DNA from: an uncultured Pseudomonadales bacterium
GTDB taxonomy: Bacteria > Patescibacteriota > Microgenomatia > UBA1400 > MFAQ01
DNA: 64,000 bases
Reading direction: 5' to 3'
Assembly (NCBI GenBank): GCA_964429015.1
Contig: CAYSAM010000003.1
Span: 6,378-70,377, forward strand
This document shows, piece by piece, positions 1 through 64,000 of this stretch. The position numbers and the translations under genes are program-made. Numbering within the stretch: position 1 is the first letter of the stretch; the number at the start of each line of letters is the position of its first letter. The notes below the pieces were generated by a model. That model had not been told where the DNA came from. It saw nothing but the letters and a program-made list of their open reading frames with translations, and did not search any database.

Positions 1-268
1 CGCTCGCCGTACTATTACTCACGCTACCAAACGTGTCGGTAAATTCTTCCTAAGAGTTTTCCCTCACAAACCAATTGGTCACAAGACTCCAGGTGCTCGT
101 ATGGGTTCTGGAAAATCTGATGTTAGTGGTTACGTAGCTGTTGTCAAGCCTGGTCAAATCCTCATGGAGCTCTCCGGAGTCACCAGAGCTGTTGCTCAAG
201 AAGCCATCAGACTAGCAGGTCACAAACTCTCAGTTAAAACTAAGTTTATTGCAAAAGAAAATGACTAA
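1..268 (+). CDS. rplP: 50S ribosomal protein L16 (3' partial)
   Basis: Frame 2 translates ...RVFPHKPIGHKTPGARMGSGKSDVSGYVAVVKPGQILMELSGV..., a typical L16 C-terminus; stop TAA at 266-268. Confidence 0.9.
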   Translation, partial: ARRTITHATKRVGKFFLRVFPHKPIGHKTPGARMGSGKSDVSGYVAVVKPGQILMELSGVTRAVAQEAIRLAGHKLSVKTKFIAKEND

Positions 269-431
269 AATTAAATCCGAAAAAACCATTGCTAATCTCG
301 ATGAGCTAAAAATCAAATTTGCTGACATCAAACTTCAAATCAAATCAGGTCAACAAAAAAACACCAACGCTCACAAGGCTCTCAAAAAAGAAATTGCTCA
401 AATATTAACAAAGCCTCAATCAACAAAGTAA
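261..431 (+). CDS. rpmC: 50S ribosomal protein L29
   Basis: MTKIKSEKTIANLDELKIKFADIKLQ...; ATGA overlap with the rplP stop. The longer 249 start lies inside rplP. Confidence 0.85.
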   Translation: MTKIKSEKTIANLDELKIKFADIKLQIKSGQQKNTNAHKALKKEIAQILTKPQSTK

Positions 432-445
432 TTCATTAAATTAAT

Positions 446-670
446 ATGAAACACCTACTCGGAACCGTCAAAAGCGATAAAAACCTCAACACTGCCATAG
501 TGGATGTTGTTAGTTTCAAAGTTCACCCCAAATACCTCAAACGTATTAAGGTCAACAAGAGCTACGCAACACACAACACTCTAGGGGCAAAAACCGGGGA
601 CCGTGTTCGCATCGAAGAAACTCGACCAATTAGTAAAACCAAACACTGGCAAATAACCAAAATCCTATGA
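446..670 (+). CDS. rpsQ: 30S ribosomal protein S17
   Basis: 74 aa, ...[23 protein letters not shown]...[14 protein letters not shown], an S17 signature; conserved operon order. Confidence 0.92.
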
Positions 671-1041
671 TTCAACTAAGATCTGTTCTCAAAGTAGCCG
701 ACAACTCCGGCGCAAAACTCGTAAAAGTCGCTTTAGTTCATGGTGGCTCAAGACGCCGCTTTGGTTATATTGGCGATGTCGTCACCGCAGTTGTCGAAGG
801 TGCAGACACCAACGGCGCTGTCAAAGACAAACAACTCGTTAAGGCTGTTATCGTTAGAACTCGAAAAGAAACTCGTCGCCCTGACGGTTCCTACATTAGA
901 TTCGACGAAAACGCCGCAGTTATTATCGACTCTATCTCTGGCAAACAACCTCTAGGTACTCGTATCTTTGGACCCATTGCTCGCGAAGTCAAAGACGCAG
1001 GTTTTAGCAAGATAGCATCCCTAGCACCAGAAGTAGTATAA
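667..1041 (+). CDS. rplN: 50S ribosomal protein L14
   Basis: 124 aa [17 protein letters not shown]...; ATGA overlap with rpsQ. Confidence 0.95.
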
Positions 1042-1046
1042 AGCTT

Positions 1047-1370
1047 ATGTTTAAATTCAAAATCAACGACACAGTCCAAATTACTGCCGGCAAAGACAAA
1101 GGTCGCACTGGTAAAATCCTCAAAGTTTTACCTGTGGCTCAAAAAGTTTTAGTCGAAGGTATCAATCTTTACAAAAAACACATTAAACCAAAAGGTAACG
1201 AGGCTGGTACTATTGTCACCCTTCCTCGCGCCATCTCAACTGCCTCTGTCGCCATCATCTGTACTAGCTGCGGCAAACCTACCAGAGTCGGTTTCGATGC
1301 CTCCCAAAGCCCCAAAGTTCGTGTTTGTCACAAGTGCCGACAGGTTATCAAGTCCGACACCAAAAAATAA
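1047..1370 (+). CDS. rplX: 50S ribosomal protein L24 with a C-terminal Cys4 zinc-ribbon extension
   Basis: KOW region FKINDTVQITAGKDKGRTGKILKV, followed by ...CTSCGKPTRVGFD...VCHKCRQ. Confidence 0.88.
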   Translation: MFKFKINDTVQITAGKDKGRTGKILKVLPVAQKVLVEGINLYKKHIKPKGNEAGTIVTLPRAISTASVAIICTSCGKPTRVGFDASQSPKVRVCHKCRQVIKSDTKK

Positions 1371-1375
1371 CACCT

Positions 1376-1921
1376 ATGCAAACACTTAAACAACGCTTCC
1401 AAAAAGAAATTCGTCCAGCTCTTCAAAAAGAACTCGGTTTGGTTTCTATAGAGGAAACTCCAAAAATAACCAAGATCACCGTAAATACTTCTTCCAAAGA
1501 TTTCAAAACCGATAAGGAATTCTTAGCAAAAACCAAAGATTGGCTAAGCAAGATTACAGGTCAAAAACCTTCTGAGAGAAGATCTTCTGGTGCTATTGCC
1601 GCTTTTAATCTTCGCGAAAACGAAGTTGTCGGACTCAAAGTTACCTTAAGAGGTGACAGAATGTACGATTTTTACCAAAAGTTAGTAACTATTGTTTTAC
1701 CTCGTCTAAAAGACTTTCAAGGTGTTTCTCGTACCACATTCGATCAAAATGGTAACTACTCTCTTGGTTTAGTCGAACAAATAGTGTTTCCTGAAGTAGA
1801 ATATGATAAAATCGGGAGGATTCAAGGGCTACAAATCACTATTTCCACTAGTGCTTCCAATCCAGCAGACGCCGAGAGACTTCTCGAGGAACTAGGTATG
1901 CCTTTTACAAAAAAATCATAA
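1376..1921 (+). CDS. rplE: 50S ribosomal protein L5
   Basis: MQTLKQRFQKEIRPALQKELG...; the ATG at 1376 is preferred over the long 1325 start, which overlaps rplX. Confidence 0.9.
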   Translation: MQTLKQRFQKEIRPALQKELGLVSIEETPKITKITVNTSSKDFKTDKEFLAKTKDWLSKITGQKPSERRSSGAIAAFNLRENEVVGLKVTLRGDRMYDFYQKLVTIVLPRLKDFQGVSRTTFDQNGNYSLGLVEQIVFPEVEYDKIGRIQGLQITISTSASNPADAERLLEELGMPFTKKS

Positions 1922-1930
1922 ATATCGAAC

Positions 1931-2116
1931 ATGGCTAAAACAAGCAAAATAGAAAAAACCAAAAGACTCGCGGGTCACTCAACTAGAGATCACCGTCGTT
2001 GCCAACTTTGTGGTCGTCCTCGTGGTGTTATCCGTATCTTTGGTCTTTGCAGACTTTGCTTTAGAGAGATGGCTCACAAAGGCGAACTCCCCGGTGTTTA
2101 CAAAATGTCAAAATAA
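1931..2116 (+). CDS. rpsN: 30S ribosomal protein S14 (type Z, zinc-binding, 61 aa)
   Basis: [23 protein letters not shown] Cys4 motif; 61 aa. Confidence 0.92.
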
Positions 2117-2121
2117 ATAAT

Positions 2122-2511
2122 ATGGATACTACAGCAGACTTTATCACTATCATCAGAAACGGCTACCTAGCCAAAAAGACTCAGGTTACCACGAACTTTT
2201 CCAAGCTTCGCGGTGAAATTGCTCGCATTCTCAAAGATGAAGCTTTTATTGAGGACTTTTTAGTTACCGACGCCAAACCTAGCAAAAAAATCACCGTCAA
2301 CCTTCGTTACTTCGAAAAAGACATGCCCGCCATTACCGGAATCAAAAAAGTCACCAAGCCCAGTGTCCGCATTTACTCCGGCTACAACAAGCTCCCCAAA
2401 ACTCTTTCAGGTGCTGGTACTACTATTGTTTCTACTTCTAAAGGTTTACTTACTGGCAAACAAGCCAAAGAGCAACATCTAGGTGGAGAAGTTATTTGTC
2501 AAATTTGGTAA
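2122..2511 (+). CDS. rpsH: 30S ribosomal protein S8
   Basis: 129 aa, MDTTADFITIIRNGYLAKK...; operon position. Confidence 0.93.
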   Translation: MDTTADFITIIRNGYLAKKTQVTTNFSKLRGEIARILKDEAFIEDFLVTDAKPSKKITVNLRYFEKDMPAITGIKKVTKPSVRIYSGYNKLPKTLSGAGTTIVSTSKGLLTGKQAKEQHLGGEVICQIW

Positions 2512-2517
2512 AAATAT

Positions 2518-3066
2518 ATGAGCCGCATAGGAAAAAAACCCCTCCACTTGCCCGAAAACGTAAAACTTGAAGTTCTCGATGGACTTCTCAGATTCACAGG
2601 TCCAAAAGGTACTCTCGAATCTGTTCTTCCCAAAGGAATTTTTATGGAAGAAAAAGACAGTGTTCTGTCTTTTACTAGAAAAACCAACGAACCAGCCACT
2701 CGCGCTCTTCATGGTCTTGCTCGTCGCTTGGCTCAAAACGCCATTACCGGTGTCACCGAAGGTTTTGTTAAAGATCTCTTGTTAATTGGTACTGGTTATC
2801 GTGTTGCCAACCACGCCGATGGTATTAGTCTTTCTGTAGGCTTTTCTCACCCTGTTATCTTCAAAAAAGTTCCCGGGGTCACTATCACCATCGAAGGCCA
2901 AGACAAAATCAAAGTTGTTGGTATCGACAAACAGCTCGTAGGTCAAGTTGCCGCTAACATCCGGGAAATCAAAAAACCAGAACCTTACAAAGGCAAAGGT
3001 ATCCGCTATGTCGACGAAGTCATCATCAAGAAACAAGGTAAGTCAGCTACCAAAACTGCTTCCTAA
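2518..3066 (+). CDS. rplF: 50S ribosomal protein L6
   Basis: 182 aa MSRIGKKPLHLPENVKLEV... Confidence 0.93.
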   Translation: MSRIGKKPLHLPENVKLEVLDGLLRFTGPKGTLESVLPKGIFMEEKDSVLSFTRKTNEPATRALHGLARRLAQNAITGVTEGFVKDLLLIGTGYRVANHADGISLSVGFSHPVIFKKVPGVTITIEGQDKIKVVGIDKQLVGQVAANIREIKKPEPYKGKGIRYVDEVIIKKQGKSATKTAS

Positions 3067-3072
3067 ACTCCT

Positions 3073-3414
3073 ATGAAAAAAAGTAATAACCCTCAAATCC
3101 AAAGACAAACTCGTATTCGTGCTAAGCTTTTAGCTCGTGTCGACAGGCCTCGTCTTACTGTAAACAGGTCAAATACTCACATCTTTGCTCAAATCATTGA
3201 TTTAAGCGGTAAAGTTCTTGCTGCTTTTGGTTCTCAAGCTTTAAAGTCAAAGACTAACAAAACCGAAATGTCAGTAGAAGTTGGTAAAAAGCTCGGTGAG
3301 ATAGCCAAAAAGAACAATGTTTCCGAAGTTGTTTTTGATAGAGGTTCTTATCGTTATCATGGCCGTGTCAAAGCTTTGGCAGAAGCCGTAAGAGCTGCAG
3401 GCATCAAATTTTAA
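3073..3414 (+). CDS. rplR: 50S ribosomal protein L18
   Basis: 113 aa ...[17 protein letters not shown]...[20 protein letters not shown]. Confidence 0.92.
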
Positions 3415-3504
3415 ATCTGCGTTATTGCGCGATTCGGTAATCCGAACCAAAGCAATCCAAAAAAATAGATATAATACAAAATCACAAAACAAAACAAACT
3501 AAAA

Positions 3505-4029
3505 ATGGCATATTCAGGCAACACCAACAATCGCGGTAACAATCAAAGACCAGTCTCAGATAATTTTGAGCAAGTTTTAGAAATTCGTCGCGTTAGCAAA
3601 AAAACCCAAGGCGGCACAAATGTTTCTTTTTCTGCCTTAGTGGTTACAGGTGACAAAAAGGGTAAAGTTGGTCTAGGTTTAGCCAAAGCCCCAAACGTTG
3701 CCGACGCTATCAAAAAGTCCATCCGTTTAGGTAATCGTGATTTGGTTCAGGTTCCTCTAAGTAACGGCACCATTCCTTACGAAACCAAAAGTAAGTATGG
3801 CGCCGCCAAGGTTCTCTTCCGCCCTGCTCCAAAAGGTACAGGTATCATTGCTGGTTCAGCCGTTCGTGCTGTAGTAGAAGCCGCAGGTATCACCGACATA
3901 GTTTGTAAAGTTCTCGGAACCAATAACAAAACTAGCAATGCTCGCGCTACTTTCAAAGCCCTCAAACAAATCGAAACACTCGCCAAAAAATACCAATTGC
4001 TCAAAGCCCTAAAAACAGCTAAGGCTTAA
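3505..4029 (+). CDS. rpsE: 30S ribosomal protein S5
   Basis: 174 aa ...VLEIRRVSKKTQGG...; L15 follows directly, so no rpmD (L30) is present. Confidence 0.93.
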   Translation: MAYSGNTNNRGNNQRPVSDNFEQVLEIRRVSKKTQGGTNVSFSALVVTGDKKGKVGLGLAKAPNVADAIKKSIRLGNRDLVQVPLSNGTIPYETKSKYGAAKVLFRPAPKGTGIIAGSAVRAVVEAAGITDIVCKVLGTNNKTSNARATFKALKQIETLAKKYQLLKALKTAKA

Positions 4030-4034
4030 ACAAC

Positions 4035-4484
4035 ATGAACACAATACTCACCAATCTTCAAAAAGTCACCAAAACAGGTAAAAAACGCCTAGGACGAGGA
4101 CGTGGTTCAGGTGTTGGTGGTCATACTGTTGGTCGTGGTCAAAAAGGTCAAAAGACTCGAGGAGTTATCCCCCTCTGGTTCGAAGGTGGACAGCTTCCTT
4201 TGGTCCGCAGAACTCCTTTTATCAAAGGTAAACACCGCTTCCAGGTAATTAACAACCAACCCACCACCGTCAACTTTGATCTTCTCAGTAAACACTTCGA
4301 GGATAAATCTGTGGTCGATAATCTCACTCTCGCCAAAGCCCTAAAGATCAGTGAAAAGGTCGCCAAAAACGGTTTTAAGGTCATTGCTACTGGCAAGCTC
4401 ACCAAGGCTCTAGAGGTCAAAGTAGCAGCTTCAGTAGGTGCCATCAAAGCCATCGAAGTTGCAGGCGGCTCCCACTCAATCTAA
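4035..4484 (+). CDS. rplO: 50S ribosomal protein L15
   Basis: 149 aa ...RLGRGRGSGVGGHTVGRGQKGQKTRG... Confidence 0.93.
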   Translation: MNTILTNLQKVTKTGKKRLGRGRGSGVGGHTVGRGQKGQKTRGVIPLWFEGGQLPLVRRTPFIKGKHRFQVINNQPTTVNFDLLSKHFEDKSVVDNLTLAKALKISEKVAKNGFKVIATGKLTKALEVKVAASVGAIKAIEVAGGSHSI

Positions 4485-4503
4485 GAATTCTTTATTAAGT
4501 CCC

Positions 4504-4536
4504 AAAAAAGTCGCCGAAATGGCGGCTTTTTTTGTT
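4504..4536 (+). terminator. rho-independent terminator after rplO
   Basis: AAAAAAGTCGCC-GAAAT-GGCGGC followed by TTTTTTTGTTTTT. This is unexpected, since secY normally continues the operon. Confidence 0.7.
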
Positions 4537-4545
4537 TTTCTGGTT

Positions 4546-4622
4546 GTCATTCCCGACTCGATCGGGAATCCATCCCCATTTCGTCATTGCGAGGCTCGAC
4601 TTTAGGTCGACCGTGGCAATCC
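4546..4622. repeat. GTCAT-hairpin composite repeat element (family 1)
   Basis: GTC-ATTCCCGA-CTCGA-TCGGGAAT-CC (8-bp stem) followed by CGTCATTGCGAGGCTCGACTTTAGGTCGACCGTGGCAATCC. Related copies lie at 12100, 13056(rc), 27408, 32313, 34517, 43257 and 53706. Confidence 0.75.
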
Positions 4623-4644
4623 ACCTACCATCCTGAACCTTGCC

Positions 4645-4675
4645 CAAACACCCTATATTATGGTACAATTACCAT
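4645..4675 (+). promoter_or_regulatory. putative sigma70-like promoter (TTGCCC-18-TACAAT with TG extension)
   Basis: ttgcccaaacaccctatattatggtacaat; lies upstream of the 4713 TTG ORF. Confidence 0.35.
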
Positions 4676-4712
4676 CAGAAATCTTAAAATCCAAGAAAAA
4701 AAGAGGTGTAAA

Positions 4713-5345
4713 TTGACAACACAAAGCGAAAGAAGGAAAAGAACTACCCAAGCACTGCTGTTGGCCGCCCGCCAACTTTACAACGAATTAGATTTTTTTC
4801 AAAAGTACTTTACTTCCACAGTGATTTTAAACGGCTACGTTTGCTGGATGAACGACAGAAAAACAGGTTACTACAAGGTTAATGTCAACAGCGGCATTGT
4901 CCTTGAAGTTGATACCATTGAAGATACGACGGGTAAATACGTAAGGACAGAAGACCTTGTTTCGGTTTCCATGGCAATGGCAAACTTCATCAATATTTCC
5001 GGAACTATGGCAGGTTACTCGAGGCCTCTGCCTCAAATCAGCCACCAAGTACTGGATGGCATTGGTTGTCAGGTAACTACTCGTGGCGCGAACGAGACAG
5101 ATCTAACGCTTTATGCTTCTCACGATGTCTATCTAGAACTTGCCAAGTTGCATGTATTACACGAGCAAATATATTGGCCCCACAAACTCACCCATTACGC
5201 TCTAAAAGATGGCCGAACTCTGGCAATCACCATCGAGGAAAAAGAAGTTAACTTCGCAGTTTTGAGATCTCAATCCGTTCCAGTGAAAACAGGTATTCTT
5301 GAAATGCGCAACGCACTCATGGAATTTGTTCTTTACTGCAGTTAG
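4713..5345 (+). CDS. hypothetical protein (island ORF A; TTG start after SD AAGAGGTG)
   Basis: The long ORF from 4587 begins inside the repeat element. SD plus an in-frame TTG at 4713 is more plausible. No recognisable domain. Confidence 0.45.
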   Translation: MTTQSERRKRTTQALLLAARQLYNELDFFQKYFTSTVILNGYVCWMNDRKTGYYKVNVNSGIVLEVDTIEDTTGKYVRTEDLVSVSMAMANFINISGTMAGYSRPLPQISHQVLDGIGCQVTTRGANETDLTLYASHDVYLELAKLHVLHEQIYWPHKLTHYALKDGRTLAITIEEKEVNFAVLRSQSVPVKTGILEMRNALMEFVLYCS

Positions 5346-5356
5346 TTAGATACCAG

Positions 5357-5382
5357 CCCGCCTCATTGAGGCGGGTTCTTTT
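5357..5382 (+). terminator. rho-independent terminator
   Basis: CCCGCCTC-ATT-GAGGCGGG followed by TTCTTTT. Confidence 0.8.
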
Positions 5383-5444
5383 ATACCTACCATCATCCTT
5401 ACCAAAACACCCTCACGCCCGCAGGATTTTTTTGTGCCCAAATC

Positions 5445-5473
5445 TTGAATATTATCCTATATAGTGCTAAAAT
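5445..5473 (+). promoter_or_regulatory. sigma70-like promoter TTGAAT-17-TAAAAT with internal palindrome CTATATAG (paralogue A)
   Basis: ttgaat attatcctatatagtgc taaaat; an almost identical copy lies 700 bp downstream. Confidence 0.6.
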
Positions 5474-5519
5474 ACCCCAGATTTATCCAATCCACACTTT
5501 AAGTTAAAGGAGCTATCAC

Positions 5520-6083
5520 ATGCCGTCTGAATTCAAGAAGTTTTCACCTTACTTACTTTTGCTATTTATCTTCAGCGCAATCCTCGGTCTTTTCCTTCGT
5601 GGCAATCAGCTTGCCACCAGTATCTGGTTAGGCGTAGCCGTGGTTACCTGTATCTGCCTTATCGGTATTGAGTTCGGCTCACTTCTATTAGTCAAAAAAG
5701 ACAAAAATCTCTGGTACACAGAAACTCTCATTGCCGACAACAACGCAATCTTTGTCTTTGGCGAAGATGAACGGCACGAAGCTAAAGAGATTGTGGAGAA
5801 CGTTCGACGTTTATACAATGCTGGAGTACTATATCCTGTCTTAAATATTTTTGGAGTCGAAACGAGGGCTAACTTTTGGGGAAAAGACTTTTACTGCCCA
5901 TTTTCTACGACAGTATCTACATACCTTTGCATAACCCCAGACGGTGTTTTCTGTCGAAGTAACAGCGGGCTCGAAGTCCTGGAAAAGTTTGAGGCAATAA
6001 GTTTTGGATTCTTACAAGAACTCCACCGTGAGTTAGCACTTCAGGTTGAAAAACTCCCAGACCTTTCGGAAGATGAGTGGTAA
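5520..6083 (+). CDS. hypothetical membrane protein (2 N-terminal TM helices plus cytoplasmic domain; island ORF B)
   Basis: SD AAGGAG 9 nt upstream; hydrophobic segments LLLLFIFSAILGLF and IWLGVAVVTCICLIGI. Confidence 0.6.
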   Translation: MPSEFKKFSPYLLLLFIFSAILGLFLRGNQLATSIWLGVAVVTCICLIGIEFGSLLLVKKDKNLWYTETLIADNNAIFVFGEDERHEAKEIVENVRRLYNAGVLYPVLNIFGVETRANFWGKDFYCPFSTTVSTYLCITPDGVFCRSNSGLEVLEKFEAISFGFLQELHRELALQVEKLPDLSEDEW

Positions 6084-6099
6084 TTTGTTTATTTTCGTT

Positions 6100-6133
6100 C
6101 CCCGTCGCCATCATGGCCACGGGGAATTTTTTT
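6100..6133 (+). terminator. rho-independent terminator
   Basis: CCCCGTCGCC-ATCAT-GGCCACGGGG followed by AATTTTTTT. Confidence 0.7.
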
Positions 6134-6144
6134 ATGCCCAAAGA

Positions 6145-6173
6145 ATGAAAATAATCCTATATAGTGCTAAAAT
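6145..6173 (+). promoter_or_regulatory. paralogous promoter copy B (ATGAAA-17-TAAAAT, same ATCCTATATAGTGCTAAAATACCCCA core)
   Basis: Bases 6151-6179 are identical to 5451-5479. Confidence 0.55.
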
Positions 6174-6204
6174 ACCCCAAAATTCCTTAATAAAAGGAGG
6201 CTAT

Positions 6205-6753
6205 ATGCCTTTATTTAAATTCGCTCTAGAAGACTGGTACCGACTTCCAATTGGTGGCAAGTACGAGTGCTACGTTCGCCCAGACCGCCCATATACTATT
6301 ATCATCGACAATGAGCACAACAAAGTCGCTCTCACATTGGAAATCTCTTCAAACCCAAACTGGTATGTAGAAGAATTTACGAAACAAGTTGAGGCTGACA
6401 TGGTTCTTCCGCTAAATCAACATAACCTCTATTTTCTAGAAAGAGAAGCCCTGCTTGCAGAAGAAAGGCTCAATATCCACCACGATCATTTTTATGAAGA
6501 TGTTGGTGAATTGGAAGAAAAGAGATATCTATACGCCGCAATATTCGAAGTCTTTCTGTTCGATCGTCCCCCAGGTTATCTCGGCCTTCGTAGCCAGCAA
6601 GAATACTTGTTGGTTTACAACTCGATACCTTATCTTAGTTTCGATCCAAACAGTCTGGAGTATCAAAAATCGCTAAACATATTCACTGCCTTTACAGGTG
6701 CAACTGTTTGCAGAGTTGTAGATGTTACAGACTCGATTATTTCAGGTATATAA
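6205..6753 (+). CDS. hypothetical protein (island ORF C)
   Basis: SD AAGGAGG plus ATG at 6205. The long 6046 start overlaps the upstream gene and terminator. Confidence 0.6.
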   Translation: MPLFKFALEDWYRLPIGGKYECYVRPDRPYTIIIDNEHNKVALTLEISSNPNWYVEEFTKQVEADMVLPLNQHNLYFLEREALLAEERLNIHHDHFYEDVGELEEKRYLYAAIFEVFLFDRPPGYLGLRSQQEYLLVYNSIPYLSFDPNSLEYQKSLNIFTAFTGATVCRVVDVTDSIISGI

Positions 6754-6785
6754 TCAGCCCAGCACACGAAAATAAAGGAGAAAAA

Positions 6786-7115
6786 ATGGACATTGATTTT
6801 TCAGGTTCGCTTGAAAGACTCTTAAAAATAACCCGTTTTTTACATTCGATCATTGAGAATTTAGCTTTGGAAAAGCAAGAATCACCAAGTCTATACTTTG
6901 AGGCTAACAAGCTATACATTAACCTCAATCATCGACAAGGCTGGATTGTTGTCGATCCTGAAAATAATCGAGCTTATCATGTTTCGCGGGCCAAGGATCC
7001 AGCTACAACTCAACATCCTTGCTCACCATATTTGGCTGAATATATTTACAAGAGCCTGCACGACACCCTCATTGATCTCAATCTGCTTGTAGACTACAAC
7101 AATTTTGAAGGATAG
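6786..7115 (+). CDS. hypothetical protein (island ORF D, 109 aa)
   Basis: SD AAGGAG followed by ATG at 6786. Confidence 0.55.
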   Translation: MDIDFSGSLERLLKITRFLHSIIENLALEKQESPSLYFEANKLYINLNHRQGWIVVDPENNRAYHVSRAKDPATTQHPCSPYLAEYIYKSLHDTLIDLNLLVDYNNFEG

Positions 7116-7124
7116 CAACCATCA

Positions 7125-7151
7125 CACCCTCACATTCCGAGGGTGTTTTTA
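7125..7151 (+). terminator. rho-independent terminator
   Basis: CACCCTC-ACATTCC-GAGGGTG followed by TTTTT. Confidence 0.8.
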
Positions 7152-7159
7152 TATTCAAC

Positions 7160-7188
7160 TTGTTATATATCCCATAATGACATAAAAT
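7160..7188 (+). promoter_or_regulatory. sigma70-like promoter TTGTTA-17-TAAAAT containing the ATATCCCATAA motif
   Basis: ttgtta tatatcccataatgaca taaaat. Confidence 0.5.
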
Positions 7189-7236
7189 ATCAAAGCGTGC
7201 GTTGTCACTTTAAAATACCAAACACAGGAAGGTAAA

Positions 7237-7884
7237 ATGCTAAACGATTCTTTACGTCTCATGCTTGTTGAATCCACAATAAACGTCTTTAGGGTAGCTT
7301 TAAGTTCACCGTACTTCCTAAAGTCAATTGTGGATATCCCACACATAAACATAGGAAGCAACCTTTGTTTTTATGCAGAGGAGATAGGTGTTTATTGCTG
7401 CATCGACCTTAGTTTAAACGATATATATGTCTCACCAGAGCTAGTTGCTTTGGATTATCAAAATTACCCACAGGCTACCATCCAAGAACTTATTGTTTTG
7501 TCTCAAACACTTGTTCGCTTTGCAAAAAAAACAAGCTTGTGGTCAAGAATTTGTTCTTTATCTTGTCATATCAAAATTACTCCGGGAGAACAAGAACTTC
7601 TGCCACAAAGTTGTTATTTCGATAATGAAATTCTATTTTGGTATAGCCCCAAAATTAACCAGTACCTTAGAGTCGATTTTGTTTCATATAGCTTATTCCT
7701 TATGGATGAGCCTTCAGATCAGAGGAGTGCTTGGAAAGTCCCCTCAGAACAACATTTGCAAGCAGTTATCGAAGAGATTGTAAGTCACTATATATCAATT
7801 CATAAAAAAACAACAATGATTGCTGAGTATATGAATCAATACTTACAAAACAAAGATCTTAGTCAAAAGTTTTCCCTAAGTTAA
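7237..7884 (+). CDS. hypothetical protein (island ORF E, 215 aa)
   Basis: SD AGGAAGG; ORF. Confidence 0.55.
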   Translation: MLNDSLRLMLVESTINVFRVALSSPYFLKSIVDIPHINIGSNLCFYAEEIGVYCCIDLSLNDIYVSPELVALDYQNYPQATIQELIVLSQTLVRFAKKTSLWSRICSLSCHIKITPGEQELLPQSCYFDNEILFWYSPKINQYLRVDFVSYSLFLMDEPSDQRSAWKVPSEQHLQAVIEEIVSHYISIHKKTTMIAEYMNQYLQNKDLSQKFSLS

Positions 7885-7913
7885 AACTACTACTTGTGCA
7901 AACGGAGCTGCAA

Positions 7914-8465
7914 ATGGTCTCAATGGTGCAAAAAATTTTATTAGATCTAGCCAAAGAATTGGCTTTAAAAAAGCAAAAAGAAAGTTTGATAACCTGGGAT
8001 ATCTCCCCACATCTATCCCTCGGTATAGATCTTGTTGATGAAAAATTTTTTTACATTACCAAGCCAGGGAAAACAAAAATTAAGGATGAAGTCACTCTGG
8101 ATGACATCCTCATCGTTGCCTCCGCCATAAAGTTGTATTTAAAAAATGGCGCAGACAAATACAACATGGAGTTGGATTTGTATTACCAGAGTGGCGTCCG
8201 ATACTACGCTAACCTCGTCATCTTCTACGTTGAAAGCTGTGATGGTCCCAAAACAGACCGTTTCGTTATTGTTGGCAAACATATTGCCTTCAAAAACAGA
8301 TCTGGCTTCAACGTCTACCAGCATGTCCCGGATGGACCTGGAGTTTGGTATCAAGCTGGAGGTAAGCAGCTCGATATTGACAAAATAAAAAAGGTTGAGC
8401 AGATAAACCGCAGACGAGATCGCAGAGCGTTCGATCTCCTTCGAGAAACTGTGAAAATGTTATAG
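7914..8465 (+). CDS. hypothetical protein (island ORF F)
   Basis: SD GGAG 6 nt before the ATG at 7914. Confidence 0.5.
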   Translation: MVSMVQKILLDLAKELALKKQKESLITWDISPHLSLGIDLVDEKFFYITKPGKTKIKDEVTLDDILIVASAIKLYLKNGADKYNMELDLYYQSGVRYYANLVIFYVESCDGPKTDRFVIVGKHIAFKNRSGFNVYQHVPDGPGVWYQAGGKQLDIDKIKKVEQINRRRDRRAFDLLRETVKML

Positions 8466-8476
8466 GACAATTAAAT

Positions 8477-8507
8477 CATCTCGGCCATTTGGTCGGGATT
8501 TTTTGTC
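8477..8507 (+). terminator. putative terminator (7-bp stem with G-U pairs followed by T-run)
   Basis: CTCGGCC-ATTT-GGTCGGG followed by ATTTTTTG. Confidence 0.5.
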
Positions 8508-8532
8508 CATATCCCATAAAAAGATATATAAT
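8503..8532 (+). promoter_or_regulatory. sigma70-like promoter TTGTCC-18-TATAAT containing the ATATCCCATAA motif
   Basis: ttgtcc atatcccataaaaagata tataat; paralogous to the 7160 promoter. Confidence 0.55.
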
Positions 8533-8566
8533 ATGCCAGACTAAATACTAAAGGAGAACTTTTAAA

Positions 8567-9229
8567 ATGCACAAGAATCTCTATGACTATCTCAGAAATG
8601 CTGTCTTGTCAAAGGAGTTTTTATATCTCCTGGATGAATGTGGTGGTAAGTATCAAAATGGTTTTTTAACTTGGATCAAATTCCTTTTTGATGATGACGA
8701 ACTGGATGTTGACAAAGAAAGTATCGTCTATGCCATCGATATTAATCTGGAAAAAATTTACCTTCTCAACCACGAAAATCAGGTGCCTGGTCAAGGTAAG
8801 CTGGTAACAAGTCTAGAGTTGGCTGACGAGCTTTATAAAAGCATCTCATCTCGAATCTCAATAGTTAACGCTCTAAAGGGCAAAACCCTACCTTCGGTTA
8901 ATCTTTTTCAGTTTGTTCTTTTCTGCTTCGAAAATTTTGGACCGAGAAGTCTATTGGAAAAAGCTGGAGCCATTTTTGATGGTGACTGGTTCATTTGGCA
9001 AGATGAAAATGAAGAGCTTTTTTACGCCGTCAATCCCATCGTTAGTTCTGTCATGGCGCTTGTCAGTAAGGACGATAATCCAGCGATGGGGCGTGAGGTG
9101 CTAGATGAATTAGAAATCTCAAATATTCTAGTGGACATTTTTGAAAAGCTGGAAGAAGTCCGTTATATTAAAATTTTTAATTTTTCACCCAGTCACTATC
9201 TCCCGGGTCAACTGTTTACTATAAACTAA
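8567..9229 (+). CDS. hypothetical protein (island ORF G; weak SUKH/SMI1-KNR4-like resemblance)
   Basis: SD AAAGGAGA. The segment ...AGAIFDGDWFIWQDENEELFYAV... resembles SMI1/KNR4 immunity-type folds, but this is a low-confidence call. Confidence 0.55.
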   Translation: MHKNLYDYLRNAVLSKEFLYLLDECGGKYQNGFLTWIKFLFDDDELDVDKESIVYAIDINLEKIYLLNHENQVPGQGKLVTSLELADELYKSISSRISIVNALKGKTLPSVNLFQFVLFCFENFGPRSLLEKAGAIFDGDWFIWQDENEELFYAVNPIVSSVMALVSKDDNPAMGREVLDELEISNILVDIFEKLEEVRYIKIFNFSPSHYLPGQLFTIN

Positions 9230-9238
9230 AGAGTCATC

Positions 9239-9622
9239 ATGGATGAAAACGACGAAAAGAATCCACTAGAGGACCTAATACACATTATTCAAATTTTAAT
9301 GGAAGAGCCAGACAAGCTAGAAAAACTCAAAAAAATGGGGGCCAAAATCACCAGAGATTTTTTTGTGTTTACCTGTTTAGGCGGGTGTGGTTTGGTTTAT
9401 GCCATAAACGGAATTTCTGGTGAAGTTTATGACCTCAATGATCTAGAAAGCACACCAGAAACCGGAAGAGTAATAACAGACTCAGAGGAGATTGCATGCA
9501 TTATCGAAAGCCTTCTTGAGTTTGTTGAAGATACCCCAGATTTGTATGTGGTTGAAGAGTTTTTTATGGAACGCCTAAACCCCAAAAAATACATCCCTGG
9601 AAGTTGCTTTTCACCTTGCTAG
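9239..9622 (+). CDS. hypothetical acidic protein (island ORF H, 127 aa)
   Basis: Closely follows ORF G; SD AAGAG. Confidence 0.5.
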   Translation: MDENDEKNPLEDLIHIIQILMEEPDKLEKLKKMGAKITRDFFVFTCLGGCGLVYAINGISGEVYDLNDLESTPETGRVITDSEEIACIIESLLEFVEDTPDLYVVEEFFMERLNPKKYIPGSCFSPC

Positions 9623-9635
9623 CTTTTGATCACAG

Positions 9636-9659
9636 ACCCGCTTCTTAGCGGGTTTTTTA
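9636..9659 (+). terminator. rho-independent terminator
   Basis: ACCCGCT-TCTT-AGCGGGT followed by TTTTT. Confidence 0.8.
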
Positions 9660-9703
9660 ACGGACTCTTTCAAAAATCTCAAAAACTGTTAATATAAAAA
9701 TAT

Positions 9704-10720
9704 ATGGCAAGTGAAAATGAAGAATATTCCACACGACGAACAGTAGCCCCTCATGCCCCATCAAGGCAACCAAGGCGTGATTTTAAGAGTAGTTATCAAG
9801 ATGACGTTTACAATCCCTATTCTAATGTAAACTTAGGTGAGATTTCAGAAGTAAACCGAAAACCCAAAAAAGGCAGAATCAGAAGAAATGAACTAACCCC
9901 AACTGAAATTAATAATCTTTCAGAAGCAGACAAAAAAGCTAGAGAAAAATACCTAGCTGGCAATCTTGAGGAAATAAAACAATTATCATATGTTGAAACT
10001 AAGGGGAATTTTGGTAAGGTTGGTGAGGCACACACTGATGGTAAGCCTCCAGTTACTGAAGAGCGGGACGAAAAAATTACTGGTTTTAGCGTTGTTCAAT
10101 TAGAAAAAGAAGGAGATGTTTTAAGAGGTGATGAACAACGCATAGAAGGTATTGATAGTGGAAAATTGGGAACTGGAAAAAATCCAGATCAAGCAGATAT
10201 TGTCTACACCGAAAACGATCATCTTTTACCCATTAGTGACCGCGTGCAAAGTTTTGGTGATAGTCCGTTGCCTTTAGAAGATCAACATGCCGATAACGAT
10301 TATGAATTTGCAAAAAACGAAGACAGATTGATTGAGCCTGTTGATGCTACTCGAATAGAAGGTGATATTAACGTTGACTTTAACTTGGAATCAGTTTCAG
10401 ATAAAGTGGTACGTGAATTCTTAATTAAAAAAGGGTTAAGCTTTGTTGAAAATGTTTGGGAAAATTGCCGCTTTATTAATATATATTCAAAAAAAGATAG
10501 TTTTGATTTATACATAAATTTAAATGCTTATGGCAAAGGTTTTGTAGCTATGAAATTGGTTGACTTCTTTAATATGTGCAATTTGCCAGATTTTAATAAT
10601 GGTAATTCTCATTTGAAATCACCTGCGACCTTTGATAAAAAAGAAATATTGTCTACAATTAACAGAATTAAAGTTAACAATCGAGCAAATGGTGCCATAA
10701 AAAAATCAAGGCGCCATTGA
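9704..10720 (+). CDS. hypothetical protein with disordered, charged N-terminal half and C-terminal globular domain (island ORF I)
   Basis: 338-aa ORF; no recognisable domain. Confidence 0.5.
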   Translation: MASENEEYSTRRTVAPHAPSRQPRRDFKSSYQDDVYNPYSNVNLGEISEVNRKPKKGRIRRNELTPTEINNLSEADKKAREKYLAGNLEEIKQLSYVETKGNFGKVGEAHTDGKPPVTEERDEKITGFSVVQLEKEGDVLRGDEQRIEGIDSGKLGTGKNPDQADIVYTENDHLLPISDRVQSFGDSPLPLEDQHADNDYEFAKNEDRLIEPVDATRIEGDINVDFNLESVSDKVVREFLIKKGLSFVENVWENCRFINIYSKKDSFDLYINLNAYGKGFVAMKLVDFFNMCNLPDFNNGNSHLKSPATFDKKEILSTINRIKVNNRANGAIKKSRRH

Positions 10721-10767
10721 CAAGATAAAAGTTAATTAGACGATCGTATATGGTTGTTGTATAAGCG

Positions 10768-10796
10768 TTACACTTTTTATCTCCTTGATATAGAAT
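10768..10796 (+). promoter_or_regulatory. putative secY promoter TTACAC-17-TAGAAT; secY is probably leaderless or short-leadered
   Basis: The -10 ends 12 nt before the secY ATG, and there is no SD. Confidence 0.4.
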
Positions 10797-10808
10797 AGTA
10801 CTCACTCT

Positions 10809-12092
10809 ATGGAAAATATTTTTGCTCCACTGCGAGCCTTGTTTAAAATCAAAGATCTTCGTTCTCGTCTTATCTTTACTGCCGTCATCATTGCCATCTT
10901 TCGCTTTGTGGCTCATATTCCTACCCCAGGTATTAATGTCGCTGCACTACAACAACTTTTTGGTGGCAATGCCTTTCTCTCGCTACTAGACGTTTTTTCA
11001 GGTGGTACTCTTACCAATTTTTCCGTCATGGCTCTAGGGCTAAACCCCTACATCAACGCTTCTATAATTATTCAAATGCTTGGCATGGTCGTTCCCAAAC
11101 TCGAAGAACTTCAAAAAGAGGGGGACTATGGTCGCCAAAAATTAAACCAATACACCAGGCTACTTACCTTACCACTAAGCTTTTTGCAAGGTATTGCTCT
11201 CATAATGCTTTTAGCTAAGCAAGGTCTAACCACTACCGCCGACCCTCTCAAACTCGCCGCTATTATTTTTACTCTCTCCGCCGGCACCTCTTTTCTTATT
11301 TGGCTTGGTGAACAATTAAATGACTACGGTTTGGGAAATGGTATTAGTATGATTATTTTTGTTGGTATTGTTAGTCGTTTGCCAGTTAGTGCTGCTCAAG
11401 TTTTTTCCACTATCGACCCTTCCCAATACTTTACCTACCTAATTTTTCTTTTCTTTGCTGTCGTTGCCATTTATGCCATCATTCGTACAGGTGAGGCTGT
11501 CCGCGAGGTGCCAATTCAGTCCGCGCGCCGAGGTGCCAATACTTTTACCACCTCAGTTTCCAACCACCTACCTCTCAAATTAAATCAGGCAGGTGTCATC
11601 CCAATCATCTTTGCTGTTTCGTTTATGTTAATTCCCAATCTCTTAAGTCGTGTTTTAGCGGGTGTCAATCAGCCAAGTTTAGCCAGTTTTGCAAGTAATC
11701 TTAGTATCGCCCTAGCTCCAAATACTTTTTTGTATAACAGTATTTACTTTTGTTTAGTTGTTGCTTTCTGTTACTTTTATACTGCCGTTGTTTTTAATCC
11801 CGAAAAAATTGCCAAAGATCTTCGCACTTCAGGTTCTTTTGTTCCGGGCATAAGACCAGGTCAAAATACTGTTGAATATCTAAACTTTGTTCTCAATCGT
11901 ATTACCTTGGTTGGTGCCAGCTTCTTAGGATTAGTTGCCATTTTCCCCTCTATTATTTCTGGAATTACAGGTATAAGTTCTATCGCCATTGGAGGTACCG
12001 GCATTCTTATCGTTGTTTCCGTGGTTCTCGAAATTCTCAAAGCCGTCAACTCCCAGCTCTACATGTACAACTACGACAAATTTTTAGATTAA
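10809..12092 (+). CDS. secY: preprotein translocase subunit SecY
   Basis: 427 aa, 10 TM, ...[27 protein letters not shown]... Confidence 0.95.
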
Positions 12093-12157
12093 AATCATTG
12101 TCATTGCGAGGCACGTCTTTATGACAGCCGCAAAAATCTATATAAATTGAATACAAA

Positions 12158-12541
12158 ATGAAAACCATTTTAGTCGACGCTGCTGGAACACTTGTCGTCG
12201 ATGGTCAGGGAATATATCAGCCTCTTTATGACCTACTGGAAGAGTACCTAAACAAAAAGATTATTTTGTCCAATGCCAACGACGAACAATTGGTTGACTA
12301 TGGCATCGTTAACATGCCATATGAAGTCTTTACCTTAAAACACAATCCCAACAAAGACAATCCTGAGTATTTTAAAACAATGTTGAACCATTTTGGCTTA
12401 TCCGTTTCGGATGTCATTTATTTTGAGCATAGCCCCGAGGCTGTCGAAAGTGCCACTTCTCTAGGTATACTTTCTCATCACTACGACTCGGATAAAAAAG
12501 ATATTGAAAGTCTAAAAGTATTTCTAGATAAAAACCTTTAG
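12158..12541 (+). CDS. small HAD-superfamily-like hydrolase (degenerate motif I)
   Basis: MKTILVDAAGTLVVDG...; 127 aa. Confidence 0.4.
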   Translation: MKTILVDAAGTLVVDGQGIYQPLYDLLEEYLNKKIILSNANDEQLVDYGIVNMPYEVFTLKHNPNKDNPEYFKTMLNHFGLSVSDVIYFEHSPEAVESATSLGILSHHYDSDKKDIESLKVFLDKNL

Positions 12542-12544
12542 TTT

Positions 12545-12964
12545 TTAATCCCTCTCGGCTTCGCCGCTTCTCCCTTTGACAAGGGAGAGCAAAACACTTT
12601 TAACTTTTCCAAAATCTTTCAATACAGTCTCGTTTGTAAATCTGATAGTTTCAATTCCAATTTGTTTCAAAAATTCATCACGCTCCTTGTCGTAACCTAC
12701 TCTATCTTTGTGATACTCTCCATCAATTTCAATAGCCAAGTTTAATTCAGAACAATAAAAATCCAAAATAAATCTTCCAATCGGTTTCTGTCTGGTAAAT
12801 TTATATCCTGTCTGTTTTTTAGATAGTATCTTCTCCCAAACTAACACTTCTGCTTTTGTTGGTTTCTTTCTGTTAATTCTTGCTGCCCAGGTTAACTTTG
12901 GTAAATACTTTATTTGCCCATGTGTTTTGCTAATAACTTCAAAATCAATAGCTTTTTTCGTCAC
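12545..12964 (-). CDS. DUF559 / endonuclease-like (Vsr-fold) domain protein
   Basis: ...KKPTKAEVLVWEKILSKKQTGYKFTRQKPIGRFILDFYCSELNLAIEIDGEYH... Confidence 0.75.
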   Translation of the reverse strand: MTKKAIDFEVISKTHGQIKYLPKLTWAARINRKKPTKAEVLVWEKILSKKQTGYKFTRQKPIGRFILDFYCSELNLAIEIDGEYHKDRVGYDKERDEFLKQIGIETIRFTNETVLKDFGKVKSVLLSLVKGRSGEAERD

Positions 12965-12973
12965 AAATAATTG

Positions 12974-13122
12974 TAACGCCCTGCCCTGTCAAGGGAAGGG
13001 TTGGGGAAGGGTTTAAAAAGTGAGGGGGATTAAAAACATTAAGGCTTTATTCTGGATTCCGGATCAAGTCCGGAATGACAACTAACGCCCTGCCCTGTCA
13101 AGGGAAGGGTTGGGGAAGGGTT
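12974..13122. repeat. 40-bp perfect direct repeat (x2) flanking a family-1 GTCAT hairpin
   Basis: TAACGCCCTGCCCTGTCAAGGGAAGGGTTGGGGAAGGGTT occurs at 12974-13013 and 13083-13122. A related CCCTTTGACAAGGGAGAG lies at 12567-12590. Confidence 0.85.
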
Positions 13123-13140
13123 TTGGTATAAAATAAATCC

Positions 13141-13704
13141 ATGAACCTAATCATTCTCGGTGCCCCCGGTTCCGGAAAAGGCACCCAAGCCGAAAAAATC
13201 GCCAAAGAATTTAATCTTGCCCACATTTCAGGCGGAGAGTCACTGCGCAAAGAAATAGCCAGTGGGTCAAGAAAAGGCGAACTAATTGCCCACATTATGG
13301 AAAAGGGGGACTTAGTCCCGTTTGAAACAATCTCTTCCGTTATTGAACCAGAAATTCTAGAGAATAAAGACAATTTTATTTTGGATGGTAGTCCCAGAGA
13401 TCTGGTCCAGGCCGAATATCTAAATGCTTTTTTTGCCGAAAACAAAATCAACATCGACTTTGTAATATACCTCCATGTTCCAGACGAAAAACTCATCGAT
13501 AGACTTTTGCTTCGTGCCAAAACCGAAAACCGTGTCGATGATAATTTAGAATCTATTCAAGAGAGATTCAAAGTATTCCACCAAAATACCGAACCTGTCA
13601 TCGCCTTTTACCAAAAAAATTCTCACTTTCTCAAAATAGATGGTGATCGCAGTATCGAAGACATAGCCAAAGAACTCAGTAATATAATAGGACAAAGTAC
13701 ATGA
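13141..13704 (+). CDS. adk: adenylate kinase (short form, no zinc lid)
   Basis: MNLIILGAPGSGKGTQAEKIAKEF... Confidence 0.93.
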   Translation: MNLIILGAPGSGKGTQAEKIAKEFNLAHISGGESLRKEIASGSRKGELIAHIMEKGDLVPFETISSVIEPEILENKDNFILDGSPRDLVQAEYLNAFFAENKINIDFVIYLHVPDEKLIDRLLLRAKTENRVDDNLESIQERFKVFHQNTEPVIAFYQKNSHFLKIDGDRSIEDIAKELSNIIGQST

Positions 13705-14438
13705 GTTCAAAAACCCAAATCATGATCGAAGGCGGCAAACGCCTAGGTCACATCAAATTCCAATTAGCCGAAGCGGTCAAAGCAGGAGTCACCCCACTAG
13801 AGGTCGATGCTCTTGCCGATAAGCTCATCAAGGCAGGAGGAGATAAAGCTAACTTCAAAATGGTCGATGGCTATCGCTTTGCTACTTGTATTAATGTCAA
13901 CGCTGGAATTGTTCATGGTATTCCTACCAACAAACCCTTTCAAGAGGGTGATGTTGTTAAGGTCGATGTTGGTTTATTCCACAACGGTTTCCACTTAGAT
14001 ACTTCCAATACTATCTACATTCCACCCCAAAACGCCAAAGTAAATAATTTTTTAGAAGTCAGTCGTAAGGCCTTAGAGCTGGCCATTTTTACCGCTACCG
14101 CTGGCAACAGTGTTTACGATCTCGGTGTGGCCATGCAAACTACTGTAGAGGCTGGTGGTTATAGCGTCATTCGAGATCTTACTGGCCATGGCATCGGTCG
14201 TCAGCTCCACATGAATCCTTTTATTCCCTGTTATGCCGAACCAAAAACCAAGCGAGATATTTTAAGTATCGATCAGACTATTGCTGTAGAGATTATGTCA
14301 GCTATGGGAGACTACCACCTAGTAGAAGAGTCCGATGGTTGGACTCTATCCACCCAAGATGGCTCCATTACTGCTATGTACGAGGAAACCATCTGTATTA
14401 CTGACGGCCAGCCCCTCATTCTCACCGCCATAAACTAG
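13701..14438 (+). CDS. map: methionine aminopeptidase type I
   Basis: ...GHGIGRQLHMNPFIP...; ATGA overlap with adk. Confidence 0.92.
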   Translation: MSSKTQIMIEGGKRLGHIKFQLAEAVKAGVTPLEVDALADKLIKAGGDKANFKMVDGYRFATCINVNAGIVHGIPTNKPFQEGDVVKVDVGLFHNGFHLDTSNTIYIPPQNAKVNNFLEVSRKALELAIFTATAGNSVYDLGVAMQTTVEAGGYSVIRDLTGHGIGRQLHMNPFIPCYAEPKTKRDILSIDQTIAVEIMSAMGDYHLVEESDGWTLSTQDGSITAMYEETICITDGQPLILTAIN

Positions 14439-14512
14439 CTCTTTCTTGGTAGTTTGGTGGTCTATAATACCCACATCACCGCAGTTTAAATTTGTATAAA
14501 TTAGGAGTCAAT

Positions 14513-14953
14513 ATGAAAACCTTGTTGTTAGTCCATGATCAAGATTTCCTTTCCACTGCCAGCGCGCTCTGTTACATGCTCACAGCTTCTGGCTTTAGGG
14601 TTGTTTTAAGCTCAGATCTTTTTGCTGGAAGCCTCAAATCAGAAGCCTACAACGATCTCGACAAGATTTTTACCAATACCGCGGCGTTTTTAGTTTTACC
14701 CAGCCCAAATCTCTTTAAAAATGATTTTCTCCTCGGAATTGTTCACGATGCGGTTGGCGAACGCAAGGCTATTCTCCTTTCCTTATCATCTGTCACAAAT
14801 CTGCCTCCGTGGTATACAAATCCCATTGTTATCGACAATCCAGGAGATACCTCACAAGGGCTAAATCAGCTGATAACAAGGTTAAATTTGTTTGTTATGA
14901 ATCAGCCGCCTATTATTACTCCAGACATCATAAGTCTAAGAAGAATCAACTAA
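14513..14953 (+). CDS. hypothetical protein, possibly TIR-like/flavodoxin-like fold
   Basis: SD AGGAG followed by ATG at 14513; alternating beta-alpha pattern (KTLLLVHDQDF...RVVLSSD...AAFLVLPSP...). Confidence 0.45.
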   Translation: MKTLLLVHDQDFLSTASALCYMLTASGFRVVLSSDLFAGSLKSEAYNDLDKIFTNTAAFLVLPSPNLFKNDFLLGIVHDAVGERKAILLSLSSVTNLPPWYTNPIVIDNPGDTSQGLNQLITRLNLFVMNQPPIITPDIISLRRIN

Positions 14954-14964
14954 ACCGTTCAGTT

Positions 14965-14987
14965 GCCCTCCCTTGAGGGCTTTTTTG
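14965..14987 (+). terminator. rho-independent terminator
   Basis: GCCCTC-CCTT-GAGGGC followed by TTTTTT. Confidence 0.85.
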
Positions 14988-15078
14988 TATTCATTTTACC
15001 AGTGATATATGTGTCCCAAACTAGCCACTAGCCAAACCTAGGATTGTTTGCTACAATAGCCGTTGCACACAAAATATT

Positions 15079-15297
15079 ATGGCTAAAAACCAAATGACTG
15101 AGTTAAACGGAGTCGTTTCCGAGTGTCTGCCCAACACCCAATTTAGGGTAACACTAGAAGACGGCAGGGAAATCTTAGCTCATCTTGCCGGACGTATGAG
15201 GCTTCACCGCATTCGCGTCATGCCTGGGGACAAAGTTAAGCTCGAAATGAGCCAATACGACCTCGACAAAGGTAGGATAATCTACAGATCAAACTAA
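15079..15297 (+). CDS. infA: translation initiation factor IF-1
   Basis: 72 aa ...[30 protein letters not shown]... Confidence 0.95.
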
Positions 15298-15344
15298 TTT
15301 CGTTTATCTCTTAAAAAAATTATTTATCACTAAACAAAAATCTA

Positions 15345-15458
15345 ATGCGAGTTCAATCGTCTGTCAGACCTCGATGTAAAAATTGTAAAATTATTAAACG
15401 CCATGGTAAGGTGTTGGTTATTTGCACCAACGCACGTCATAAGCAACGCCAAGGCTAA
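15345..15458 (+). CDS. rpmJ: 50S ribosomal protein L36 (37 aa; too short for the ORF track)
   Basis: [37 protein letters not shown]. Confidence 0.9.
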
Positions 15459-15497
15459 AGTTAAATTTAAAATTTAAACTCAAAAAAATAAACAAAT

Positions 15498-15899
15498 ATG
15501 CCTAGAATTTCCGGAATCGATATCCCAAATGAAAAAAGAATAGACGTTGCTCTTACCTATATCTATGGTATCGGTGAAAAAGTTGCTCACGACATTCTCA
15601 AAACAGCCAAAGTTGATCCTAGTATCCGTACCAAAAATCTAACTGCCGACGAGCTCAGACTTATCCAAACCACCATCGAAACTCTCCCCACCGAAGGTGA
15701 GCTCAGAAAAATCGTTCGCGACAACATCGAAACTCTTAAGCGTATTCAGGCCTACCGCGGTACCAGACACTCCATGGGTCTACCTGTAAGAGGTCAAAGA
15801 ACCAAAACCAATGCTCGCACTCGCAAGGGTAAGAGAAAAACCATTGGTGCCGTTAGTAAAGAAGCCGAAGCCGCCAAGGCAGCAGCTACCAAGAAGTAA
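15498..15899 (+). CDS. rpsM: 30S ribosomal protein S13
   Basis: MPRISGIDIPNEKRIDVALTYIYGIG... Confidence 0.95.
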   Translation: MPRISGIDIPNEKRIDVALTYIYGIGEKVAHDILKTAKVDPSIRTKNLTADELRLIQTTIETLPTEGELRKIVRDNIETLKRIQAYRGTRHSMGLPVRGQRTKTNARTRKGKRKTIGAVSKEAEAAKAAATKK

Positions 15900-15915
15900 T
15901 TAATTTATTCACAAA

Positions 15916-16329
15916 ATGGCAGATAACAAAACCAAATCAAAGACTCAAGTCAAAGTTAAAAAAGCTTCTGGTGTTAGCTTCAAAAGCGGCCAAGGCAAAA
16001 TGTATGTCAAAGCTACATTTAATACTACTTATGTCACCTTTACCGACGCTTCTGGCAACACTCTATGTTGGAGTGCCGCGGGCACTTGCGGATTCAAAGG
16101 CGCCAAACGTTCCACTCCTTTTGCTGCAACTACTATTATCGAAGAAGGTCTCCGTAAAGCAAAATCTATGGGACTTATGTCTGCAGATGTCTACCTCAAA
16201 GGTCCTGGCCCAGGCAAAGATGCTGCTCTTCGTGTGTTAAAAACCTCTGGAATCGAAATTAATACCTTGGCTGACACTACTCCAATCCCTCACAATGGCT
16301 GCCGACCAAGAAAACACCGACGTGTTTAA
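15916..16329 (+). CDS. rpsK: 30S ribosomal protein S11
   Basis: 137 aa ...KGPGPGKDAALRVL... Confidence 0.94.
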   Translation: MADNKTKSKTQVKVKKASGVSFKSGQGKMYVKATFNTTYVTFTDASGNTLCWSAAGTCGFKGAKRSTPFAATTIIEEGLRKAKSMGLMSADVYLKGPGPGKDAALRVLKTSGIEINTLADTTPIPHNGCRPRKHRRV

Positions 16330-16363
16330 ACTAACAACCTATAACTAAAAACCAAGAATAAAT

Positions 16364-16987
16364 ATGGCAAAATATACCGACCCCAAATGCAGACTATGTA
16401 GAAGAGAAGGCACTAAGCTTTATCTCAAAGGTGCTCGCTGTCTTTCCCCCAAATGTCCCATCGACAAAAAAGGCGCTCAAGTTCCAGGTCAACACGGCAA
16501 AAAAAGAGCTCGTGGTCGATTATCTGGATTTGGTTTACAGCTAAGAGAAAAGCAAAAAGCCAAGAGAACTTACTCTGTTTTGGAATCACAGTTCCATGGT
16601 TACTACGATCAAGCTATCAAGTCCCAAGGAAACACTTCTGAAGTTCTCATGCAACTTTTAGAATCTCGCTTAGACAACATTTGTTACCGTCTTGGTTTTG
16701 TCACTTCCCGTTCTTTGGCTCGCCAACTTGTTACTCATGGCAATATTTTAGTTAACGGTAAAAAAGTCGATGTTCCTTCTTTCCAAACCAAACCAGGTAT
16801 GACTATTTCTCTTCCCGAAAAAGCCGCCAAGTTCGATTTTGTCGCACCAAATCTAAACGACAAAAACGTTCCTGCCAAATGGCTCTCTCGTAAAGGCACC
16901 GAAGGCAAAATCGACCGTATGCCTACCTCAGACGAAATTGGCTCCGAAATCAAAGCCAACCTCATTATTGAGTACTACTCTAGATAA
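16364..16987 (+). CDS. rpsD: 30S ribosomal protein S4
   Basis: MAKYTDPKCRLCRREGTKLYLKGARC... Confidence 0.94.
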   Translation: MAKYTDPKCRLCRREGTKLYLKGARCLSPKCPIDKKGAQVPGQHGKKRARGRLSGFGLQLREKQKAKRTYSVLESQFHGYYDQAIKSQGNTSEVLMQLLESRLDNICYRLGFVTSRSLARQLVTHGNILVNGKKVDVPSFQTKPGMTISLPEKAAKFDFVAPNLNDKNVPAKWLSRKGTEGKIDRMPTSDEIGSEIKANLIIEYYSR

Positions 16988-17018
16988 TAATTTAATAATT
17001 AACTAACAACAAAACAAC

Positions 17019-17921
17019 ATGTTAGAACCAAACTTCAAGATAAATATCAAAGATAAAGGAGACAACTCCGCCGAGGTAATTATCGAGCCACTTCCACAGA
17101 ACTTTGGACACACTGTCGGCAATGCTTTAAGACGCGTTTTATTAACTTCTCTTATTGGCGGTGCTGCTATTAGAGTCAAAATCGATGGTGTTACCCATCA
17201 ATTTTCTACCTTAGATGGTATCAAAGAAGACATTCTCGAATTTATTTTAAATCTAAAAACCCTCAACTTTTCTGTCGACTCAGATGAGCCAGTAGAGGTC
17301 AAGCTAAAAGTGTCTGGTGAAAAAACCATTACCGCAGCAGATCTCGATTTACCAGCCAACGTTGAAGTTGCCAATCCCGAAACTGTTCTACTTCACTCCA
17401 CCGCTTCCAAGAGCAAATTCAATGCTACTATCACCGTCGCTTCTGGTATGGGCTATGTTGCTGCTGAAGAACACGCTACCAACGAAGTTGGTGTCATTCC
17501 TCTAGACGCTTCTTTTTCTCCAGTAATCAAAGCCAACTATACCGTCGAAGCTGCTCGTGTAGGTCGATCCAGTAACTACGACAAAGTTCGCTTGGCTCTA
17601 ACTACCGATGGCACCACCACCCCAGAGGCCGCAGTTCGTGAGTCTGCTCGCATTCTTACCAACTTCTTTGGCTTCGTAAACTCCGAAGAGGCCTACACTC
17701 AAGATGAAAAAGTCAAAACCAGCAAAGAAACCTCAGGTTTTGTGGACGATCTCGATCTTCCAACCAGAGTCCTAAATGCTCTTCGCAAATCCGGTATCAA
17801 CAAATTATCAGACCTAAAAGCTCTTTCTCTAGCTGACCTTAAAAAAGTCAAAAACCTTGGCGAAAAATCTGCCCTCCAAGTCGTCGACAAAGCCAAAGAG
17901 AAGGGTGTAATTATTGAATAA
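17019..17921 (+). CDS. rpoA: DNA-directed RNA polymerase subunit alpha (short, 300 aa)
   Basis: ...IEPLPQNFGHTVGNALRRVLLTSL... Confidence 0.93.
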   Translation: MLEPNFKINIKDKGDNSAEVIIEPLPQNFGHTVGNALRRVLLTSLIGGAAIRVKIDGVTHQFSTLDGIKEDILEFILNLKTLNFSVDSDEPVEVKLKVSGEKTITAADLDLPANVEVANPETVLLHSTASKSKFNATITVASGMGYVAAEEHATNEVGVIPLDASFSPVIKANYTVEAARVGRSSNYDKVRLALTTDGTTTPEAAVRESARILTNFFGFVNSEEAYTQDEKVKTSKETSGFVDDLDLPTRVLNALRKSGINKLSDLKALSLADLKKVKNLGEKSALQVVDKAKEKGVIIE

Positions 17922-17924
17922 AAT

Positions 17925-18338
17925 ATGTCACGTCGTCATCAAGCCAAACTTGCCAAACTAAATCGTTCTTCCAAACAAAGAGCCTCTTTGTTTCGCACAC
18001 AGTTAAACCAACTTATCCAAAACGGGTCATTGGCTACTACCGTTGTCAAAGCAAAAGTGATTAAACGTCTTTTTGATCGTCTAGCTTCCAAAGCAGTCGA
18101 TGGTACTTTGTCTGATAGACGACGCATTGCTTCCACTTTGGGTCATCCCAAAAATGCAAACAAGCTTTTCGATCTTATTGTTCCTGCTATGGGCGGTCGC
18201 AAGAGTGGTTTTACCACTATCCAAAAAACTGGTGTTCGCAAAGGCGACGCTACCACCACAGCTACTCTTTCCTTTGTTATTCCCATGCCCGTGCGTCCAG
18301 AAGTAGTTAAGGAAAAGAAAATAGAAAAAACCAAATAA
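17925..18338 (+). CDS. rplQ: 50S ribosomal protein L17
   Basis: MSRRHQAKLAKLNRSSKQRASLFR... Confidence 0.92.
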   Translation: MSRRHQAKLAKLNRSSKQRASLFRTQLNQLIQNGSLATTVVKAKVIKRLFDRLASKAVDGTLSDRRRIASTLGHPKNANKLFDLIVPAMGGRKSGFTTIQKTGVRKGDATTTATLSFVIPMPVRPEVVKEKKIEKTK

Positions 18339-18343
18339 ATCTT

Positions 18344-18784
18344 ATGAAAACAACTACCCTAACACCCAAAGACATCACTCGTAAGTGGCACTTGGTCGAT
18401 CTAAGTGGTCAAGTTCTTGGTCGCTCTGCTGTCAAAATTGCTCGCCTTTTAGCTGGTAAAGACAAAGTTTTAACAGGTGACCATCTCGATAATGGTGACT
18501 ACGTTGTAGCTCTAAACGCCAAAAGTTTTGTTGTAACAGGCAAAAAACTAACCGACAAAATGTATTATTCTCACTCAGGATTTGCTGGTGGATTCAAAGA
18601 AAAAAACCTACAACAAATGATCGAAAAAGATCCTCGTAAGGTTATAGAAAAAGCTGTAAAAGGTATGTTACCAAAAGACAAACACCAACAAAATCGTCTC
18701 CGAAGACTCAAGGTCTACACTGACGACAAACATCCTTACGCTGTTCAACTTGGATTAGTCAAAAAAGAAGAAGCTAAGTCCTAA
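18344..18784 (+). CDS. rplM: 50S ribosomal protein L13
   Basis: ...KWHLVDLSGQVLGRSAVKIARLLAGK... Confidence 0.93.
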   Translation: MKTTTLTPKDITRKWHLVDLSGQVLGRSAVKIARLLAGKDKVLTGDHLDNGDYVVALNAKSFVVTGKKLTDKMYYSHSGFAGGFKEKNLQQMIEKDPRKVIEKAVKGMLPKDKHQQNRLRRLKVYTDDKHPYAVQLGLVKKEEAKS

Positions 18785-18814
18785 ATATAAAATATAAAAT
18801 TTAAAATAATCTAA

Positions 18815-19294
18815 ATGGCTCAAAAACTATCCAAAAAATCCAAAGTTGCAGTAAAACCAGTAAAATCTGCTGTTACCAAAAAAGGTGCCCTAACCATGCC
18901 CAAAGAGTTTTTCTCTGGTCTAGGTCGTCGCAAAACAGCTGTTGCTCGTGTTCGTATCTGGTCTGGTAAGCAAGAAATGGTTGTCAATGGCAAGCCAATC
19001 TCTGAGTACTTCAAAGGTGATGTTTTCAAAAAAACTTACAACGCTCCTTTCTTAGCTACAGACTCCCTTGGTCAGTTTACTGGTAGTGTCAAAGTTGCTG
19101 GGTCCGGCCTTATGGGCCAGGTCGACGCTTTAGTCCACGGTATTGCTCGTGCTTTAATCAAAGTCAATCCAGAAGGCTACAAACAAGTCCTTCGCGATAA
19201 AGGTTTCCTAACTCGTGATCCACGCATGAAAGAAACCAGAAAGCCAGGCCAAGGTGGCAAGGCTCGCTCCAAGAAACAATCTCCAAAGCGTTAA
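18815..19294 (+). CDS. rpsI: 30S ribosomal protein S9
   Basis: ...GLGRRKTAVARVRIW...GGKARSKKQSPKR. Confidence 0.93.
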   Translation: MAQKLSKKSKVAVKPVKSAVTKKGALTMPKEFFSGLGRRKTAVARVRIWSGKQEMVVNGKPISEYFKGDVFKKTYNAPFLATDSLGQFTGSVKVAGSGLMGQVDALVHGIARALIKVNPEGYKQVLRDKGFLTRDPRMKETRKPGQGGKARSKKQSPKR

Positions 19295-19304
19295 TCTTAA
19301 AAAA

Positions 19305-19331
19305 ATACCCCCTGTTGGGGGTATTTTTTTG
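19305..19331 (+). terminator. rho-independent terminator
   Basis: ATACCCCC-TGTT-GGGGGTAT followed by TTTTTTT. Confidence 0.9.
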
Positions 19332-19344
19332 CTAAACTACATTA

Positions 19345-22300
19345 GTGACCAGTTTTTTTACCTATCTTCACAAGCTTAACAAAGTAAAAGTTGGAATAAT
19401 TTTTTTATCTCTTTGTTTTTTGGTGTCAGTCGCCGTTTTTATTTTGCCTCAACTTCGTCAAACTGCGCGCATCAAACTTGGATCAGTAGACGGGCTAACT
19501 ATAACCGCTGATAAGCAGGACTCTCTCGGTATCTTCACCAATACCCAATTTACCGTCAAAACAGATACTGATCTGAGCTCTTCCGACATCAAAAAGAACC
19601 TCACCATTTTTCCTGCTACAGAATTCGATATTCAGCCGATTTCTGCACGTCAATTCACCTTAACTCCAAAACAACACCTCCTAGATAACAGTATCTACAG
19701 AATCGAAGTCAAAACCAATCAAAAAACTTTTTCGTGGGCATTTCAAACCAAAAATGATTTTCGTGTAGTCAATTCTCTTCCAGCCGACAAAACAGCCTAC
19801 GTACCCACAAACACAGGTATAGAACTAATTTTTAGCCACGACAACTGGGAAGATCCAAAAAGTTTCTTTTCTATTCATCCCAAGACGGAAGTAAGTTTCG
19901 AGCGCCACGGCCGGACCGCCTCATTTTTGCCTAAGTCCTTAAATCCCGGAACTCTTTATACCGTTACTCTCAAAAAAGGTCTAAAGCTAAACGGTACTGT
20001 CGATATCCTAAAAGACGATTTCACTTTTCAATTCGAAACAAAACCTTCCACTCCAATACAATCAAAAGTAAGCTTTTCCAAACTAACTTACGAATTTTCT
20101 GACACAGTAACACCAGCTTTCGATGTCTATGTTCCCAGTGAATCACTTTCGGCTATTTCTGCTGATATTTACAAATATCCCGGAGACTCAAGTTTTCTAA
20201 ATCATCTAAATGAAAAAATCTCTACCCCCTCGTGGGCAACTTACTCGGTTAGTAGCGATGTTTTACCAACTAACAATCTTACCAAAGTGGTTTCCCTAAA
20301 TCTAAATATTCAAAAGCAAAAATATAGTAACTTTTTCTCACTTCCCCAAACCCTACCTCTTGGACAATACCTTATCGAGGTATCTGCTGGTGGTCAAAAA
20401 TCCCAAGCACTATTTCAGGTTACCAATGTTTCCGCTTACTTTACCCAAAGTGGCACCAAAACTCTAGTTTGGGTCAACAGTTTAGCAAACGCTCCACTTT
20501 CTGGTGCTACGGTAACTTACAACAATAACAATCAGACCACCGATCAAAACGGCATCTCTTACTTCGAAACTGAACCCTCAGATATACAACTAGGTTTTCA
20601 AAATAAAACAACTATAGTTGCCGTGAAGCAGTCACTTGGAGCTCTTTATTTTCCTTTAAAGAGCGATTATTCTATTTTTTACCAAAAGCAATCACGCCAA
20701 TCAGATAAGTACTGGAGTTATATTTATCTAGACAGGCCCACCTATCTTCCAACAGATACTGTAAAGCTTTGGGGTTTACTCAAAAACAGAGATCTGCCAG
20801 ATAAAAAAACAGAATTTACCTTAGAGGTTACTCGCTCCGATTATCATTCTTGGGACTATCAGCCCATTGCTGTCTATTCCAAAAAAGTTACAACAACAGA
20901 TTTAGGAACCTATCTCGAAGAAATCAACCTCAATCAGTTTTCACCAGGCTGGTATACACTCAGTTTTAAGGTTGGTAATGATATCGTTATTAATTCAGGT
21001 TTTAGTGTTGAAACCTATGTCAAACCAGCCTACAAAATTTCTGTTCAACCTTCGGTCAAAGCTGCTTTTTCTGGAGATCAAATTAATCTTTTAGGTCAGG
21101 CCCAATTTTTTGAGGGGACACCTGTTGTTGGTTTACCGCTAAAAAGCTACAATTCTGACAGTAGTCTAGCTTCACTTACTCCAATCACTGACAACCAGGG
21201 TAAATTTTCAGTTTCTGTTCCTGTAAATAATGGTTCTGCAAATTATTCTCCTAATAATGTGAGTTTTACTTTCTCTCCAAAAAATCCTGAAGAGGGGCAA
21301 ATTTCTGGAAGCGCCAGCCTTGCTGTCTTTTCCTCTTCTCTCTATTTTCCTTATCCACGCATAGACAATAAAAACAATCAATCATCAGTTACTATCAACC
21401 TTCGTCAAGTAGATCTTCAAAAATACTCTCCCACAGCCGACCTCGCCGAGGTTTTTAATCCAGCACCAAATCAAAATGTTCACGCTGTTATTTATCAAAT
21501 CGATTGGCTCAAAAATCAGGTTGGTACGTACTACGATTTTATAAACAAGGTAACCTCTCCAACTTACGAATACTCACAATCTCAAAAGCAAATAGGGGAG
21601 TTTGACTTGGTTACAAATAGTTCTGGTCAAGCCACTTATAGTGTCAATCTCCCCGAAAATACAACATATAAAATTTCATTTTCTTCCAAGGATTCACTGG
21701 GCAGGACGGTTACTCAAGAAGCCATTTTGTACGGTAACAATTATGGTAATTCAGACGACAATTTTCTTTATCTAAAAACCGATAAAGAACAAGAGAAACC
21801 AAATACGTATAATATCGGCGAGCAAGTTAACCTTCATATTGAACAGGGTGGTAAAACTATAGCCGAAAACGAGTCAGACAAGTTTCTTTTTATTGTTTCT
21901 CAGCGCGGAATCAGATCATATTATCTCTCAGATAATGGCCTATTCAGCTTTAAATTTCCCGAAACCTTTATTCCAAACTTTTTTATCCAAGCAGTAAGAT
22001 TCAACGGTCAAACCTACCAAGCTACCGAAAATCTAAGCCTTTACTTCAACCAGGACTCCAAAAAATTAAACATTAAACTTTCCTCAGATAAACCTCTGTA
22101 CGAACCTGCTGATACTGCCAAAATTAACGTTACCACTTCAGACAATAGTGGCAATCCTATCCCTGCTGAAGTAGTCCTCAACGTGGTCGACGAGTCATAT
22201 TATGCACTCTTCACAGATTATCTCAATCCACTTTCAGAGATATACAAATCTGTCCAAACAGATATCATTACTACTTACGCCACACATCAATATCCAAGCA

Positions 22301-24528
22301 ACAACTCCGGAGCCGAAGGTGGTGGTTGTTTTCTTCCTGGAACCCAAATTCTTATGGCCGATGGAAAATCAAAAGGAATAGAGGAAATAAAAGTAGGTGA
22401 TAATATTAAAACTCGTCAAAGTCTCACTGACAAAAAACTAGTTAGTGCTAAGGTCAAAGAAGTCTTCACTCATCAAGTCAACGGCTACCTGCTAATAAAC
22501 AATCATCTTCGTGTCACCAAGGAGCACAACCTATATGTCAATGGTCGTTGGTTGACGGCAGGTGAGGTTAGGATTGGAGATAGTTATTTGTCAGTCGATG
22601 GAACTTACCAAACAATCAAGTCTATAGAGCCTCAGTCTGGTTTGTACAATGTTTACAACTTATCTATCGACAATCTTCACACCTACTTTGCTGAGGGCTT
22701 TTATGTTCACAACGAAAAAGGCGGTTCCCTTTTCAAAGACACAGCCTTTTTCGGCAACCTAACTACCAATAATCAAGGTCAAGGGTCTGTTGATATAAAA
22801 TTACCCGACAATCTCACTTCTTGGCGCGTGTCTTCAGTGGGACTCAGTTCCAATCTACAAGCAGGCAGTAAAACATTTCCACTGATTGTCAGGTTACCGT
22901 TTTTCCTCACCGCTACTCTTAATACTGACTACTTAGTTTCAGATAAACCTGTTGTTGTTGTACGCGCCTTTGGAGACAGTCTAGTTTCTGGTGATCAGGT
23001 AAATCTAAAAGTCGAGTCTTCTACCTTAAGTATCTCAAAATCAGTTTCTGGTCAAGCTTTCGAGCCCATAAAAATTGACATCAGTCCTCTAAAAGAAGGT
23101 CAACACAAACTAATTTTTACCGCCAGCTCACCAAAAGGTGGTTACAAGTTAGAAAGAACCATCAATGTTCTATCTACTCATCTTTCAAGGAGGTTTACAA
23201 AGTCTATCCCTCTAGCCGAAAATATTTCTTCATCCTCTTTTTCTGCTCAAAATCAAAAACTCGTAATTGCAGATCAAGGGTTAGGGAAGTATTATTCTCA
23301 ACTAACGTCTTTAACTTCCACTTGGGGTGATCGTCTAGATCAAAAAAACGCTCGATCCTTATCTCAGGAGTTGCTAAATCAATATTTCCAGGATCAAAAA
23401 CCCGTGGAGAAAATAGATTTCAATCTATACCAAACAAATACCGGAGGAATATCCCTCTTTCCTTACTCTGGTGCCGACATCGAAAACACATCCTTCATAG
23501 TAGCTTTAAGCAAAAATAAAATTGACAACTCCGCTGTTAAAAGCTACCTGTACTCAGCTCTTACCAAAGCAAAAGATCCAAATACCGCCAGTAAAGCACT
23601 ATTTGGTATTGCCAGTTTGGGTGAGCCGGTTCTTATCCAGATCAACAACATCATCGAAGATTCAAAAATAGATTTGGAGACAAAACTTTATCTTGGTTTG
23701 TCACTAGCAGAAATAGGTGACAAGGAAAAATCTTTATCACTCTACAAGGAGCTACTTGCCACAACCAAATTAGAAGAACAAAACATTTCCATCATTGCAC
23801 TTTTTGCTGACCTGTCAGCCATACTTGGTCAGTCAGAGGCAGACGATTTTCTTAACCGTGTCTTTACCACCTCATCTAAGGAGTACTCATTAGTAAGTCA
23901 AAAACTATTTGCACTTCAGAGTCTGTTACCAAGAGCCAGTACAGAACCAGTCGCTTTTACTTATAGTCTTGCTGGCACAGAAAAAAAGATCACTCTTGCC
24001 AAAGGGCAAAACTTAAACCTCTATGTTACGGAAAAGGACTTAGCCACTCTAAAATTCTCAAATATCTCTGGTCAAGCCATCATCACTTCTGTTATTTCTG
24101 TTCCTGTAGAGCCTGCCAAAATGGCAGCCAATTCCAGCCTAGTTCTTACCAGAACCTTTTATGTTGCGGGTAAAGAATCAACTTCAATAGGTGAATCAGA
24201 CTTAGTTAAAGTCGGTCTTACTTTCCAGATAAACGAAAATCTTCAAGATGGTTGTTATCAAGTTCAGGATGTTTTACCTTCCGGTCTAAAACCTGTTTCT
24301 GCCTTGTTATACCCCGGCCAAGACACCGATTTTTATCACTACCCCTACCAAATCGATGGCCAAAAAGTTAGTTTTTGTGTAACTAAAAACAGCACTAACA
24401 AAAATATTTACTACTATGCAAGAGTCGTAAACCAAGGCGTTTTCAAAGCAGAAAATGCCTTAATTCAGTCCTTAGCTAGCCCCTCCATTTTTACTCTCTC
24501 GCCTTCTTCTGAAGTAAATATAAAATGA
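19345..24528 (+). CDS. large alpha-2-macroglobulin-family surface protein (1727 aa) with embedded Hint / bacterial intein-like domain
   Basis: N-terminal TM/signal; Big-like repeats; A2M-domain signature ...LPDNLTSWRVSSVGL...RLPFF... with VVDESYYAL upstream. Residues 995-1123 run from CFLPGTQILMADG to FYVHN, which is Hint-like. No CxEQ thioester. Confidence 0.8.
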   Translation: MTSFFTYLHKLNKVKVGIIFLSLCFLVSVAVFILPQLRQTARIKLGSVDGLTITADKQDSLGIFTNTQFTVKTDTDLSSSDIKKNLTIFPATEFDIQPISARQFTLTPKQHLLDNSIYRIEVKTNQKTFSWAFQTKNDFRVVNSLPADKTAYVPTNTGIELIFSHDNWEDPKSFFSIHPKTEVSFERHGRTASFLPKSLNPGTLYTVTLKKGLKLNGTVDILKDDFTFQFETKPSTPIQSKVSFSKLTYEFSDTVTPAFDVYVPSESLSAISADIYKYPGDSSFLNHLNEKISTPSWATYSVSSDVLPTNNLTKVVSLNLNIQKQKYSNFFSLPQTLPLGQYLIEVSAGGQKSQALFQVTNVSAYFTQSGTKTLVWVNSLANAPLSGATVTYNNNNQTTDQNGISYFETEPSDIQLGFQNKTTIVAVKQSLGALYFPLKSDYSIFYQKQSRQSDKYWSYIYLDRPTYLPTDTVKLWGLLKNRDLPDKKTEFTLEVTRSDYHSWDYQPIAVYSKKVTTTDLGTYLEEINLNQFSPGWYTLSFKVGNDIVINSGFSVETYVKPAYKISVQPSVKAAFSGDQINLLGQAQFFEGTPVVGLPLKSYNSDSSLASLTPITDNQGKFSVSVPVNNGSANYSPNNVSFTFSPKNPEEGQISGSASLAVFSSSLYFPYPRIDNKNNQSSVTINLRQVDLQKYSPTADLAEVFNPAPNQNVHAVIYQIDWLKNQVGTYYDFINKVTSPTYEYSQSQKQIGEFDLVTNSSGQATYSVNLPENTTYKISFSSKDSLGRTVTQEAILYGNNYGNSDDNFLYLKTDKEQEKPNTYNIGEQVNLHIEQGGKTIAENESDKFLFIVSQRGIRSYYLSDNGLFSFKFPETFIPNFFIQAVRFNGQTYQATENLSLYFNQDSKKLNIKLSSDKPLYEPADTAKINVTTSDNSGNPIPAEVVLNVVDESYYALFTDYLNPLSEIYKSVQTDIITTYATHQYPSNNSGAEGGGCFLPGTQILMADGKSKGIEEIKVGDNIKTRQSLTDKKLVSAKVKEVFTHQVNGYLLINNHLRVTKEHNLYVNGRWLTAGEVRIGDSYLSVDGTYQTIKSIEPQSGLYNVYNLSIDNLHTYFAEGFYVHNEKGGSLFKDTAFFGNLTTNNQGQGSVDIKLPDNLTSWRVSSVGLSSNLQAGSKTFPLIVRLPFFLTATLNTDYLVSDKPVVVVRAFGDSLVSGDQVNLKVESSTLSISKSVSGQAFEPIKIDISPLKEGQHKLIFTASSPKGGYKLERTINVLSTHLSRRFTKSIPLAENISSSSFSAQNQKLVIADQGLGKYYSQLTSLTSTWGDRLDQKNARSLSQELLNQYFQDQKPVEKIDFNLYQTNTGGISLFPYSGADIENTSFIVALSKNKIDNSAVKSYLYSALTKAKDPNTASKALFGIASLGEPVLIQINNIIEDSKIDLETKLYLGLSLAEIGDKEKSLSLYKELLATTKLEEQNISIIALFADLSAILGQSEADDFLNRVFTTSSKEYSLVSQKLFALQSLLPRASTEPVAFTYSLAGTEKKITLAKGQNLNLYVTEKDLATLKFSNISGQAIITSVISVPVEPAKMAANSSLVLTRTFYVAGKESTSIGESDLVKVGLTFQINENLQDGCYQVQDVLPSGLKPVSALLYPGQDTDFYHYPYQIDGQKVSFCVTKNSTNKNIYYYARVVNQGVFKAENALIQSLASPSIFTLSPSSEVNIK
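22327..22713 (+). mobile_element. Hint (BIL/mini-intein-like) domain inserted in the A2M-like protein
   Basis: Begins with Cys and ends with His-Asn (HN); 129 aa. The +1 residue is Glu, not Cys/Ser/Thr, which argues for BIL-type over a canonical intein. Confidence 0.65.
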
Positions 24529-26258
24529 AGTTTTGGCAGCTTATTCTTGGTTTTTCTCTGATGCTATCTATTGTCTTTTTGTCATTCCGGTCCCGGTCTA
24601 ATACTCAGTCCTCATCATTGCTAGTAGAGCGTGGCAATCCAGAGTCAATCTCGACCACCTTTGCCTACGATCAAAATACTTTTCTAAATTCACTTTCATC
24701 TTCAAATTTCTCAAAAAATAAATACGCAAAAGGAGTAATTATTCCTCATCACCTCCTGGCCTCTCCGCTTATTGTCAAAGGAATAAGTATGCTCAGCGTA
24801 ATTGATCCTCAAAGTACTGTTATTCTGCTATCTCCCAATCATGCAAACCTAGGAAGCTGCGACATTGTCTCTTCAAATCTTCCCTGGTCCACTCCATATG
24901 GAGAAGTCGAAATAGACAAAAAATTGCAAGATGAGTACTTAGTTTCAAAACAAATTTGCATTGATAATTACAGTATAAAAGAAGAACATGGTATCGCTAC
25001 CATCTTGCCATATCTTAAGTATTTTTACCCTCAAGTCAAAGTTCTCCCACTCGCATTTAAAAAAAATATTTCCGAGGAAAAGTTAGAAAAAATAGCCTCA
25101 TTGCTTTCACAAACTTTAAAATATCAAACTAACTTTTTAATTAGCTCAATTGATTTTTCACACAACCTTAGTCTTTCAGAGTCCCAAAAAAAAGATTTGC
25201 TAACCGAAAAATATATCGAATACAAAGACGTCAAAACCATAAAAAATCTTTCCTCTGACTTTCTAGATTCGCCATCGGTACTAATAAATACTTTGCAAAT
25301 AGCCCAAAAAAACGATCTTACTACAAATCAAGAAAATCACAAATCTTCGTACGATTTTGGCTCAAACAGCGATGGGGTTACAAGCTATTTTGTTTATAGT
25401 CTGACTCCAAAACAAACAGATCAAAATTTGACTCTTTTATTTGGCGGCGATGTTATGCTTGGTCGCTCTGTAAATACTCAAATTAGAAATTTTGCCGACT
25501 ATGCCTGGCCAACCAAACTAGTTTCCGAGTTCACAAAACAGTCAGATCTTTTTCTTATAAACCTAGAGTCACCATTCAAGTCAGGGTGTGAGCCAACCGA
25601 CAAGGGTATGGTTTTTTGTGCTCACCCCAATAGCGTGGCCACCCTCGTTAGCGCTGGTGTCGACGTTGTCAATATAGCCAATAACCATATTTATAATCAG
25701 GGCAAAGAGGGTTTATTAGAAACTATCAATATTTTAAATAAAAATAACATTGTATTTGTAGGGGCGGACCCCCGTGTCCGCCCGTTAGATAACCCATTTA
25801 GTTCAATCATCACCATCAAAAATACCAAAATAGCCATCTTAGGTTTCAATGATATTGCACCCTTTCCCCAAGAGGTAAACAAATTGACAGTAGAAAATCT
25901 AACAAGCCAAATTAAAGGTGTTCGTTCTCAGGCAGACTTAGTCATTGTTACTTTTCACTGGGGAAACGAATACCAAAAAGCCAGCCCTCGTCAAAAGGAG
26001 TATGCTCACCTAGCTATCGACCAAGGTGCAGATGCCGTCATCGGTGCCCACCCTCACTGGGTGCAAGAGTTCGAGGAATACCAAGGCAAGCCTGTTTATT
26101 ATTCACTTGGCAATCTGGTCTTCGATCAAATGTGGTCCGAGGAAACCAAAAGTGGACTATTAGTAAAGCTTACCTATCAGAATAAAAAGCTTATCAAAAC
26201 CGAAAACTTTCCCGTAAAAATCGAAAACTACGGCCAACCGTATATAATCAAATTATGA
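24525..26258 (+). CDS. Memo-like (AmmeMemoRadiSam B family) :: CapA/PGA_cap metallophosphatase fusion protein with N-terminal TM
   Basis: N-terminal half: GVIIPHHLLASP...LLSPNH...EHGIATILPYL...SSIDFSHN (Memo pattern). C-terminal half: LLFGGDVMLGRSV...IANNHIYNQG...FHWGNEYQ...GAHPHW (CapA). ATGA overlap with the upstream gene. Confidence 0.65.
   Translation: MKFWQLILGFSLMLSIVFLSFRSRSNTQSSSLLVERGNPESISTTFAYDQNTFLNSLSSSNFSKNKYAKGVIIPHHLLASPLIVKGISMLSVIDPQSTVILLSPNHANLGSCDIVSSNLPWSTPYGEVEIDKKLQDEYLVSKQICIDNYSIKEEHGIATILPYLKYFYPQVKVLPLAFKKNISEEKLEKIASLLSQTLKYQTNFLISSIDFSHNLSLSESQKKDLLTEKYIEYKDVKTIKNLSSDFLDSPSVLINTLQIAQKNDLTTNQENHKSSYDFGSNSDGVTSYFVYSLTPKQTDQNLTLLFGGDVMLGRSVNTQIRNFADYAWPTKLVSEFTKQSDLFLINLESPFKSGCEPTDKGMVFCAHPNSVATLVSAGVDVVNIANNHIYNQGKEGLLETINILNKNNIVFVGADPRVRPLDNPFSSIITIKNTKIAILGFNDIAPFPQEVNKLTVENLTSQIKGVRSQADLVIVTFHWGNEYQKASPRQKEYAHLAIDQGADAVIGAHPHWVQEFEEYQGKPVYYSLGNLVFDQMWSEETKSGLLVKLTYQNKKLIKTENFPVKIENYGQPYIIKL
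25749..25779. repeat. REP-like palindrome (family 2) inserted in-frame within the CapA-like CDS
   Basis: GTAGGGGCGGACCCCCGTGTCCGCCCGTTAG; near-identical to the element downstream of the RAYT at 44628. Confidence 0.7.
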
Positions 26259-27394
26259 AAAAACTTTTTACCCTACTTTTTTTAATTGCATTCATTTTTG
26301 TTACAAAACCAGTTGAGGCTGTTTACTTTGGCTCTGGCGAAAAACTTTCTTTTCCCAAAACTCAAAAATTCAACGAAACAGTTTTTGTTGCTGCTTCCGA
26401 CCTAAACTTCGAAGCCGACGTCACTGGGGACCTTCTCTGTGCCGGTCAAAATATTACTATCTCCGGCAAAATTACCGGCGATATTCTCTGTGCAGGTCAA
26501 AATATTACTATCACAGGTACCGTCGACGGCAACGTCCGCGTAGTAGGCCAACAGGTTAATCTAAATGGTTCTGTATCACGCAACTTAAGTGTTGTTGCTC
26601 AAGTCCTAAAACTTTCTAGCAGCTCCAATATCAAAGGAGATATTTACTACGGAGTCCAAAGTGTTGATTTGCAAGGTGTTTTAGGTCGAGATCTGGCCGG
26701 CGGCTCAGAAAGCATCAATATTTCTGGGTCGCTATTAAGAAACGCCAAAATAGCCGCCAACAAAATAAATATTGACACCAATGCTAAATTGGGAGGAGAT
26801 CTAGAATACTTTATCGAAAAAACCGGTACTGCCAACCTCAACGAAAAAAGTATCAAGGGGAAAGTTACTCGCCACGAAGTCGAATTAAAGGAAAAAGATC
26901 AAATCAATAGTGGTATCAAAAAAGTTACGCCTGCAATTGTAGTTACTAAAACAGTCCTCTCAATCATATCCTCAATTTTGTTAGCTTGCATGCTTTTGTA
27001 TTTTGTCCCTGCTAGAGTTTCTCAAGTCGTCACAGTTCAAAAATCTCATCCAGTTAAATCAGCCTTTGTTGGTTTGGCGGTTTTGGTTACCACGCCTTTA
27101 GCTATTATTATTTCTAGTATTTCTATAGTCGGTTTGGGATTAGCTGCTGTTATTTTACTTTTTTACATAATTAGTCTTATTCTTGCTTCTAGGTTTGTAG
27201 CTATTTATATCGGTGGTTTGTTAATGGAAAAAATCACGGCAACTGGTAAGTCAGTGTATCTTAGCGCTGCACTAGGTTGTTTGGCTTTTGGCATAGTCGC
27301 TATTATCCCTGTAGTTGGACCAATTGTTTCTTTCCTAATTTTTCTAATTGGGCTTGGATCAACTTTTCTCTCATACCTCCCCTCAGAAAAATAA
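26255..27394 (+). CDS. bactofilin-like beta-helix repeat protein with signal peptide and C-terminal multi-TM domain
   Basis: Repeats GDLLCAGQNITISGKITGDILCAGQNITITGTVDGNV...; four hydrophobic helices at the C-terminus; overlaps the upstream stop. Confidence 0.55.
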   Translation: MKKLFTLLFLIAFIFVTKPVEAVYFGSGEKLSFPKTQKFNETVFVAASDLNFEADVTGDLLCAGQNITISGKITGDILCAGQNITITGTVDGNVRVVGQQVNLNGSVSRNLSVVAQVLKLSSSSNIKGDIYYGVQSVDLQGVLGRDLAGGSESINISGSLLRNAKIAANKINIDTNAKLGGDLEYFIEKTGTANLNEKSIKGKVTRHEVELKEKDQINSGIKKVTPAIVVTKTVLSIISSILLACMLLYFVPARVSQVVTVQKSHPVKSAFVGLAVLVTTPLAIIISSISIVGLGLAAVILLFYIISLILASRFVAIYIGGLLMEKITATGKSVYLSAALGCLAFGIVAIIPVVGPIVSFLIFLIGLGSTFLSYLPSEK

Positions 27395-27407
27395 CCAGGT
27401 TCAACCT

Positions 27408-27503
27408 GTCATGCCGGTCTTGATGAGTTTGTCCCGAGTACCCCCTCGGGAGCATCCAGTCCACGTCATTGCGATGCACGACTTTAGGTCGGCCGCGGCA
27501 ATC
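27408..27503. repeat. GTCAT-hairpin composite repeat element (family 1)
   Basis: GTCATGCCGGTCTTGATGAG...TCCCGAG-TACCCC-CTCGGGAG...CGTCATTGCGATGCACGACTTTAGGTCGGCCGCGGCAATCT. Confidence 0.75.
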
Positions 27504-27562
27504 TATAAAAATAAATTCCACTTTCCTGTTCAACCAAACATATCTCTTGCTACAATTATTTA

Positions 27563-27859
27563 ATGCCCATTCACCACTCACTTCACAAAATAAAAAAGAC
27601 CCATACCGACTATCTAGATTCCACCATGTCCGTCGTTGCTTTTATCAGTCCATTTGCAGTTACCCCTCAAATTCTCCAAATCTACCAAACCAAAGACGTC
27701 CAAGGAATATCACTTGTAACTTGGATTATTTCTATTCTTTCTTCTGTAATTTGGCTTGCTTATGGCTTACACCACAAAGATAAGCCAATAATCTTTAACT
27801 CAATCTTAGGAACTCTCTTCTGTTCTATGATTACTGTAGGAATATTAATATACAGATAA
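27563..27859 (+). CDS. SemiSWEET / PQ-loop sugar transporter (likely starts at ATG 27626, 77 aa)
   Basis: ...SPFAVTPQILQIYQTKDVQGISLVTWII...WLAYGL...; three TM helices. The first 21 codons overlap the repeat element. Confidence 0.65.
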   Translation: MPIHHSLHKIKKTHTDYLDSTMSVVAFISPFAVTPQILQIYQTKDVQGISLVTWIISILSSVIWLAYGLHHKDKPIIFNSILGTLFCSMITVGILIYR

Positions 27860-27884
27860 AAATATTGATACTCATCCTATATTG

Positions 27885-27955
27885 TCGGGGTACTCGGAAT
27901 TGAACCGAGATCATGCGCACCCCATGCGCACATACTGCCGTTATACTATACCCCG
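27885..27955 (-). tRNA. tRNA-Pro (anticodon GGG)
   Basis: Minus-strand read CGGGGTA-TA-GTAT-AACGGCA-GTAT-G-TGCGC-ATGGGGT-GCGCA-TGAT-CTCGG-TTCAATT-CCGAG-TACCCCG-A: 7-bp acceptor, TTCAATT T-loop, U33, G37. CCA is not encoded. Confidence 0.8.
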
Positions 27956-28123
27956 TAGCTAACAGAGTTATTTTATCACGCATATAGAAACCTAACTTAA
28001 TATTTTAATTTGACATGGGTACTTGCAAAAATAACCCGAAAGGATTAAATTGATTCTTGTAGGGGATGACTCCCACGTCAACCCAAAAAATAAACAATAA
28101 AAATAAAAATTAACCAAAACAAA

Positions 28124-29182
28124 ATGGCCAAAAAATCAAAAAATGAAGAAGCAAAAGGTGTCCAAACTCACGTCGACAATAGCGCTCGTCTTACCGCAGT
28201 AAAAATCGCCATGCAACAAATCACCAAACAATTTGGTGAAGGCGCCATCATGCACATGGACTCCGACAAAATCAACGACAAAATCCCCGTAATCTCTACT
28301 GGCTCCATAAGTTTAGATTTAGCTCTTGGTGTTGGTGGTTTCCCCAAAGGTCGCATTATCGAAGTCTACGGTCCAGAGGCTTCAGGTAAGACCACGGTTG
28401 CTCTCCACGTTGTTGCCGAAGCTCAAAAGCTTGGAGGTATCGCTGCCTTTATCGATGCAGAGCATGCTTTAGATCCAAGCCGTGCCAAATCTATTGGTAT
28501 AAATTTAGAAGAACTCTTACTCTCCCAGCCAGACAATGGCGAACAGGCACTAGAGATTGCTGAAACTTTAATTCGTTCTGGCGGAGTCGATGTTGTTGTC
28601 ATTGACTCAGTTGCCGCCCTAGTTCCCAAAGCTGAAATCGAAGGGGAAATGGGGGATGCTGCCATGGGTATGCAAGCGCGTCTTATGAGTCAGGCACTAA
28701 GAAAAATAACCGGTGCCATTTCCAAAAGTAAATGTATTGTTATTTTTACTAATCAACTAAGAGACAAAATTGGTGTCATGTTCGGTAATCCCGAGGTCAC
28801 TACTGGTGGTAAAGCGCTAAAATTCTATGCCTCCATCCGTATCGACATGCGTAAAATTGGCAACATCCAAGAGGGAGACGAAATTATTGGTTCACGTCAT
28901 CGCGCTAAAATAGTCAAAAACAAAGTTGCTTCCCCTTTCAAATTAGCCGAGTTCGATGTTCTCAATGTTGGTGGCATTAGTAAGTTAGGAGATCTTCTAG
29001 ACACCGCCATTGCCTACGGCGTCGTCGAAAAAGCCGGCTCCTTTATTAAATACGATGGCCAAACTCTGGCGCAAGGACGCGATGCCGCCAAAGCAGTTTT
29101 GTCTGGTCAGCCAGAAACTGTTGAGAAAATCAAAGAGCAAGTAATGGAAAAGGTCAATGCCGGAGTACAACCAGAAAAATAG
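28124..29182 (+). CDS. recA: recombinase RecA
   Basis: ...[27 protein letters not shown]...FIDAEHALD... Confidence 0.96.
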
Positions 29183-29591
29183 TGATATTCGGGCGGTACT
29201 TGTAAAGTATGCCGCCAACATTCTTAGTCGACGCCCATATTTTTATGGCCAAATTAAAAAAAAGCTAGAGGTGCGTTCTCAAAAATTAGGTTTCGAAGGT
29301 GTCAATGGTGTCATCGAAGGTATCCTCAAAGACTTACAGGGTAGTGGCTATTTAGATGACTCTTATCTAGCAGAAAGCTTTGTTAGGCGTTGTCTTGGTA
29401 AAGGTCAGGGTCCAAAAATAATTAAATACAAGTTAGGTCAACTAGGGCTTAGCGTAGCTGCGATAACCAGCGCCTTATCTACTCCAGAGAACCATGACCT
29501 TCTAGAGCAAGCCAAAGCCAAAATAGCCTCAAAATACTCTTCCTCCGATCCATACATTGTCAAAGCTAAGCTTTACCAGCGTGGTTTTTAG
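29157..29591 (+). CDS. recX: RecX-like regulatory protein
   Basis: ...[33 protein letters not shown]...; overlaps the recA 3' end by 26 nt. Confidence 0.6.
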
Positions 29592-29738
29592 TGTAAAATA
29601 CATCTACTAGTCACACGATTTTATCTTTACGCAATGAAAACTCTACTCCCCAAAAACTCCTCACTCCAAACATTTCTGTTGGAGATTTTTCGCGCACAAT
29701 AAAGTCCAAAGACTAGGTTAATATTTATCGCAAAACCT

Positions 29739-31325
29739 ATGTCACTTTTATCTATTTTTAAGTCTGGAATTTTCAAAAAATCAAAAGATTCTGTTGCAAA
29801 TGTTGAAACTGTAAAGTCATCTCCTGTTGTAATTAAGTCAGAGGTCGCCTCTATCGCACCAAAAACGTCTACGATCAACGATCTACAAACTACAAACTCT
29901 GTCGACACCACCGCAATCATTGCCCAAGCTACCGCTACGGCTCATGCTCAAGCCAGAGAAATTATTATTTCCGCCAAAGATGAAGCCTTCAAAGTCAAAG
30001 ATCAAGCTATAAAAGATGCTAGGTTGCAGCTCGAAGATATCGAAGTAAAAGTAAAGTCGCTAAACCAAAAACAGCAAGCTTTAGTCCAAGAAGAAAATAA
30101 TCTTAAAAAAGACAGACAGCAACTAGAGGTAACCCAAAAGCAAATCGAAGAAATAAAAGCCAAACTTCAAGACCATGCTGATCAAATGGTCAAAAAACTA
30201 GAAAAAGTTGCATCCCTAACCACCGAACAAGCCAAAAAAGAACTTCTCGCTCAAGTTGAAAAACGCTCTTCCATGGAGATTGCCAGAGCAATCAAAGAAA
30301 CAGAAGAAGTCGCCAGAGCCCAAGCCCAAGATAAGGCCAGAGAAATTCTCGTCGACTCTATGAGGTCAGGGGCTACTGATTATGTTGCAGAGTACACAAT
30401 TTCTACAGTCCCAATTCCAGACGAAGAAACCAAAGGTAGAATAATTGGTAAAGATGGTAGAAACATTAGAATCTTCGAAAAAGTTTCTGGTTGCGACGTA
30501 TCCATGGATGATTCACCAGACGAAGTAAAACTCAGTAGTTTTGATCCGGTCAGAAGAGAAATTGCCCGCCAAACCTTAATTCATTTAATTAAAGATGGTC
30601 GTATTCATCCTGCTCGTATCGAAGAATACTTCGAAAGATCAAAGAGAGATGTTGAGCAGATCATGTTTCAAGAAGGACAAAAGCTTTGTCACGCTGTTGG
30701 CGTCTACAATATGCACCGTGACATTGTTGCCATGTTAGGACGATTCAAGTTCCGCACCTCATACGGCCAAAACATGATCAGTCACACACTGGAGGAAACC
30801 AGAATCGGTATCAAAATTGCTAGTGAAATTGGCGCCAATGTCGACATTGTTCGTATGGGCTGCTTGCTTCACGATATAGGTAAAATTATCGAAGGTGAAG
30901 GTAATCACATCGAACTAGGTGTTAATTATCTTAAAAAATACAATCTTCCCCAGCCCATCATTGACTGTGTAGCTCAACACCACGAAGATGAAGAATTTAG
31001 TTCTATAGAATCAGTCTTGGTTTATATTTCTGATGCTATCTCTGGTTCTCGCCCCGGTGCTCGCCACGAAAATACCGAAGACTATGCTAAGAGAATAAAA
31101 CAACTAGAAGAAGTAGCTCGCAAACACCCAGAAGTCGAAGATGCTTACGCCATTTCCGCTGGTCGCGAAATTAGAGTCATCGTCAATCCTCACAAGGCAG
31201 GCGATGCTCAGCTAGTCATCTTGGCTCAAGCCATAAGAGACGAAATCAGAGACACTATGACCTTCCCTGGCACCGTCAAAGTAAACGTCATTCGCGAAAC
31301 CCGCGCCTCCGAAATCGCCAGTTAA
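29739..31325 (+). CDS. rny: ribonuclease Y (KH plus HD domains)
   Basis: KH: IIGKDGRNIRIFEKVSGCDV. HD: ...ISHTLEETRIGIKIASEIGANVDIVRMGCLLHDIGK. C-terminus ...VNVIRETRASEIAS, like B. subtilis ...VIRETRAVEYAK. Confidence 0.9.
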   Translation: MSLLSIFKSGIFKKSKDSVANVETVKSSPVVIKSEVASIAPKTSTINDLQTTNSVDTTAIIAQATATAHAQAREIIISAKDEAFKVKDQAIKDARLQLEDIEVKVKSLNQKQQALVQEENNLKKDRQQLEVTQKQIEEIKAKLQDHADQMVKKLEKVASLTTEQAKKELLAQVEKRSSMEIARAIKETEEVARAQAQDKAREILVDSMRSGATDYVAEYTISTVPIPDEETKGRIIGKDGRNIRIFEKVSGCDVSMDDSPDEVKLSSFDPVRREIARQTLIHLIKDGRIHPARIEEYFERSKRDVEQIMFQEGQKLCHAVGVYNMHRDIVAMLGRFKFRTSYGQNMISHTLEETRIGIKIASEIGANVDIVRMGCLLHDIGKIIEGEGNHIELGVNYLKKYNLPQPIIDCVAQHHEDEEFSSIESVLVYISDAISGSRPGARHENTEDYAKRIKQLEEVARKHPEVEDAYAISAGREIRVIVNPHKAGDAQLVILAQAIRDEIRDTMTFPGTVKVNVIRETRASEIAS

Positions 31326-31340
31326 TATTTAACTAAAAAA

Positions 31341-32279
31341 ATGACTATAATCACCGGTTGTGAAGGTCCAGATCTAGATGGTGTTGCCTGCATGATTGCC
31401 TATTCTGAGTTGTTAAATGCAAAGGGTATTCAGTCCAAGGCCAAATACTTTGGCAAACTCGATTTGGAAACCAATTTTGTCACCAAGTTCACTAATTATT
31501 TTCCGTTAGACGAAGGATCGTATCTACATGACGCCGACTATGTTCTAGTCGATACTGCAAATCCAGACATAATTGATAAAAATATACCAATCGATCGGGT
31601 AATTTCAGTTTTCGATCATCGTCAACTTGTATTTACCAATAAATTCACCAATGCAGAATTACATATCGAACTGGTTGGTTCCTGCGCCACCTTAATTACC
31701 GAAGAGTTCCAAAAGGCAAAAGTAACCCCAAGCATTAACTCGGCGACTTACCTGTATTCTGCAATTGTTTTTAGTACTATAAACTTCAAAAATACGGTCA
31801 CAACAGATAGAGATATCAAAGCAGCCGAATGGCTACTGTCTATTGCAAATACAAGCGAAAGCTTTGTTCGCGATTTATTTTCAGCAAAATCTCAAATATC
31901 TCCATCCAATCTTTATGAAATATTGTCACAGGATTTTTCCATAAAAACTCTATCAGATCACAAAATCGGTATTGCTCAAATTGAAATGGTCAACATCAAT
32001 CGTTTCTTGTCCGACCTCAAACAACCTCTTAAAGAGGCACTCTCCAAACTAAAAACAGACAACAACTTGGAATATATCTTTTTCAATGGTATTGATGTCA
32101 TTGACGGCTACAGTCTGTTCATAGTTATCGATTCGGCTTCGGCAGACATCTTCTCTTCGATACTCGGAATTTCCAGGTTCGAATACTCACATCAACATCC
32201 CTCCATCATCATGCGCAAACAAATCTGGCCAAAAGTTGAAGAACATCTAAAAACCCGCGCCTCCGAAATCGCCTCATAA
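31341..32279 (+). CDS. DHH-family phosphoesterase-like protein (degenerate, NrnA-like N-terminal domain) whose last 8 codons duplicate the rny 3' end
   Basis: MTIITGCEGPDLDGVACMIAY...LVDTANPD...VISVFDHRQ (DHH motifs); C-terminus ...KTRASEIAS identical to the rny tail. Confidence 0.55.
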   Translation: MTIITGCEGPDLDGVACMIAYSELLNAKGIQSKAKYFGKLDLETNFVTKFTNYFPLDEGSYLHDADYVLVDTANPDIIDKNIPIDRVISVFDHRQLVFTNKFTNAELHIELVGSCATLITEEFQKAKVTPSINSATYLYSAIVFSTINFKNTVTTDRDIKAAEWLLSIANTSESFVRDLFSAKSQISPSNLYEILSQDFSIKTLSDHKIGIAQIEMVNINRFLSDLKQPLKEALSKLKTDNNLEYIFFNGIDVIDGYSLFIVIDSASADIFSSILGISRFEYSHQHPSIIMRKQIWPKVEEHLKTRASEIAS

Positions 32280-32291
32280 AAATGCATTGTT

Positions 32292-32350
32292 GGGGCGAGG
32301 TTCCTCTCGCCCCCGTCATTGCGAGTCACGGCTTCAGGTCGGCCACGGTG
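32292..32350. repeat. perfect 8-bp hairpin GGGGCGAG-GTTCCT-CTCGCCCC followed by a family-1 GTCATTGCGAG element
   Basis: ggggcgaggttcctctcgcccccgtcattgcgagtcacggcttcaggtcggccacggtg. Confidence 0.7.
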
Positions 32351-32487
32351 CTTCTCAGTAGGTTTCTGCCTTTAGCCCCTGACCTAGATCCGTGGTAAAT
32401 GTCGAAATTAGTTTTTGTCGAAGACAAAATAACTTTCGACCAATCTATACAAACTACACTAAGTGAAAATAGTACTTAGTCAAAAAT

Positions 32488-32967
32488 TTATTTTACTAGC
32501 GCTAGTAAGGCATTTATATCCAGTTGTTTAGAATCCATCTCAATCATGCCATCTGCATTTTTCACCCAAGTTTCTTCTGGTGTATCGCAGTACAGTTCAA
32601 TACCAATGTTATCTGGGTCACGCAAATATATCGCCTCAGATACTCCATGGTTACTCGCTCCTTCAATCGGATATTTATTAACTACTAAACTTTTTAATAC
32701 TTTGGCAAGTTCCAGTCTGCTTGGCAGTAAAATCGCAAAGTGATAAAGTCCTGCAAACCCCTGTGGTTGTGGTGGTATTCCCTCACCTTGCCACACATTC
32801 AAACCGATATGATGGTGATAACCACCAGCAGATAAAAATACTGCCGACTTTCCATATTTATTTGTCACTTCAAAGCCCAAAATATCTCTATAAAACTGAA
32901 GTGACTTTTCCAGGTTAGAAACAGTTAGGTGGACATGACCTATTTTTGTTTTCGGACTTATTATCAT
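32488..32967 (-). CDS. VOC-family (glyoxalase/bleomycin-resistance/extradiol dioxygenase fold) protein
   Basis: ...IGHVHLTVSNLEKSLQFYRDILGFEV...; 159 aa. Confidence 0.8.
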   Translation of the reverse strand: MIISPKTKIGHVHLTVSNLEKSLQFYRDILGFEVTNKYGKSAVFLSAGGYHHHIGLNVWQGEGIPPQPQGFAGLYHFAILLPSRLELAKVLKSLVVNKYPIEGASNHGVSEAIYLRDPDNIGIELYCDTPEETWVKNADGMIEMDSKQLDINALLALVK

Positions 32968-33069
32968 AATTTATTCTACGTTAGTCTAGTGTTCTTGAGT
33001 TTTTTACTTATAAGTGCTATTATCAACGCACATTATCATTGATACTGCCCAATAAATTAATAAAAAAAT

Positions 33070-33345
33070 ATGACAAAACAAACCCTTATCGGAATTGTTT
33101 CCAAAAAAGTTCACCTCACCAAAAAAGCTGTCAAAGAAACAGTCGATGTTTTTTTCGATGAATCTATAAAAGCACTTACCAAAGGTGAAAAGGTTGTAGT
33201 GTCTGGCTTTGGTACCTTTTATGTCAGCAAGGTAAACGATAAGCAAGTTGTTCCTTTTGGCAACGAATCCAAACGTCAAGTAGTCAAAGGTCACAAAGTC
33301 GTCAACTTCCACGTTGGCAAACCTCTCAAGAAAAAAGTTTCTTAA
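33070..33345 (+). CDS. hup: HU-family DNA-binding protein
   Basis: ...KGEKVVVSGFGTFYVSK...; 91 aa. Confidence 0.88.
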   Translation: MTKQTLIGIVSKKVHLTKKAVKETVDVFFDESIKALTKGEKVVVSGFGTFYVSKVNDKQVVPFGNESKRQVVKGHKVVNFHVGKPLKKKVS

Positions 33346-34496
33346 TGCCTTTAGTTTTTATCAAAACATTTGGCTGTCAAGCCAACAAATCAGACTCCGA
33401 AAGGGTTCTTGGAGACTATCTTGCTAGAGGTTTTCAGGAAACAGAAAATTGGAGAGAAGCGGAGGAAATTGTTATCAATACTTGTTCCGTAAGGCAATCC
33501 GCGGAGGATAGAGTTACAGGCTTTTTATTAAATGTCGAAAAATATTTTCAAGATCAAGGTTCAACTCGGCCAAAAATAATTCTTACTGGCTGCATGTTAC
33601 ATATCAAAGAGCAGGAGATAAAAACTCTCCTACCTCAGGTCGACGAAGTTCTTCCTATAGGTGAAGTGGGTTTCAATCAAAAAGCTATAAGAAAAGATAA
33701 GCATCACGCTTGGATCCCAATCTCTAGTGGCTGCAACAGCTTTTGTACTTTTTGTATTGTTCCCTTTTCTCGCGGCCGCGAAAAATCTCGTTCTCTAGAA
33801 AGTATTCTGGAGGAGGTAACCAATTTAGCCAGTGAGGGCTATAAACAAATCACCCTCCTAGGTCAAAACGTCAATTCCTGGGGACTAGAAAAAATTGGTA
33901 TTTCTCTTCGTAAAATTTTCATGGAACAAGGAAACGTAACCGTAGATCAACTACCAAGCAATGCCTCCCAGTATCAAAGACCAGAGGGTATTCCTCCTTT
34001 TGTTCACTTACTCCAAGAAATAAGTAAAATTAACGGTATCGAAAAAATATCATTTTTTACCAGTAATCCATGGGATTTTTGGGATGAGCTAATAGAAGAA
34101 ATAAAAAACAATCCCAAAATTGATCGCTTTATTCACTTGCCAGTTCAATCTGGCAGCAACCGCATTCTAAAACAAATGAATAGGGGATACACTCGCGAGT
34201 CTTACCTTAGTATCGTTAACAAAATAAAAAAAGAAATTCCCGAAGCTGTGTTAGGTACAGATATTATTGTAGGTTTCCCAGGAGAAACAGAAGAGGATTT
34301 TCAAGACACTGTAAATTTAGTAAAAGAAGTTGGCTACAAGGTAGCCTTTGTGGCACGCTATTCTCCTCGTCCAGGTACCGCCTCCCAACGGCTATTTCTA
34401 GATGATATACCTGCCGCCGAGAAAAAAAGGCGTTGGGAAATTCTCGATAAAATAGCCAACAAAGACACACTAAGAGAACGCCCTCATATTGCATAA
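33345..34496 (+). CDS. miaB: tRNA methylthiotransferase (MiaB/RimO-family radical-SAM MTTase)
   Basis: N-terminal FGCQAN; radical-SAM CNSFCTFC; upstream of miaA. Confidence 0.8.
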   Translation: MPLVFIKTFGCQANKSDSERVLGDYLARGFQETENWREAEEIVINTCSVRQSAEDRVTGFLLNVEKYFQDQGSTRPKIILTGCMLHIKEQEIKTLLPQVDEVLPIGEVGFNQKAIRKDKHHAWIPISSGCNSFCTFCIVPFSRGREKSRSLESILEEVTNLASEGYKQITLLGQNVNSWGLEKIGISLRKIFMEQGNVTVDQLPSNASQYQRPEGIPPFVHLLQEISKINGIEKISFFTSNPWDFWDELIEEIKNNPKIDRFIHLPVQSGSNRILKQMNRGYTRESYLSIVNKIKKEIPEAVLGTDIIVGFPGETEEDFQDTVNLVKEVGYKVAFVARYSPRPGTASQRLFLDDIPAAEKKRRWEILDKIANKDTLRERPHIA

Positions 34497-34498
34497 AC

Positions 34499-35413
34499 AT
34501 GTCTTTATCCACTTCACGTCATTGCGAGTCACAAAGTGCCGAAGCAATCCACAAACAACCCACCCTCATCGTCTGCGGCACCACTTCCTCCGGCAAATCT
34601 GCCTACACATTCAAGTTAGCCAAAGAGTACAAAAAAGAAGTAAACATTCTCTCCGTCGATTCTCGTCAGTTTTATAAGGACATTCCCATAGTTTCAGGAC
34701 AAGACGACCTTTCAGAGTTACCATCAAACGTCACTCTTTTTGGTCAGGGTTTTTTAGAAGCAGATCAGGTTTCTAATATTAGCGATTTTCAAAAATACGC
34801 CAATCAAATTATCATCAAAACACAAAGTGAAAACAAAAAATTAATTATTGTTGGTGGCTCTGGACTTTATCTCAAAGCTATTACCGAAAACTTAGGTAAT
34901 GCCAAAGTCCCCCCAGACGCAATCTTTAGAAAGGAAGCTGAAAGTTACTCCGTATCTACTCTCCAAAATATTTTAAAAAGTTTGAACATTTCACTCTTTA
35001 ATTCATTAAATAACTCAGATATAAACAATCCTCGTCGCCTCATTCGCCATATCGAAATTTCCCAATCACCAAAAATGTCTCAAAAATCTACCATCTACCA
35101 TCTACCATCTACGACCTATTCCTGGCTCGGTCTCCGCAAATCCCCCGAAGCTCTTCTTCAATCTATCAAAGAACGCGTCGTCTTGCGTCTCAAAAATGGT
35201 GCTATAGAAGAAGTAGAGACTCTACAAAAAAAATATCCAAATCAATCTTTACCGATTTACAGCACTTTGGGTGTAAGCCAAATACAAAAATATCTTTGCC
35301 AAGAAATTACCAAAGAAGAACTAATCAAAAAATGGACAATCGATGATAATAACTATGCCAAACGCCAAATGGTCTGGTTCAAAAAACAACCTCAGATTGT
35401 TTGGTATGATTAA
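34499..35413 (+). CDS. miaA: tRNA dimethylallyltransferase
   Basis: ...TLIVCGTTSSGKSAYTFKLAKEY...ILSVDSRQFYKDIPIVSG.... The first ~18 codons are the translation of a family-1 repeat (34517-34550). Confidence 0.8.
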   Translation: MSLSTSRHCESQSAEAIHKQPTLIVCGTTSSGKSAYTFKLAKEYKKEVNILSVDSRQFYKDIPIVSGQDDLSELPSNVTLFGQGFLEADQVSNISDFQKYANQIIIKTQSENKKLIIVGGSGLYLKAITENLGNAKVPPDAIFRKEAESYSVSTLQNILKSLNISLFNSLNNSDINNPRRLIRHIEISQSPKMSQKSTIYHLPSTTYSWLGLRKSPEALLQSIKERVVLRLKNGAIEEVETLQKKYPNQSLPIYSTLGVSQIQKYLCQEITKEELIKKWTIDDNNYAKRQMVWFKKQPQIVWYD

Positions 35414-35418
35414 GCTAT

Positions 35419-36414
35419 ATGAAAAGCTCTAGGCGACTAAGTATCGATATCTCCATAAGCAGTATTTTTTGGATTCTACTAACATGCGGTGGAATATATT
35501 TATTGTTTGTACTTTCCAATCTCTTAGTTTTAGTTATTACCTCTCTTATTATTGCTCTTTCTGTAAATCCCTTAGTTGATTTGCTCGAAAAATACAAAAT
35601 CAACCGCAGTCTTTCCTCAGCCCTAATACTGTTTTTACTTTTTTTAGTTCTAATCCTCTTTGGTATTTCTGTCGCCACTCCACTTATCGATCAAACTGAA
35701 GTGTTCTTAGAAAAACTGCCTTCAATTATAGAAACAGTTAGTCCCATCAAAATTGACATGAATTCTTTTAATACCCAGTTGGCTAAAATTCCAGGTCAAG
35801 TATTTAATATTGCTATAGGAACTTTTTCTGGCCTATTTACTGCCTTTACTACTATTATTTTAAGTTTTTACATTATTCAAGAAATAAAAAAAATTCCAGG
35901 TTATATTGATTTTTGGTTTGCAGATAAGTCAAGTCTTTACAAAGATCTTTCCAATAGATTGCAAAAACAAATTAGTATGTGGGTAAGAGGACAACTATTG
36001 CTCATGCTTGTAGTTGGTGTTCTTAGTTATTTTGGTTACCTAGCTATCGGTATTCCGTACGCTTTACCTTTGGCTTTTATCGCCGGCATTCTGGAGTTGA
36101 TTCCCAACATTGGTCCAACTATTGCTGCCGTTCCTGCTATTTTTGTCGGATTTTCTATCTCAGCCGCTCATGGAGTCGCCGCCTTAATTATCTCTTTAGT
36201 TGTTCAACAACTAGAAAATAATTTTATAGTTCCCAAAATTATGGAAAAAGTAGCAGGGCTTAACCCTATTATCACCATTATCAGCATTATGGTCGGTTTA
36301 CAGCTTGGAGGCCCACTACTTGCTGTTCTATCTATTCCTTTAGTCTTATCGCTTAGAGTTATCTACACTCACGTTCGCCTCAATTCGGAAACAAAGCTTC
36401 CAGAAATCGACTAA
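35419..36414 (+). CDS. AI-2E family transporter (PerM/UPF0118)
   Basis: 8 TM; ...GILELIPNIGPTIAAVPAIFVGF... Confidence 0.8.
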   Translation: MKSSRRLSIDISISSIFWILLTCGGIYLLFVLSNLLVLVITSLIIALSVNPLVDLLEKYKINRSLSSALILFLLFLVLILFGISVATPLIDQTEVFLEKLPSIIETVSPIKIDMNSFNTQLAKIPGQVFNIAIGTFSGLFTAFTTIILSFYIIQEIKKIPGYIDFWFADKSSLYKDLSNRLQKQISMWVRGQLLLMLVVGVLSYFGYLAIGIPYALPLAFIAGILELIPNIGPTIAAVPAIFVGFSISAAHGVAALIISLVVQQLENNFIVPKIMEKVAGLNPIITIISIMVGLQLGGPLLAVLSIPLVLSLRVIYTHVRLNSETKLPEID

Positions 36415-36439
36415 AAAACCCGCCGATGGCGGGTCTTTA
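36413..36439. terminator. bidirectional terminator (AAAAAA-ACCCGCC-GATG-GGCGGGT-CTTT), shared by the AI-2E gene (+) and rnpB (-)
   Basis: A-run on one side and T-run on the other. Confidence 0.7.
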
Positions 36440-36442
36440 AGT

Positions 36443-36799
36443 GCTCCAGGTCATAGTAAGCCGGATTCTGTTTTTCAGAGGAATATCTGTCTAATGCTCG
36501 AGACTTTAGGGCTTACTTACTTTCGTAAGAAGAAAAAGGCATCAAACCCAGTTCGTCGATTGCAGCAGGGCGGGTTACCACTCCAAAATAATTACTTATT
36601 TCAGATCTCTGGCTAATGCCAAAGCGTTTCACCTTTAGTCGTCTCTGTGGCCCTATCGCGCTCACGATGGTTACCCATCGGAGGACCACGCACCTCTTAC
36701 GAAGAGCGTGGACACCTTGCCTTTTTGCTGTCCGGACTTTCCTCTCACGAATTCCGACTTTAGGTCGGAAGTTCGGAGCATTCCTCACCAGATCCTGGA
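36443..36799 (-). ncRNA. rnpB: RNase P RNA (bacterial type A), ~357 nt
   Basis: The minus strand contains GAGAGGAAAGTCCGGACAGC (P4 5' strand), AAAGGTGAAACG and ACAGAATCCGGCTTAC (P4 3' strand). P1 pairs GCTCCAGG (5') with CCTGGAGC (3'). The ORF-track ORFs 36513..36842(-) and the N-terminal 36616..36870 of the (+) ORF are artefacts of this RNA. Confidence 0.85.
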
Positions 36800-36870
36800 G
36801 CAATCTAATTCTACCACAAACCCATAGTATTAAATACATCAAATTTTTTAAAAGAGTCTATAATAAAAGC

Positions 36871-37533
36871 ATGCTCAATCTAAATCCTTTGGTTAATAGT
36901 CTTTTTCTTCACACTGCCGGCTTCCTACCCACCCTTATTGGTGCTGCCGCGCTAATGTTTGCTGGGGTTATTCTTTCCAACTGGCTAAAAAAAGCCGTCA
37001 TCAAACTAGCCATCGCCACCAAAGCTAGTAACCTTACCAAAAATCCAGCCATCCAAGATTTTCTAAACAACGCTCAAGTCACCACAAAAGTCGAGCACAT
37101 CCTTGGTGAAACTGTTCGTATCATTGTCCTTGTGTTCTTTGTTATTGCTACTTGCAACCTTTTAGGTCTCACCTCAGTTAGTCTATTGTTGGGTAGTTTG
37201 CTTTCCATAGTACCTAACCTCTTTGCCGCCTTAGTTATTCTCTTCCTTGGGGTTATTCTTGCTGGATTTTTAGAAAAGTTAGTCAAAGGCTCTCTGGGGG
37301 CAGGAGATCCATCTCTTTCTCGTTTTGCTGGCCGTGTTGTCAGTTATACAACAATGACAATCTTTATCCTCGCAGCTCTCTCACAGCTTGGTATAGCCAG
37401 CTTCTTTATCCAGGTAACCTATATCGGCTTTATCTTAGTTCTCACTTTAGCCTTAGGTTTAGGCTTGGGGTTGGGCTCAAAAGATATCTTCAAAAAAATT
37501 CTCGAAGACTGGTACAAAAAAGTCTCCAAATAG
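36871..37533 (+). CDS. small multi-TM membrane protein (conserved-TM-helix repeats, MscS-N-terminal-like), probably leaderless
   Basis: TATAAT at 36859-36864 lies only 6 nt before the ATG at 36871. The protein is hydrophobic and ends ...KKILEDWYKKVSK. Confidence 0.6.
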   Translation: MLNLNPLVNSLFLHTAGFLPTLIGAAALMFAGVILSNWLKKAVIKLAIATKASNLTKNPAIQDFLNNAQVTTKVEHILGETVRIIVLVFFVIATCNLLGLTSVSLLLGSLLSIVPNLFAALVILFLGVILAGFLEKLVKGSLGAGDPSLSRFAGRVVSYTTMTIFILAALSQLGIASFFIQVTYIGFILVLTLALGLGLGLGSKDIFKKILEDWYKKVSK

Positions 37534-37625
37534 GCACAAAACGTCCCATAGTCTTGACTTTAAGTCCTCTTGATGATACAATTCATCATTCTAATTTCCT
37601 TGTTGCTGTAGTTTAAAAAGAAAGG

Positions 37626-38045
37626 ATGGGTACAATGAGTGTCAGTAAACGCAAGCCATCTTGGATTGGCGTTTTTATCCTGCTAGTTCTCGCACTTATG
37701 TCAGGATATGGTGACTTTAAGTTGGAAAACAGGATCGCCAATCTTAGGCGAGAAGGTGTCCATACCACCGCAAATGTGGTTGGGACTTCATATTTTAAGG
37801 CCAGCCCTTTGACTTCTTGGGTTGAGTTCAAAACCGAGAGCGGCAGCACAATCAACACCTCACTCTACATCGGTCAACTCGCAGAAACCGATCCTGTTGA
37901 GGTTGTCTACGACCCGCTCGACCCCGAGCAGGTCACCTTAGGCAGCGAGGACCGTTTCCCAATAATGTCTGTCCTTGCAGTAGCTCTCATATTTCTCTGC
38001 TTTTTTGAGATATTTGCTGGACTAGAAAATTTGCCAAGCCGGTAA
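37626..38045 (+). CDS. hypothetical membrane-anchored protein (TM - ~90-aa domain - TM; DUF3592-like architecture)
   Basis: SD AAAGGATGGG; 139 aa; flanked by a duplicated host-gene 3' end. Confidence 0.5.
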   Translation: MGTMSVSKRKPSWIGVFILLVLALMSGYGDFKLENRIANLRREGVHTTANVVGTSYFKASPLTSWVEFKTESGSTINTSLYIGQLAETDPVEVVYDPLDPEQVTLGSEDRFPIMSVLAVALIFLCFFEIFAGLENLPSR

Positions 38046-38061
38046 CCAACCCGGCTTTTTT
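38038..38061 (+). terminator. rho-independent terminator
   Basis: GCCGG-TAACCAAC-CCGGC followed by TTTTTT. Confidence 0.75.
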
Positions 38062-38063
38062 GT

Positions 38064-38107
38064 CGCAAAAAATCCTCGAGGACTGGTACAAAAAAGTAAG
38101 CAAGTAA
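38064..38107 (+). repeat. diverged duplicate of the 3' end of the 36871..37533 gene (encodes KILEDWYKKVSK*)
   Basis: About 88% identical to 37492-37533 over ~40 bp, including the stop codon. Confidence 0.8.
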
Positions 38108-38110
38108 AAG

Positions 38111-38917
38111 CTAGTTCTTCATCTCAGACATAAACAACTCAAGTTTTTTGACGCCCATATCGAGTTCGGCCATATTTCCCTCCCAGACATAATAAGGAAA
38201 CTGGTATTTCCCCTTTTTAACTAGTCTGGTTTTCTCAAAAACATTTTTGTTGACCATTGGACCCTTTTCAGTCTGAATAAGTCTAGAGCTAGATCTAGTA
38301 AGTTGAAGAGTCATACTCCGAACATCAATATGTAGTTTTACAACTGGAACCATTTTTTCCGCGTTTTCAGTTTTTGGAAACAGATATATTATCCCATTTT
38401 TCAAAAAACCATTCTCAACACCATCAAAGCCAGGCAGGACCGCTTTAATGCTAGATAAAACTTCTTCAGTTATGGTTTTTTCCAGTTGCTCCTTCTTTCT
38501 TTTTGTAAACTCTATCTCAGCTCTAATTTCTTGAGATTTTTCTACAAAAAATCTACTACTCTCCAATTCAGTTATCGCTTTAAAAATCATATTGTAACCA
38601 CCACCTTCCAAGTTGGCGTTTGTATATCCTTCAGATTTTCTTTCAGGCAGTAAAAGCCCTTCCACTGTTTTGTCAAGTTCTATTGGAAGACTATATATAC
38701 CGTCGAAGCCCACCGAAAGCAAAACATGCTTTGATCCAATTCTTGTTTCTGTAACATTTATTCTTCCAGAAATTAAATTTTCCACATCTACCACCTTCTC
38801 GTAGCACTTATAAGGTGAATGTTTTTTGTCTTCTTCTTGTAGTTTATAGCCAAGTCTTGCCATCAGTTCACTTAAACTTCTAATTTGTTTTTCACTTTCT
38901 CTACTTTCTGTCGACAT
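38111..38917 (-). CDS. hypothetical protein (268 aa)
   Basis: Long ORF with no recognisable motif. Confidence 0.5.
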   Translation of the reverse strand: MSTESRESEKQIRSLSELMARLGYKLQEEDKKHSPYKCYEKVVDVENLISGRINVTETRIGSKHVLLSVGFDGIYSLPIELDKTVEGLLLPERKSEGYTNANLEGGGYNMIFKAITELESSRFFVEKSQEIRAEIEFTKRKKEQLEKTITEEVLSSIKAVLPGFDGVENGFLKNGIIYLFPKTENAEKMVPVVKLHIDVRSMTLQLTRSSSRLIQTEKGPMVNKNVFEKTRLVKKGKYQFPYYVWEGNMAELDMGVKKLELFMSEMKN

Positions 38918-38954
38918 AAGTTATTATAAACTTTATAGCTTCTCTATCCGCTCG

Positions 38955-38985
38955 CAAAAAATCCCGAACAAGTCGGGACTTTTTG
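38955..38985. terminator. bidirectional rho-independent terminator
   Basis: AAAAAA-TCCCGA-ACAAG-TCGGGA-CTTTTTG. Confidence 0.75.
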
Positions 38986-39011
38986 ACGAAAACAAATAAA
39001 ATTATTTGGCT

Positions 39012-39152
39012 CCGATTTTGAACATCTTAGTTCCACAGGCTGGGCAGACAGCTTTAACGGCTGGCTTACCATTCTTCATGGTAACTTGCTCAAATTTCTC
39101 AACCTCTTTTTTTGCTCTACATTTTACACAATAGATTTGCATTTACTTAGTT
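39012..39152 (-). CDS. small Cys4 zinc-ribbon protein (46 aa; absent from the ORF track)
   Basis: MQIYCVKCRAKKEVEKFEQVTMKNGKPAVKAVCPACGTKMFKIGAK; SD AGGGGGTG upstream; terminator downstream. Confidence 0.6.
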
Positions 39153-39176
39153 CACCCCCTTTCTTTTTGTTAGTGC

Positions 39177-39404
39177 CTAGGATAAATAATGCCACAAGGC
39201 TAATTCTAAGGCTAGAACAAGCATAGTGAGCACAAATGTCTTTGTCAAGTCTGCCTTAAAATACCCAGTATCTACTTTGATCTCTTTAGATACATTTTTA
39301 TCTGCTTCCGGCGTTTTTAGCCACTCAGATTTAATTTGAAACCCGGCTTTTCTTTCTACTGTTTTAAGTTTTTGGCTTTTTGTTCTACGCATTTTTTTGG
39401 TCAT
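39177..39404 (-). CDS. hypothetical small protein with C-terminal TM (75 aa)
   Basis: Basic N-terminus, hydrophobic C-terminus; weak translation signals. Confidence 0.3.
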   Translation of the reverse strand: MTKKMRRTKSQKLKTVERKAGFQIKSEWLKTPEADKNVSKEIKVDTGYFKADLTKTFVLTMLVLALELALWHYLS

Positions 39405-39437
39405 ATTCAAGCTAAATTGTATAGTAAAATTTAATCT

Positions 39438-39890
39438 ATGTCAGTTGAACAAATACTACTTGGTATCTTAACTATTTGGTTGATCGCTATAACCTACCTC
39501 TATTACAGACTTCAAAGTCACTACTCAAAACTCACAGCCGATGTTTCCAAAAAGGATTTAATCAGTAGTCTTAACCAACTTATTTCAGTTTCTGTTGAAA
39601 ATAGCGAATCTCTCAAAAATCTTTCTGAAAAACTAAAATCTGAAATAGAAGAGAATAAAAAACACCTCCAAAAGATAGGCTTTAATCGCTACAATCCATT
39701 TACAGACACTGGGGGAGACCAAAGCTTTTCTCTAAGTTTGCTAGATGAAAATGGTGATGGAATTGTGATAAGCTCTTTACATAGTCGAGAAAATACCCGC
39801 CTCTACGCCAAAAAGGTCGTTAACGGTAAAGTAGAAAATCAAGCCACCTCGGCAGAAGAAGTATTAGTTATAAAAGAAGCTCTTAAGTAA
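39438..39890 (+). CDS. DUF4446-family protein
   Basis: N-terminal TM; ...IGFNRYNPFTDTGGDQSFSLSLLDENGDGIVISSLHSRENTRLYAK... Confidence 0.7.
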   Translation: MSVEQILLGILTIWLIAITYLYYRLQSHYSKLTADVSKKDLISSLNQLISVSVENSESLKNLSEKLKSEIEENKKHLQKIGFNRYNPFTDTGGDQSFSLSLLDENGDGIVISSLHSRENTRLYAKKVVNGKVENQATSAEEVLVIKEALK

Positions 39891-39893
39891 ACA

Positions 39894-41108
39894 ATGGACC
39901 AAAATAAATTTCCAAATATCAAAAGTATATTAGTTTTAACCTTGGCATTCGCCATTTCTTTCGGTTTAACTTACATTTTTCTTCCGGTAAGCAAGGGAAG
40001 CTTAGTTTCTCCAAAAGCAGAACTAGAAAAAAATAGAGTTACTGCTGGATTCAATCAATTTGCCAATCAACCAAAAACAGAAACTTGTCCCATAAACGGA
40101 GCCCTTTTTAGTAAAGAAGAAAAAGCTCTCTGGGAACAAAAAAGACCAATTCTTACAATGATCGAAAACTCACTAGACGCAAGGCCACAATCAGGCTTAG
40201 GTTCATCAGACGTTGTCTATGAAGCTGTTGCTGAAGGCGGTATTACTCGCTTTATGGGTGTCTTTTATTGTGGAGCTCAAGCTGACAAACTTGCCGTCGG
40301 TCCTGTTCGCAGTGCACGCATTTATTTTGTAAACATAGCTGCTGAGTACAATACTCCTGTCTACATGCACGTCGGCGGTGGTAACTGCAGCCGTGACGAA
40401 GCCAGTGGTCAATGCACCTCAAACAAAAAAGCTTGGGCCTTGGAAGAACTACAAAAACTAGGCTGGAGAAAGCCAGGAGGTAATGACTTCGATACTATTG
40501 GTGATATTGGCAAGCCAGTGCTTTATAGAGATGAAGACCGACTTGGTCGTGACGTTGCCACCGAACATACTATGATGGGTTCCTTACCAGATGCGTGGCG
40601 TCAAGCCGCCAAGCGCGGATACACCAGCCAATCAGCTGATGGAAAAACTACATGGGTCGCTGGTTTCAAGCCATGGAAAATCGGCACTCCAGATACTGCA
40701 AAATCCACTCCAGCCACCACAATCAACTACGATTTCTGGCAAAACTATCCAGACTTTGCTGTAACTTGGAAGTACGATGCAGCTACAAAAACCTATTTAA
40801 GATCACAAGGCTCAACTGCTCACATCGATCACGATACCAAAAAACAGTTATCAGCAACTAACATCATTGTTCAGTTTGCCAAACAAGAAGGTCCCTTGGA
40901 TGATCACAAACATATGTTCTATAACGTCATAGGTGAAGGCACTGGTATCTACTTCAACAACGGTGTTGCTCAAGATATCAAATGGAAAAAAGCAAAACAG
41001 TTAGACCGCACTATCTTCACAGACACAGCGGGAAAAGAGATTGTCTTTTCTCCAGGTCAGTTTTGGGTAAGTATTTTACCCATCGGCAACAAAGTCATAT
41101 ATAATTAA
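39894..41108 (+). CDS. DUF3048 (YerB-like) exported protein
   Basis: ...ENSLDARPQSGLGSSDVVYEAVAEGGITRFMGVFY... Confidence 0.7.
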   Translation: MDQNKFPNIKSILVLTLAFAISFGLTYIFLPVSKGSLVSPKAELEKNRVTAGFNQFANQPKTETCPINGALFSKEEKALWEQKRPILTMIENSLDARPQSGLGSSDVVYEAVAEGGITRFMGVFYCGAQADKLAVGPVRSARIYFVNIAAEYNTPVYMHVGGGNCSRDEASGQCTSNKKAWALEELQKLGWRKPGGNDFDTIGDIGKPVLYRDEDRLGRDVATEHTMMGSLPDAWRQAAKRGYTSQSADGKTTWVAGFKPWKIGTPDTAKSTPATTINYDFWQNYPDFAVTWKYDAATKTYLRSQGSTAHIDHDTKKQLSATNIIVQFAKQEGPLDDHKHMFYNVIGEGTGIYFNNGVAQDIKWKKAKQLDRTIFTDTAGKEIVFSPGQFWVSILPIGNKVIYN

Positions 41109-41140
41109 GCCGAAGCTGCAGAAATGCAAGCAAAAAATAT

Positions 41141-41722
41141 ATGGCCAAGCTTTCTGATTTAATAATATCTAAGGTTCGTGTTAAACTTCTAAAAATATTT
41201 TTAGGCAACGCAAAGGGTCTTTACTATGTTCGTGAGTTGACCAGAATGACCAAGGAAGAAATAAACGCTATCAGAAGGGAGTTAGATAATTTGCTAAAAT
41301 CTGGTTTACTGCAAAGTGAAAAGCGTGGTAATCGTCTTTACTACTCTGTAAAAACAAGTTATAGCCTATACCCAGAACTTGTCAGTTTAGTAACCAAATC
41401 TACAGGTCTAGGAAAGTTAGTTGCCAAAAATCGTAGCAAGTTAGGATTTGTAAAATTTCTCTTTGTTTCCCAACGCCTAGCAAGAGGCTTGGAAAGACAG
41501 CCAGAAGATATCGATCTCTTAATCGTGGGAAAAGTTATCATGCCTCAGGTGGCACTTCTTATAAAAAATATAGAAAAGATTTTAAGTAGCGAAATAAACT
41601 ATTCCTGTATGACTGAGGAGGAGTTTTCTTATCGCAAAAATCACCAAGATCCATTTATTGTCAAAATCTTACTTCAGCCAAAAATAATGCTTATTGGTGA
41701 TGAAATAAACCTTCAAAACTAA
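41141..41722 (+). CDS. winged-HTH plus nucleotidyltransferase-domain protein
   Basis: N-terminal HTH-like segment; C-terminal ...RQPEDIDLLIVGKV..., a minimal NTase signature. Confidence 0.5.
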   Translation: MAKLSDLIISKVRVKLLKIFLGNAKGLYYVRELTRMTKEEINAIRRELDNLLKSGLLQSEKRGNRLYYSVKTSYSLYPELVSLVTKSTGLGKLVAKNRSKLGFVKFLFVSQRLARGLERQPEDIDLLIVGKVIMPQVALLIKNIEKILSSEINYSCMTEEEFSYRKNHQDPFIVKILLQPKIMLIGDEINLQN

Positions 41723-41922
41723 TGCCCAAACAAAAAATAATCCGTATTGGTAACTCGCTTGGACTTACTCTCCCGTCTCGCTTTGTTCAAAATCTTTCTC
41801 TAAAAATAGGCGATAGTATAGATCTTAAATATCACAGTGATGACTCACTAATACTTTCTTTTCCGGACAACTCGCAGCTAACACTTCTGCCAAATTCCAC
41901 AAAAAACAATAACAATAGGTAA
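41722..41922 (+). CDS. AbrB/MazE (SpoVT-AbrB, looped-hinge helix) antitoxin-like protein
   Basis: ...IIRIGNSLGLTLPSRFVQNLSLKIGDSIDL...; start overlaps the upstream stop (TAATG). Confidence 0.6.
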   Translation: MPKQKIIRIGNSLGLTLPSRFVQNLSLKIGDSIDLKYHSDDSLILSFPDNSQLTLLPNSTKNNNNR

Positions 41923-41934
41923 TATAATTTTGCT

Positions 41935-43281
41935 ATGACTTTTTCCAAACCCACCAAAGTTTTTTTCTTCCTTATTTTCCTTACTATATTTTCTCTCTAC
42001 ATTGCTCTGCCTGCAAAAATTGGCAAGTACCAAATTCCCAGATTAAACTTTAAGTTAGGAAAACTTGATCTTTCCAAAGAAATAGAGATAAAACAAGGTT
42101 TAGATATAAAAGGTGGAGTACAAGTTACCTTAGCAACTGACACATCAAAAATCCCAGAAGATCAAAAAAAAGATGCCATCGACTCTCTAAAAGATGTCGT
42201 TGGTAGGAGAATAGATCTCTATGGAGTCACAGAAGTTTCATTAAAAACACTTCAAAATGGCAAAGATTATCGTTTGGTTCTCGAGCTACCTGGGGTAACA
42301 GATTCTCAAGAGGCTCTAAATTTACTTGGTCAAACAGCCAAAATGGAGTTTGCCCTACCTATTTTTTCAGCTTCACCGTCAGCAACAGAGTCCGCTCAGC
42401 TCATTGGCTTTGAACCCACCGATCTTTCAGGTTCAGATCTAAAAAAAGCCCAGGTTACTTTTCAAACAGACGATCGCTTGCCCGCAGTATCTCTTGAGTT
42501 TAGTGAACAAGGTCGCCAAAAATTCGCCAAAATAACCAAAGACAATTTGGGTAAACAAGTGGCAATTCTTCTAGATGGTTATCCGCTCACTATGCCTACA
42601 GTTCAAACTGAAATTAGGGATGGTAATGCAATTATTACTGGTAGTTTTACTGTCGACGAGGCCAAATCATTGGCAATAAAACTAAATGCTGGTGCTCTGC
42701 CGGTTCCAATTAGTGTCTTAAGTCAAAAAAATATTCCTGCGACTCTTGGTGCAGAATCTATCCAAAAGAGCCTTCTGGCGGGCGGTATTGGCCTAGCTAT
42801 GGTCATTATTTTTATGGTTCTAAACTACGGCAAAATGGGTTTGATTGCCTCTGTTGGATTAACTTTATATGGTTTATTTACTATTGTTCTGTATAAGCTA
42901 ATTCCCGTCGTTTTAAGTTTGCCAGGTATTGCCGGTTTTCTACTTTCGGTGGGTATGGCTGTTGATAGCAACATTTTAGTTTTTGAACGCTACAAGGAAG
43001 AGATTAGGAGTGGTCGTTCTTGGCAAGTAGCTCTAGAGCTCGCCTTTGGTCGTGCCTGGGATTCTATTAAGGACGCCAACACTGCTACCATCATCACAGG
43101 CTTAATTCTTTTTAATCCGCTGAATTGGAACTTTTTAAACACTTCTGGTTCTGTCAGAGGTTTTGCTCTAACTCTTATATTAGGAATCTTCATTTCCCTT
43201 TTTACTGGCATCGTTGTAACAAGAAACCTCCTCCGCCTATTTTTCAAAGGCAAGACGTTGTCATTACGAAAAACAAAGTGA
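41935..43281 (+). CDS. secD: protein translocase subunit SecD
   Basis: ...GLDIKGGVQVTLA...; 6-TM C-terminal domain. Confidence 0.9.
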   Translation: MTFSKPTKVFFFLIFLTIFSLYIALPAKIGKYQIPRLNFKLGKLDLSKEIEIKQGLDIKGGVQVTLATDTSKIPEDQKKDAIDSLKDVVGRRIDLYGVTEVSLKTLQNGKDYRLVLELPGVTDSQEALNLLGQTAKMEFALPIFSASPSATESAQLIGFEPTDLSGSDLKKAQVTFQTDDRLPAVSLEFSEQGRQKFAKITKDNLGKQVAILLDGYPLTMPTVQTEIRDGNAIITGSFTVDEAKSLAIKLNAGALPVPISVLSQKNIPATLGAESIQKSLLAGGIGLAMVIIFMVLNYGKMGLIASVGLTLYGLFTIVLYKLIPVVLSLPGIAGFLLSVGMAVDSNILVFERYKEEIRSGRSWQVALELAFGRAWDSIKDANTATIITGLILFNPLNWNFLNTSGSVRGFALTLILGIFISLFTGIVVTRNLLRLFFKGKTLSLRKTK

Positions 43282-43293
43282 CGCGGCAATCTA
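43257..43293. repeat. family-1 repeat variant overlapping the secD 3' end
   Basis: GTTGTCATTACGAAAAACAAAGTGACGCGGCAATCTA. Confidence 0.6.
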
Positions 43294-43322
43294 TATAAAT
43301 AAAAAAAACACATCAAAAAAAC

Positions 43323-44183
43323 ATGAACTGGATGAAGCACCTCTCCCTCTACTTTTTACTTTCAGCGCTAATAATTATTCCCGGAACCTATTCCTTAACT
43401 AAATACGGCTTTAAACTTTCAATTGAGTTTACTGGTGGAACCTTGGCTAGTTTTAACATTGAAGACAGTAAAAAAAACAATTTAGTCCAGTCTTTAAATG
43501 CATACAACCCGCAAACCGAAAATAACATTCCAGGTCACATTACCCTCAAGCTCAAAGAAATTTCCGAAAAAGATCTTTTGCAAATTATGCAAAAAACCAG
43601 CACTTTAAGTGCAGAGATAAATCTTAGTAGTTTTGAAACAGTCGGACCTGTTCTCGGTCAAGAAACTCTCAAAAAAACTCTTAATGCCTTAGCTATTTCT
43701 TCTTTGCTTTTGCTTATATATATAAGCAGTGCTTTTAAACAATTTAAATATGGTGTTAGCGCCATTATCGCCATGTTGCACGATACTGTAGTTCTTCTAG
43801 GATCTTTTTCCCTTCTAGGGCACTTTTATGGTATCGAAGTTGACTTGCTTTTTGTAACTGCCGTTCTCACTATTCTTTCATTTTCTGTTCACGATACTAT
43901 TGTTGTTTATGACCGTATTAGAGAGTTAAGTCACAAGGTAAAAGGCGTATCTTTTGTAGATCTTGTCAACCAAGCTGTTTCTGAAACCATGGTCCGTTCC
44001 CTGAACAACTCCTTAACTATTATTTTTATGCTTATCGCCATGTTCCTAATTGGGGGAGAGTCCACCAAATATTTTTCCTTAGCTCTGTTAATCGGTACCA
44101 TTACCGGAACTTACTCTAGTACTTTCACCGCCGCTCCACTCCTTGTTGTTTGGAATAAATTATTCGAAAAAAATAAAAAATAG
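43323..44183 (+). CDS. secF: protein translocase subunit SecF
   Basis: ...IEFTGGTLASFNIE...; 6 TM. Confidence 0.9.
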   Translation: MNWMKHLSLYFLLSALIIIPGTYSLTKYGFKLSIEFTGGTLASFNIEDSKKNNLVQSLNAYNPQTENNIPGHITLKLKEISEKDLLQIMQKTSTLSAEINLSSFETVGPVLGQETLKKTLNALAISSLLLLIYISSAFKQFKYGVSAIIAMLHDTVVLLGSFSLLGHFYGIEVDLLFVTAVLTILSFSVHDTIVVYDRIRELSHKVKGVSFVDLVNQAVSETMVRSLNNSLTIIFMLIAMFLIGGESTKYFSLALLIGTITGTYSSTFTAAPLLVVWNKLFEKNKK

Positions 44184-44631
44184 GCACTCAATCAGGTTAC
44201 CTGGTTATGATTACTCACAAAGTGGGTGGTATTTTGTCACCATTTGTTCATATAAACACGAATGTATTTTTGGGGAAATTGTTGACGGAGAAATGAAATT
44301 AAACGAAATTGGGAAAAACGTGGAACAAAAAATTTTGGAAATGCCAAAGTATTATGGAATAAAAATTGATTGTTTTTGCGTTATGCCAAATCATATACAT
44401 GTTGTTATGGTTATTCCCAACCGTTCGACAATAATAGGGCAGGCGCAGGGGCCTGCCCCTACCATTGGTGAATATGTTAAACGTTTAAAAACCATTACGA
44501 CCAAAAAACAAAAAATGTGGCAACGCAATTATTATGAACATATCGTTCGTGATGATGTGGACATCTCTCGAATTCGTGAATATGTTAATTCAAATGTAAA
44601 AAATTGGATAATTGATAAATTAAATGCGTAG
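44143..44631 (+). CDS. REP-associated tyrosine transposase (RAYT, IS200/IS605 TnpA-like HuH)
   Basis: ...LPGYDYSQSGWYFVTICS...VMPNHIHVVM (HuH)...RNYYEHIVR (catalytic Tyr). No in-frame ATG downstream of the secF stop, so the start is uncertain (41-nt overlap with secF, or a non-canonical start). Confidence 0.75.
   Translation: MLFGINYSKKIKNRHSIRLPGYDYSQSGWYFVTICSYKHECIFGEIVDGEMKLNEIGKNVEQKILEMPKYYGIKIDCFCVMPNHIHVVMVIPNRSTIIGQAQGPAPTIGEYVKRLKTITTKKQKMWQRNYYEHIVRDDVDISRIREYVNSNVKNWIIDKLNA
44437..44466. repeat. REP-like palindrome inside the RAYT CDS
   Basis: GGGCAGGC-GCAGGG-GCCTGCCC. Confidence 0.6.
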
Positions 44632-44705
44632 GGGCAGGCCCCCGTGCCTGCCCTTGTATATCCCCCATGCCTGCCCTTGTATATCCCCCATGCCTGCCCT
44701 TGAAC
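44628..44705. repeat. REP cluster downstream of RAYT: full palindrome GGGGCAGGCCCCCGTGCCTGCCC plus two tandem 23-bp half-site repeats (CCCATGCCTGCCCTTGTATATCC)
   Basis: Same family as 25749-25779. Confidence 0.8.
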
Positions 44706-44713
44706 TGCCCCCG

Positions 44714-46210
44714 CTACCCTCGGGTTGACATATTATTTTCCCCTATCTCCAAAACTCTCTTCAATAAATACTCTCTTTGATTTTTTGAAGTATCCTCCAA
44801 TACTTCCTCAAATAATTCCTTCAAAACTTTACCAATAATGGGTCCAGGCGCTACTTTCAAAACCTCCATCACATCTTTTCCGTTCACTGCCATATCATTT
44901 ATCTCCATAGGCTCAAATAGTTGTTCACCAATTCTTTTTTGTAGTTCCAAAAATCTCCAACTTGTTGTCTTAGAGCCACTCCCTTTTCGGTCAGAAATTC
45001 TAAGTAGTACCAAGTCAGCAATATTCTCTTTACCCACCTTTCGAATTAATCTTCTTATGGCACTATCTGTCATAGAGGGTTGATAGTTAAACATATGCCA
45101 TCGGACCAATGTCTCTATTTTTTCAATTTCCTTTCGGCTAAATCTGAGCCTTTCTGCAATCTCTTTTGCCATTCTTGCTCCAATTACCTCGTGGCCATAA
45201 AAAGTAATCATTCCTCTTGTTGGTTGTTTGTAGCCACAATTTGCACATGTGTGAAAATCATCAGGAAGATCTCTAAACATTTTTCCGCATTTTCTACATT
45301 TAAATCGCTGACTTCTAGGTTTACCAATATCATGAATCAATGCTACAAATCGTACTAGTGGATTGGGTGATGGACAATTTTTTAAGCTCTGAATCGAGTG
45401 CTCCAAAACCGACCATTCGTGGTGTCCACCTTGTGCAGTATTCTTACCCTCAAGAATTTCGGGTAAAAAATAATTTATTAAGTTGGTAGATATTAAAAGG
45501 CTAAGGCCGTCGGCAGGATAGTTAGATCCTAAAATTTTCAAGAACTCTTCTCTTACTCTCTCCTTGCTAATTTTTTCTAGCAAAGCTGCATTTTTGCTTA
45601 CAGCTACAAGTGTTTCAGTGTCAATTGCAAATCCCAGTTTCGAAGCAAACCTAATTGCTCTCATCATTCTCAAGGCGTCTTCGCGGAATCGTCTATCAGG
45701 ATCTCCTACAGCTTTTATAACCCCTTTCTCAAAATCAGCTAGTCCTCCCACCAAATCAATCAACTCCCACTGTGATCTGTGATCTGTTATCTGTGATCTA
45801 TATCCCACCACTAGTGCATTTACCGTAAAATCCCTCCTAACTATATCCTCCTCCAAGTTTTTACCCCAAGAAACATTATCAGGTCGCCTAAAGTCAGAGT
45901 ACTCCTTTTCCGATCTGTATGTAGTAATCTCATACAACTCTTCCGTTCCGTCAACGTTCACATTGTAGGATACTGTCCCAAAATCATTATTATAAAAAGG
46001 ATTAAGATCCTTTAGTACTTCCAAGCTTTCCTCGGGGGTAGCGTTTGTGGTCAAGTCACAGTTTTCCGGTCGTTTGTTAACTAGTAGGTTCCTCACTCCG
46101 CCACCTACCAAATAAATCTCAAATCCTGCCTTAATATAAAGATCCATCACCACATTTAAGGCTTCGGGTATCAACGCAATTTCATCTGCTACCAAGTCTC
46201 TTTTGTACAC
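44714..46210 (-). CDS. cca: CCA-adding tRNA nucleotidyltransferase (PolyA-pol head plus HD domain)
   Basis: ...FEIYLVGGGVRNLLVNKRPENCDLTT...RRDFTVNAL...HD: ALIHDIGKP. Contains an internal heptanucleotide tandem repeat (45770-45799). Confidence 0.85.
   Translation of the reverse strand: MYKRDLVADEIALIPEALNVVMDLYIKAGFEIYLVGGGVRNLLVNKRPENCDLTTNATPEESLEVLKDLNPFYNNDFGTVSYNVNVDGTEELYEITTYRSEKEYSDFRRPDNVSWGKNLEEDIVRRDFTVNALVVGYRSQITDHRSQWELIDLVGGLADFEKGVIKAVGDPDRRFREDALRMMRAIRFASKLGFAIDTETLVAVSKNAALLEKISKERVREEFLKILGSNYPADGLSLLISTNLINYFLPEILEGKNTAQGGHHEWSVLEHSIQSLKNCPSPNPLVRFVALIHDIGKPRSQRFKCRKCGKMFRDLPDDFHTCANCGYKQPTRGMITFYGHEVIGARMAKEIAERLRFSRKEIEKIETLVRWHMFNYQPSMTDSAIRRLIRKVGKENIADLVLLRISDRKGSGSKTTSWRFLELQKRIGEQLFEPMEINDMAVNGKDVMEVLKVAPGPIIGKVLKELFEEVLEDTSKNQREYLLKRVLEIGENNMSTRG
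45770..45799. repeat. heptanucleotide tandem repeat (TGATCTG x ~4, two imperfect) inside cca
   Basis: tgtgatctgtgatctgttatctgtgatcta; encodes ...RSQITDHRSQW... in a loop. Confidence 0.8.
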
Positions 46211-46248
46211 GCCACAATCTTATCACGCCACTACAGTAAAATAGAGCC

Positions 46249-47748
46249 ATGAGTCCAACTCTCAAAACGCTTACCACCACCTTAAGGGGTAAAAATCTCA
46301 AGTACAATTTTAAAAAAATTAACAAAGCATATTTCTTTGCCAAAAAACTTCACGCAGGTCAAATACGTCAAACGGGGGAATCCCTTATAAAACATCCCTT
46401 ATCAGTTGCAATCACTTTGGCAGAATGGGGGTTAGATCAGCAAAGTATTGAGAGTTGTTTATTACACGAAGTTCCCGAAGCAATACCCAAAAACTACCGT
46501 CAAGTTATCGAAAAAAAGTTTGGGAAAGATATCCTGCGTCTGGTAGAAGGTGTTCATCGAGTTGGTCAAGTTAAGTTGATGGGGTCTGAGAATCAAAGTT
46601 TTCTCGAAAACTTAAGAAAAATGTTTGTAGCTATGGCCAGTGACGTCCGAGTTGTTCTTATTCGTCTCGCCGATAGATTGCACAACGTCAAAACTCTGGA
46701 TGCTGTACCTCTTTCCAAACAAAAACGCATAGCAATTGAAACATTAGAAATTTATGCCCCTCTTGCGGAAAGGCTAGGTATGGGTCAGTTAAAGGGAGAG
46801 CTAGAAGACCTCGTCTTTCCCTATATATATCCAAACGAATACAAGTGGTTAATGGAGATAGCCAAGCCACATTTTAAGTTTTCCTCGGACAATATTAAAA
46901 GTTCCATTGTCAAAATTCGTCAGCTTTTAGCCAAAAATGGTGTTATCGCACACACTGATGGGCGCCCAAAACGTAAATACAGTCTTTACAAAAAACTTCT
47001 TCGTCCCGAAATAAATAAAGACATCAATCAAATTCACGATCTTATGGCCCTTCGCATTATTACCAAAGACTCTAGTGCTTGCTATACAGTTTTGGGACTT
47101 ATGCATCAATACTGGAAGCCTGTTCCATATCTTGGCATCTCAGATTTTATTGCTCAGCCCAAACCAAATGGTTATCAATCGATTCACACCAAAGTTTTTG
47201 ATCACAAAGGAAATATTCTGGAAATTCAAATTCGTTCAGAACAAATGCATTTGCAAGCAGAACTTGGTGCAGCAGCGCACTTTGCCTATTCAGCGGCCAA
47301 AAATGCAGGTGTTGCGGATGAAAAACTTGAGTCAGGTAAGGGTTTTGTTCTAGATGAAAAAATGTCTTGGGTACAAGAACTTGCAAATTGGAAAAAGCAA
47401 ATAGAGTCGGTACACGAGCAAGAGTCAGATCTAAAACTAGATGCTCTTTCTAAGCATATTTTTGTCTTTTCACCCAAAGGTGATGTATACGATCTTCCTG
47501 AAAACTCCACTCCTGTTGACTATGCTTTTGCTGTACACACAAACCTAGGTTTTTACATTTCCTCAGTCAAGGTCAATGGTCGTATTAGTAGTGTCGACCA
47601 AGCTCTAAAAAGCGGAGATGTCATCGAAATTCTCAAATCTCGTGTCAGAAAACCTGTTAATAAAAACTGGTTGAGGTTTGTAAAAACTCACCGCGCCAAA
47701 GAAAAGCTTCGTCACCAAACTCAGTACGAAAGCAATCTCTATAAATAA
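46249..47748 (+). CDS. rel: (p)ppGpp synthetase/hydrolase, RelA/SpoT family (HD + synthetase + TGS, no ACT)
   Basis: HD ...LLHEVPE...; synthetase ...YQSIHTKVFD...; TGS ...VFSPKGDVYDLPENSTPVDYAF... Confidence 0.85.
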   Translation: MSPTLKTLTTTLRGKNLKYNFKKINKAYFFAKKLHAGQIRQTGESLIKHPLSVAITLAEWGLDQQSIESCLLHEVPEAIPKNYRQVIEKKFGKDILRLVEGVHRVGQVKLMGSENQSFLENLRKMFVAMASDVRVVLIRLADRLHNVKTLDAVPLSKQKRIAIETLEIYAPLAERLGMGQLKGELEDLVFPYIYPNEYKWLMEIAKPHFKFSSDNIKSSIVKIRQLLAKNGVIAHTDGRPKRKYSLYKKLLRPEINKDINQIHDLMALRIITKDSSACYTVLGLMHQYWKPVPYLGISDFIAQPKPNGYQSIHTKVFDHKGNILEIQIRSEQMHLQAELGAAAHFAYSAAKNAGVADEKLESGKGFVLDEKMSWVQELANWKKQIESVHEQESDLKLDALSKHIFVFSPKGDVYDLPENSTPVDYAFAVHTNLGFYISSVKVNGRISSVDQALKSGDVIEILKSRVRKPVNKNWLRFVKTHRAKEKLRHQTQYESNLYK

Positions 47749-47776
47749 ATACATCTTTGTAATATAAAATTAAACT

Positions 47777-48652
47777 GTGAAAAAAGCTTTACTTCTTATC
47801 CCTCTATCTTTTTTTATTGTCTTTTTACCGGTTTTGGGTAAGGTTTCCAATCCAAGAGAGCCAGTTGTAAAAGCTTACTATACTTCAGAGGCACCCCTAC
47901 CACAAAAGAAAAAAGACTCAACACCAATTACTGTTACAGCCTTAGGTGTTTTTATCATGGATTTAAACTCTGGTGTTGTTCTATACGACAAGTCTCCAAA
48001 CAAAAGGCTCAAGCCAGCCTCACTTACAAAAATTATGACTTCTTTGGTTGCCTTGGATTATTACAAAGAGGACTCAGTTCTCAAAGTTATCAACGGACAA
48101 AAGTCACTTGGGAATACCATAGATCTTGTCAGAGGAGATCAAATTATGTCTCAAGATTTAATTTACGGCCTTTTAGTGTCATCCGGAAACGATGCTGCGG
48201 TAACTTATGCCGAAAACTATCCTGGTGGTTATACTGCTTTTGTCAAAAGAATGAACACCAAAACTGCCGAAATGGGACTTGAGAATACTCACTTTAGTAA
48301 CGTTTCTGGGGTAGAGTCTCCAGACCATTACACCAGCGCTTTCGATATCGCCATTATTGCAAGAGAGGCATTGAACCGATCAGTTTTTGAACAGGTTGTG
48401 TCTACCAAAAAAATTACTCTCAAAAGTCTAAAGGGTAATTCCTATCCTCTTACTAACACTAATATCTTATTAAATAAGCCTGGTTTTTATGGAGTCAAAA
48501 CCGGCTGGACACCAGAAGCTGGTGAGTGTCTGGTTATCTTGGCCGAAAGAAACTCACACCCTGTTTTAATTTCGTTACTTCACAGCGCGGACCGTTTTGG
48601 CGAAGGTGAAAAATTGGCTAACTGGGTATTTCAAAACTACACCTGGGAATAA
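47777..48652 (+). CDS. D-alanyl-D-alanine carboxypeptidase (S11, PBP5-like)
   Basis: SxxK ASLTK, SxN SSGND, KTG KTGWT; signal peptide. Confidence 0.85.
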   Translation: MKKALLLIPLSFFIVFLPVLGKVSNPREPVVKAYYTSEAPLPQKKKDSTPITVTALGVFIMDLNSGVVLYDKSPNKRLKPASLTKIMTSLVALDYYKEDSVLKVINGQKSLGNTIDLVRGDQIMSQDLIYGLLVSSGNDAAVTYAENYPGGYTAFVKRMNTKTAEMGLENTHFSNVSGVESPDHYTSAFDIAIIAREALNRSVFEQVVSTKKITLKSLKGNSYPLTNTNILLNKPGFYGVKTGWTPEAGECLVILAERNSHPVLISLLHSADRFGEGEKLANWVFQNYTWE

Positions 48653-48680
48653 AAAAGAACCTCTCGCGAGGTTCTTTGTT
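48651..48680. terminator. bidirectional rho-independent terminator
   Basis: AAAAAAGAACCTC-TCGC-GAGGTTCTTTGTT. Confidence 0.8.
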
Positions 48681-48683
48681 CTA

Positions 48684-49337
48684 TTATGGAGTTATTTGTA
48701 ACTCTTGTTCTTTGGTGAGTTTGACCCAATTGTCCCCCAATACCCTTGCATAATACCCTCTTTCAAGCACCTTAGTGCCATAGGCGTAGGTTAGTTCCAC
48801 CACACCATCCGATGGAACATATAAATATACAAAAATGCTTTCCTGGGTCGCGTCTTTGCATCCCAGGTGTGCCGTATCGGTTGACAATCCAACCAGTGTT
48901 GCCCCCATCTCCTCTCTTTCTGCCGCCGGCGAAACAACAGTTAGAAAGCTGCCAATAATGTCCAGCTGAATTGTCCCTACCACTCTTACACCATATCCAT
49001 ATCCATCCTCATACCACGCGGCGATACTATCCGCGGTATAGCTAGTGTGGCATTTGCCACTCGTGCTCGGGTATCCTGCGTTCAATCTGATGACTTCATC
49101 AATAGGAAGCACCCTGCTTGGCATGCTTTGAACCAGAACGGGATCAATCGTTGGTGTAGCTGGTAATAGAGTAGGTGGTAACAGTGTGACCGTGGTCAAG
49201 CTTGGGTCACTTTCGGGTACCGGTGTCTGGACAATATAAACAGCCTCTGGCTGTTCACTTGGCTGCTCACTCAAATTGGGACCACAAGCAGCAAGGAAAA
49301 CCAGCAACAAGCTTACAAAAAACACATTCTTATTCAT
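48684..49337 (-). CDS. hypothetical lipoprotein (lipobox LAAC)
   Basis: MNKNVFFVSLLLVFLAACG...; Pro/Thr-rich linker. Confidence 0.6.
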   Translation of the reverse strand: MNKNVFFVSLLLVFLAACGPNLSEQPSEQPEAVYIVQTPVPESDPSLTTVTLLPPTLLPATPTIDPVLVQSMPSRVLPIDEVIRLNAGYPSTSGKCHTSYTADSIAAWYEDGYGYGVRVVGTIQLDIIGSFLTVVSPAAEREEMGATLVGLSTDTAHLGCKDATQESIFVYLYVPSDGVVELTYAYGTKVLERGYYARVLGDNWVKLTKEQELQITP

Positions 49338-49402
49338 CTTACCTCCGACTATCTTTTAGGGTGCCGCCGAAGCGGTGTGTGTACTGGTTACATATTATAC
49401 AC

Positions 49403-50488
49403 CTATTTTCCATCTAGCCACTCATCCCTCACGGCCGAAACATAAGCAGCAAACCCCTGATCTCCCAAGAAGATATATATTGGCATAGCGTACTTTTGGT
49501 TAACATTAGAGTCGTAGTATCCCAAAAAGATCTTCCTTATTTTTACCTCGCCATTCTGTGGTCCTGTGGGAGCCACAAAGCCACCACCAGCCGCCAATTC
49601 ACTCCACGCTTCATCACCAGTTTTTATTGGATAGGTAGAGCTTTTATCATAGTTAATAAAAGTATATGCATAATCCATATCGATAACCTTTTCATTTGGT
49701 TGTTTAGATCCAGATACCACAACCCTAATTAGGCCTCTGCTGGGATCGGTTCTATAAAATGGATAACTAGCCTTGATTTCCTTCGTTTTTGACGTAGGAT
49801 CAATTTCGTCAATATTTTTTCTAAAATAATCAATTTGAACAAAGTCTGCATCAGACAAAGACAATGCGGATATTAGTTTGCCAGAATCATTTTTTACGTA
49901 ACTGATTTTTTCAAATCCTATTGCATCATCTTCTAATAGGCCGACCTTTTTTAAATAATTACTTGATTCAATTATCACTTGTTTGTCAGAAACAAAATTA
50001 GCCTGAGTGGCAATAGTGGGATTATTTTGCCACTGTTTGGTTAACAAAAAGTGTCCAGACACAATATTCATGTCCAATTTAGAACTCAGTTGATCCTGGT
50101 TTGTCCAAATGTATCTGGTTTCTGTTGGTTGTTCTGGTTTAAAAAGGAAACCCAACGCCGTAGCAGTGTCCAAAGCCTTATCGGGGTCAGCAAAACCACT
50201 TCTCTTGGTTGGTGCATAATACACTCTCATTCTATCTGGAAACTCAGGAATAATACCGGTGGGAAGCTCCAAAGATAGTTCTGGTCTAGTGGTATTTTTG
50301 GGAAAATTAACTGGCTGTAGTAGCCCAAAGTCTACAGATGCTGGTGGAAGAGCAGGTGGGTGAAGGTATATATAGTAATTTACAAGAGCTACCCCCATAT
50401 ACCACAGCAATGTAACTCCAACAAAACCAATACTTCCGTATTTAATTGCTTTTCGAGAAATGGCCGAAGCCTCAGTTAGTGTCGCCAT
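49403..50488 (-). CDS. hypothetical membrane-anchored protein (361 aa)
   Basis: N-terminal TM (IGFVGVTLLWYMGVALV); no recognisable motif. Confidence 0.5.
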   Translation of the reverse strand: MATLTEASAISRKAIKYGSIGFVGVTLLWYMGVALVNYYIYLHPPALPPASVDFGLLQPVNFPKNTTRPELSLELPTGIIPEFPDRMRVYYAPTKRSGFADPDKALDTATALGFLFKPEQPTETRYIWTNQDQLSSKLDMNIVSGHFLLTKQWQNNPTIATQANFVSDKQVIIESSNYLKKVGLLEDDAIGFEKISYVKNDSGKLISALSLSDADFVQIDYFRKNIDEIDPTSKTKEIKASYPFYRTDPSRGLIRVVVSGSKQPNEKVIDMDYAYTFINYDKSSTYPIKTGDEAWSELAAGGGFVAPTGPQNGEVKIRKIFLGYYDSNVNQKYAMPIYIFLGDQGFAAYVSAVRDEWLDGK

Positions 50489-50513
50489 ATACTACATAAA
50501 GTATACTATCAGT

Positions 50514-51938
50514 ATGACAGATAAGCATATCAGAACCAGAAACGCGCCTTCGCCAACCGGCATTCCTCACATTGGAAACACACGAACAGCCCTTTTTGAT
50601 TATTTATTAGCCAAAAAATATGGTGGCGAATTTATTTTACGTATCGAAGACACCGATCAAGATCGTTTTGTAGAAGGGGCCATCGAAAAAATATATCAAA
50701 TACACGATCTTTTGGGTTTGGTAAGAGACGAAGATCCTGTTGTTGGTGGTAAATACGGACCATATATTCAAACTCAGCGCTTAGAACTTTACAAAAAATA
50801 CGCTCTCGAGCTTGTTAACACTGGCGCAGCTTACTACTGTTTTTGTTCGGAAGATCGTCTAAAAAAACTTCACGAAGACAATCCATATGCTAAATACGAT
50901 CGCCACTGTCGCAATCTAGACCAAAATGAAATAGATAAAAATCTTACCGAAGGAAAGTCTTACGTTATTAGAACCAAGCTACCAGAGTCTGGGTTTACAG
51001 TCTGGCACGATTTAGTTCAAGGGAAACTAAGTTTGCCAAACACAGAGTGTGACGACAAAGTTCTTCTCAAAAGCAGTGGTATCCCTACCTATCACTTGGC
51101 AGTTGTCGTCGATGACCATTTTATGAAAATCAGCCATGTACTTCGTGGTGTTGAGTGGATGATGTCTACACCAATACATGTATTTCTCTATGAGTCTTTC
51201 GGTTGGGAACCACCCCTTTTCTGTCATGTCCCTTTGCTCTTAGGTCCGGACAAAAGTAAATTGTCCAAGCGCCACGGAGCAAAATCTGTGCTGGAGTATC
51301 TTTCTGAAGGTTACTTGCCAGAGGCCATTAATAATTTTCTATTTTATTTGGGTTTTTCATATAAAGACAACTCTGATCTCTTAACTTTAGACGAAATGGT
51401 AAAAGTGTTCGACGAAACCAAATTGCAAAAACAAAATGCCATTTTTGATATTGAAAAACTAAGATACCTTAATTCTCAATGGATCAAAAAAATAGATATA
51501 GATACCATATTTATTAAACTAAAGCCATTTTTACCAGACAATTGGCAAGGACAAGATAAAAAAGTAAAACATGTCCTAGAGCTAGTAAGGGACCGTATGG
51601 TAACTTTGCCAGATTTTATTGATCTTAGTCGTTACTTCTTTGAAGATATAGATCTAGTTTTAGAGGAAGTTTTTAAGCAATCTACTCATCCAAAAACAGA
51701 CCTCCTAAATTGGTTTCAAGTAGTTATCAGTTTTTTAGCATCTCATCCTAATGCTAGTCTAGAAGAAATTCAAAACAATTTACAATCTTTACAAAAGGAA
51801 TCCGGACTAACTCCAAAAGAGGCTTTTATGTCACTAAGAGTAGCACTTTCTGGTCGCACTGTCACTCCACATATCTTTGACTGCATAATAGCTTTAGGGA
51901 TTGACGAATCAATAAACAGACTAAAAAAAGTTTTTTAA
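50514..51938 (+). CDS. gltX: glutamyl-tRNA synthetase
   Basis: HIGH: PTGIPHIGN. KMSKS: KLSKR. The ATG at 50514 is preferred over 50460, which overlaps the convergent gene. Confidence 0.9.
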   Translation: MTDKHIRTRNAPSPTGIPHIGNTRTALFDYLLAKKYGGEFILRIEDTDQDRFVEGAIEKIYQIHDLLGLVRDEDPVVGGKYGPYIQTQRLELYKKYALELVNTGAAYYCFCSEDRLKKLHEDNPYAKYDRHCRNLDQNEIDKNLTEGKSYVIRTKLPESGFTVWHDLVQGKLSLPNTECDDKVLLKSSGIPTYHLAVVVDDHFMKISHVLRGVEWMMSTPIHVFLYESFGWEPPLFCHVPLLLGPDKSKLSKRHGAKSVLEYLSEGYLPEAINNFLFYLGFSYKDNSDLLTLDEMVKVFDETKLQKQNAIFDIEKLRYLNSQWIKKIDIDTIFIKLKPFLPDNWQGQDKKVKHVLELVRDRMVTLPDFIDLSRYFFEDIDLVLEEVFKQSTHPKTDLLNWFQVVISFLASHPNASLEEIQNNLQSLQKESGLTPKEAFMSLRVALSGRTVTPHIFDCIIALGIDESINRLKKVF

Positions 51939-51942
51939 CTTA

Positions 51943-52818
51943 ATGCCAAATCTAAATCTGCCCAATGCTTTAGAAAATCTCGAAAAAAGATCTCTTTTAT
52001 TAAACAAAGAGGTAAAAAGGTTTAAAAAAGCCAAAAAATATTTTACCAAAACGCTTCTTTTAGCACATAATCTCCGGCAAAAATCAAATCAAATTTTGGC
52101 GTCTGTTGGCTTAATTGGTACTATCCTCACTACTCCTATTTTTGGGATTTCTGACATAAGCTCTACAAAAATAAAAACAGAAGATTCGCAAACTAAGCCA
52201 TCCAACAGACTACTTCTTCTTAACTACTTGCAAGAAAAAATTCCGCATAACCCTTATAAATTTTCCAAAGAAGAAATTGCCCCACTGGTAAACGAAATAA
52301 ACACCAAAACAAATATTAAAGTTGATGGCTATCTAGACGATCAATCACTAAATCATCATCTGGGCTACATCGGCTACGAACAACACTTAGTTCGTTTCCC
52401 TGGGGATAGCATAAGCCAGCACGACTCTTTTCAGGAAGCTGGCATGGCTCCAGGCAAAGGCGCTTTTGGCTATTTTGCCAAAGATGCGTCTCAGTTTACT
52501 ACCCAAGACTTTCTAAGAGAAAAATACTACTGCGTCGTCCAAACACTCTACTTAGAAAACTGGAACAGAGATCACCCCTTTCTCAAAGACTGGTACCAAT
52601 TCCGCAAAGTCTTGGTTATCAATCCCGTGAACGGTAACGCTGTCGTCTGCGATATTGGTGATGCGGGTCCTGCTGAGTGGACAGGTAAACAATTTGGTGG
52701 TTCTCCAGAGGTAATGCAAGAGTTAAACCTTCACAGGGGGCCAAGAAAGGGATTGGTTCTTATGTTATTTGTCGATGATCCTAACAATTTAGTTCCCTTA
52801 GGTCCTGTTAATTATTAA
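51943..52818 (+). CDS. hypothetical protein, possible RlpA/DPBB-like C-terminal domain
   Basis: ...VLVINPVNGNAVVCDIGDAGPAEWTGKQFGGSPEVMQELNL... resembles a double-psi beta-barrel; low confidence. Confidence 0.4.
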   Translation: MPNLNLPNALENLEKRSLLLNKEVKRFKKAKKYFTKTLLLAHNLRQKSNQILASVGLIGTILTTPIFGISDISSTKIKTEDSQTKPSNRLLLLNYLQEKIPHNPYKFSKEEIAPLVNEINTKTNIKVDGYLDDQSLNHHLGYIGYEQHLVRFPGDSISQHDSFQEAGMAPGKGAFGYFAKDASQFTTQDFLREKYYCVVQTLYLENWNRDHPFLKDWYQFRKVLVINPVNGNAVVCDIGDAGPAEWTGKQFGGSPEVMQELNLHRGPRKGLVLMLFVDDPNNLVPLGPVNY

Positions 52819-52823
52819 AAAAT

Positions 52824-53144
52824 ATGTCCATACTTTTTTACGACCATCTTTTCTCCAAACAGCAGATTCAAGAAATTATTGATCAGGTCGAAGAATCTGA
52901 AAACCTCAAATCTCGAATGCATCAACTTGTTGATGATATTGTTTATCAGGGCTTAGTTGCTATGATTCTTGGAAAATTAAAAGAAAGTAAACATGAAGTT
53001 TTTTTGGAAATGCTGCACGATAGGCCATATGACACCGAAATAATTCTCTTTCTGAGAGAACATACCCACGACCAAATAGAAGATGATATTAGGCAGGAAG
53101 CCGAAAAACTACTTGGTACTATTCTCAAAGATATGCTACCCTAA
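52824..53144 (+). CDS. hypothetical protein (106 aa)
   Basis: ORF immediately downstream of 51943..52818 (5-nt gap); no motif. Confidence 0.4.
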   Translation: MSILFYDHLFSKQQIQEIIDQVEESENLKSRMHQLVDDIVYQGLVAMILGKLKESKHEVFLEMLHDRPYDTEIILFLREHTHDQIEDDIRQEAEKLLGTILKDMLP

Positions 53145-53149
53145 TTGTT

Positions 53150-53683
53150 ATGGAAACAGAAAAATGCCCCAAATGTGGCGCACCCTTAGGAGATGTTCAA
53201 GAAACAGCAACTGGACGCAAGTTGCAACGTTGTTCGGCAGGTTCTTGGAATAAAGAAACCAAAAAAAACGAAGGTTGTGACTATGTTAAGTGGTTACAAG
53301 TAGAACCCCAAACCTTAGACGAAAAATGCCCCAAATGTGGCGCACCACTAGTGCTTCAAGTAACTCGTTTTGGTAAAAAAATGAAAAAATGTAGTGCTGG
53401 CGGATGGGACAAAGAAGCCAAAAAGGCTACTGGTTGTGATTTTGTGGAGTGGGTAAATGGCACCACCGAAAAGTTAGACGAAAAATGCCCTCAATGCGGC
53501 GAGGAACTCGTTCTTTATACTACCGCTAACGGCAAAAGAATGAAAAAGTGTTCCACTTCTGGTTGGGATAGAGAAGCCAAACGTGCCACCGGTTGTCCTT
53601 ATGTTGAGTGGCTCAAGGCGGAATATAAAGCAGCTCCAGCTAACGGCGAAGAATTTTTGCCCCCCGAAGAAGACATCTTCTAA
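53150..53683 (+). CDS. protein made of three tandem topoisomerase-type C4 zinc-ribbon modules
   Basis: Three repeats of CP(K/Q)CG..L-x20-CS(A/T)(G/S)GW-x13-GC(D/P)(Y/F)VEW; the DNA repeats about every 160 bp. Confidence 0.6.
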   Translation: METEKCPKCGAPLGDVQETATGRKLQRCSAGSWNKETKKNEGCDYVKWLQVEPQTLDEKCPKCGAPLVLQVTRFGKKMKKCSAGGWDKEAKKATGCDFVEWVNGTTEKLDEKCPQCGEELVLYTTANGKRMKKCSTSGWDREAKRATGCPYVEWLKAEYKAAPANGEEFLPPEEDIF

Positions 53684-53705
53684 ACTTACGTCACAAAAAT
53701 GATCT

Positions 53706-53731
53706 GTCATGCCGGACTTGATCCGGCATCC
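53706..53731. repeat. family-1 GTCAT hairpin element
   Basis: GTC-ATGCCGGA-CTTGA-TCCGGCAT-CC. Confidence 0.75.
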
Positions 53732-53756
53732 AGTTACAAATAAAAACGTTTTATCT

Positions 53757-54251
53757 ATGAAAAAAAAGAAGCATAGTCAAATTGATAAAATTTCTACCTG
53801 GCTCACCGAGTCTATAGGTACAAATACCTCTCTAGTCGTGCACACAATCCTATTTGTAGGGATTTTTTCACTGTCTTTATTTGGATTAACTATCGACAAA
53901 ATACTGCTCATTCTTACTACGGCCGTTTCCTTGGAGGCCATCTATCTAGCCATCTTTATCCAAATGACGGTTAACAAAACCACCGAGAGCTTGGCTAGTG
54001 TAGAAGAAAACATCGACGAAATCCAAGAGGACGTAGACGACATTCAGGAAGACGTCGAAGACATCCAAGAGGACGTAGACGACATTCAGGAGGATGTAGA
54101 CCATCTAGAAACAAACATCAAAGATATTTCTGAGGACTACATCGACGACGAGGTAGAGGAGAGTGATACCGTCAAAATCCTAAGCAATATTGAGTCACAA
54201 CTTAATTTACTCAAAGAGGAAATTGCCGAACTAAAAAAGAAAGCAAGTTAG
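53757..54251 (+). CDS. DUF1003-family membrane protein with acidic heptad tandem repeat
   Basis: 2 TM followed by ...IFIQMTVNKTTE... and a coiled coil. 21-nt tandem repeats at 54021-54110 encode (IQEDVDD)x4. Confidence 0.55.
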   Translation: MKKKKHSQIDKISTWLTESIGTNTSLVVHTILFVGIFSLSLFGLTIDKILLILTTAVSLEAIYLAIFIQMTVNKTTESLASVEENIDEIQEDVDDIQEDVEDIQEDVDDIQEDVDHLETNIKDISEDYIDDEVEESDTVKILSNIESQLNLLKEEIAELKKKAS

Positions 54252-54349
54252 TTTTATATAACCCATAGTAATTTTTTACCCAGAATTGACATTACATGTA
54301 CCTATAGGATAGAATTAGCTCACTTTGAACCTTTAAAAAGGAGTTTATT

Positions 54350-55423
54350 TTGAAAAAAAATATTGCTTTTGTTGTTTTAACTTTATTTTGTGTAATTATT
54401 TTGAGTTCTTGCGGTTTCAAAGAAAAAACCGCTCTAAAAATTATTTCACCCACCGAAGGTGTGCGCCTCACAGGGGAAACACCGGCTACAAATGTCACAG
54501 CACTCATAGAAACAAACAGGACAGACATTTCTACTATTCCTGTGAAGGTTTTTATAAATGATACTGTCCAAGGTGACCAAATTTTAAACATAAACACCGA
54601 AACAACATTTCAAATTCCTTTGGTAAATACGGGTGTTTATCACTTACGTCTAGAGGTTGATCAATCAGATGGTAAAAAAATTACTGCCGAAACAAAGTTT
54701 GTTTGGATACCAGTTAGAGGTTTCGACGTTGCCGCACTGTCAATTGCTCAGATGGTAAACAGAGAGGATCCTACTACAGGATACTTTATCATTGGTGCTT
54801 TTGTACTTTTAGTTATGATCATCTTGGCACTAATAAAAAGTAAGCAAGGTGGTATGCCCACAGTAATTATTAGTATTTCGTCTTTTATAACACTTATTAT
54901 TCTCTTGACGGCTGGAGTTGATCCTGTTCTTGCTTACAGATACTTTAATACTGTAATTGGTACTGTGATGGGACTAGGGTTAGTTTCAATTTTTGCATAT
55001 GTAATTTCCAATTTTGCAAACAAAAACTATGCCTATCGCGGATCTAATACCGTTGTTGTAAGTGCCAAAGCTTGGTGGCCAACAGGCGAGCCTCTTGCCA
55101 ATATTGAGATGACTGCAAATGAGGGTAGTTATTTTGGAAATGCAAACAGCATCCCTCAAACTCAAATTACCGCCATTGCTAGTACTTTATTTGTGTTACC
55201 AAAAATTATTGAACAAGCCGCCAGACTTATGGAGGAGTGTCCAAACCCAGCAGCAAGATCTCAGGTTATAGATGCACTCTACACAGGTCAAGATAATAGT
55301 GACATGCACTACTTTACAGACCAAATGGCAGCTGGATATATGCTCCCAGACGGGACTCGCCCAAACAACTCTATCGTCACAATCCAAGGATCTAAATCTT
55401 CAAAAAAAACAAATTGGAGGTAA
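54350..55423 (+). CDS. hypothetical membrane lipoprotein (TTG start, lipobox LSSC)
   Basis: SD AAGGAG 7 nt before the TTG; later TM helices. Confidence 0.55.
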   Translation: MKKNIAFVVLTLFCVIILSSCGFKEKTALKIISPTEGVRLTGETPATNVTALIETNRTDISTIPVKVFINDTVQGDQILNINTETTFQIPLVNTGVYHLRLEVDQSDGKKITAETKFVWIPVRGFDVAALSIAQMVNREDPTTGYFIIGAFVLLVMIILALIKSKQGGMPTVIISISSFITLIILLTAGVDPVLAYRYFNTVIGTVMGLGLVSIFAYVISNFANKNYAYRGSNTVVVSAKAWWPTGEPLANIEMTANEGSYFGNANSIPQTQITAIASTLFVLPKIIEQAARLMEECPNPAARSQVIDALYTGQDNSDMHYFTDQMAAGYMLPDGTRPNNSIVTIQGSKSSKKTNWR

Positions 55424-55424
55424 T

Positions 55425-56282
55425 ATGCCGAATATAGTGACAGATACAAAAGATCTTTATAGACAGCTTTTTCCTTATCAGTTAGCAACTGATTTCATCG
55501 GCGACGCTCACAGGGCACTTAGTTTTGTCACCGCTCCAACACACCAAGGCGAAGAACTTTATCAAGTGTTAAAAACTCTTAAAAAGCGCCTCGAATATGT
55601 TATTGAATTTGCATACAGTCCCAGACGAAGACCATATGAAGATGCAATAGAAAATGCTCAAGAAGAAATTGAAATTCTTGCTCGTGCAATCCATCACTAC
55701 GATTTAGCCTTTAAGGGTTATCCAAATGCTCTAAATCTAGACTTTTTAAGTTGGCAAAAGAACAGTTTAGGTTTTCCAGCATTTATGGTTATGGATATGT
55801 CAGTTGGGCCAAAGTTCAGCATTGTTGCTAAAGTCGATAAAACAAAACGCCCACCAACCACCACGCTCACTATCACTCCCAAACTCCCTGTGGAGGTGAC
55901 TGCTCCATACAACGCATTTAAAAACCTATTTGTCTCAAAGGCGGAATCAAATAGCATATCAACTTGCACCATTGCAGCCAAATTTGGTGGCAGTCCACCA
56001 AAATCTACAGATAAAAAAATCGATACGGCTGATAACTCAAAATTATTCAAACAGTTTATTATCATTGCCGAAGCACCAAACTGGGAGTTTGATGTTATTG
56101 TAGAGGTCAAAAAAGACCCTATTGTTGCTGCTCTATCTCCCGTATTTCATCCGGTAAAAAAAGATGACTATGGAAACCCGGTATCTATTGGGAATCACAT
56201 CACTTTTATTGATATTTTTAACCTCACCCACATCGAAGAACGAGCTCTTCAGTCATCACTGATTAGTCCGGGTAGCAAATAG
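55425..56282 (+). CDS. hypothetical protein (285 aa)
   Basis: SD GGAGG 6 nt before the ATG at 55425. The long 55272 start overlaps the upstream gene. Confidence 0.55.
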   Translation: MPNIVTDTKDLYRQLFPYQLATDFIGDAHRALSFVTAPTHQGEELYQVLKTLKKRLEYVIEFAYSPRRRPYEDAIENAQEEIEILARAIHHYDLAFKGYPNALNLDFLSWQKNSLGFPAFMVMDMSVGPKFSIVAKVDKTKRPPTTTLTITPKLPVEVTAPYNAFKNLFVSKAESNSISTCTIAAKFGGSPPKSTDKKIDTADNSKLFKQFIIIAEAPNWEFDVIVEVKKDPIVAALSPVFHPVKKDDYGNPVSIGNHITFIDIFNLTHIEERALQSSLISPGSK

Positions 56283-56291
56283 TCTCCCACA

Positions 56292-56319
56292 AGCCCACTC
56301 AATGTAGTGGGCTTTTTTG
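56292..56319 (+). terminator. rho-independent terminator (overlaps the last codons of the convergent nadE)
   Basis: AGCCCACT-CAATGT-AGTGGGCT followed by TTTTTT. Confidence 0.8.
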
Positions 56320-58155
56320 TGACAAAAACTCTTTACTAAAGTAAACTCCATTTTGTGACTCCCGTAAGTCAAATCCAAAAGCTCTTCTACTTACAGCAAT
56401 TATTGGTGGTGCCTGAATTCTTTTAAAAATATTCACTTTATATAGTTTCCATTTTTGTTCCAAATCTTCTATAAAACTTTCTCTAGAATCAAAATAACTA
56501 TCAATTGAGATTTTTAATCCAAAATCTTTTGTTAGGGTTCCAGTATCGTATTTTTGTAATATAGTTTGGGGATCCAGTCTCCACTCAACAAAAGCCTTTA
56601 TCAATTTATCGTGATATGGATAGTTTATAGGGTCGCCTTTGCCGATAGTTACATCTTGCTCACTGCTAAGCTCTGCCGAAGGTACTACTTTAATAATTTC
56701 CAAAGGAATTACTATTCTTCCTGCTTTACTATTTATATACTCAGCCATCTCGTAAATTTGTCCTTTATACAAATCAGCAATTGGGGCAAATGCTCCGCTT
56801 ACATCTCCATATAGAGTGCAGTAACCAAGTGCTGTTTCTGTTTTATTTCCATTGTTCACAAATACTCCACCTGCACAAGCTGAAATCGCAGCCAAAATTC
56901 TAGCACTTCTATCTCTTGCTTGTATGTTTTCAGTTACCACACTGGTTACTTCTAAGCCAGCCTCTTTTAATTGCTCAATAGTCATATCAACAGATTTCTG
57001 AATCGGAACCACCTTGTAATCAATATTAAGGTTTGCTGCCAGTTGTGCCGCCGCTGTTTTTGTTAGCTCAGAGTTAAAAACTGAAGGCATGTTCACCCCC
57101 AAAATATTTTCCGATCCAAGTGCCTCCACTAGAAGTGCGGCAACCACGGCAGAATCAATACCGCCACTAAGCCCAATTACTACTTTTTTACTCGGCAAAG
57201 AATTAAAAAATCTCGTAATTCCAAAAACTAGCCCTGTGTAAAGTTCTGCTAAATCACTCTCTTCTAATGTAGTCCTTTCGTTCTCACTGTTGCGATAGTT
57301 CGTCAAAGAAATATCATTATCAACATCTATTTCTGCACTTATTATTTCCTCCTTATATTTCCCAGCCTGTTTAACAACATTTCCTGCCTTGTCATACATG
57401 GTTGAACTACCGTCAAAAAGAAATATGTTTTTACCATTGTTTTGCGTACCTGTGTTGTTGCAGTACAAAAAAGGTACTTTGAGTGCCTCAATATGTTCCT
57501 TTATTACTCTGTGGCGCTTGTTATTTTTTTGTATGGTCCAGGGTGAGCAGGAGATATTAACCAAAATATTGGCTCCATTTTTTACCAATACTTTACTTGG
57601 GTCGACAGTATAGTCACTGCTCCACATGTCCTCGCATAGCATTAGCCCCAAACTTATTTTTTTGTCTTTTATTATCACTTCAAATGGTAAAAGTAAGTCT
57701 TCTATTTTTTTACTTTCTTCCAAGGCAAGTTTTTGTAAGGAAAAAAAGTGTCTTTCATCATCAAACTCCCGGTACTTAGGCATAAGAGTCTTGTAGCTTC
57801 TTCCCTCAAAAACACCATTGCTCACCCACTGCTTGTCTTGGGCAATAAACACACTGTTATATTTTCTCCATCTTCCATCTTCTCCTTTTTTGTTTTTGTC
57901 TACAAACACATTTCCCCACACTATAACCATTCCTTCAGATTTTTGCTTTATGATGTCGTTGGCTTTCATCAGCTCATCTACAAAAGATTCATTTTCCCAC
58001 TCATCACCCAGCAAGTATCCGCCCACCACCATTTCAGAAAAAACTAATATTTCTATACCCTCATTTTTTGCCTGGTCAATTTTGTCAATAATTTTCAAAA
58101 GGTTAGCTTTAGGGTTACCTGGTAGCACCTCAATTTGAGCTAGTGCAATTTTCAT
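56299..58155 (-). CDS. nadE: glutamine-dependent NAD+ synthetase (CN-hydrolase plus NAD-synthase domains)
   Basis: N-terminal nitrilase-like MKIALAQIEVLPGNPKAN...; PP-loop ...VIGLSGGIDSAVVAAL... Confidence 0.88.
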   Translation of the reverse strand: MKIALAQIEVLPGNPKANLLKIIDKIDQAKNEGIEILVFSEMVVGGYLLGDEWENESFVDELMKANDIIKQKSEGMVIVWGNVFVDKNKKGEDGRWRKYNSVFIAQDKQWVSNGVFEGRSYKTLMPKYREFDDERHFFSLQKLALEESKKIEDLLLPFEVIIKDKKISLGLMLCEDMWSSDYTVDPSKVLVKNGANILVNISCSPWTIQKNNKRHRVIKEHIEALKVPFLYCNNTGTQNNGKNIFLFDGSSTMYDKAGNVVKQAGKYKEEIISAEIDVDNDISLTNYRNSENERTTLEESDLAELYTGLVFGITRFFNSLPSKKVVIGLSGGIDSAVVAALLVEALGSENILGVNMPSVFNSELTKTAAAQLAANLNIDYKVVPIQKSVDMTIEQLKEAGLEVTSVVTENIQARDRSARILAAISACAGGVFVNNGNKTETALGYCTLYGDVSGAFAPIADLYKGQIYEMAEYINSKAGRIVIPLEIIKVVPSAELSSEQDVTIGKGDPINYPYHDKLIKAFVEWRLDPQTILQKYDTGTLTKDFGLKISIDSYFDSRESFIEDLEQKWKLYKVNIFKRIQAPPIIAVSRRAFGFDLRESQNGVYFSKEFLSQKSPLH

Positions 58156-58670
58156 ATGTTTTTATAGCAGTTTATTATTAAATCCATTGCCTTTATATCT
58201 ACAAACTTCTCCAGGTTTTTATAATCTTTGTCCTCAATTAGTTTCCTTACTTCAGTAGCTGAACAAACATTTTTCATGTCGCATCTATTTATCAAGATTT
58301 CAGTTTCAAATTTTTCAGCCAGTATCTCCAGGTCTTGCTCCAAACCACCATAAAACTTAAATCTCTCTCCTCTAGACATGGCTAGTTCCTCAATGCTTTT
58401 TAGCCATTGTTCATTTGTGCTGCCGTCAAAATGCTCCAAGTTTGGCTTGCCGTCTGGTAGGGGCAAAATTTCAATATCAGGGAAAGAGGTGGCAATTATT
58501 TTCTTCCTATCCTCATATCCGTAGGGGGTTCTCTTACTAATGGCATTAGAGGATCCAACTAAAACAAGGACATTTTTTATGTCCACTTTATCGATAAGTG
58601 CAGAAAGTAGCTTCTTGTGTCCGTTGTGAAAGGGGGCAAATCTTCCCAGGTATACATGTTTTTCTCTCAT
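58152..58670 (-). CDS. nicotinamide/nicotinate mononucleotide adenylyltransferase (NadM/archaeal-type-like)
   Basis: HxGH motif YLGRFAPFHNGH; 4-nt overlap with nadE. Confidence 0.75.
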   Translation of the reverse strand: MREKHVYLGRFAPFHNGHKKLLSALIDKVDIKNVLVLVGSSNAISKRTPYGYEDRKKIIATSFPDIEILPLPDGKPNLEHFDGSTNEQWLKSIEELAMSRGERFKFYGGLEQDLEILAEKFETEILINRCDMKNVCSATEVRKLIEDKDYKNLEKFVDIKAMDLIINCYKNI

Positions 58671-58745
58671 AGTGTATATTGTACACTACAATTCAGCTAT
58701 TTTTCAAGCTTCTGTATATAATTACTGTATTACTAACAATCAAAT

Positions 58746-59276
58746 ATGAAAAAAAGAACAATCCTAGCCACAGCTGTTGGTCTTACCATCATAGCTACAT
58801 CTCCAGCGCACGCCGCACTCCAAGAGCGTATCCAGGTCCGTCAAGAGCGCATGGAAAACCGTCAGGAGCAAATTCAAGAAAACAGGGATGAAAGGGTCGA
58901 AAATAGGCAGCAACGCCGAAGCGATATCGCCGAAAACCACGCCCTAAGACTCGAAAAACGTTTTGGTAGCTACTACACCCGTTTAAGTGCCATAGTTACC
59001 AAAATCCAAGCCAGAATCGACGCCTCCACCACCAAAAACACCACAGAGGCACAATCAAAATTAAATGAAGCCAAAACCAAGCTAGAGCAAGCTAAGGTAA
59101 GCGCCGATAGTGCCATTGCTCAGTTTAAAGCCATAGACCCCACCAAGTGGGAAGAACAAAAGGAAAAAGCCAAGTTGGCCAGAGATGAAGCCAACAAAGC
59201 TCGTCAAGGTTTTATCGATACTCTAAAGCTCTTAAATGAGTCAGTAAAGTTACTAAAGTCAGCCCCAGTTAAATAA
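58746..59276 (+). CDS. secreted coiled-coil protein (signal peptide; Q/R/E-rich heptads)
   Basis: MKKRTILATAVGLTIIATSPAHAA... Confidence 0.5.
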   Translation: MKKRTILATAVGLTIIATSPAHAALQERIQVRQERMENRQEQIQENRDERVENRQQRRSDIAENHALRLEKRFGSYYTRLSAIVTKIQARIDASTTKNTTEAQSKLNEAKTKLEQAKVSADSAIAQFKAIDPTKWEEQKEKAKLARDEANKARQGFIDTLKLLNESVKLLKSAPVK

Positions 59277-59281
59277 AGAAT

Positions 59282-59530
59282 ATGAAAAATAATCTAAAAA
59301 AAGCTTCTCTTCTATTTCTTGGTGCCGTATTGTTATCTGCTTGCAGTCTCTCCCTTCCCAAAAAAGATACTGATATGGGAGCTGAAGATAATAACAAAAT
59401 TGAAAACGTAAGCCCATCTGTTACCGAAAGCCCAACACCTACTCTTACCAAAGATAATAGTTTGGAGAGCATCGAGTCAGATTTAAAGAATACTACAGTT
59501 CTGGAGGAAGACTTTACTAACATCAAGTAA
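59282..59530 (+). CDS. small lipoprotein (lipobox LSAC)
   Basis: 82 aa MKNNLKKASLLFLGAVLLSACS... Confidence 0.45.
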   Translation: MKNNLKKASLLFLGAVLLSACSLSLPKKDTDMGAEDNNKIENVSPSVTESPTPTLTKDNSLESIESDLKNTTVLEEDFTNIK

Positions 59531-59795
59531 ACTCTTTGCTTTTATAGCAAAAGGAGGTCATCATGGCCTCTTTTTGTTTTTTTGTCAGTTTTTTAATTTC
59601 CGCCTCTCGTCTCATTGCCGCGCTTCTGTTTACATGTTTTTCTGCAAACACTAGCTCAAAACTCTCAAACATTCTCAAGTACTTGGCGCCATATTTTCCC
59701 TTTGTATGCTCTTCAACTCTTCGCTCCAAATTATTTGTTTGACCTACATAAAGGGTTCCTTTGTTTGTTCTTAAAATATATACAAAATATGTCAT
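59523..59795 (-). CDS. stand-alone GIY-YIG nuclease-domain protein
   Basis: MTYFVYILRTNKGTLYVGQTNNLERRVEEH... Confidence 0.7.
   Translation of the reverse strand: MTYFVYILRTNKGTLYVGQTNNLERRVEEHTKGKYGAKYLRMFESFELVFAEKHVNRSAAMRREAEIKKLTKKQKEAMMTSFCYKSKEFT
59554..59584 (+). terminator. rho-independent terminator
   Basis: GAGGTC-ATCAT-GGCCTC followed by TTTTTGTTTTTTT. Confidence 0.7.
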
Positions 59796-59819
59796 GGGGA
59801 TCTATAATTTTTATGCTAC

Positions 59820-61592
59820 ATGAATCTTAATTTGCTCAGTGAACCTATTATAGTTTTACTTTCTTTAATTGTAAGTTTTATTCTCACTCTTCTAAACCAA
59901 GATCTCTTAAGTAATCTTCTTGCAATTACTGCTATTGTTTACGGTAGTAAATCTTTGGTTGTATCTACCTGGGAATCGCTCAAGTCCAAAAACTTGGCTC
60001 TAGATTATATTGCTATCCTTGCTATTCTTACTGGTTTATTTTCAGGTAATTTTTTGGTTGCCTTAGTTATAGTTCTTATGATGTCTGGTGGAAACACCCT
60101 AGAGCGTTTCGCCAAGTCAAAAGCTAGTACCTCTCTTAAAAATCTTATTTCCCGTCTTCCTAAAACAGTCGAGGTTTTGGAAGGAAATAAGCAGTTTTCC
60201 AAAGAAATTGATACTGTTGCCATTGGTAGTATTGTGTTGGTTCGCAAGGGTGAGGTGGTGCCCTTAGATGGTGTTTTATTGAGCGCCAGGGCTATGTTAG
60301 ACGAATCTAGTCTTACCGGTGAAAGTTTGCCCAATTTAAAAAGATCAGGAAACCTAGTCAAAAGTGGCACTGTAAATGTTGGTAACGTTCTTACTCTAAA
60401 AACTACCGTCACTAGCAAAAACTCTGTTTACTCACAAATTGTTCGCTTGGTAAAAGAAGCTCAATCGAGCAAGGCACCTCTTACACGTTTAGCAGACAGT
60501 CTTAGTGGTTGGTTTACTTTGTTTACATTACTTTTATGTTCTTTGGCTTACTATTTGTCCCCAGATATCAATCGTATCCTTGCTATTTTGGTCATTGCTA
60601 CTCCATGCCCGTTAATATTAGCTGCCCCTATTGCATTTATTGGTGGTATTAACTCCGCTGCCAAAAAAAGAATCATCATCAAAAATATTTCCGCTCTCGA
60701 GTCGTTGGCAAAAGTTAACGCCATGGTTTTCGACAAAACAGGCACACTAACTTTTGGCTATCCAGAGCTGCAGACTCTCACTGTTATTAGCCCTCACTTC
60801 ACCAAAAAGGAAATTCTGAAAATTGCTTCTGGCTTAGAAATCAATTCGCTTCATCCTTATGCTCGTAGTTTAGTAAACGAAAGCAAAAAACAACAAATAA
60901 TTCCCGCAAAATTTTTAAGCATTACAGAAGAGATAGGAAAAGGTATAAAAGGCATTTATAAAGGAAGTACTTTTTCCTTACTCAAAAATGCCACTGATCC
61001 TACTAAAATAATTCTTCTTCAAAAATCCAAAAAAATAGCCACTTTTTCGTTTGTCGACAAAATAAAACCAGAAACCATTTCTTCTCTAAAGCGCTTTAGC
61101 GAACAGAAAATTAAACTCCACATCTTTACGGGAGATACAAAAGAAAAAACCAAACAAATTACCGATAAGTTTTCTTTTCCAGTAGAGGTCCATGCCGATT
61201 GCACTCCCAAATCCAAACAGGCTGGTATTAAAGAAATTAAAGAAAATTATTCTGTTGCCATGGTGGGTGATGGTATCAACGACGCACCAGCCCTAGCTCT
61301 AGCCGATGTTGGCTTGGCATTCAGTCATCATCAGCAGACAGCCTCCACCGAGGCAGCTGACATCGTCTTGGTAGGTAGCAATTTTGATCAAGTCCTAGAT
61401 TCAGTCAAAATAGCCAAAAACACTCTCAAAATTGCCAAACAAAGTATGTATGCTGGTGTTATTCTCAGTCTTTTGGGAATGGTCTTTGCTTTTCTTGGTC
61501 TTCTCAACCCTCTTACTGGGTCGCTCACTCAAGAGATTATCGATGTTGCTGTAATTCTCAATGCTCTTCGAGCTATCCAAGCACCTCACTAA
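59820..61592 (+). CDS. cation-transporting P-type ATPase (P1B-like, CPx-type TM motif, no N-terminal metal-binding domain)
   Basis: DKTGTLT phosphorylation site; GDGINDAPALA hinge; TPCPL in the TM region. Confidence 0.85.
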   Translation: MNLNLLSEPIIVLLSLIVSFILTLLNQDLLSNLLAITAIVYGSKSLVVSTWESLKSKNLALDYIAILAILTGLFSGNFLVALVIVLMMSGGNTLERFAKSKASTSLKNLISRLPKTVEVLEGNKQFSKEIDTVAIGSIVLVRKGEVVPLDGVLLSARAMLDESSLTGESLPNLKRSGNLVKSGTVNVGNVLTLKTTVTSKNSVYSQIVRLVKEAQSSKAPLTRLADSLSGWFTLFTLLLCSLAYYLSPDINRILAILVIATPCPLILAAPIAFIGGINSAAKKRIIIKNISALESLAKVNAMVFDKTGTLTFGYPELQTLTVISPHFTKKEILKIASGLEINSLHPYARSLVNESKKQQIIPAKFLSITEEIGKGIKGIYKGSTFSLLKNATDPTKIILLQKSKKIATFSFVDKIKPETISSLKRFSEQKIKLHIFTGDTKEKTKQITDKFSFPVEVHADCTPKSKQAGIKEIKENYSVAMVGDGINDAPALALADVGLAFSHHQQTASTEAADIVLVGSNFDQVLDSVKIAKNTLKIAKQSMYAGVILSLLGMVFAFLGLLNPLTGSLTQEIIDVAVILNALRAIQAPH

Positions 61593-61698
61593 AACCAATC
61601 TACTGATACAAACAAGATTCTAAAGAATTAAGCACTTGCAATTATATAGTGTATATGTTACACTAATTTAGTCGTCGCTCTCTGACAAAAGGAGAAAA

Positions 61699-62001
61699 AT
61701 GGCTACCAAACCTATCACCCCAAAAGACGCAACTCTTCTCAAAGTTTCTACTATTCCAGACGCAGTCTTTGAAGCTTTTAATGAGTTAATCGCAGAAAAC
61801 TTCGATGGGCACTCTTCTTGTTTTACTGAGAAAAAAGTAGTTGCTCGCATCGTTAAAAAAGGCATAAGTTCAAAAACTGCTTACGATAATCACTGGCTCG
61901 ATGTAGAACCTCTCTACGAGAAAGCTGGCTGGAAGGTAGAATACGATAAACCAGGTTTCAACGAAAGCTATGACGCCACCTTTACTTTTACCAAAAAGTA
62001 A
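61699..62001 (+). CDS. hypothetical protein (100 aa)
   Basis: SD AAAGGAGA; terminator downstream. Confidence 0.5.
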   Translation: MATKPITPKDATLLKVSTIPDAVFEAFNELIAENFDGHSSCFTEKKVVARIVKKGISSKTAYDNHWLDVEPLYEKAGWKVEYDKPGFNESYDATFTFTKK

Positions 62002-62034
62002 CTCTCTTTTTTACTCTAAACTCAGACGGAGTTA

Positions 62035-62062
62035 ACTCTCCGTCTTTTATTAAATACAAACA
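62035..62062. terminator. rho-independent terminator (bidirectional)
   Basis: AGACGGAG-TTAACT-CTCCGTCT followed by TTTATT. Confidence 0.8.
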
Positions 62063-62066
62063 AATC

Positions 62067-62438
62067 CTAGTTCTTTCCGCTCTGTCGGTAGTGTTTTTTT
62101 ATTTCCCAGTACTTGTTACTGGCGCCCGATGATTTCATTAGTTTTGCTGGGTACTTCTTCTTGTTGTGTTTAATCTTTTCTCTGACTGCTTTTAGTGCGT
62201 CAAATTTAAGGATTACTGCCATATCAAAACAGTAAATCATTATGTCTGCTAGTTCTTTTTTTATTCCGTTCAATTTCTCATAATCATCAAGCAATTCTTG
62301 TATTTTTGGGTCGGACCATTGGAAATGCTCAAGTAGTTCGGCAGACTCAATTGATATAGACTTTGCTACGTTGGCAGGCTTAAGATTTAGCCAATTTCTC
62401 GCTTTTAGGTAGTTTCGGATAACCTTTTGTGTTCTCAT
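62067..62438 (-). CDS. MazG-like nucleotide pyrophosphohydrolase
   Basis: ...SAELLEHFQW...ELADIMIYCFDMA...KIKHNKKKYP... Confidence 0.75.
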   Translation of the reverse strand: MRTQKVIRNYLKARNWLNLKPANVAKSISIESAELLEHFQWSDPKIQELLDDYEKLNGIKKELADIMIYCFDMAVILKFDALKAVREKIKHNKKKYPAKLMKSSGASNKYWEIKKHYRQSGKN

Positions 62439-62441
62439 AAC

Positions 62442-62723
62442 TTACAAATTTAACATTGTAAACACTTTGTAAACTAACACTGCTGGCCAAAAGAACGCTT
62501 TACCTATCGCCCACAAAATCATTTCCAAGCCGTGTGCATTTTGTAAAAAGTAAAACAACGCACCCAACATACCTAGCCCATATATTGCACCAGATTCTCC
62601 TCCTTTATTATAATTTCTGTTTTTAATTATTATCTTTTCTCCCTTTGGTGTCACGAAAGACTTGTTTTTCATACCCTTATCATACTGCAATTCAAAGCAT
62701 CTATAATATAACCATGTCCTCAA
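62442..62723 (-). CDS. hypothetical small membrane protein
   Basis: ORF with hydrophobic C-terminal half; the start may be the internal MKNK. Confidence 0.35.
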   Translation of the reverse strand: MRTWLYYRCFELQYDKGMKNKSFVTPKGEKIIIKNRNYNKGGESGAIYGLGMLGALFYFLQNAHGLEMILWAIGKAFFWPAVLVYKVFTMLNL

Positions 62724-63127
62724 TAACTATCGAAGTTACAGTAAAGTCATCAGTAGAAAAAGTCTGGGAGTATTGGACAGAACCACAACATATTACAAAT
62801 TGGAATTATGCCAGCGATGATTGGTGTTGCCCCAAGGCAGTTAACAACTTAGTTGTTGGAGGTCGTTTTAGCTACACAATGGCAGCTGTAGATGGTACTA
62901 ACAGTTTTGATTTCTCAGGAGTTTATACTCAAATCGAAAGACTAAAGAAAATAAACTACAAACTTGATGATAATCGCCAAGTTCAAATAATTTTCGAAAA
63001 GAATTCAGAATCAACCACCAAAATTATTGAGAACTTCGAAATCGAATCAGAAAACAGTGAGAAGCTCCAAAGAGATGGTTGGCAAGCAATTTTAAACAAC
63101 TTTAAAAAGTACTCAGAAAGTCTATAG
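62714..63127 (+). CDS. SRPBCC / AHSA1-like (START-fold) protein, likely leaderless
   Basis: ...VEKVWEYWTEPQHITNWN...; TATAAT 5 nt before the ATG at 62714. Confidence 0.7.
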   Translation: MSSITIEVTVKSSVEKVWEYWTEPQHITNWNYASDDWCCPKAVNNLVVGGRFSYTMAAVDGTNSFDFSGVYTQIERLKKINYKLDDNRQVQIIFEKNSESTTKIIENFEIESENSEKLQRDGWQAILNNFKKYSESL

Positions 63128-63203
63128 GTAAATGCAAAACCTATCTTCGGTCAAACTCATAAGACAAGAACACTTCTCGTAAAAAGTATTAAAATATCTC
63201 TAT

Positions 63204-63470
63204 ATGAAAAAATCAAACGACATGTGCGAAAGTTGCCTCATGCCTTTCAAAAAAGATCCCAAAGGTGAAAACAGAGAACATAAAAATTTTTGCTCGTACT
63301 GCTATGCAGGCGGCAAGTTATGTTACCCAGGGGCAGACCTCAAAGAGTTCCAGCAAGCTATGATCAAAGCTATAACAGTTAGGGGAGAAAGCAAAATCAA
63401 AGCCCACATTTTCGCCTTTATGGCCAGCTTCGCCCCTCGCTGGCAAAAAGGCTACCAATATCCTAACTAA
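63204..63470 (+). CDS. zinc-ribbon domain protein (88 aa)
   Basis: CESC...CSYC Cys clusters. Confidence 0.5.
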   Translation: MKKSNDMCESCLMPFKKDPKGENREHKNFCSYCYAGGKLCYPGADLKEFQQAMIKAITVRGESKIKAHIFAFMASFAPRWQKGYQYPN

Positions 63471-63910
63471 TTCCACCCACTCACAGAAAAGGCAATTTTA
63501 TTTTGGTAGTTTTTAATAGCCTCCTTTATATAAGGTAGAGTATTTTCTGGTAAATTATCAATTGGATACCAGTCTAACGCATCACACTTATTTGGTTCTC
63601 CTATTACAATTTCTCCCTGCCACTTTGTAATTACAAAGAAAAAATCGATATACTCTTCATCTGGTGATTTGCGATGAATAACCGTAGCGGGAATCAAATC
63701 TTCTTCTCGTACTACAATTACAGCTTCTTCAAAAGCTTCTCTAATCATGGCCTCGTTTACAGACTCATTTCCGTCCAAATGACCAGCTATAAGGCTATAA
63801 AATCCATCCATCCAGCCAGTCTGAAATCTTCGCGATAACAATATCTTGTTGTCCACAATTGGCATTAAGTAAACTGCTGACTTTGGTCTGAATCTTTCTC
63901 CACTTCCCAT
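63467..63910 (-). CDS. NUDIX hydrolase
   Basis: Nudix box GHLDGNESVNEAMIREAFEEAVI. Confidence 0.85.
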   Translation of the reverse strand: MGSGERFRPKSAVYLMPIVDNKILLSRRFQTGWMDGFYSLIAGHLDGNESVNEAMIREAFEEAVIVVREEDLIPATVIHRKSPDEEYIDFFFVITKWQGEIVIGEPNKCDALDWYPIDNLPENTLPYIKEAIKNYQNKIAFSVSGWN

Positions 63911-64000
63911 TAGGCAATTATAACAAGCTCATAATGACTTTTGTAATTATGAGCGCAGTTATAAGAGGCTCTGTAATCAGAGACAGGAAGATGACGAGCA

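Follow-up and report, generated by a model that had tools for sequence, protein, structure and literature searches.

The gene at positions 19345–24528 of the 64-kb window (the whole stretch of 64,000 nucleotides that was analysed) encodes a protein in which a block bounded like a self-processing Hint domain is set into an α2-macroglobulin (A2M)-like scaffold, and the question it raises is what such a domain would do at the bait of a protease-trap-like protein. In the prevailing view, bacterial-intein-like (BIL) and Hint domains are sporadic inserts in variable secreted proteins, and A2Ms are triggered solely by foreign proteases; here, in contrast, a domain of the autoprocessing type is located at the bait itself, superphylum-wide, and is constrained more than its host. 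Literature searches on Hint, intein or BIL domains with macroglobulins, bait regions, BUBL/BIL2, or CPR/Patescibacteria yielded no description of a Hint-bearing A2M.

Overall architecture of the A2M-like protein

The gene and its domains outside the Hint block are as follows.
19345–24528, + strand: gene for the thioester-less A2M-like surface protein (1727 aa; 191.8-kDa precursor; GTG start)
19390–19446, + strand: N-terminal hydrophobic anchor or signal, VGIIFLSLCFLVSVAVFIL (aa 16–34; hydropathy scan)
19756–20040, + strand: Big_5 Ig-like domain (aa 138–232; Pfam PF13205, E 2.5e-8)
20719–20856, + strand: MG2 macroglobulin domain match (aa 459–504; Pfam PF01835, 44.4 bits)
21799–22209, + strand: A2M bait-region domain, A2M_BRD (aa 819–955; Pfam PF07703, 44.2 bits)
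22741–22920, + strand: A2M domain with the PDNLTSWR motif (aa 1133–1192; Pfam PF00207, 35.3 bits)
23281–23934, + strand: all-helical TED-like domain (aa about 1313–1530; AF2 secondary structure and profile alignment to the TED/MG10 region of ECAM)
24145–24483, + strand: C-terminal MG10-like domain (aa 1601–1713; AF2 β-sandwich, aligned with the C-terminal MG of ECAM)

The motifs VVDESYYAL, LPDNLTSWRVSSVGL, and RLPFF, which the preliminary description had read as an A2M signature, are all present in the translated open reading frame, and Pfam, with matches to Big_5, MG2, A2M_BRD, PT-HINT, and A2M, places the A2M domain at aa 1133–1192. A single-sequence phmmer search of the PDB with the whole protein returned Hint proteins only; ECAM was reached with the family profile and hhalign. 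The host-family profile matched ECAM and SaA2M (E 1e-30), the hhalign alignment of the host with ECAM extended over 1441 columns (Prob 99.9), and the best PDB matches of the AF2 host model were ECAM (5a42) and SaA2M (4u48), with E about 1e-41. Pfam, hhalign, and AF2 together recover the architecture of the A2M superfamily, namely a multi-MG ring, a bait-region domain, a TED-like helical domain, and a C-terminal MG, the bMG10 Pfam match to the last of these being weak (E 0.0032, below the cutoff). The segment of aa 16–34 is the sole window of the 1727-aa protein with a Kyte–Doolittle score above 1.6, and we infer that the protein beyond it is extracytoplasmic.

The CxEQ thioester motif is absent from the entire protein, as had been stated before, with Cys found only at positions 24, 995, 1637, and 1678; it is also missing in 119 of the 120 listed homologues. 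The corresponding position is occupied as follows.
23332–23343, + strand: R1330-L-D-Q1333 at the thioester-motif position (hhalign register with ECAM C1187-LEQ; local confidence low)
In the host family this TED site is a conserved R-[LVI]-[DE]-Q, with the Arg in 43 of 44 members.

The A2M-like gene has an S9 gene upstream, and its operon partners encode the following fusion protein and a bactofilin-like protein.
24525–26258, + strand: downstream partner, an exported Memo + PGA_cap fusion protein (577 aa; Pfam; N-terminal signal or anchor)
The Memo/PGA_cap gene overlaps the A2M stop codon by 4 bp and lies inside the 4-kb flank at 55 of the 80 species loci. The Memo + PGA_cap neighbour is conserved in loci L001–L004, L086, and L087, and Memo alone in the Firmicute locus L085. 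An exported 190-kDa CPR protein with a Memo-family partner offers a tractable target in a surface biology that is almost unknown.

Identity and catalytic residues of the Hint block

The block between the bait-region and A2M domains comprises the following features.
22327–22713, + strand: Hint domain, putatively an A-type BIL (129 aa; aa 995–1123; 14.6 kDa; PT-HINT, AF2, Foldseek)
22327–22329, + strand: Cys995 codon TGT (Hint Cys1), predicted nucleophile of the N–S acyl shift (invariant, 103/103)
22516–22527, + strand: block B, T1058-K-E-H1061 (Hint T64 to H67, TxxH; T64 and H67 invariant, 103/103)
22708–22713, + strand: His1122-Asn1123 (Hint H128-N129), predicted site of Asn cyclisation and C-terminal cleavage (invariant, 103/103; TIGR01443)

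The translation agrees with the boundaries first proposed, a Cys start in which GGG precedes CFLPGTQILMADG and a His-Asn end in which FYVHN precedes EKGG, and the suspected Hint domain was recovered well above chance level. The PT-HINT model PF07591 matched the whole protein with E 3.9e-14 and 53.5 bits (gathering cutoff, 27.7) and the 129-aa block alone with E 1.1e-15, between A2M_BRD (aa 819–955) and A2M (aa 1133–1192), and NCBIfam intein_Cterm (TIGR01443) scored 24.4 bits (cutoff, 15.6). In the AF2 model of aa 960–1160, pLDDT exceeded 90 over all 129 Hint residues. Foldseek gave Tetrahymena BIL2 (6y75/6tmm; E 1.6e-11; 28% identity) as the best PDB match of this model, and this structure and the Clostridium thermocellum BIL (2lwy; TM 0.85; rmsd 1.7 Å) ranked above mini-inteins and Hedgehog among 66 Hint/intein structures matching at E ≤1e-3; in a PDB sequence search, 8w20 and 2lwy were best.

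Among 103 distinct Hint copies, C1, F2, T6, T64, H67, N111, H128, and N129 are invariant and the length is 129 aa in 95; Cys1 is kept in 80/80 species and in 61/61 further representatives. The contiguous 129-aa Hint contains no homing endonuclease domain, and no other Hint copies were found within the 64-kb window. Judging from these sequence features, the Hint is very probably an active self-processing element working at the bait loop; for the fuller explanation, in which a catalytically competent A-type BIL/Hint domain, fixed early in the bait loop of its host, excises itself by the mechanism proposed below, we see an even chance.

Insertion site in the bait loop

The block is flanked on both sides by disordered segments.
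22255–22326, + strand: disordered bait loop, N-flank (aa 971–994), ending ...HQYPSNNSGAEGGG (pLDDT <50 in both AF2 models)
22714–22740, + strand: C-flank E1124-K1125-GGSLFKD, disordered linker (pLDDT <50 in both AF2 models)

The bait region of ECAM is in MG8, and its disordered stretch Arg923–Leu942 is cleaved by proteases (PMC4498604). In the hhalign register, whose local confidence is low within the loop but which is anchored on both sides of it, the insertion maps to ECAM 949/950, with Gly994 corresponding to Gly949, and is thus located between the cleaved Arg923–Leu942 and Arg956; the earlier placement at the bait region is borne out. The N-flank (aa 971–994) aligns with ECAM 921–949, including the elastase-cleaved stretch, and the A2M domain (aa 1133–1192) picks up the MG fold past the insertion, matching ECAM from 973 on. 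The insertion is precise, as had been proposed: the same-site Hint is carried by 34 of the 120 listed homologues, and the other 86 as well as ECAM are without the block. The opposite possibility, that the block is an ordinary part of the MG architecture with no Hint fold, was checked and did not hold. At the site, aligned Hint-less homologues have a short 'GGAExGG-EGG..R'-type loop, the Hint being situated between GG and E. The AEGGG and EKGG flanks had suggested a target-site duplication, which was rejected because Hint-less relatives already possess two tandem ExGG units (GGAEKGG-EGGG), with the Hint placed between them.

The residue preceding the Hint is Gly in 76 of the 80 species, Ala, Thr, and Ser also being seen. 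At the +1 position, Glu1124 in the present protein, the 80 species have Asp (39), Glu (22), Gln (12), Asn (3), Ser (2), Ala (1), and Lys (1). Canonical class-1 splicing is excluded for nearly all copies because 78 of the 80 species are devoid of a +1 nucleophile (D/E/Q/N/A/K instead) and the endonuclease is missing, in line with the original preference for a BIL over a canonical intein on account of the +1 Glu. A Lys occurs at +1 to +3 in 80/80 species and in 61/61 further representatives. Non-A2M relatives of this Hint subfamily have Lys at +1 in 98 of 156 domains; because they also follow the rule of a Lys after His-Asn, this Lys appears to be part of the chemistry of the subfamily, and its interpretation as an A2M-specific adaptation is weakened.

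Distribution and evolution

The same-site insert is present in 80/80 species genomes examined, from many CPR phyla, and in 65 of the best 150 cluster representatives; on these alignments, the Hint-in-bait arrangement is conserved widely among CPR bacteria, being shared by at least 80 species, and is no peculiarity of one gene. Pairwise identities of Hint and host are correlated (r=0.91), the Hint being better conserved than the host in 99% of pairs, and dN/dS is 0.039 for the Hint versus 0.09 for the gene. Recent horizontal acquisition was rejected because the GC content of the Hint equals that of the host gene and the Hint and host trees are congruent. The Hint was probably fixed early in the CPR/Patescibacteria radiation. 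With regard to the habitat in which BILs are expected, the host is exported and a bait loop is normally variable, yet both the family and the site are conserved across CPR phyla with vertical inheritance.

Two close orthologues, P0010 and P0019, occupy the same locus, flanked by the same genes, without the Hint and with a continuous Gly loop; P0010 shares 66% identity with the Hint-bearing P0003, and P0019 shares 58.5% with P0002, which also bears the Hint. The phylum names Uhrbacteria and Dojkabacteria each cover Hint-bearing and Hint-less forms. In unrelated proteins, the nearest relatives of the Hint stand in tandem arrays of 2–11 copies within Gly-rich linkers.

Proposed processing and alternatives

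In the mechanism we propose, Sec export and folding would come first, after which Cys995 would attack the carbonyl of Gly994 (N–S acyl shift), so that the 111-kDa N-terminal part would end in a thioester. Cyclisation of Asn1123 would then free the 66-kDa C-terminal part with Glu1124-Lys1125 at its N-terminus. Because the +1 position provides no Cys, Ser, or Thr, resolution of the thioester would fall to a C-flank amine, either the α-amino group of Glu1124 (aminolysis) or the ε-amino group of Lys1125 (isopeptide). The 14.6-kDa Hint would be released and the halves rejoined through a Gly-rich loop resembling that of the Hint-less orthologues, although some molecules may finish as two non-covalently associated chains. 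Aminolysis by the new α-amino group is the route proposed for A-type BILs, which 'can splice completely' (PMC5874633), and Tetrahymena BIL2 ligates its flanks without a +1 nucleophile, via a Lys isopeptide (PMC8616854); A-type BILs, however, often yield cleavage products only and are, according to one review, unable to ligate (PMC7765530). The predicted peptide-spliced loop, AEGGG-EKGG, as against poly-Gly in the Hint-less orthologues, is plausibly equivalent to the Hint-less loop. Since P0010 and P0019 retain a continuous Gly loop at the same locus, the intact loop appears to be a functional state, and a constitutive cut would presumably be self-defeating because in ECAM a bait cut springs the trap irreversibly (PMC4498604). 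On this analysis, excision with rejoining has close to an even chance of being the main outcome. If the halves are rejoined via the conserved Lys, the isopeptide chemistry of BILs, known from one ciliate protein, would extend to a large bacterial family.

It is possible, though we consider it rather less than probable, that the Hint instead cuts one or both ends without rejoining, leaving chains of 111 kDa and 66 kDa held by the shared MG domain. Such a maturation would replace the bait cut by a protease, as in the furin processing of C3/C4/C5 or as a self-triggered conformational change, and the protein would be the first A2M-like protein to process its own bait. Autocleavage is the best documented activity of A-type and B-type BILs and of PT-HINT (PMC7765530; PMC5874633; Pfam description), the +1 nucleophile is missing, and the insertion is exactly where cleavage of ECAM untethers the bait; moreover, in vivo processing of the thioester-less A2M MagD produces a species of about 100 kDa (PMC5764988). 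Two cut chains could remain associated because the bait region belongs to one MG domain (MG8 in ECAM; PMC4498604). Against this, the uncut loop of the Hint-less orthologues would be odd if cutting were essential, ECAM-type traps are spent once their bait is cut, simple hydrolysis does not require a strictly conserved Lys after His-Asn, and the nearest solved relatives ligate their flanks.

The same chemistry as in the preferred rejoining may also operate with a different evolutionary meaning alone, the Hint being a selfish or neutral passenger, i.e., a mini-intein-like element in a tolerant Gly-rich loop that brings no benefit and is kept since failure to splice harms the host; we regard this as unlikely. 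The clean presence or absence among the close orthologues described above (66% and 58.5% identity), the mixture of both forms under the names Uhrbacteria and Dojkabacteria, and the tandem arrays, which resemble element proliferation, are consistent with it, and a trapped intein would also keep its splicing residues invariant. It is opposed by the absence of a homing endonuclease, by the congruence of Hint and host (r=0.91) with identical GC, which leaves transfer unsupported, and by the fixed length of 129 aa, with the Hint kept by at least 80 species from different phyla; a disordered loop should, furthermore, tolerate imprecise deletion or decay, yet dN/dS is 0.039 versus 0.09.

We also considered the BIL as a reactive centre, in which the Gly994 thioester would react with Lys1125 in cis to form an isopeptide-branched bait, or with a target Lys in trans to capture the target covalently. 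This appears quite unlikely on the present analysis; if true, a one-shot acyl donor generated by the Hint would stand in for the CxEQ warhead or for triggering by an external protease, and both the arming of the A2M and the function of the domesticated BIL would be of kinds undescribed in bacteria. Its purely intermolecular form, in which an amine or hydroxyl from outside the molecule, such as a Lys of a trapped protease or a group on the cell wall or a host surface, resolves the Gly994–Cys995 thioester so that the Hint supplies the covalent capture lost at the R-L-D-Q TED site, is very unlikely. The thioester Cys is indeed missing from the host family, and the Hint thioester would form exactly at the protease-binding bait; BIL2, the best structural match, reportedly attaches its N-flank to Lys residues in other proteins (PMC8616854), and the Hedgehog Hint passes its N-flank to cholesterol (PMC5874633). 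However, the lost thioester is not generally compensated by the Hint, because the Hint-less majority (86/120) lack the Cys too; in addition, a Hint thioester is spontaneous and short-lived whereas the buried CxEQ is latent, and the invariant Lys is available in cis.

Least probable, to the point of being rejected, are an inactive Hint fold serving as a structural or binding module, for which processing-inactive Hint folds such as a weak AXH match give a precedent but in which the invariance of all catalytic residues in 103 copies would be unexpected, and a canonical splicing intein, which the +1 Ser of two of the 80 species would permit there but which the other 78, the missing endonuclease, and the lack of mobile-element behaviour (r=0.91 between Hint and host; insertion in a disordered Gly-rich loop) contradict. 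Toxin release of the PT-HINT type was likewise rejected, the downstream 604 aa consisting of A2M, TED-like helical, and MG10-like domains.

Altogether, the locus points to an undescribed enzyme-free processing or arming of a protease-trap-like protein, and the 129-aa domain, with Gly ahead of its Cys and x-Lys behind its His-Asn, may serve protein engineering.

Comparison with known systems

The present domain shares with A-type BILs (Cth-BIL, 2lwy) the Hint fold of about 130 aa without an endonuclease and an exported host, its loop being of a normally variable kind, together with the N-terminal Cys, TxxH, the 'VYN' block, the C-terminal His-Asn, and a non-nucleophilic +1 residue. Described BILs are sporadic, in hypervariable regions of non-conserved proteins (PMC7765530, PMC5874633), whereas this one occupies one fixed site in one conserved host family across the superphylum, co-diverges with it, and always has a C-flank of an acidic or amide residue with Lys. 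The fold and the Lys after the domain recall BIL2 of Tetrahymena thermophila BUBL1 (6y75/6tmm), which uses the ε-amine of Lys; unlike BIL2, which is eukaryotic, flanked by ubiquitin-like domains, and engaged in conjugation, the flanks here are halves of an A2M fold, and the role of the Lys is inferred only. The pretoxin-HINT domains (PF07591) of polymorphic toxins, e.g., 8w20, are similar in being secreted and predicted to self-cleave, and provide the best Pfam model, but PT-HINT releases a C-terminal toxin, while the C-terminal 604 aa here are the MG9–CUB/TED-like–MG10 body of an A2M. With mini-inteins (DnaB, RecA, gp41-1) the fold and blocks A, B, F, and G are shared; the Cys/Ser/Thr at +1, the insertion into conserved motifs, chiefly of replication or repair proteins, and the homing spread of inteins do not apply to this Hint.

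The host, with its multiple MG domains, bait, TED-like domain, and C-terminal MG, resembles bacterial A2Ms of both type I (ECAM/YfhM, SaA2M) and type II (MagD/YfaS), and has in common with type II a bait region without a thioester (type II definition, PMC5764988). It differs from type I, which has CxEQ, is a lipoprotein, and neighbours pbpC, in that RLDQ stands for CLEQ, so it is not a type I A2M, and in having the S9 gene and Memo/PGA_cap as neighbours. Nor is it a described type II A2M, because the six-gene mag operon of Gram-negatives is absent, an N-terminal Big_5 and a membrane anchor are present, and the neighbour is of the Memo family; its partners are Memo/PGA_cap and the bactofilin-like protein, the Memo pairing occurring also in the Firmicute. 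In complement C3/C4/C5, the bait-equivalent loop carries an inserted anaphylatoxin domain and is cut there into two chains, which hold together since both build one MG domain. There, furin-type proteases do the cutting, whereas the A2M-like protein of this locus has a built-in, predicted autoprocessing domain at the bait.

Architecture of the host protein

The open reading frame at 19345–24528 on the forward strand starts with GTG and encodes a 1727-residue protein (hereafter the host), in whose translation the motifs quoted in the preliminary description are present. Its domains are as follows.

Domain features of the host protein (forward strand)
Upstream of A2M_BRD: Big_5 and MG2 (Pfam)
aa 819–955: A2M_BRD (Pfam)
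aa 1004–1123: PT-HINT, PF07591 (Pfam; E-value, 3.9e-14; 53.5 bits; cutoff, 27.7)
aa 1133–1192: A2M (Pfam)
about aa 1313–1530: all-helical domain (AF2 model)
C-terminus: bMG10 (Pfam, weak match)

The AF2 model of aa 528–1727 (mean pLDDT, 84.5), in which the MG domains are β-sandwiches, most closely resembles the α2-macroglobulins of E. coli (ECAM; PDB entry ID, 5a42) and Salmonella (SaA2M; 4u48), with an E-value of about 1e-41. Likewise, a profile of 44 members of the host family matched ECAM/YfhM and the Salmonella protein (E-values, 1e-30 to 1e-26), followed by CD109, TEP1, C5, A2M, and C3, and hhalign aligned the host with the E. coli yfhM product over 1441 columns (Prob, 99.9). The protein had been described as lacking a CxEQ thioester, and a motif scan found none in it or in 119 of 120 homologues. 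In the hhalign alignment, R1330-L-D-Q lies opposite the ECAM thioester C1187-L-E-Q, in register with low local confidence. Following the pattern R-[LVI]-[DE]-Q (window 23332–23343), Arg occupies this position in 43 of these 44 family members, and appears to be a conserved replacement of Cys rather than a product of random site decay. The host contains four cysteines, including Cys1 of the Hint domain. Since its one hydrophobic anchor is N-terminal, most of the protein would be extracellular.

Identity of the Hint domain

Nucleotides 22327–22713 encode the 129-residue block CFLPGTQILMADG...FYVHN (aa 995–1123), with GGG before it and EKGG after it; coordinates and translation agree with the earlier reading, and its assignment as a Hint domain is borne out by the PT-HINT profile score (53.5 bits versus a cutoff of 27.7). 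Searched alone, the block matched PT-HINT with an E-value of 1.1e-15 and NCBIfam intein_Cterm with 24.4 bits (cutoff, 15.6). In an AF2 model of aa 960–1160 built from a 35-sequence alignment, pLDDT exceeds 90 across the 129 Hint residues and falls below 50 on either side, at about aa 971–992 and 1126–1132; the same two disordered linkers are found in the larger model (aa 983–994 and 1124–1132). A Foldseek search against the PDB returned first Tetrahymena BUBL1 BIL2 (6y75/6tmm; E-value, 1.6e-11; TM, 0.82), next the C. thermocellum bacterial intein-like (BIL) domain 2lwy (TM, 0.85; root-mean-squared deviation, 1.7 Å), then, with lower scores, the mini-inteins DnaB, gp41-1, and RecA, and further down Hedgehog and Vint. 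Sequence comparison ranks the PT-HINT-type protein 8w20 and 2lwy as the closest relatives of known structure. The domain contains no endonuclease insert, and no second Hint occurs elsewhere in the 64-kb window. A-type BILs conserve the C-terminal His-Asn, usually lack the C-flanking nucleophile, and self-cleave, some splicing non-canonically (PMC7765530; PMC5874633). The insert matches this description: its +1 residue is non-nucleophilic, His-Asn is kept, and BIL2 and 2lwy lead the structural matches, as anticipated by the proposal of a BIL rather than a canonical intein.

Insertion point in the bait region

The Hint had also been placed between a bait-like region and the A2M domain; it indeed lies between A2M_BRD and A2M. 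At the site, a MAFFT alignment shows ...SHQYP..GGAE[KRQMG]GG-EGG..R.F.D.A.. for Hint-less relatives, with the Hint exactly between GG and E. In profile and hhalign alignments, Gly994 is opposite ECAM Gly949, ECAM has a gap in place of the Hint, and after the Hint TTNNQGQGSVDIKLPDNLTSWRV resumes the alignment opposite ECAM 973–995. The bait-region domain of bacterial A2Ms is embedded in MG8, and the 20 ECAM residues missing after elastase cleavage are Arg923–Leu942 (PMC4498604). This stretch (RYGADIYDIYGQVIEGQGRL; numbering checked) is opposite ...SVQTDIITTYATHQYPSN.. of the host family, just upstream of the Hint, and Arg956 of the cleaved ECAM bait arm lies just downstream of the site (PMC4498604); the Hint therefore seems to sit centrally within the bait-region domain. 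From Firmicutes to CPR, Hint-less homologues included, the bait loop conserves a G-A-E-x-G-G(-E-G-G) motif (window 22294–22326). Since A2M bait regions are normally hypervariable, this conservation suggests a specific partner or a specific chemistry at the loop, in Hint-less members as well.

Gene neighborhood

Genes surrounding the host gene
17019–19294: ribosomal/rpoA cluster, in the order rpoA-L17-L13-S9
19345–24528 (+): host gene
24525–26258 (+): exported Memo+PGA_cap fusion with a signal/anchor peptide; its start overlaps the host stop codon
26255–27394: third gene of the cluster, exported bactofilin-domain/DUF8173 protein with signal peptide MKKLFTLLFLIAFIFVTKPVEA
28124–31325: RecA, then RNase Y

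The host gene is thus wedged between the ribosomal/rpoA cluster and RecA/RNase Y, an order that recurs in related genomes; such tight packing is typical of very compact CPR genomes. A Memo-family gene (PF01875) directly follows the A2M gene in the window, and in homologous loci L001–L004 and L085–L087, and lies downstream of it, within the 4-kb flank, in 55 of 80 species loci carrying the Hint (L005–L084). The CPR version of this partner is the PGA_cap fusion with a signal/anchor peptide, and the pairing is also found in the Firmicute Pseudobacteroides cellulosolvens. Thioester-less Big_5-A2M and Memo look like a conserved two-gene module, apart from type I and type II A2Ms. In Collierbacteria-type loci, the bactofilin-like gene is kept after the pair; a bactofilin-like protein outside the cytoplasm is unusual.

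Distribution and conservation

The finding is real, the preliminary reading is supported, and the feature is far more general than one gene. The same block occupies the same place in 34 of the 120 best homologues, at whole-protein identities down to 27%. Across GTDB (one genome per species), at least 432 stretches were confirmed, and the best 80 all include the junction–Hint–junction region in full; their titles name Collier-, Gottesman-, Moran-, Dojka-, Peregrini-, Peri-, Magasanik-, Falkow-, Uhr-, Nomura-, Gracili-, Sacchari-, and Portnoybacteria, and WOR-1. Many carrier records (such as L005, L007, L009, L013, L020, L024, and L044) bear the titles 'uncultured Pseudomonadales', 'Gammaproteobacteria', or 'Nanoarchaeia archaeon'. 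The A2M-Hint regions in these records share 45–67% identity with the query region, as do those in records titled Collierbacteria or other Patescibacteria; the record titles are probably wrong, or the contigs mis-binned.

Hint termini and flanking residues in 80 species
Cys1: 80/80
C-terminal His-Asn: 80/80
Residue −1: G76 A2 T1 S1
Residue +1: D39 E22 Q12 N3 S2 A1 K1
Lys within +1 to +3: 80/80, at +2 in 76

Among 103 distinct Hints, 95 are 129 residues long, and C1, F2, T6, I18, T64, H67, G84, N111, T119, A122, H128, and N129 are invariant. Pairwise identities of Hint and host are correlated (r=0.91), and in 99% of pairs the Hint is conserved more strongly than the host (mean identity, 54% versus 42%). 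Comparison with orthologue L087 (86% identity) gives the Hint a dN/dS of 0.039 and the N- and C-terminal parts values of 0.092 and 0.100, respectively; the Hint has the GC content of the host gene.

Two homologues, P0010 and P0019, read AEGGG-GGGGG-SLF at the site, with no Hint. Their nearest relatives are the Hint-bearing P0003 (66% identity; bootstrap nearest-neighbor support, 1.0) and P0002 (58.5%; 0.99), respectively, and both lie inside the Collierbacteria-type clade. The P0019 gene shares the locus of the window gene, with S9 on one side and Memo/PGA_cap-bactofilin-RecA on the other. Downstream of the genes for P0012 and P0001, both Hint-bearing, come the same Memo/PGA_cap gene and a bactofilin-like gene; S9 also precedes the P0001 gene. 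These observations indicate that the Hint was probably lost cleanly, or gave way to a Hint-less allele, on at least two occasions. The host protein is viable with an uninterrupted loop.

When 1.84 billion cluster representatives were searched exhaustively, the best 150 matches comprised 65 proteins with the host architecture and 85 unrelated ones. Of these 85, 76 carry 2–11 tandem Hints (33–45% identity to the host Hint) joined by linkers of only 1–6 residues such as KG, KGG, and KGGG (...HN|KG|CF...). The nearest non-A2M relatives are such tandem proteins among P0126–P0271 (e.g., P0128, P0126, P0131, and P0136), some with pilin-like N-termini or Tim44-like, Big_9, or MopE parts. Of 156 non-A2M domains, 98 have Lys at +1, and Gly is commonest at −1 (76). 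'G|C...HN|K-G' is thus a trait of the whole Hint subfamily, and the obligatory Lys more probably belongs to the chemistry of the domain than to the specifics of the host.

Proposed mechanism

With Cys1, TxxH, and His-Asn intact, an N–S acyl shift at Gly994|Cys995 and cyclization of Asn1123 would be expected, whereas the canonical branched intermediate could not form because there is no +1 nucleophile. Two alternatives are documented in the closest relatives. The Gly994 acyl group might be attacked by the freed α-amine of the C-flank, a route that Dassa et al. (2004) reportedly put forward for the A-type BIL of C. thermocellum. Alternatively, a lysine ε-amine might attack to give an isopeptide, as in BIL2 (PMC8616854). 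Either route would free the 14.6-kDa Hint and leave a product of about 177 kDa in which the 111.4- and 65.9-kDa parts are joined. Excision with rejoining is our favored outcome, tentatively rated at or slightly below an even chance, because orthologues are viable with the loop intact, constitutive cleavage of the bait would correspond to the spent state of ECAM, and a conserved amine donor follows His-Asn.

A serious rival, possible and somewhat unlikely, is cleavage only, with maturation into two chains. A purely selfish passenger would perform the same chemistry with a different meaning; we consider it rather unlikely, and it sits poorly with the strong constraint on a Hint that lies in a loop expected to tolerate decay. 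That an acyl donor generated by the Hint and resolved by lysine forms the reactive center of a thioester-less macroglobulin is a speculative extension, unlikely as it stands. Trans-conjugation to an external nucleophile seems quite improbable, and a Hint that serves as an inactive module, or as a canonical intein, more improbable still.

Comparison with known systems

Full-text literature searches covering Hint, intein, and BIL domains together with macroglobulins, bait regions, BUBL/BIL2, and CPR/Patescibacteria turned up no account of the architecture; term look-ups in two recent Patescibacteria papers found no mention of macroglobulin, A2M, intein, or Hint. The Hint and A2M combination is already visible in precomputed Pfam annotations, and is present in databases yet apparently uninterpreted. 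A known autoprocessing domain occupies a new position that is conserved and mechanistically suggestive.

Bacterial type I A2Ms have CxEQ and a pbpC neighbor (A2M + PBP1c), and type II A2Ms belong to the mag operon (PMC5764988). The host has the fold of the A2M superfamily but neither the type I thioester nor the type II operon, and is a thioester-less A2M-fold protein of neither type I nor the described type II. The Hint differs from canonical inteins at the defining +1 residue and from PT-HINT modules in not being followed by a toxin. Of the testable features of A-type BILs it shares all but their usual sporadic distribution in variable hosts, which it matches at best in part.

Follow-up and report, generated by a model that had tools for sequence, protein, structure and literature searches.

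A Conserved Gene Pair of A2M-Like and Memo-Type Proteins in CPR and Monoderm Bacteria, with a Putative BIL-Type Hint Domain at the Bait Position

Introduction

Bacterial relatives of the protease-trapping protein alpha-2-macroglobulin (A2M) are currently grouped by genomic setting into Type I and Type II, which have both been described from Gram-negative bacteria. Type I proteins occur with PBP1c and Type II proteins in the mag operon, and the halves of the Type II protein MagD stay associated after bait cleavage (PMC5764988). Also relevant here are the bacterial intein-like (BIL) domains, which lack a nucleophile at the +1 position and yield mainly cleaved products (PMC7664689). Some A-type BIL domains do splice, according to papers citing Dassa 2004 and Aranko 2013, and they can ligate even where no nucleophilic side chain is present (Aranko 2013, as cited in PMC7664689).

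Two further families meet at the present locus: Memo, known as protein B of the AmmeMemoRadiSam system, and CapA, the family of PgsA and MslH. To our knowledge, no enzymatic activity is known for bacterial Memo or for most CapA-family proteins.

We describe a three-gene locus of a small uncultured CPR bacterium, within a 64,000-nucleotide stretch of DNA that is called the window below. The original prediction, made from the letters of this DNA, held that the combination of an A2M-like protein, a Memo::CapA fusion, and a bactofilin-like protein was not known as a described system, and indeed we found no description of it in the searchable literature. The best reading of the comparisons below is an extracytoplasmic A2M-Memo envelope module that joins Types I and II as a third genomic type.

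Gene Layout of the Locus

The module comprises three co-directional genes, with the following landmarks:

19309..19331, plus strand: terminator-like hairpin with a T-run, between rpsI (S9) and g1
19345-24528, plus strand: g1, A2M-like protein, GTG start, 1727 aa
24525-26258, plus strand: g2, Memo::CapA fusion with an N-terminal anchor, 577 aa
26255-27394, plus strand: g3, beta-helix membrane protein, 379 aa
27400..27510, plus strand: GC-rich REP-like elements directly after g3, of families repeated across the window

The g1 stop and g2 start share the ATGA at 24525-24528, and the g2 stop and g3 start share that at 26255-26258, both read directly in the sequence; the proposal of a single operon is supported to the extent of one co-directional, overlapping gene set. 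In homologous loci (L001, L003, L004, L005, L013, and L169) the large gene likewise overlaps or nearly abuts the one for Memo, and this layout is therefore no chance feature of one genome. The genes for S9 and L13, identified by Pfam, lie upstream of the module, with rpsI next to g1, and recA lies downstream, past Memo::CapA and g3. The terminator-like hairpin before g1 suggests that a separate transcription unit begins with the module, and the REP-like elements after g3 may mark its end. All three domain assignments of the original prediction (A2M-like; Memo::PGA_cap; Bactofilin-like plus a membrane domain) passed profile tests, and the motifs it quoted (PHH, SPNH, EHG, SIDFSH, and GDLLCAGQNITISGKITGD) are present in the translation.

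An A2M-Like Protein with a Hint Domain at the Bait Position

The features of g1 are, in order:

19390..19446, plus strand: N-terminal transmembrane anchor (residues 16-34), from a hydropathy scan and the sequence
21799..22209, plus strand: bait-region domain A2M_BRD (residues 819-955), Pfam PF07703, 3.1e-11
22309..22326, plus strand: N-terminal half of the Gly-rich loop, GAEGGG (residues 989-994), from alignments
22327..22713, plus strand: Hint domain of BIL type (residues 995-1123, 129 aa), PT-HINT 3.9e-14
22714..22740, plus strand: C-terminal half of the loop, EKGGSLFKD, from alignments, running into the conserved F-x-D-T-A-F start of MG7
22741..22920, plus strand: "A2M" domain (MG7, residues 1133-1192), Pfam PF00207, 1e-8
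23281..23934, plus strand: all-helical TED-like domain (residues about 1313-1530), from AF2 secondary structure

In addition to A2M_BRD and A2M, g1 matches the Pfam models Big_5, MG2, and, weakly, bMG10. An AF2 model of residues 528-1727 (pLDDT 85.5) finds its best Foldseek matches in ECAM (5a42, E 3e-45) and Salmonella A2M (4u48), and also matches C5, CD109, and TEP1, with E values from 1e-45 to 1e-35. The array of MG domains together with a bait region places g1 in the A2M / thioester-containing superfamily. The CxEQ thioester motif was not found in the g1 sequence, which contains only four Cys, and the CxEQ string occurs in only one of 120 homologues. Only 15 residues precede the transmembrane anchor, and we regard g1 as a membrane-anchored, thioester-less A2M relative with most of its body predicted to lie outside the membrane. 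In place of a long, variable, protease-accessible bait, its bait position holds the conserved arrangement GAEGGG-Hint-EKGG. The A2M-like assignment made earlier thus stands, although it had missed both the loss of the thioester and the Hint domain.

Like the Type II proteins (MagD/YfaS), g1 combines the A2M fold and absence of a CxEQ thioester with a predicted association with the cytoplasmic membrane, and it is encoded with partner proteins of which at least one is membrane-anchored. It differs in carrying its own N-terminal transmembrane anchor, in the replacement of the bait by a short, conserved, Hint-bearing loop, and in its host, which is monoderm or CPR; its partners are Memo::CapA and the beta-helix membrane protein (Bactofilin/DUF8173) rather than MagA, B, C, E, and F, and no six-gene magABCDEF-type operon was found at the window locus. 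Type I proteins (ECAM/YfhM and Salmonella A2M, with PBP1c) are the best structural matches to g1 and, like A2M-Memo, are organised on a two-gene plan that combines a large trap with an envelope enzyme. However, g1 lacks the thioester, the lipobox, and the pbpC neighbour, and its partner is Memo.

The top match of the Hint domain in a PDB profile search is 2lwy, a "bacterial intein-like domain" (1.8e-15). Its Cys1 is C995, its block B TxxH is T1058..H1061 (TKEH), and its terminal His-Asn is H1122-N1123; Cys1, TxxH, and HN are invariant in 35 homologues. The +1 residue is Glu1124 in g1 and E, D, Q, A, or N in relatives, with no Cys, Ser, or Thr at this position in about 40 Hint-bearing sequences. 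The domain therefore has the Cys1, TxxH, and His-Asn of a canonical class 1 intein but not its +1 Cys, Ser, or Thr. It contains no homing endonuclease and sits in an N-terminally anchored host, and on these sequence features it is an A-type BIL domain with putative activity. With Glu at the +1 position, the domain is likelier to cleave in BIL fashion than to splice canonically. AF2 confidence is low at GAEGGG, which forms the N-extein junction, and in the linkers that flank the domain.

The closest solved relatives are the A-type BIL4 of Clostridium thermocellum (PDB 2lwy) and the PT-HINT domains of polymorphic toxins, which likewise have Cys1, a terminal His-Asn, no +1 nucleophile, no endonuclease, and an exported host. 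What is new is the host and the site, the bait position of an A2M-like protein. The g1-type domain has also been kept at one site over deep divergence, whereas PT-HINT instead stands ahead of a toxin module.

The Memo::CapA Fusion and the Beta-Helix Membrane Protein

Three features of g2 follow an N-terminal hydrophobic anchor at residues 3-21:

24678..25253, plus strand: Memo domain (residues 52-243), Pfam 9.8e-24, NCBIfam AmmeMemoSam_B 1.3e-25
25431..26129, plus strand: CapA/PGA_cap metallophosphatase-fold domain (residues 303-535), Pfam 1.1e-62
25762..25783, plus strand: REP-like GC-rich hairpin in frame in a CapA loop, GGGCGGAC-CCCCGT-GTCCGCCC, encoding GADPRVRP

This architecture, a Memo-like domain fused to CapA/PGA_cap behind an N-terminal transmembrane segment, is as had been proposed. 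The Memo domain scores 84.4 bits with PF01875 (cut-off 27) and 90.2 bits with TIGR04336 (cut-off 26), and alignments show a conserved His/His/Asp/His site, in which H75, H106, D210, and H213 align with H49, H81, D189, and H192 of MEMO1. In both respects it resembles AmmeMemoRadiSam protein B. Unlike the Memo of that system, g2-type Memo is predicted to be exported or membrane-anchored, is fused to CapA, and lies beside an A2M; AMMECR1 and radical-SAM activase genes were not found adjacent to the module among the window ORFs, by flanking Pfam matches, or in L001-L004, L086, L088, and L169-171. One radical-SAM gene lies about 7 kb downstream in L001 and L002, as part of the shared downstream block and not of the module.

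The CapA domain has the PGA_cap fold with metallophosphatase-type residues, of which D309, N346, E348, N386, N387, H388, H478, E482, H509, H511, N530, D534, and Q535 are invariant. The nearest solved structure is MslH (8gq9), a lasso-peptide epimerase. Of the MslH dyads (His88/Asp91 and His295/Asp11), His88 and His295 have conserved equivalents in H388 and H511, and D309 and the metal ligands are conserved too, while the Asp91 position is Asn391. The MslH equivalog model NF038314 gives g2 only 75.8 bits, far short of its cut-off of 700, and an additional His (H509) points to a fuller metal site. In further distinction from CapA/PgsA and MslH loci, neither PgsB/PgsC nor lasso-peptide genes were found near g2.

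The hairpin within the CapA part has sibling copies at 44437 and 44632 (three found, none expected), and in alignments GADPRVRP is an insertion relative to most g2 homologues; the in-frame REP element noted earlier is therefore real, repeated, and inserted.

In g3, a signal-peptide-like N-terminus is followed by a beta-helix of about 185 aa (AF2 residues 23-208) and C-terminal membrane helices, in line with the signal peptide and membrane C-terminus originally proposed; Pfam annotation of homologues labels the helical membrane domain DUF8173. The protein matches Pfam Bactofilin (DUF583) at 3.9e-9 (37.1 bits, cut-off 27.9). Foldseek searches with its AF2 model (pLDDT 92) returned only generic beta-helices, with bactofilin 6rib at TMt 0.69, probability 0.96, and E 0.76. 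From its signal-peptide-like N-terminus and polytopic membrane C-terminus, the beta-helix is predicted to face outward. The name bactofilin-like consequently holds for the beta-helix fold and not for a cytoplasmic polymer former, as a signal peptide precedes the domain.

The topology of the g2 signal anchor, around which the charge is ambiguous, is inferred from homologues. Memo proteins linked to A2Ms carry lipoprotein or signal sequences or transmembrane anchors, and these signals, with the predicted anchors of g1, g2, and g3, are consistent with an extracytoplasmic location in the envelope.

Conservation of the A2M-Memo Pair

An A2M-like gene followed by Memo::CapA is found in relatives at 50, 48, and 37% identity, and the pair recurs in the genome scan in L006, L007, L009, L010 (a Bacillota MAG), L035, and L047. 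A standalone Memo follows the A2M in Pseudobacteroides and Dethiosulfatibacter. Of the 55 A2M loci from the metagenome scan that extend at least 1.3 kb downstream, 25 carry a same-strand Memo within 1 kb after the A2M, and the GC content of these A2M-Memo loci spans 0.32 to 0.67. Among the most distant Hint-bearing A2Ms (27-36% identity), every one has Memo behind it, and the contexts are unrelated. In A2M loci, Memo may stand alone, be joined to CapA in one protein, or be encoded apart from it, as in L013, which encodes a separate Memo after the A2M and a divergent CapA; in L031, CapA follows the A2M. About half of the g1 A2M family is without any Memo.

In the lineage of the window (the window, L001-3, L006, and L007) the pair is joined by the bactofilin-like gene, as it is otherwise only in L061 and L139, where the arrangements are independent of and different from those of the window lineage. 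Thus, of the proposed three-gene module, A2M with Memo/CapA extends far beyond close relatives and independently of local synteny, while the whole triple does not. The conserved core, an A2M followed by Memo, spans CPR, Firmicutes, and high-GC lineages. To this core CapA may be added, by fusion or as a neighbour, and the bactofilin-like gene is a lineage-restricted accessory.

Linkage to Memo goes with the type of bait. An AExGG loop is present in 40 of 43 Memo-linked A2Ms, and a variable stretch of 40-75 aa takes its place in 29 of 31 Memo-less ones. The loop-type and variable-bait proteins form two clades; the Memo-linked A2Ms belong to one of them, which has a short conserved GAExGG-EGG loop, with Hint in mid-loop, in place of the long variable bait. 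This co-variation requires three Fitch changes and is essentially one deep phylogenetic split; it therefore reflects one or a few evolutionary events and not 70 independent ones. Judged by motif, the thioester is gone from the Memo-linked clade of monoderm and CPR bacteria.

The A2M has an ECF sigma gene directly before it in 15 other loci. Here the order is ECF sigma, an A2M with a predicted cytoplasmic N-terminal extension of 40-160 aa and one transmembrane helix, and Memo; one such locus also encodes a site-2-protease-like protein and a g3-like protein.

Possible Functions

With moderate confidence, we interpret the locus as an extracytoplasmic envelope module built on the conserved A2M-like and Memo-type pair, for which the export topology, the activity of Hint and its outcome, the role and substrate of Memo::CapA, and any trapping of proteases are the conjectural parts. 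After export, Hint would form a thioester between Gly994 and Cys995 and cyclise Asn1123, and would then excise itself or cut the g1 chain. The loop would thereby be re-ligated, or g1 would become an A2M of two chains that remain associated. In complement C3/C4/C5, furin-type processing cuts the structurally equivalent linker and gives two associated chains without activating the protein; in g1, by comparison, the cut would be autocatalytic, made by the embedded Hint. The co-translated g2 would also be exported, bringing Memo together with the CapA/MslH-like metal-dependent domain, and its target at the cell surface may be a peptide. The likeliest substrate would be the conserved loop or another part of g1, because the presence of Memo and of the loop co-vary across the family, because Memo and CapA occur fused, split, or alone beside the A2M, and because Memo::CapA fusions without an A2M adjoin another large exported protein (DUF3160 or an unannotated TM-anchored family). 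Both Hint-less and Hint-bearing A2Ms keep Memo, which would make Memo no simple substitute for Hint cleavage. g3 would be a lineage-specific membrane protein with an outward beta-helix, probably a scaffold or sensor, and g1 may function in protease trapping.

Could Hint instead be a selfish intein-like passenger that splices out, restores the loop, and adds nothing to the module? We consider this possible, if somewhat doubtful. The domain sits in a conserved motif, as is usual for inteins, its catalytic residues are intact, and it occurs sporadically inside the CPR part of the Memo-linked clade, where closely related Hint-less proteins read GAEGGG followed directly by GG; nucleophile-free ligation by BIL domains would make splicing feasible (Aranko 2013, as cited in PMC7664689). 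However, a passenger of this kind fits poorly with the uniform lack of a +1 nucleophile and of a homing endonuclease, and with the mainly cleaved products of BIL domains (PMC7664689). Moreover, conservation is higher in Hint than in its host (identities of 43-68% and 27-49%, respectively), the two diverge in step, and the same site is occupied by Hint in two other, thioester-bearing A2M-like proteins (L013 and L031). An unlikely alternative for the pair as a whole is a guard-and-repair arrangement like ECAM-PBP1c, in which g1 would be a non-covalent, broad-spectrum trap and Memo::CapA would work separately on the wall, for instance on stem peptides or gamma-glutamyl links, the two being neighbours since both defend the envelope. 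The thioester-less MagD, which traps proteases after bait cleavage and has operon partners (PMC5764988), is a precedent for this, and the A2M fold of g1, the peptide or gamma-glutamyl polymer substrates of CapA relatives, and the 15 ECF sigma genes, typical of envelope-stress regulons, are in keeping with it. Yet a short, conserved bait is the opposite of what a broad-spectrum trap needs, the fusion also partners unrelated large exported proteins, and cell-wall genes are absent from the called-gene tables of the inspected loci.

Two further explanations carry little weight. A poly-gamma-glutamate capsule locus is suggested by the PGA_cap match (1e-62) and by the label "poly-gamma-glutamate synthesis protein" that some sources give to g2 homologues; it is very improbable, as PgsB (Mur-ligase-like) and PgsC were not found within about 10 kb in loci with called genes and many A2M-Memo pairs do without CapA. 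The polymer-anchoring apparatus first envisaged has no support; PgsB/PgsC-type genes are not listed near the inspected loci. That the gene order is merely inherited synteny without a functional link we give practically no credence: the close relatives L001-L004 do have recA-recX-rny downstream in common, but a merely inherited order is contradicted by the occurrence of the pair, between wholly different flanks, in Firmicutes, in high-GC lineages, and in CPR of other classes, by recurring fused, split, and divergent arrangements, and by conserved stop/start overlaps.

An extension of the envelope-module reading is more speculative, and we think it unlikely to hold in full: Memo-linked A2Ms may be spring-loaded surface devices with a dedicated trigger, possibly ECF-linked sensors, rather than general protease traps. 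The Gly-rich pseudo-bait would be cut or chemically modified by the protein's own exported Memo(-CapA), and in CPR the embedded BIL domain could act instead, with a thioester arising at the bait. The A2M ectodomain would, in many bacteria, act as the sensing part of an ECF anti-sigma factor, and the window operon would represent a new class of envelope sensor/effector in a form that is reduced in CPR and free of signalling.

Implications

If the envelope-module interpretation is correct, a third and widespread type of A2M system, made up of this locus and about 60 related ones, exists in monoderm and CPR bacteria, with an exported Memo as its fixed partner. The pairing gives the bacterial Memo family a concrete, testable context. 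A predicted self-cleaving BIL domain at the triggering or maturation point of an A2M would be a natural experiment on how bait cleavage and conformational change are coupled, and the recurrent ECF sigma gene before related A2Ms suggests a possible signalling route that senses proteases or surface damage. For CPR biology, the locus would identify a surface protein that ranks among the largest in these episymbionts, together with its processing machinery.

Gene Organization and Domain Content

The A2M-like gene (g1), the Memo::CapA fusion gene (g2), and the Bactofilin-like beta-helix membrane protein gene (g3) lie on one strand of an AT-rich window (GC content ~39%), with a ribosomal-protein cluster upstream and recA-recX downstream. 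The ATGA stop/start overlaps that had been claimed for both junctions can be read in the sequence at g1/g2 and at g2/g3, and every domain assignment in the original prediction for the three genes was confirmed by Pfam. The nearest named relatives are Candidatus Collierbacteria.

Features of the module and its flanks (window positions; ORF calls and Pfam for the ribosomal-protein genes)
end at 19294: ribosomal-protein cluster genes L13 and S9, 5' of the module
19309-19331: hairpin with a T-run, between the ribosomal-protein cluster and g1
19345-24528, + strand: g1, 1727 aa, GTG start; Big_5, MG2, A2M_BRD (residues 819-955), PT-HINT (residues 995-1123, 129 aa, 3.9e-14), A2M (1133-1192), bMG10 (weak)
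24525-26258, + strand: g2, 577 aa; Memo (9.8e-24) and PGA_cap (1.1e-62)
26255-27394, + strand: g3, 379 aa; Bactofilin (3.9e-9)
27400-27510: REP-like GC-rich repeats, 3' of g3
27884-27955, - strand: tRNA-Pro(GGG), downstream of the module

The tRNA-Pro is the sole match in an Rfam scan of the window. Between it and the module, a 98-aa ORF (27563-27859) with MtN3/PQ-loop matches resembles a SemiSWEET-like single-repeat transporter. In relatives at 50% identity, a protein of >2100 aa without a Pfam match is encoded directly 5' of the A2M gene (L001:1-4733, a homologous locus), a place that is filled in the window by ribosomal protein genes.

An A2M Fold with a Hint Domain at the Bait Position

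For g1 residues 528-1727, AlphaFold2 gave a model (pLDDT 85.5) whose structural matches are E. coli ECAM (5a42, E 3e-45), Salmonella A2M, and, among eukaryotic structures, A2M, C5, CD109, and TEP; an all-helical TED-like domain is part of the model. The whole protein contains no CxEQ motif and just four cysteines, so g1 is an A2M without a thioester.

The original prediction overlooked a Hint domain at the bait position of g1, located between A2M_BRD and the start of MG7. It carries Cys1, a block B T-x-x-H, and a terminal His-Asn, and has no endonuclease. The +1 residue following the Asn is Glu; in ~40 related proteins this residue is E, D, Q, A, or N, and in none is it Cys, Ser, or Thr. A profile search with these Hint domains returned as its first match 2lwy, a solved "bacterial intein-like domain" (1.8e-15), followed by toxin PT-HINT domains and then by true inteins. 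Bacterial intein-like (BIL) domains are missing the +1 nucleophile; their products are mostly N- and C-cleaved, but they can also ligate (PMC7664689).

The low-confidence parts of the g1 model are confined to two short linkers on either side of the Hint domain. Two Hint-less close relatives (P0130 and P0139) read GAEGGG|GGSLFRDTA at this site, and in g1 the domain splits the loop midway (GAEGGG|Hint|EKGG). Identity to the window protein is 43-68% for the Hint domain versus 27-49% for the host protein, and Hint divergence follows host divergence. Hint-bearing members are scattered inside the CPR part of the Memo-linked A2M clade. Two more divergent CPR A2M-like proteins combine a canonical thioester motif with a Hint domain at the equivalent bait position: one with GCVEQ at L013:4490-9685 (- strand) and one with CNEQ at L031:25-6282.

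The Memo::CapA Fusion and Repeats in the Window

The Memo domain of g2 aligns its His/His/Asp/His site with that of MEMO1, and NCBIfam assigns the protein to AmmeMemoRadiSam protein B; its match to MslH, a lasso-peptide epimerase, falls below the threshold. MslH is the nearest solved relative of the CapA domain; it deprotonates the C-alpha of a peptide residue using a metal and two His residues (PMC10406935), and both His residues are kept in g2 (H388 and H511).

A REP-like element had been predicted to interrupt the CapA part in frame, and the hairpin is indeed present at 25762-25783. Two sibling copies occur elsewhere in the window, where none is expected, and the hairpin is an insertion when compared with most homologues. 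Repeats of the same family form a GC-rich cluster at 44431-44712, in which a 23-nt unit (CCCCCRTGCCTGCCCTTG...) occurs three times in tandem, alongside an inverted pair. The window also has several families of GC-rich REP-like palindromes (GTCATTGCGA..., TGTCATKCCGGA...), mostly in intergenic positions (4543-4621, 12099-12138, 13052-13082, 27408-27503, 32304-32353, 34507-34532, and 53705-53733). Homologues of g2 in other genomes have in-frame insertions that look alike and seem to derive from repeats, such as VIPG..RNPSG close to the N-terminus.

Among other repeats, an ORF at 53150-53683 has a zinc-ribbon-like unit of the CPxCG type in three direct copies (period ~160 nt), with a run of 21-nt tandem repeats nearby (54006-54110). 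Two 59-nt direct repeats (5426-5484 and 6126-6184; 86% identical, 700 nt apart) lie near ORF starts and may be duplicated promoter or leader regions.

The Beta-Helix Membrane Protein

In the AlphaFold2 model of g3 (pLDDT 92), a signal helix leads into a beta-helix of ~185 residues, which is followed by a membrane domain made of helices. A search of PDB structures with this model gave no significant match (best E 0.027) and retrieved only generic beta-helices; the alignment with Bactofilin 6rib (target-normalised TM-score 0.69) is likewise not significant. Members of the g3 family are widespread, and those of Acidobacteria carry a fused zf-HC2 anti-sigma domain.

Recurrence of the A2M-Memo Pair

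In a search from g2, Memo::CapA fusions at 50, 48, and 37% identity are each encoded directly 3' of an A2M-like gene. We scanned one genome per species with our own HMMs, which were built from the present family and may miss a very divergent Memo, and found the pair also in L006, L007, L009, L010 (a Bacillota MAG), L035, and L047. In Pseudobacteroides cellulosolvens and Dethiosulfatibacter, the gene after the A2M encodes Memo as a standalone protein. Hint-less A2Ms were used to seed a metagenome scan, in which 25 of the 55 A2M loci with enough downstream sequence have a Memo gene at most 1 kb downstream on the same strand, three of the 25 also with CapA; the GC content of these Memo-linked loci, used only as a proxy for diversity, spans 0.32-0.67. 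Of the Hint-bearing A2Ms examined, the three most distant are each followed by Memo or Memo::CapA in unrelated surroundings. This recurrence across varied surroundings indicates that the A2M-Memo link does not stem from synteny.

The arrangement of the CapA domain varies. At L013 the A2M gene is followed by a separate Memo gene with a stop/start overlap, faced by a divergently transcribed CapA gene, while at L031 the A2M gene is followed by CapA. The conserved core is A2M plus Memo, and CapA is an optional addition. Bactofilin/DUF8173 neighbours occur only in the window's own lineage and, independently and in other gene orders, at L061 and L139. Thus, of the three-gene neighbourhood originally proposed, the association of A2M with Memo or CapA recurs widely, whereas g3 accompanies it mostly in the window's own lineage.

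The Memo proteins linked to A2Ms have lipoprotein or signal sequences or TM anchors, unlike classical Memo, and are therefore exported. A2M and Memo very probably constitute a functionally coupled, exported module.

A divergent Memo, or some other constant partner, might be hidden at the Memo-less A2M loci; we rejected this explanation, as the genes 3' of these A2Ms are unrelated (LytTR regulator, RpiR, DUF1961, FapA, GGDEF, and others). The A2M itself differs between the two groups of loci. For each A2M in the retrieved loci, we compared the region bounded by two conserved motifs, Y-x-S-H and F-x-D-T-A-F. In 40 of 43 Memo-linked A2Ms this region holds a short Gly-rich loop, (G)AExGG(E)GG, and the other three have near-variants, while 29 of 31 Memo-less A2Ms have a variable stretch of 40-75 residues, as expected of a true bait. 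A Fisher test of loop type against Memo gives p = 6e-15, a value that overstates independence: in a neighbour-joining tree the pattern comes down to essentially a single deep division between two clades, with three state changes, so we set the p value aside as independent evidence. What still stands is that the conserved loop, the Memo partner, and the loss of a variable bait have stayed together throughout a multi-phylum clade.

Other Partners and a Sigma Factor Link

Memo::CapA fusions without an A2M neighbour adjoin one of two other large exported protein families, often with gene overlaps as in the A2M pairs. DUF3160 is the neighbour at six loci (L005, L012, L029, L041, L046, and L080), and an unannotated, TM-anchored family of 580-660 aa at eight (L011, L015, L019, L024, L036, L039, L067, and L081). 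That either family is a hidden relative of A2M, or of the other, was rejected based on hhalign probabilities of <1%.

At 15 loci (L047, L097, L099-L101, L109, L112, L122, L133, L139, L145, L161, L162, L165, and L170) an ECF-type sigma factor gene (TIGR02937) lies immediately 5' of the A2M gene on the same strand, and the A2M reading frame begins either at the sigma stop codon or overlapping it. These A2Ms have a cytoplasmic extension of 40-160 residues before the TM helix, with the common motif P..F(K/R)E.L..RL. Because no anti-sigma domain in Pfam or NCBIfam matches the extension, the idea that it may act as an anti-sigma factor draws on its position and topology, which are those of such a factor. 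The order at L139:3423-12132 is a g3-like gene (Bactofilin/DUF8173), an ECF sigma gene, an A2M-like gene, and a gene for an M50 (site-2-protease-like) and CBS protein, a hint that some bacteria use the g3 family and A2M in one set for signalling by regulated proteolysis. In the window, g1 has only 15 residues ahead of its TM helix and is not accompanied by a sigma gene, so the module lacks this layer of signalling.

Predicted Mechanism and Classification

All functional statements on the module are computational. We propose that g1 would be located on the outward-facing side of the membrane. After export, the Hint domain would form a thioester at Gly994-Cys995 and cyclise Asn1123, and would then either excise itself or, as is likelier with a BIL domain, cut the chain at the loop. 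The cut protein could persist as two chains that stay together, by analogy with MagD, a bacterial A2M whose halves remain associated after bait cleavage (PMC5764988). The g2 product would be co-translated and exported with its Memo domain joined to the CapA domain, and is predicted to be a peptide-directed enzyme whose most likely substrate would be the partner protein, perhaps at its conserved loop; that Memo::CapA acts on the A2M itself we regard as possible, if rather doubtful. The g3 protein probably serves as a membrane scaffold or sensor specific to its lineage. Surface defence, as first suggested, finds no counterpart in the phage sense, with zero matches of the three proteins to the PADLOC anti-phage models.

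Bacterial A2Ms have been divided into two genomic types, Type I with a thioester and PBP1c and Type II without a thioester and in the mag operon (PMC5764988). The window module has the fold common to both and, with Type II, the missing thioester and membrane partners, but its operon corresponds to neither. In the full-text literature we found no paper joining macroglobulin with BIL/Hint domains, or with Memo and operon, and no relevant paper joining it with ECF anti-sigma factors. Because its operon departs from both types and no such combination appears in that literature, we class the module as a third, Memo-partnered type of bacterial A2M system, whose representative in the window has a CapA fusion as well as the BIL domain at the bait position.

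Follow-up and report, generated by a model that had tools for sequence, protein, structure and literature searches.

A translated GTAG-type REP in a CapA-like gene of a Patescibacteria genome, at a site of probable repeated REP renewal

We describe a REP of the GTAG type, assigned to the family that accompanies TnpA_REP subclass 2.4 (RAYT group 4) transposases, translated in frame within a CapA-like gene of a small-genome bacterium of the Patescibacteria. In 11 syntenic orthologues the GTAGGGG head stands at the identical codon and is followed by one of six different palindromes or by a decayed remnant, which points to an old, repeatedly renewed hotspot in related bacteria rather than to one recent accident. 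The explanation that most reasonably fits these observations, and which we consider probable, is that a subclass 2.4-family GTAG REP occupies a hotspot in the CapA-like gene, where it would be delivered or renewed by a RAYT or by recombination between REPs, with the encoded loop peptide carried as a passenger. Positions are those of the window, by which we mean the whole 64-kb stretch of DNA analysed, and the features are collected in Table 1.

Table 1. Positions in the window of the CapA-like gene, the transposase gene and the palindromes of the family.
Feature	Position	Strand	Remarks
Host gene, Memo (AmmeMemoRadiSam B-like) + PGA_cap/CapA-like metallophosphatase fusion, 577 aa	24525..26258	+	Catalytic-motif columns intact
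Type A GTAG-headed REP palindrome, GTAGGGGCGGACCCCCGTGTCCGCCC, 26 nt	25758-25783	+	Head GTAG 25758-25761; left arm GGGCGGAC 25762-25769; loop CCCCGT 25770-25775; right arm GTCCGCCC 25776-25783
Coding segment with the type A palindrome, GTAGGGGCGGACCCCCGTGTCCGCCCGTTAG, within ORF 24525-26258	25758-25788	+	Codes VGADPRVRPLD, residues 412-422
Intergenic family member GTAGGGGATGACTCCCACGTCAACCC, one stem mismatch	28059..28084	+	65 nt upstream of recA-like ORF starting 28124
REP-like hairpin, mutated head (GTTG-GGGCGAGG...TCTCGCCCC)	32289..32313	+	Just 3' of ORF 31341-32279
RAYT-like Y1/HUH transposase gene, 162 aa, TnpA_REP subclass 2.4 features	44143..44631	+	HUH motif NHIHVV
REP palindrome inside the transposase CDS, between HUH and Tyr motifs	44437..44462	-	GGGCAGGCGCAGGGGCCTGCCC at 44437-44458; minus-strand reading GTAGGGGCAGGCCCCTGCGCCTGCCC (44462-44437); + strand reads G-Q-A-Q-G-P-A-P-T
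REP palindrome at the transposase 3' end	44628..44653	+	TAGGGGCAGGCCCCCGTGCCTGCCCTTG at 44629-44656; stop codon of ORF 44143-44631 formed by the TAG (44629-44631) of the GTAG head
Two tandem 23-nt half-REP units (TTGTATATCCCCCATGCCTGCCC), directly 3' of the transposase-end REP	44654..44699	+	Similar arrays in L045, L109

The host protein matches the PGA_cap domain with a Pfam E-value of 1e-62, and in this CapA-like domain the palindrome codes loop residues that lie between two beta-strands. The frame used is GTA GGG GCN, the only one in which the TAG is not read as a stop and the head reproduces a conserved Val-Gly, so that the 26 nt give V-G-A-D-P-R-V-R-P. In the AlphaFold model the insert falls in the only internal low-pLDDT coil or loop of an otherwise confident prediction, which is consistent with the proposal of the earlier note that it is tolerated as a surface loop. 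The encoded 8-9 residues would then be passengers in a flexible surface loop and not a selected peptide. Folded as single-stranded DNA, the CapA copy forms a 6-nt loop on an 8-bp stem at -9.9 kcal/mol (z = -3.9), a value matched by none of 200 shuffles. An Rfam scan of the window returned tRNA only, with no RNA family match for the CapA palindrome, and no terminator- or promoter-like site and no terminator-like tail was detected at this copy; a known RNA family or terminator was rejected on these grounds as an identity for the hairpin.

The same design recurs inside the transposase gene and at its 3' end. All three strict copies carry GTAG directly 5' of the hairpin foot (25758-25761, 44628-44631 and, on the minus strand, 44462-44459), and an 8-bp stem that has three G-C pairs at its foot, and they are among the five most GC-rich 24-mers of a window whose GC content is 39.4%. 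A pattern search allowing up to three mismatches returned exactly three sites in the window and none in 100 dinucleotide-preserving shuffles; the 64 kb hold three strict and two degenerate copies, against zero expected. A total of only about four to five copies in 64 kb nonetheless speaks against the explanation that we prefer. The earlier note had placed the CapA palindrome at 25749-25779; its sequence and in-frame peptide stand, whereas the true start lies nine bases rightward. The two further copies that it reported, at 44628-44656 and 44437-44466, were recovered at 44629-44656, a small coordinate error, and at 44437-44458. It had also called the CapA copy near-identical to the one downstream of the RAYT gene, and here the shared design holds but the near-identity does not, as only 22 of 26 bases are shared, the four differences making up two compensated stem pairs (GGGCGGAC/GTCCGCCC versus GGGCAGGC/GCCTGCCC). 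That the CapA stem GGGCGGAC departs from that of the REPs at the window RAYT (GGGCAGGC) is a second observation at odds with the preferred explanation. Inverted REP doublets, which define REPINs (Bertels & Rainey 2011), are present elsewhere in the family, inside RAYT genes and at several loci (e.g. L038, L073 and L097), whereas the CapA copy is a singleton and as such not a REPIN.

The window's only Y1/HUH transposase gene lies 19 kb from the CapA palindrome. Its product scores 37 bits against Pfam Y1_Tnp (cutoff 23) and has at least 7977 homologues, many of them named RayT; its top NCBIfam match, the equivalog REP_Tyr_transpos (NF047646), reaches 54.1 bits against a curated cutoff of 80 bits, and the transposase is therefore not assigned to that equivalog. 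A profile was needed to place it among known structures, the single-sequence search of the PDB with the window RAYT giving no match, and the best profile match was E. coli TnpA_REP (4ER8, E = 6.6e-7), with 2XM3 and 2F4F also found. In our alignment A2 residues W126, Q127, R136, Y147 and N151 are invariant and E132 and H133 nearly so; they align with 4ER8 and correspond to the GTAG contacts W94, Q95, E100, H101 and R104 of the E. coli enzyme and to its catalytic Tyr and Asn. YYEH was considered as the catalytic Tyr motif and rejected, since the 4ER8 alignment puts it in the GTAG-contact region and identifies the catalytic Tyr as Y147. The E. coli REP/BIME system (PDB 4ER8; Messing 2012, Ton-Hoang 2012) likewise has its GTAG guide tetranucleotide 5' of the hairpin, although E. 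coli REPs differ from the CapA copy in being extragenic with longer, bulged stems, the E. coli enzyme is of subclass 2.2, and its similarity to the window RAYT is remote and seen by profile only.

By its features the window gene is a candidate member of TnpA_REP subclass 2.4 (PMC6006769), which equals RAYT group 4 (Bertels et al. 2017, PMC5581495). In both, the core is HuH/Y, a hypervariable REP is inserted in frame between beta3 (HuH) and alphaC, the palindromes are headed by GT[AG]G with three consecutive G-C pairs forming the foot of the stem, a C-terminal extension is lacking and occurrence is scattered over many phyla. The translated unit GQAQGPAPT sits 12 residues past the HUH motif, and a palindrome-encoded VGx..P and/or G..APT unit stands right after HUH in 109 of 120 homologues. 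Repeats flank the RAYT genes of L069 and L098 on both sides, and the window RAYT has one inside and one at its stop, so that the association of a REPtron is present. Compared with the usual subclass 2.4 enzyme, that of the window is short, has a single minus-oriented internal unit instead of an inverted doublet, and has a shortened segment before the W-Q motif. Being short, with one internal unit and a score below the RAYT cutoff, it may not be the responsible enzyme or may be inactive, and cleavage or transposition by a subclass 2.4 enzyme at this locus is best regarded as putative.

Alignment of CapA homologues identifies the segment as an insertion. Most of 70 aligned homologues lack the palindrome, as do 65 more distant loci, and the closest of the empty orthologues (L002/P0004) has 8 residues fewer at the insert position. 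No homologue has the peptide without palindromic DNA, so that the refuting case set out in the earlier note did not arise. A metagenome scan for CapA relatives yielded mainly distant homologues with empty sites, which served as a negative control, and added only one occupied locus, L128, with the same site sequence as L003. The idea of a recent insertion is not supported, since 11 syntenic orthologues carry the head at this site, an orthologue of 87% identity (L001) has the palindrome with one stem mismatch and the same 26-mer is also found in orthologues of ~50% identity. The six variants share the GTAGGGG head and the CCC tail, with a GGG...CCC foot in each, and differ at many positions and in length (24 or 26 nt), and no intermediate forms were observed; the peptides of the variants other than type A (AIHESP, ARRDSS, APLAGAQ, ALRATP, VDPRVDP) are unrelated. 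Decaying copies with one mismatch occur in L001, L007, L208 and L209, and the L210 copy is lost, a decayed type E lying there between the same boundaries where the window carries type A.

Type A agrees at 25-26 of 26 positions among orthologues that agree at 40-57% of third-codon positions in the flanks. Palindrome type does not track the relatedness of the flanks: the closest flank pairs differ in type and more distant pairs share type A. Lineages with type A and with type D occur together in one sample, SRR22388013. In an unbootstrapped NJ tree of CapA the types are interleaved and empty clades separate the occupied ones. As a test of a pre-existing GTAG as insertion target, GTA-GGN was found at 5 of 20 empty Val-Gly sites, about the codon-usage expectation. 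Repeated renewal or replacement at the fixed CapA site would fit these sequence comparisons; we infer such replacement rather than observe it, since no closely related pair of orthologues differing only in palindrome type was found, the best pairs being ~81-83% identical in their flanks.

The family extends far beyond this gene. Related loci hold 20 GTAGGG-headed hairpins in 226 kb, and a collection scan for near-identical 26-mers gave at least 142 copies in at least 120 loci from ~20 phyla (MAGs), the matches listed not including this genome. REPs are normally intergenic, as the earlier note had it, and this agrees with our counts: among the matches listed 18% have a reading frame open for at least 80 aa to either side, the figure for random positions being 61%, which makes the CapA copy one of an intragenic minority. 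Other in-frame copies occur in real proteins, namely RNase Y, NRPS adenylation domains, TrpE and an HTH protein. The palindrome upstream of recA is perfect in the orthologue L001, and L209 has a different type at the same place. Type A recurs unchanged in MAGs of other phyla; CapA of L006 and RNase Y of L003 share an identical type D, and CapA of L211 and a RAYT remnant of L003 an identical type B. Such identity at unrelated loci and in other phyla indicates family copies and not site-specific inventions.

In the model that we favour, the hairpin would be delivered, and periodically renewed or exchanged, by single-strand cleavage and joining of the RAYT type, recombination with other genomic copies being an alternative route for renewal or exchange. 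The resident GTAG hairpin itself may be the preferred landing site, in which case an occupied site would stay occupied while the variant changes. A different account of the turnover, to which we give perhaps one chance in five, is homologous or microhomology-mediated gene conversion among dispersed REPs by way of the GTAGGGG head and the CCC(G) tail that they share; no transposase would take part, and a RAYT would be irrelevant or would only have seeded the family. The identical 7-nt heads and 3-4-nt tails of all variants could indeed prime template switching, and among the matches listed a RAYT gene is close to only ~8 of 142 copies. Types C, D and F moreover add only +2 aa net to the empty 'VG-LGKP' loop, since their head and tail fall on codons for V-G and P that are native there. 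These homology tracts are, however, very short, the design of the family is tightly tied to a GTAG-recognising enzyme with conserved contact residues, and subclass 2.4 genes carry the repeats themselves.

Somewhat less likely still is a single ancient insertion in which selection for a host function at the level of the nucleic acid kept the hairpin, the six variants having arisen by compensatory mutation in place; examples would be control of mRNA stability, processing or pausing, or a DNA hairpin recognised by a protein. In its favour, conservation at third-codon positions is far higher within the palindrome than around it. Head and tail do not vary, changes in the inner stem are matched so that pairing persists, and the corresponding sites upstream of recA and in RNase Y show the same behaviour. 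Such strong DNA conservation with compensated stems would also fit a hairpin selected for host function, and to that extent it weighs against the delivery model. Mutation in place is, on the other hand, hard to reconcile with the many differences between variants, their two lengths and the lack of intermediates, or with the presence of the same variants at unrelated loci and in other phyla. Several copies are decaying or lost, many orthologues manage without the palindrome, and the site has neither an Rfam family nor a terminator-like tail.

That VGADPRVRP is a native, selected CapA segment and its palindromic DNA a coincidence is very improbable: the wider PGA_cap family does have a longer 'GAGxNxxEAxxP' loop here, MslH has IGADLTGARRP, and some distant homologues and the solved relative 8GQ9 show a longer loop with a loose G-A-D...R-P pattern, but the 8-bp palindrome is perfect and identical to repeats elsewhere, the nearest relatives have no such peptide, and six unrelated peptides sharing only their DNA design effectively refute this reading. 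An assembly or binning artefact with a chimeric join at the repeat is more improbable again, for although every source is a metagenome assembly, the same in-frame arrangement and synteny recur in independent assemblies from ENA, JGI, Logan and NCBI, and the reading frame and flanking homology run on across the element.

The delivery model by RAYT or REP recombination builds on much that is published. Some GTAG REPs lie wholly inside ORFs and are translated, though most are intergenic, and their GTAG ends frequently provide a gene with its TAG stop (Di Nocera, De Gregorio & Rocco 2013, BMC Genomics 14:522; PMC3733652). In-frame REPs between the HuH and Tyr motifs are known in TnpA_REP subclass 2.4, where such insertion is described as unique to the subclass (Quentin et al. 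2018, PMC6006769). With all three phenomena in print, the rarity that the earlier note implied needs qualifying, and a translated GTAG REP beside a RAYT of the REP-carrying subclass is an ordinary, already described phenomenon. The REPs of the 2013 survey are, like the CapA copy, short GC-rich stem-loops with a 5' GTAG tag, and recB in two Xanthomonas species carries different REPs at about the same site (PMC3733652). That survey covered cultured Proteobacteria, Opitutus and similar, and reports no Patescibacteria, no CapA and no many-variant series at one orthologous codon; the sequence of the CapA palindrome was not found in its main text. Rickettsia RPEs (Ogata et al. 2000), as that paper cites them, are also palindromic repeats in frame in coding genes, tolerated as surface segments and seen as selfish in a small, AT-rich genome. 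They differ, according to the same citation, in length (~100-150 bp for RPE-1), in the CGTC rather than GTAG tag of the short ones and in having no known dedicated transposase; the CapA element, at 26 nt and GTAG-tagged, lacks the RPE consensus, tag and length.

What is added here is modest. RAYT/REP systems and in-frame REPs are extended to the Patescibacteria, a search of a paper collection for REPINs or RAYTs together with this group having found no paper. In annotation, sequences like VGADPRVRP, GQAQGPAPT and VGAIHESP, which occur in proteins of many phyla, are to be taken as translated REPs and not as motifs. Furthermore, the orthologue series is an unusually clean natural experiment on REP dynamics, with six variants, a decayed copy and empty states at one codon and a palindrome kept nearly perfect though synonymous sites are saturated, and it bears on questions of ongoing REP movement, choice of target and maintenance. 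As a more speculative extension, which we put forward tentatively, these sites may act as landing pads at which a subclass 2.4 RAYT or REP-to-REP recombination swaps variants at the exact head position, even in essential or conserved genes, so that a site would remain occupied over deep divergence while its sequence and loop peptide change. If so, REPs in the small genomes of Patescibacteria would continually supply hypervariable surface loops at set places in proteins, such as the CapA loop and the N-terminus of RNase Y, and variable hairpins at set regulatory positions, such as that upstream of recA.

We argue from sequence comparison for a model in which fixed sites, such as that in the CapA gene, have probably been repeatedly renewed or replaced by copies of one family of GTAG-headed palindromes (REPs), and against both a recent one-off insertion and the passive decay of a single old one. 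The CapA element was confirmed, by translation of its ORF, to lie in frame and to encode VGADPRVRPLD (residues 412-422 of 577), although nine bases from the interval 25749-25779 assigned to it in an earlier note; both comparison sequences of that note, downstream of and inside the transposase gene, were also found. A degenerate pattern allowing three mismatches or fewer hits only these three sites in the window (0/100 shuffles), and the three are among the few very GC-rich 24-mers in a window of 39.4% GC. Folded as single-stranded DNA, the CapA copy gives a stem of 8 bp and a 6-nt loop (-9.9 kcal/mol, z = -3.9). It matches the copy downstream of the transposase at 22 of 26 bases; the other four amount to two compensated stem pairs.

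The window was compared at the DNA level with 11 syntenic orthologues, in which ribosomal protein genes and rpoA precede CapA, with an A2M-like giant gene between them in several loci, and bactofilin, recA and RNase Y follow it. GTAGGGG stands at the identical codon in the window and 10 of the 11, L002 alone being empty, and is followed by differing palindromes (types A to F), which speaks against the "recent insertion" proposed earlier. At L003 type A is followed by a shortened type B. Type A in L003, L004 and L005 is identical to that of the window at 25-26 of 26 bases, whereas identity in the 90 nt upstream is 69-78% overall and 40-57% at third-codon positions, the palindrome DNA being conserved above the synonymous background. 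Palindrome type is not predicted by flank similarity: in the flanks, L004 (A) is 81% identical to L006 (D), and L005 (A) 83% and 73% identical to L007 (C), while type A is common to some pairs with more distant flanks. In a rough NJ tree of 50 CapA domains, empty clades stand between occupied ones, and one clade mixes types A to D and one empty site, interleaved.

Palindromes, CapA-site variants and associated genes
Feature	Locus	Position	Strand	Sequence	Remarks
CapA 31-mer	window	25758-25788		GTAGGGGCGGACCCCCGTGTCCGCCCGTTAG	in frame in CapA ORF
Copy downstream of transposase	window	44629-44656	+	TAGGGGCAGGCCCCCGTGCCTGCCCTTG	
Third variant	window	44437-44458		GGGCAGGCGCAGGGGCCTGCCC	inside RAYT gene; minus-strand reading GTAGGGGCAGGCCCCTGCGCCTGCCC
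Weaker REP relative	window	28059-28084			one stem mismatch; upstream of recA
Weaker REP relative	window	32289-32313			GTTG head; 3' of a gene
recA-upstream palindrome	L001	15448			
recA-upstream palindrome	L209	10475			
CapA ORF	window	24525-26258	+		
A2M/MG2-like giant ORF	window	19345-24528	+		1727 aa; just upstream of CapA
RAYT ORF	window	44143-44631			
Membrane-protein ORF	window	43323-44183			286 aa
tRNA gene	window	27885-27955	-		Rfam RF00005, 54.6 bits; about 100 nt upstream of recA-proximal palindrome
Two tandem half-palindrome units	window	44654-44699			directly after REP at RAYT
About seven half-palindrome units	L045	about 7660-7860			tandem array after REP
RNase Y copy	L003	15018			gene 14934-16517
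RNase Y copy	L005	13673			gene 13616-15199
RAYT remnant	L003	2340-2760			decayed, shortened
NRPS copy	L085	4710			
NRPS copy	L087	2985			
Type A	window, L001, L003, L004, L005			GGGCGGAC-CCCCG(T/C)-GTCCGCCC	
Type B	L211			GGGTCGAC-CCCCGC-GTCGACCC	
Type C	L007			GGGCGAG-GCGTGA-CTCGTCC	
Type D	L006			GGGCGATTCA-TGAATCGCCC	
Type E	L208			GGGCACCC-CTCGC-GGGCGCCC	
Type F	L209			GGGCATTGC-GT-GCAACGCCC	
Decayed type E	L210				

The same variants recur at other sites. Type D stands in frame at the RNase Y N-terminus in L003 and L005 (PVGAIHESP, in a variable region) and is absent from RNase Y of L001 and L007; type B lies inside the decayed RAYT remnant of L003, and type A in MAGs of other phyla. That remnant reads MPNHVHV..., holds the type-B palindrome in minus orientation and ends in an NPLNWEKDKLY tail, with a "GGGCAGGC" REP at its stop and, 80 nt further on, another palindrome; gene calling gave an 86-aa ORF with no Pfam match. 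A second orthologous hotspot is the position 50-66 nt upstream of recA, where the GTAG palindromes of the window and L001 (GGGTTGAC...GTCAACCC) differ from that of L209 (GGGCAGAC...GTCTGCCC); it could affect recA expression.

As variants differ at one codon, disagree with their flanks and recur elsewhere, we infer that copies of the family repeatedly renewed or replaced the palindromes at these sites. RAYT-type cleavage and joining of single strands, a reaction established for E. coli TnpA_REP and the IS200/IS605 family, would deliver the hairpin; once resident, a GTAG hairpin may be a preferred site of later exchange. Conversion between REP copies through their head and tail, which are common to the variants, would need no transposase; we regard it as unlikely. 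Somewhat less probable still is a hairpin kept by selection for a host function, which the conservation above synonymous background would suit; the codon is occupied by diverse variants.

An enzyme of the cognate type is encoded in the window, a Y1/HUH transposase (Pfam Y1_Tnp above cutoff; NCBIfam top match REP_Tyr_transpos below it, 54 vs 80 bits). A profile of this RAYT and 35 homologues has E. coli TnpA_REP (4ER8) as its best solved match, and the GTAG-contact residues (W-Q...E-H...R) and catalytic Tyr/Asn (Y147/N151) are conserved in the alignment. Where the RAYT gene really starts, and whether it is expressed, is uncertain, since the sole in-frame start, TTG at 44143, places 41 nt (44143-44183) over the end of the membrane-protein ORF and public gene calls are shortened (best match 112 aa, 98% identity). 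RAYT-like genes of several phyla carry a GTAG palindrome or inverted doublet in frame directly after the HUH strand, as in L098 (...MPNHIHGIILI-VGADPCVCP-IKSNDI-GRTQGFAPT-EKLS...). Among the best 120 of at least 7977 homologues, 91 have both units, 18 the minus-oriented only, 7 the plus only and 4 neither; the window RAYT has the minus-oriented unit only. The L109 RAYT coding sequence contains four or more tandem half-palindromes, and in L026, L045 and L099 the frame is broken right after the first internal palindrome.

A scan for GTAGGGGYNGRCCCCYGYGYCNRCCC, with one genome per species, gave at least 120 loci with at least 142 copies. The matches listed span about twenty phylum-level groups by record titles (among them Chloroflexota, Planctomycetota, Desulfobacterota, Acidobacteriota, Binatia, Omnitrophota, Cyanobacteria, Bacteroidota and Woesebacteria) at local GC 0.40 to 0.74, and all but two of the 120 titles (L008-L127) are marked as MAGs or a metagenome assembly. 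Their commonest form, GTAGGGGCAGGCCCC(C/T)GTGCCTGCCC, is the REP at the window RAYT. Long open stretches hold 18% of the 142 listed copies, whereas random positions fall in them in 61% of cases; most of the family is therefore intergenic. The intragenic minority of these copies favours the GTA-GGG-GCN frame, verified in-frame hosts being two NRPS adenylation domains, a TrpE-like enzyme with two units and a Woesebacteria HTH/membrane protein. The NRPS copies, from one Acidobacteriota MAG, lie at an equivalent position at the domain start (...IAL-VGAGPR(V/A)CP-...LTYRQL), which either paralogous inheritance or CapA-like hotspot behaviour would explain. RAYT-like genes hold or adjoin about 8 of the 142 listed copies. 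REPs are generally lineage-specific, and near-identical 26-mers across phyla are unusual for them; this fits co-transfer with a RAYT gene carrying an internal copy.

The host is a fusion of Memo (PF01875, E = 1e-23) and PGA_cap, a CapA-like metallophosphatase (PF09587, E = 1e-62), with its closest named relatives in Candidatus Collierbacteria and other Patescibacteria. In most of 70 aligned homologues the position of the window's VGADPRVRPLDNPFSS is held by a short turn ("VGLGKP" or the like); the nearest empty orthologue, P0004 of L002 (60% identity), has eight residues fewer and no trace of the palindrome, and the site is empty in 65 more distant metagenomic homologues with a readable junction. 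An AlphaFold2 prediction for the CapA domain (mean pLDDT 89.8, pTM 0.90) has domain residues 118-133 as a coil linking strands E116-118 and E134-137; no other internal segment falls below pLDDT 50. All catalytic-motif columns invariant in the family are kept in the window protein. It is thus well supported that the REP adds an extra, flexible loop. Relative to the empty "VG-LGKP" loop, types C, D and F change the length by a net two residues only, their REP heads (Val-Gly) and tails (CCC, Pro) falling on native residues, so that the outcomes tolerated may be those re-creating the loop's anchor residues. The stop of the giant ORF overlaps the CapA start (24525-24528); this ORF holds an in-frame Hint/intein-like segment ("...GGGCFLPGTQILMADG...LHTYFAEGFYVHNEKGG"), and its orthologues have PT-HINT, faint Intein_splicing, Hom_end_hint or Vint matches on record in Pfam.

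While the earlier reading of a REP in frame and in a loop stands, its recency does not, nor is the phenomenon as unusual as was implied, precedents being published. In-frame REP insertions between HuH and Y are a unique feature of TnpA_REP subclass 2.4 (Quentin et al. 2018, PMC6006769), which is RAYT group 4 of Bertels et al. 2017 (PMC5581495), and the palindrome after HUH in the window RAYT is this published feature; subclass 2.4 REPs combine a GT[AG]G head with a stem whose foot consists of three G-C pairs, and the subclass itself has a scattered distribution over the phyla (PMC6006769). GTAG REPs wholly within ORFs can be translated, TAG stops are often provided by GTAG ends, and in recB of two Xanthomonas species differing REPs occupy roughly one and the same site (Di Nocera et al. 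2013, PMC3733652); the window RAYT takes its stop codon from the GTAG head of the downstream palindrome. Orthologous RAYT genes have been reported with differing REP classes on their flanks (Nunvar et al. 2013). The classic in-frame analogue is the Rickettsia RPE, although RPEs are longer or CGTC-tagged (PMC3733652). Among the papers searched, none paired the term Patescibacteria with REPIN or RAYT. The phenomenon is already known in kind, and the useful evolutionary twist is the turnover at an orthologous site.
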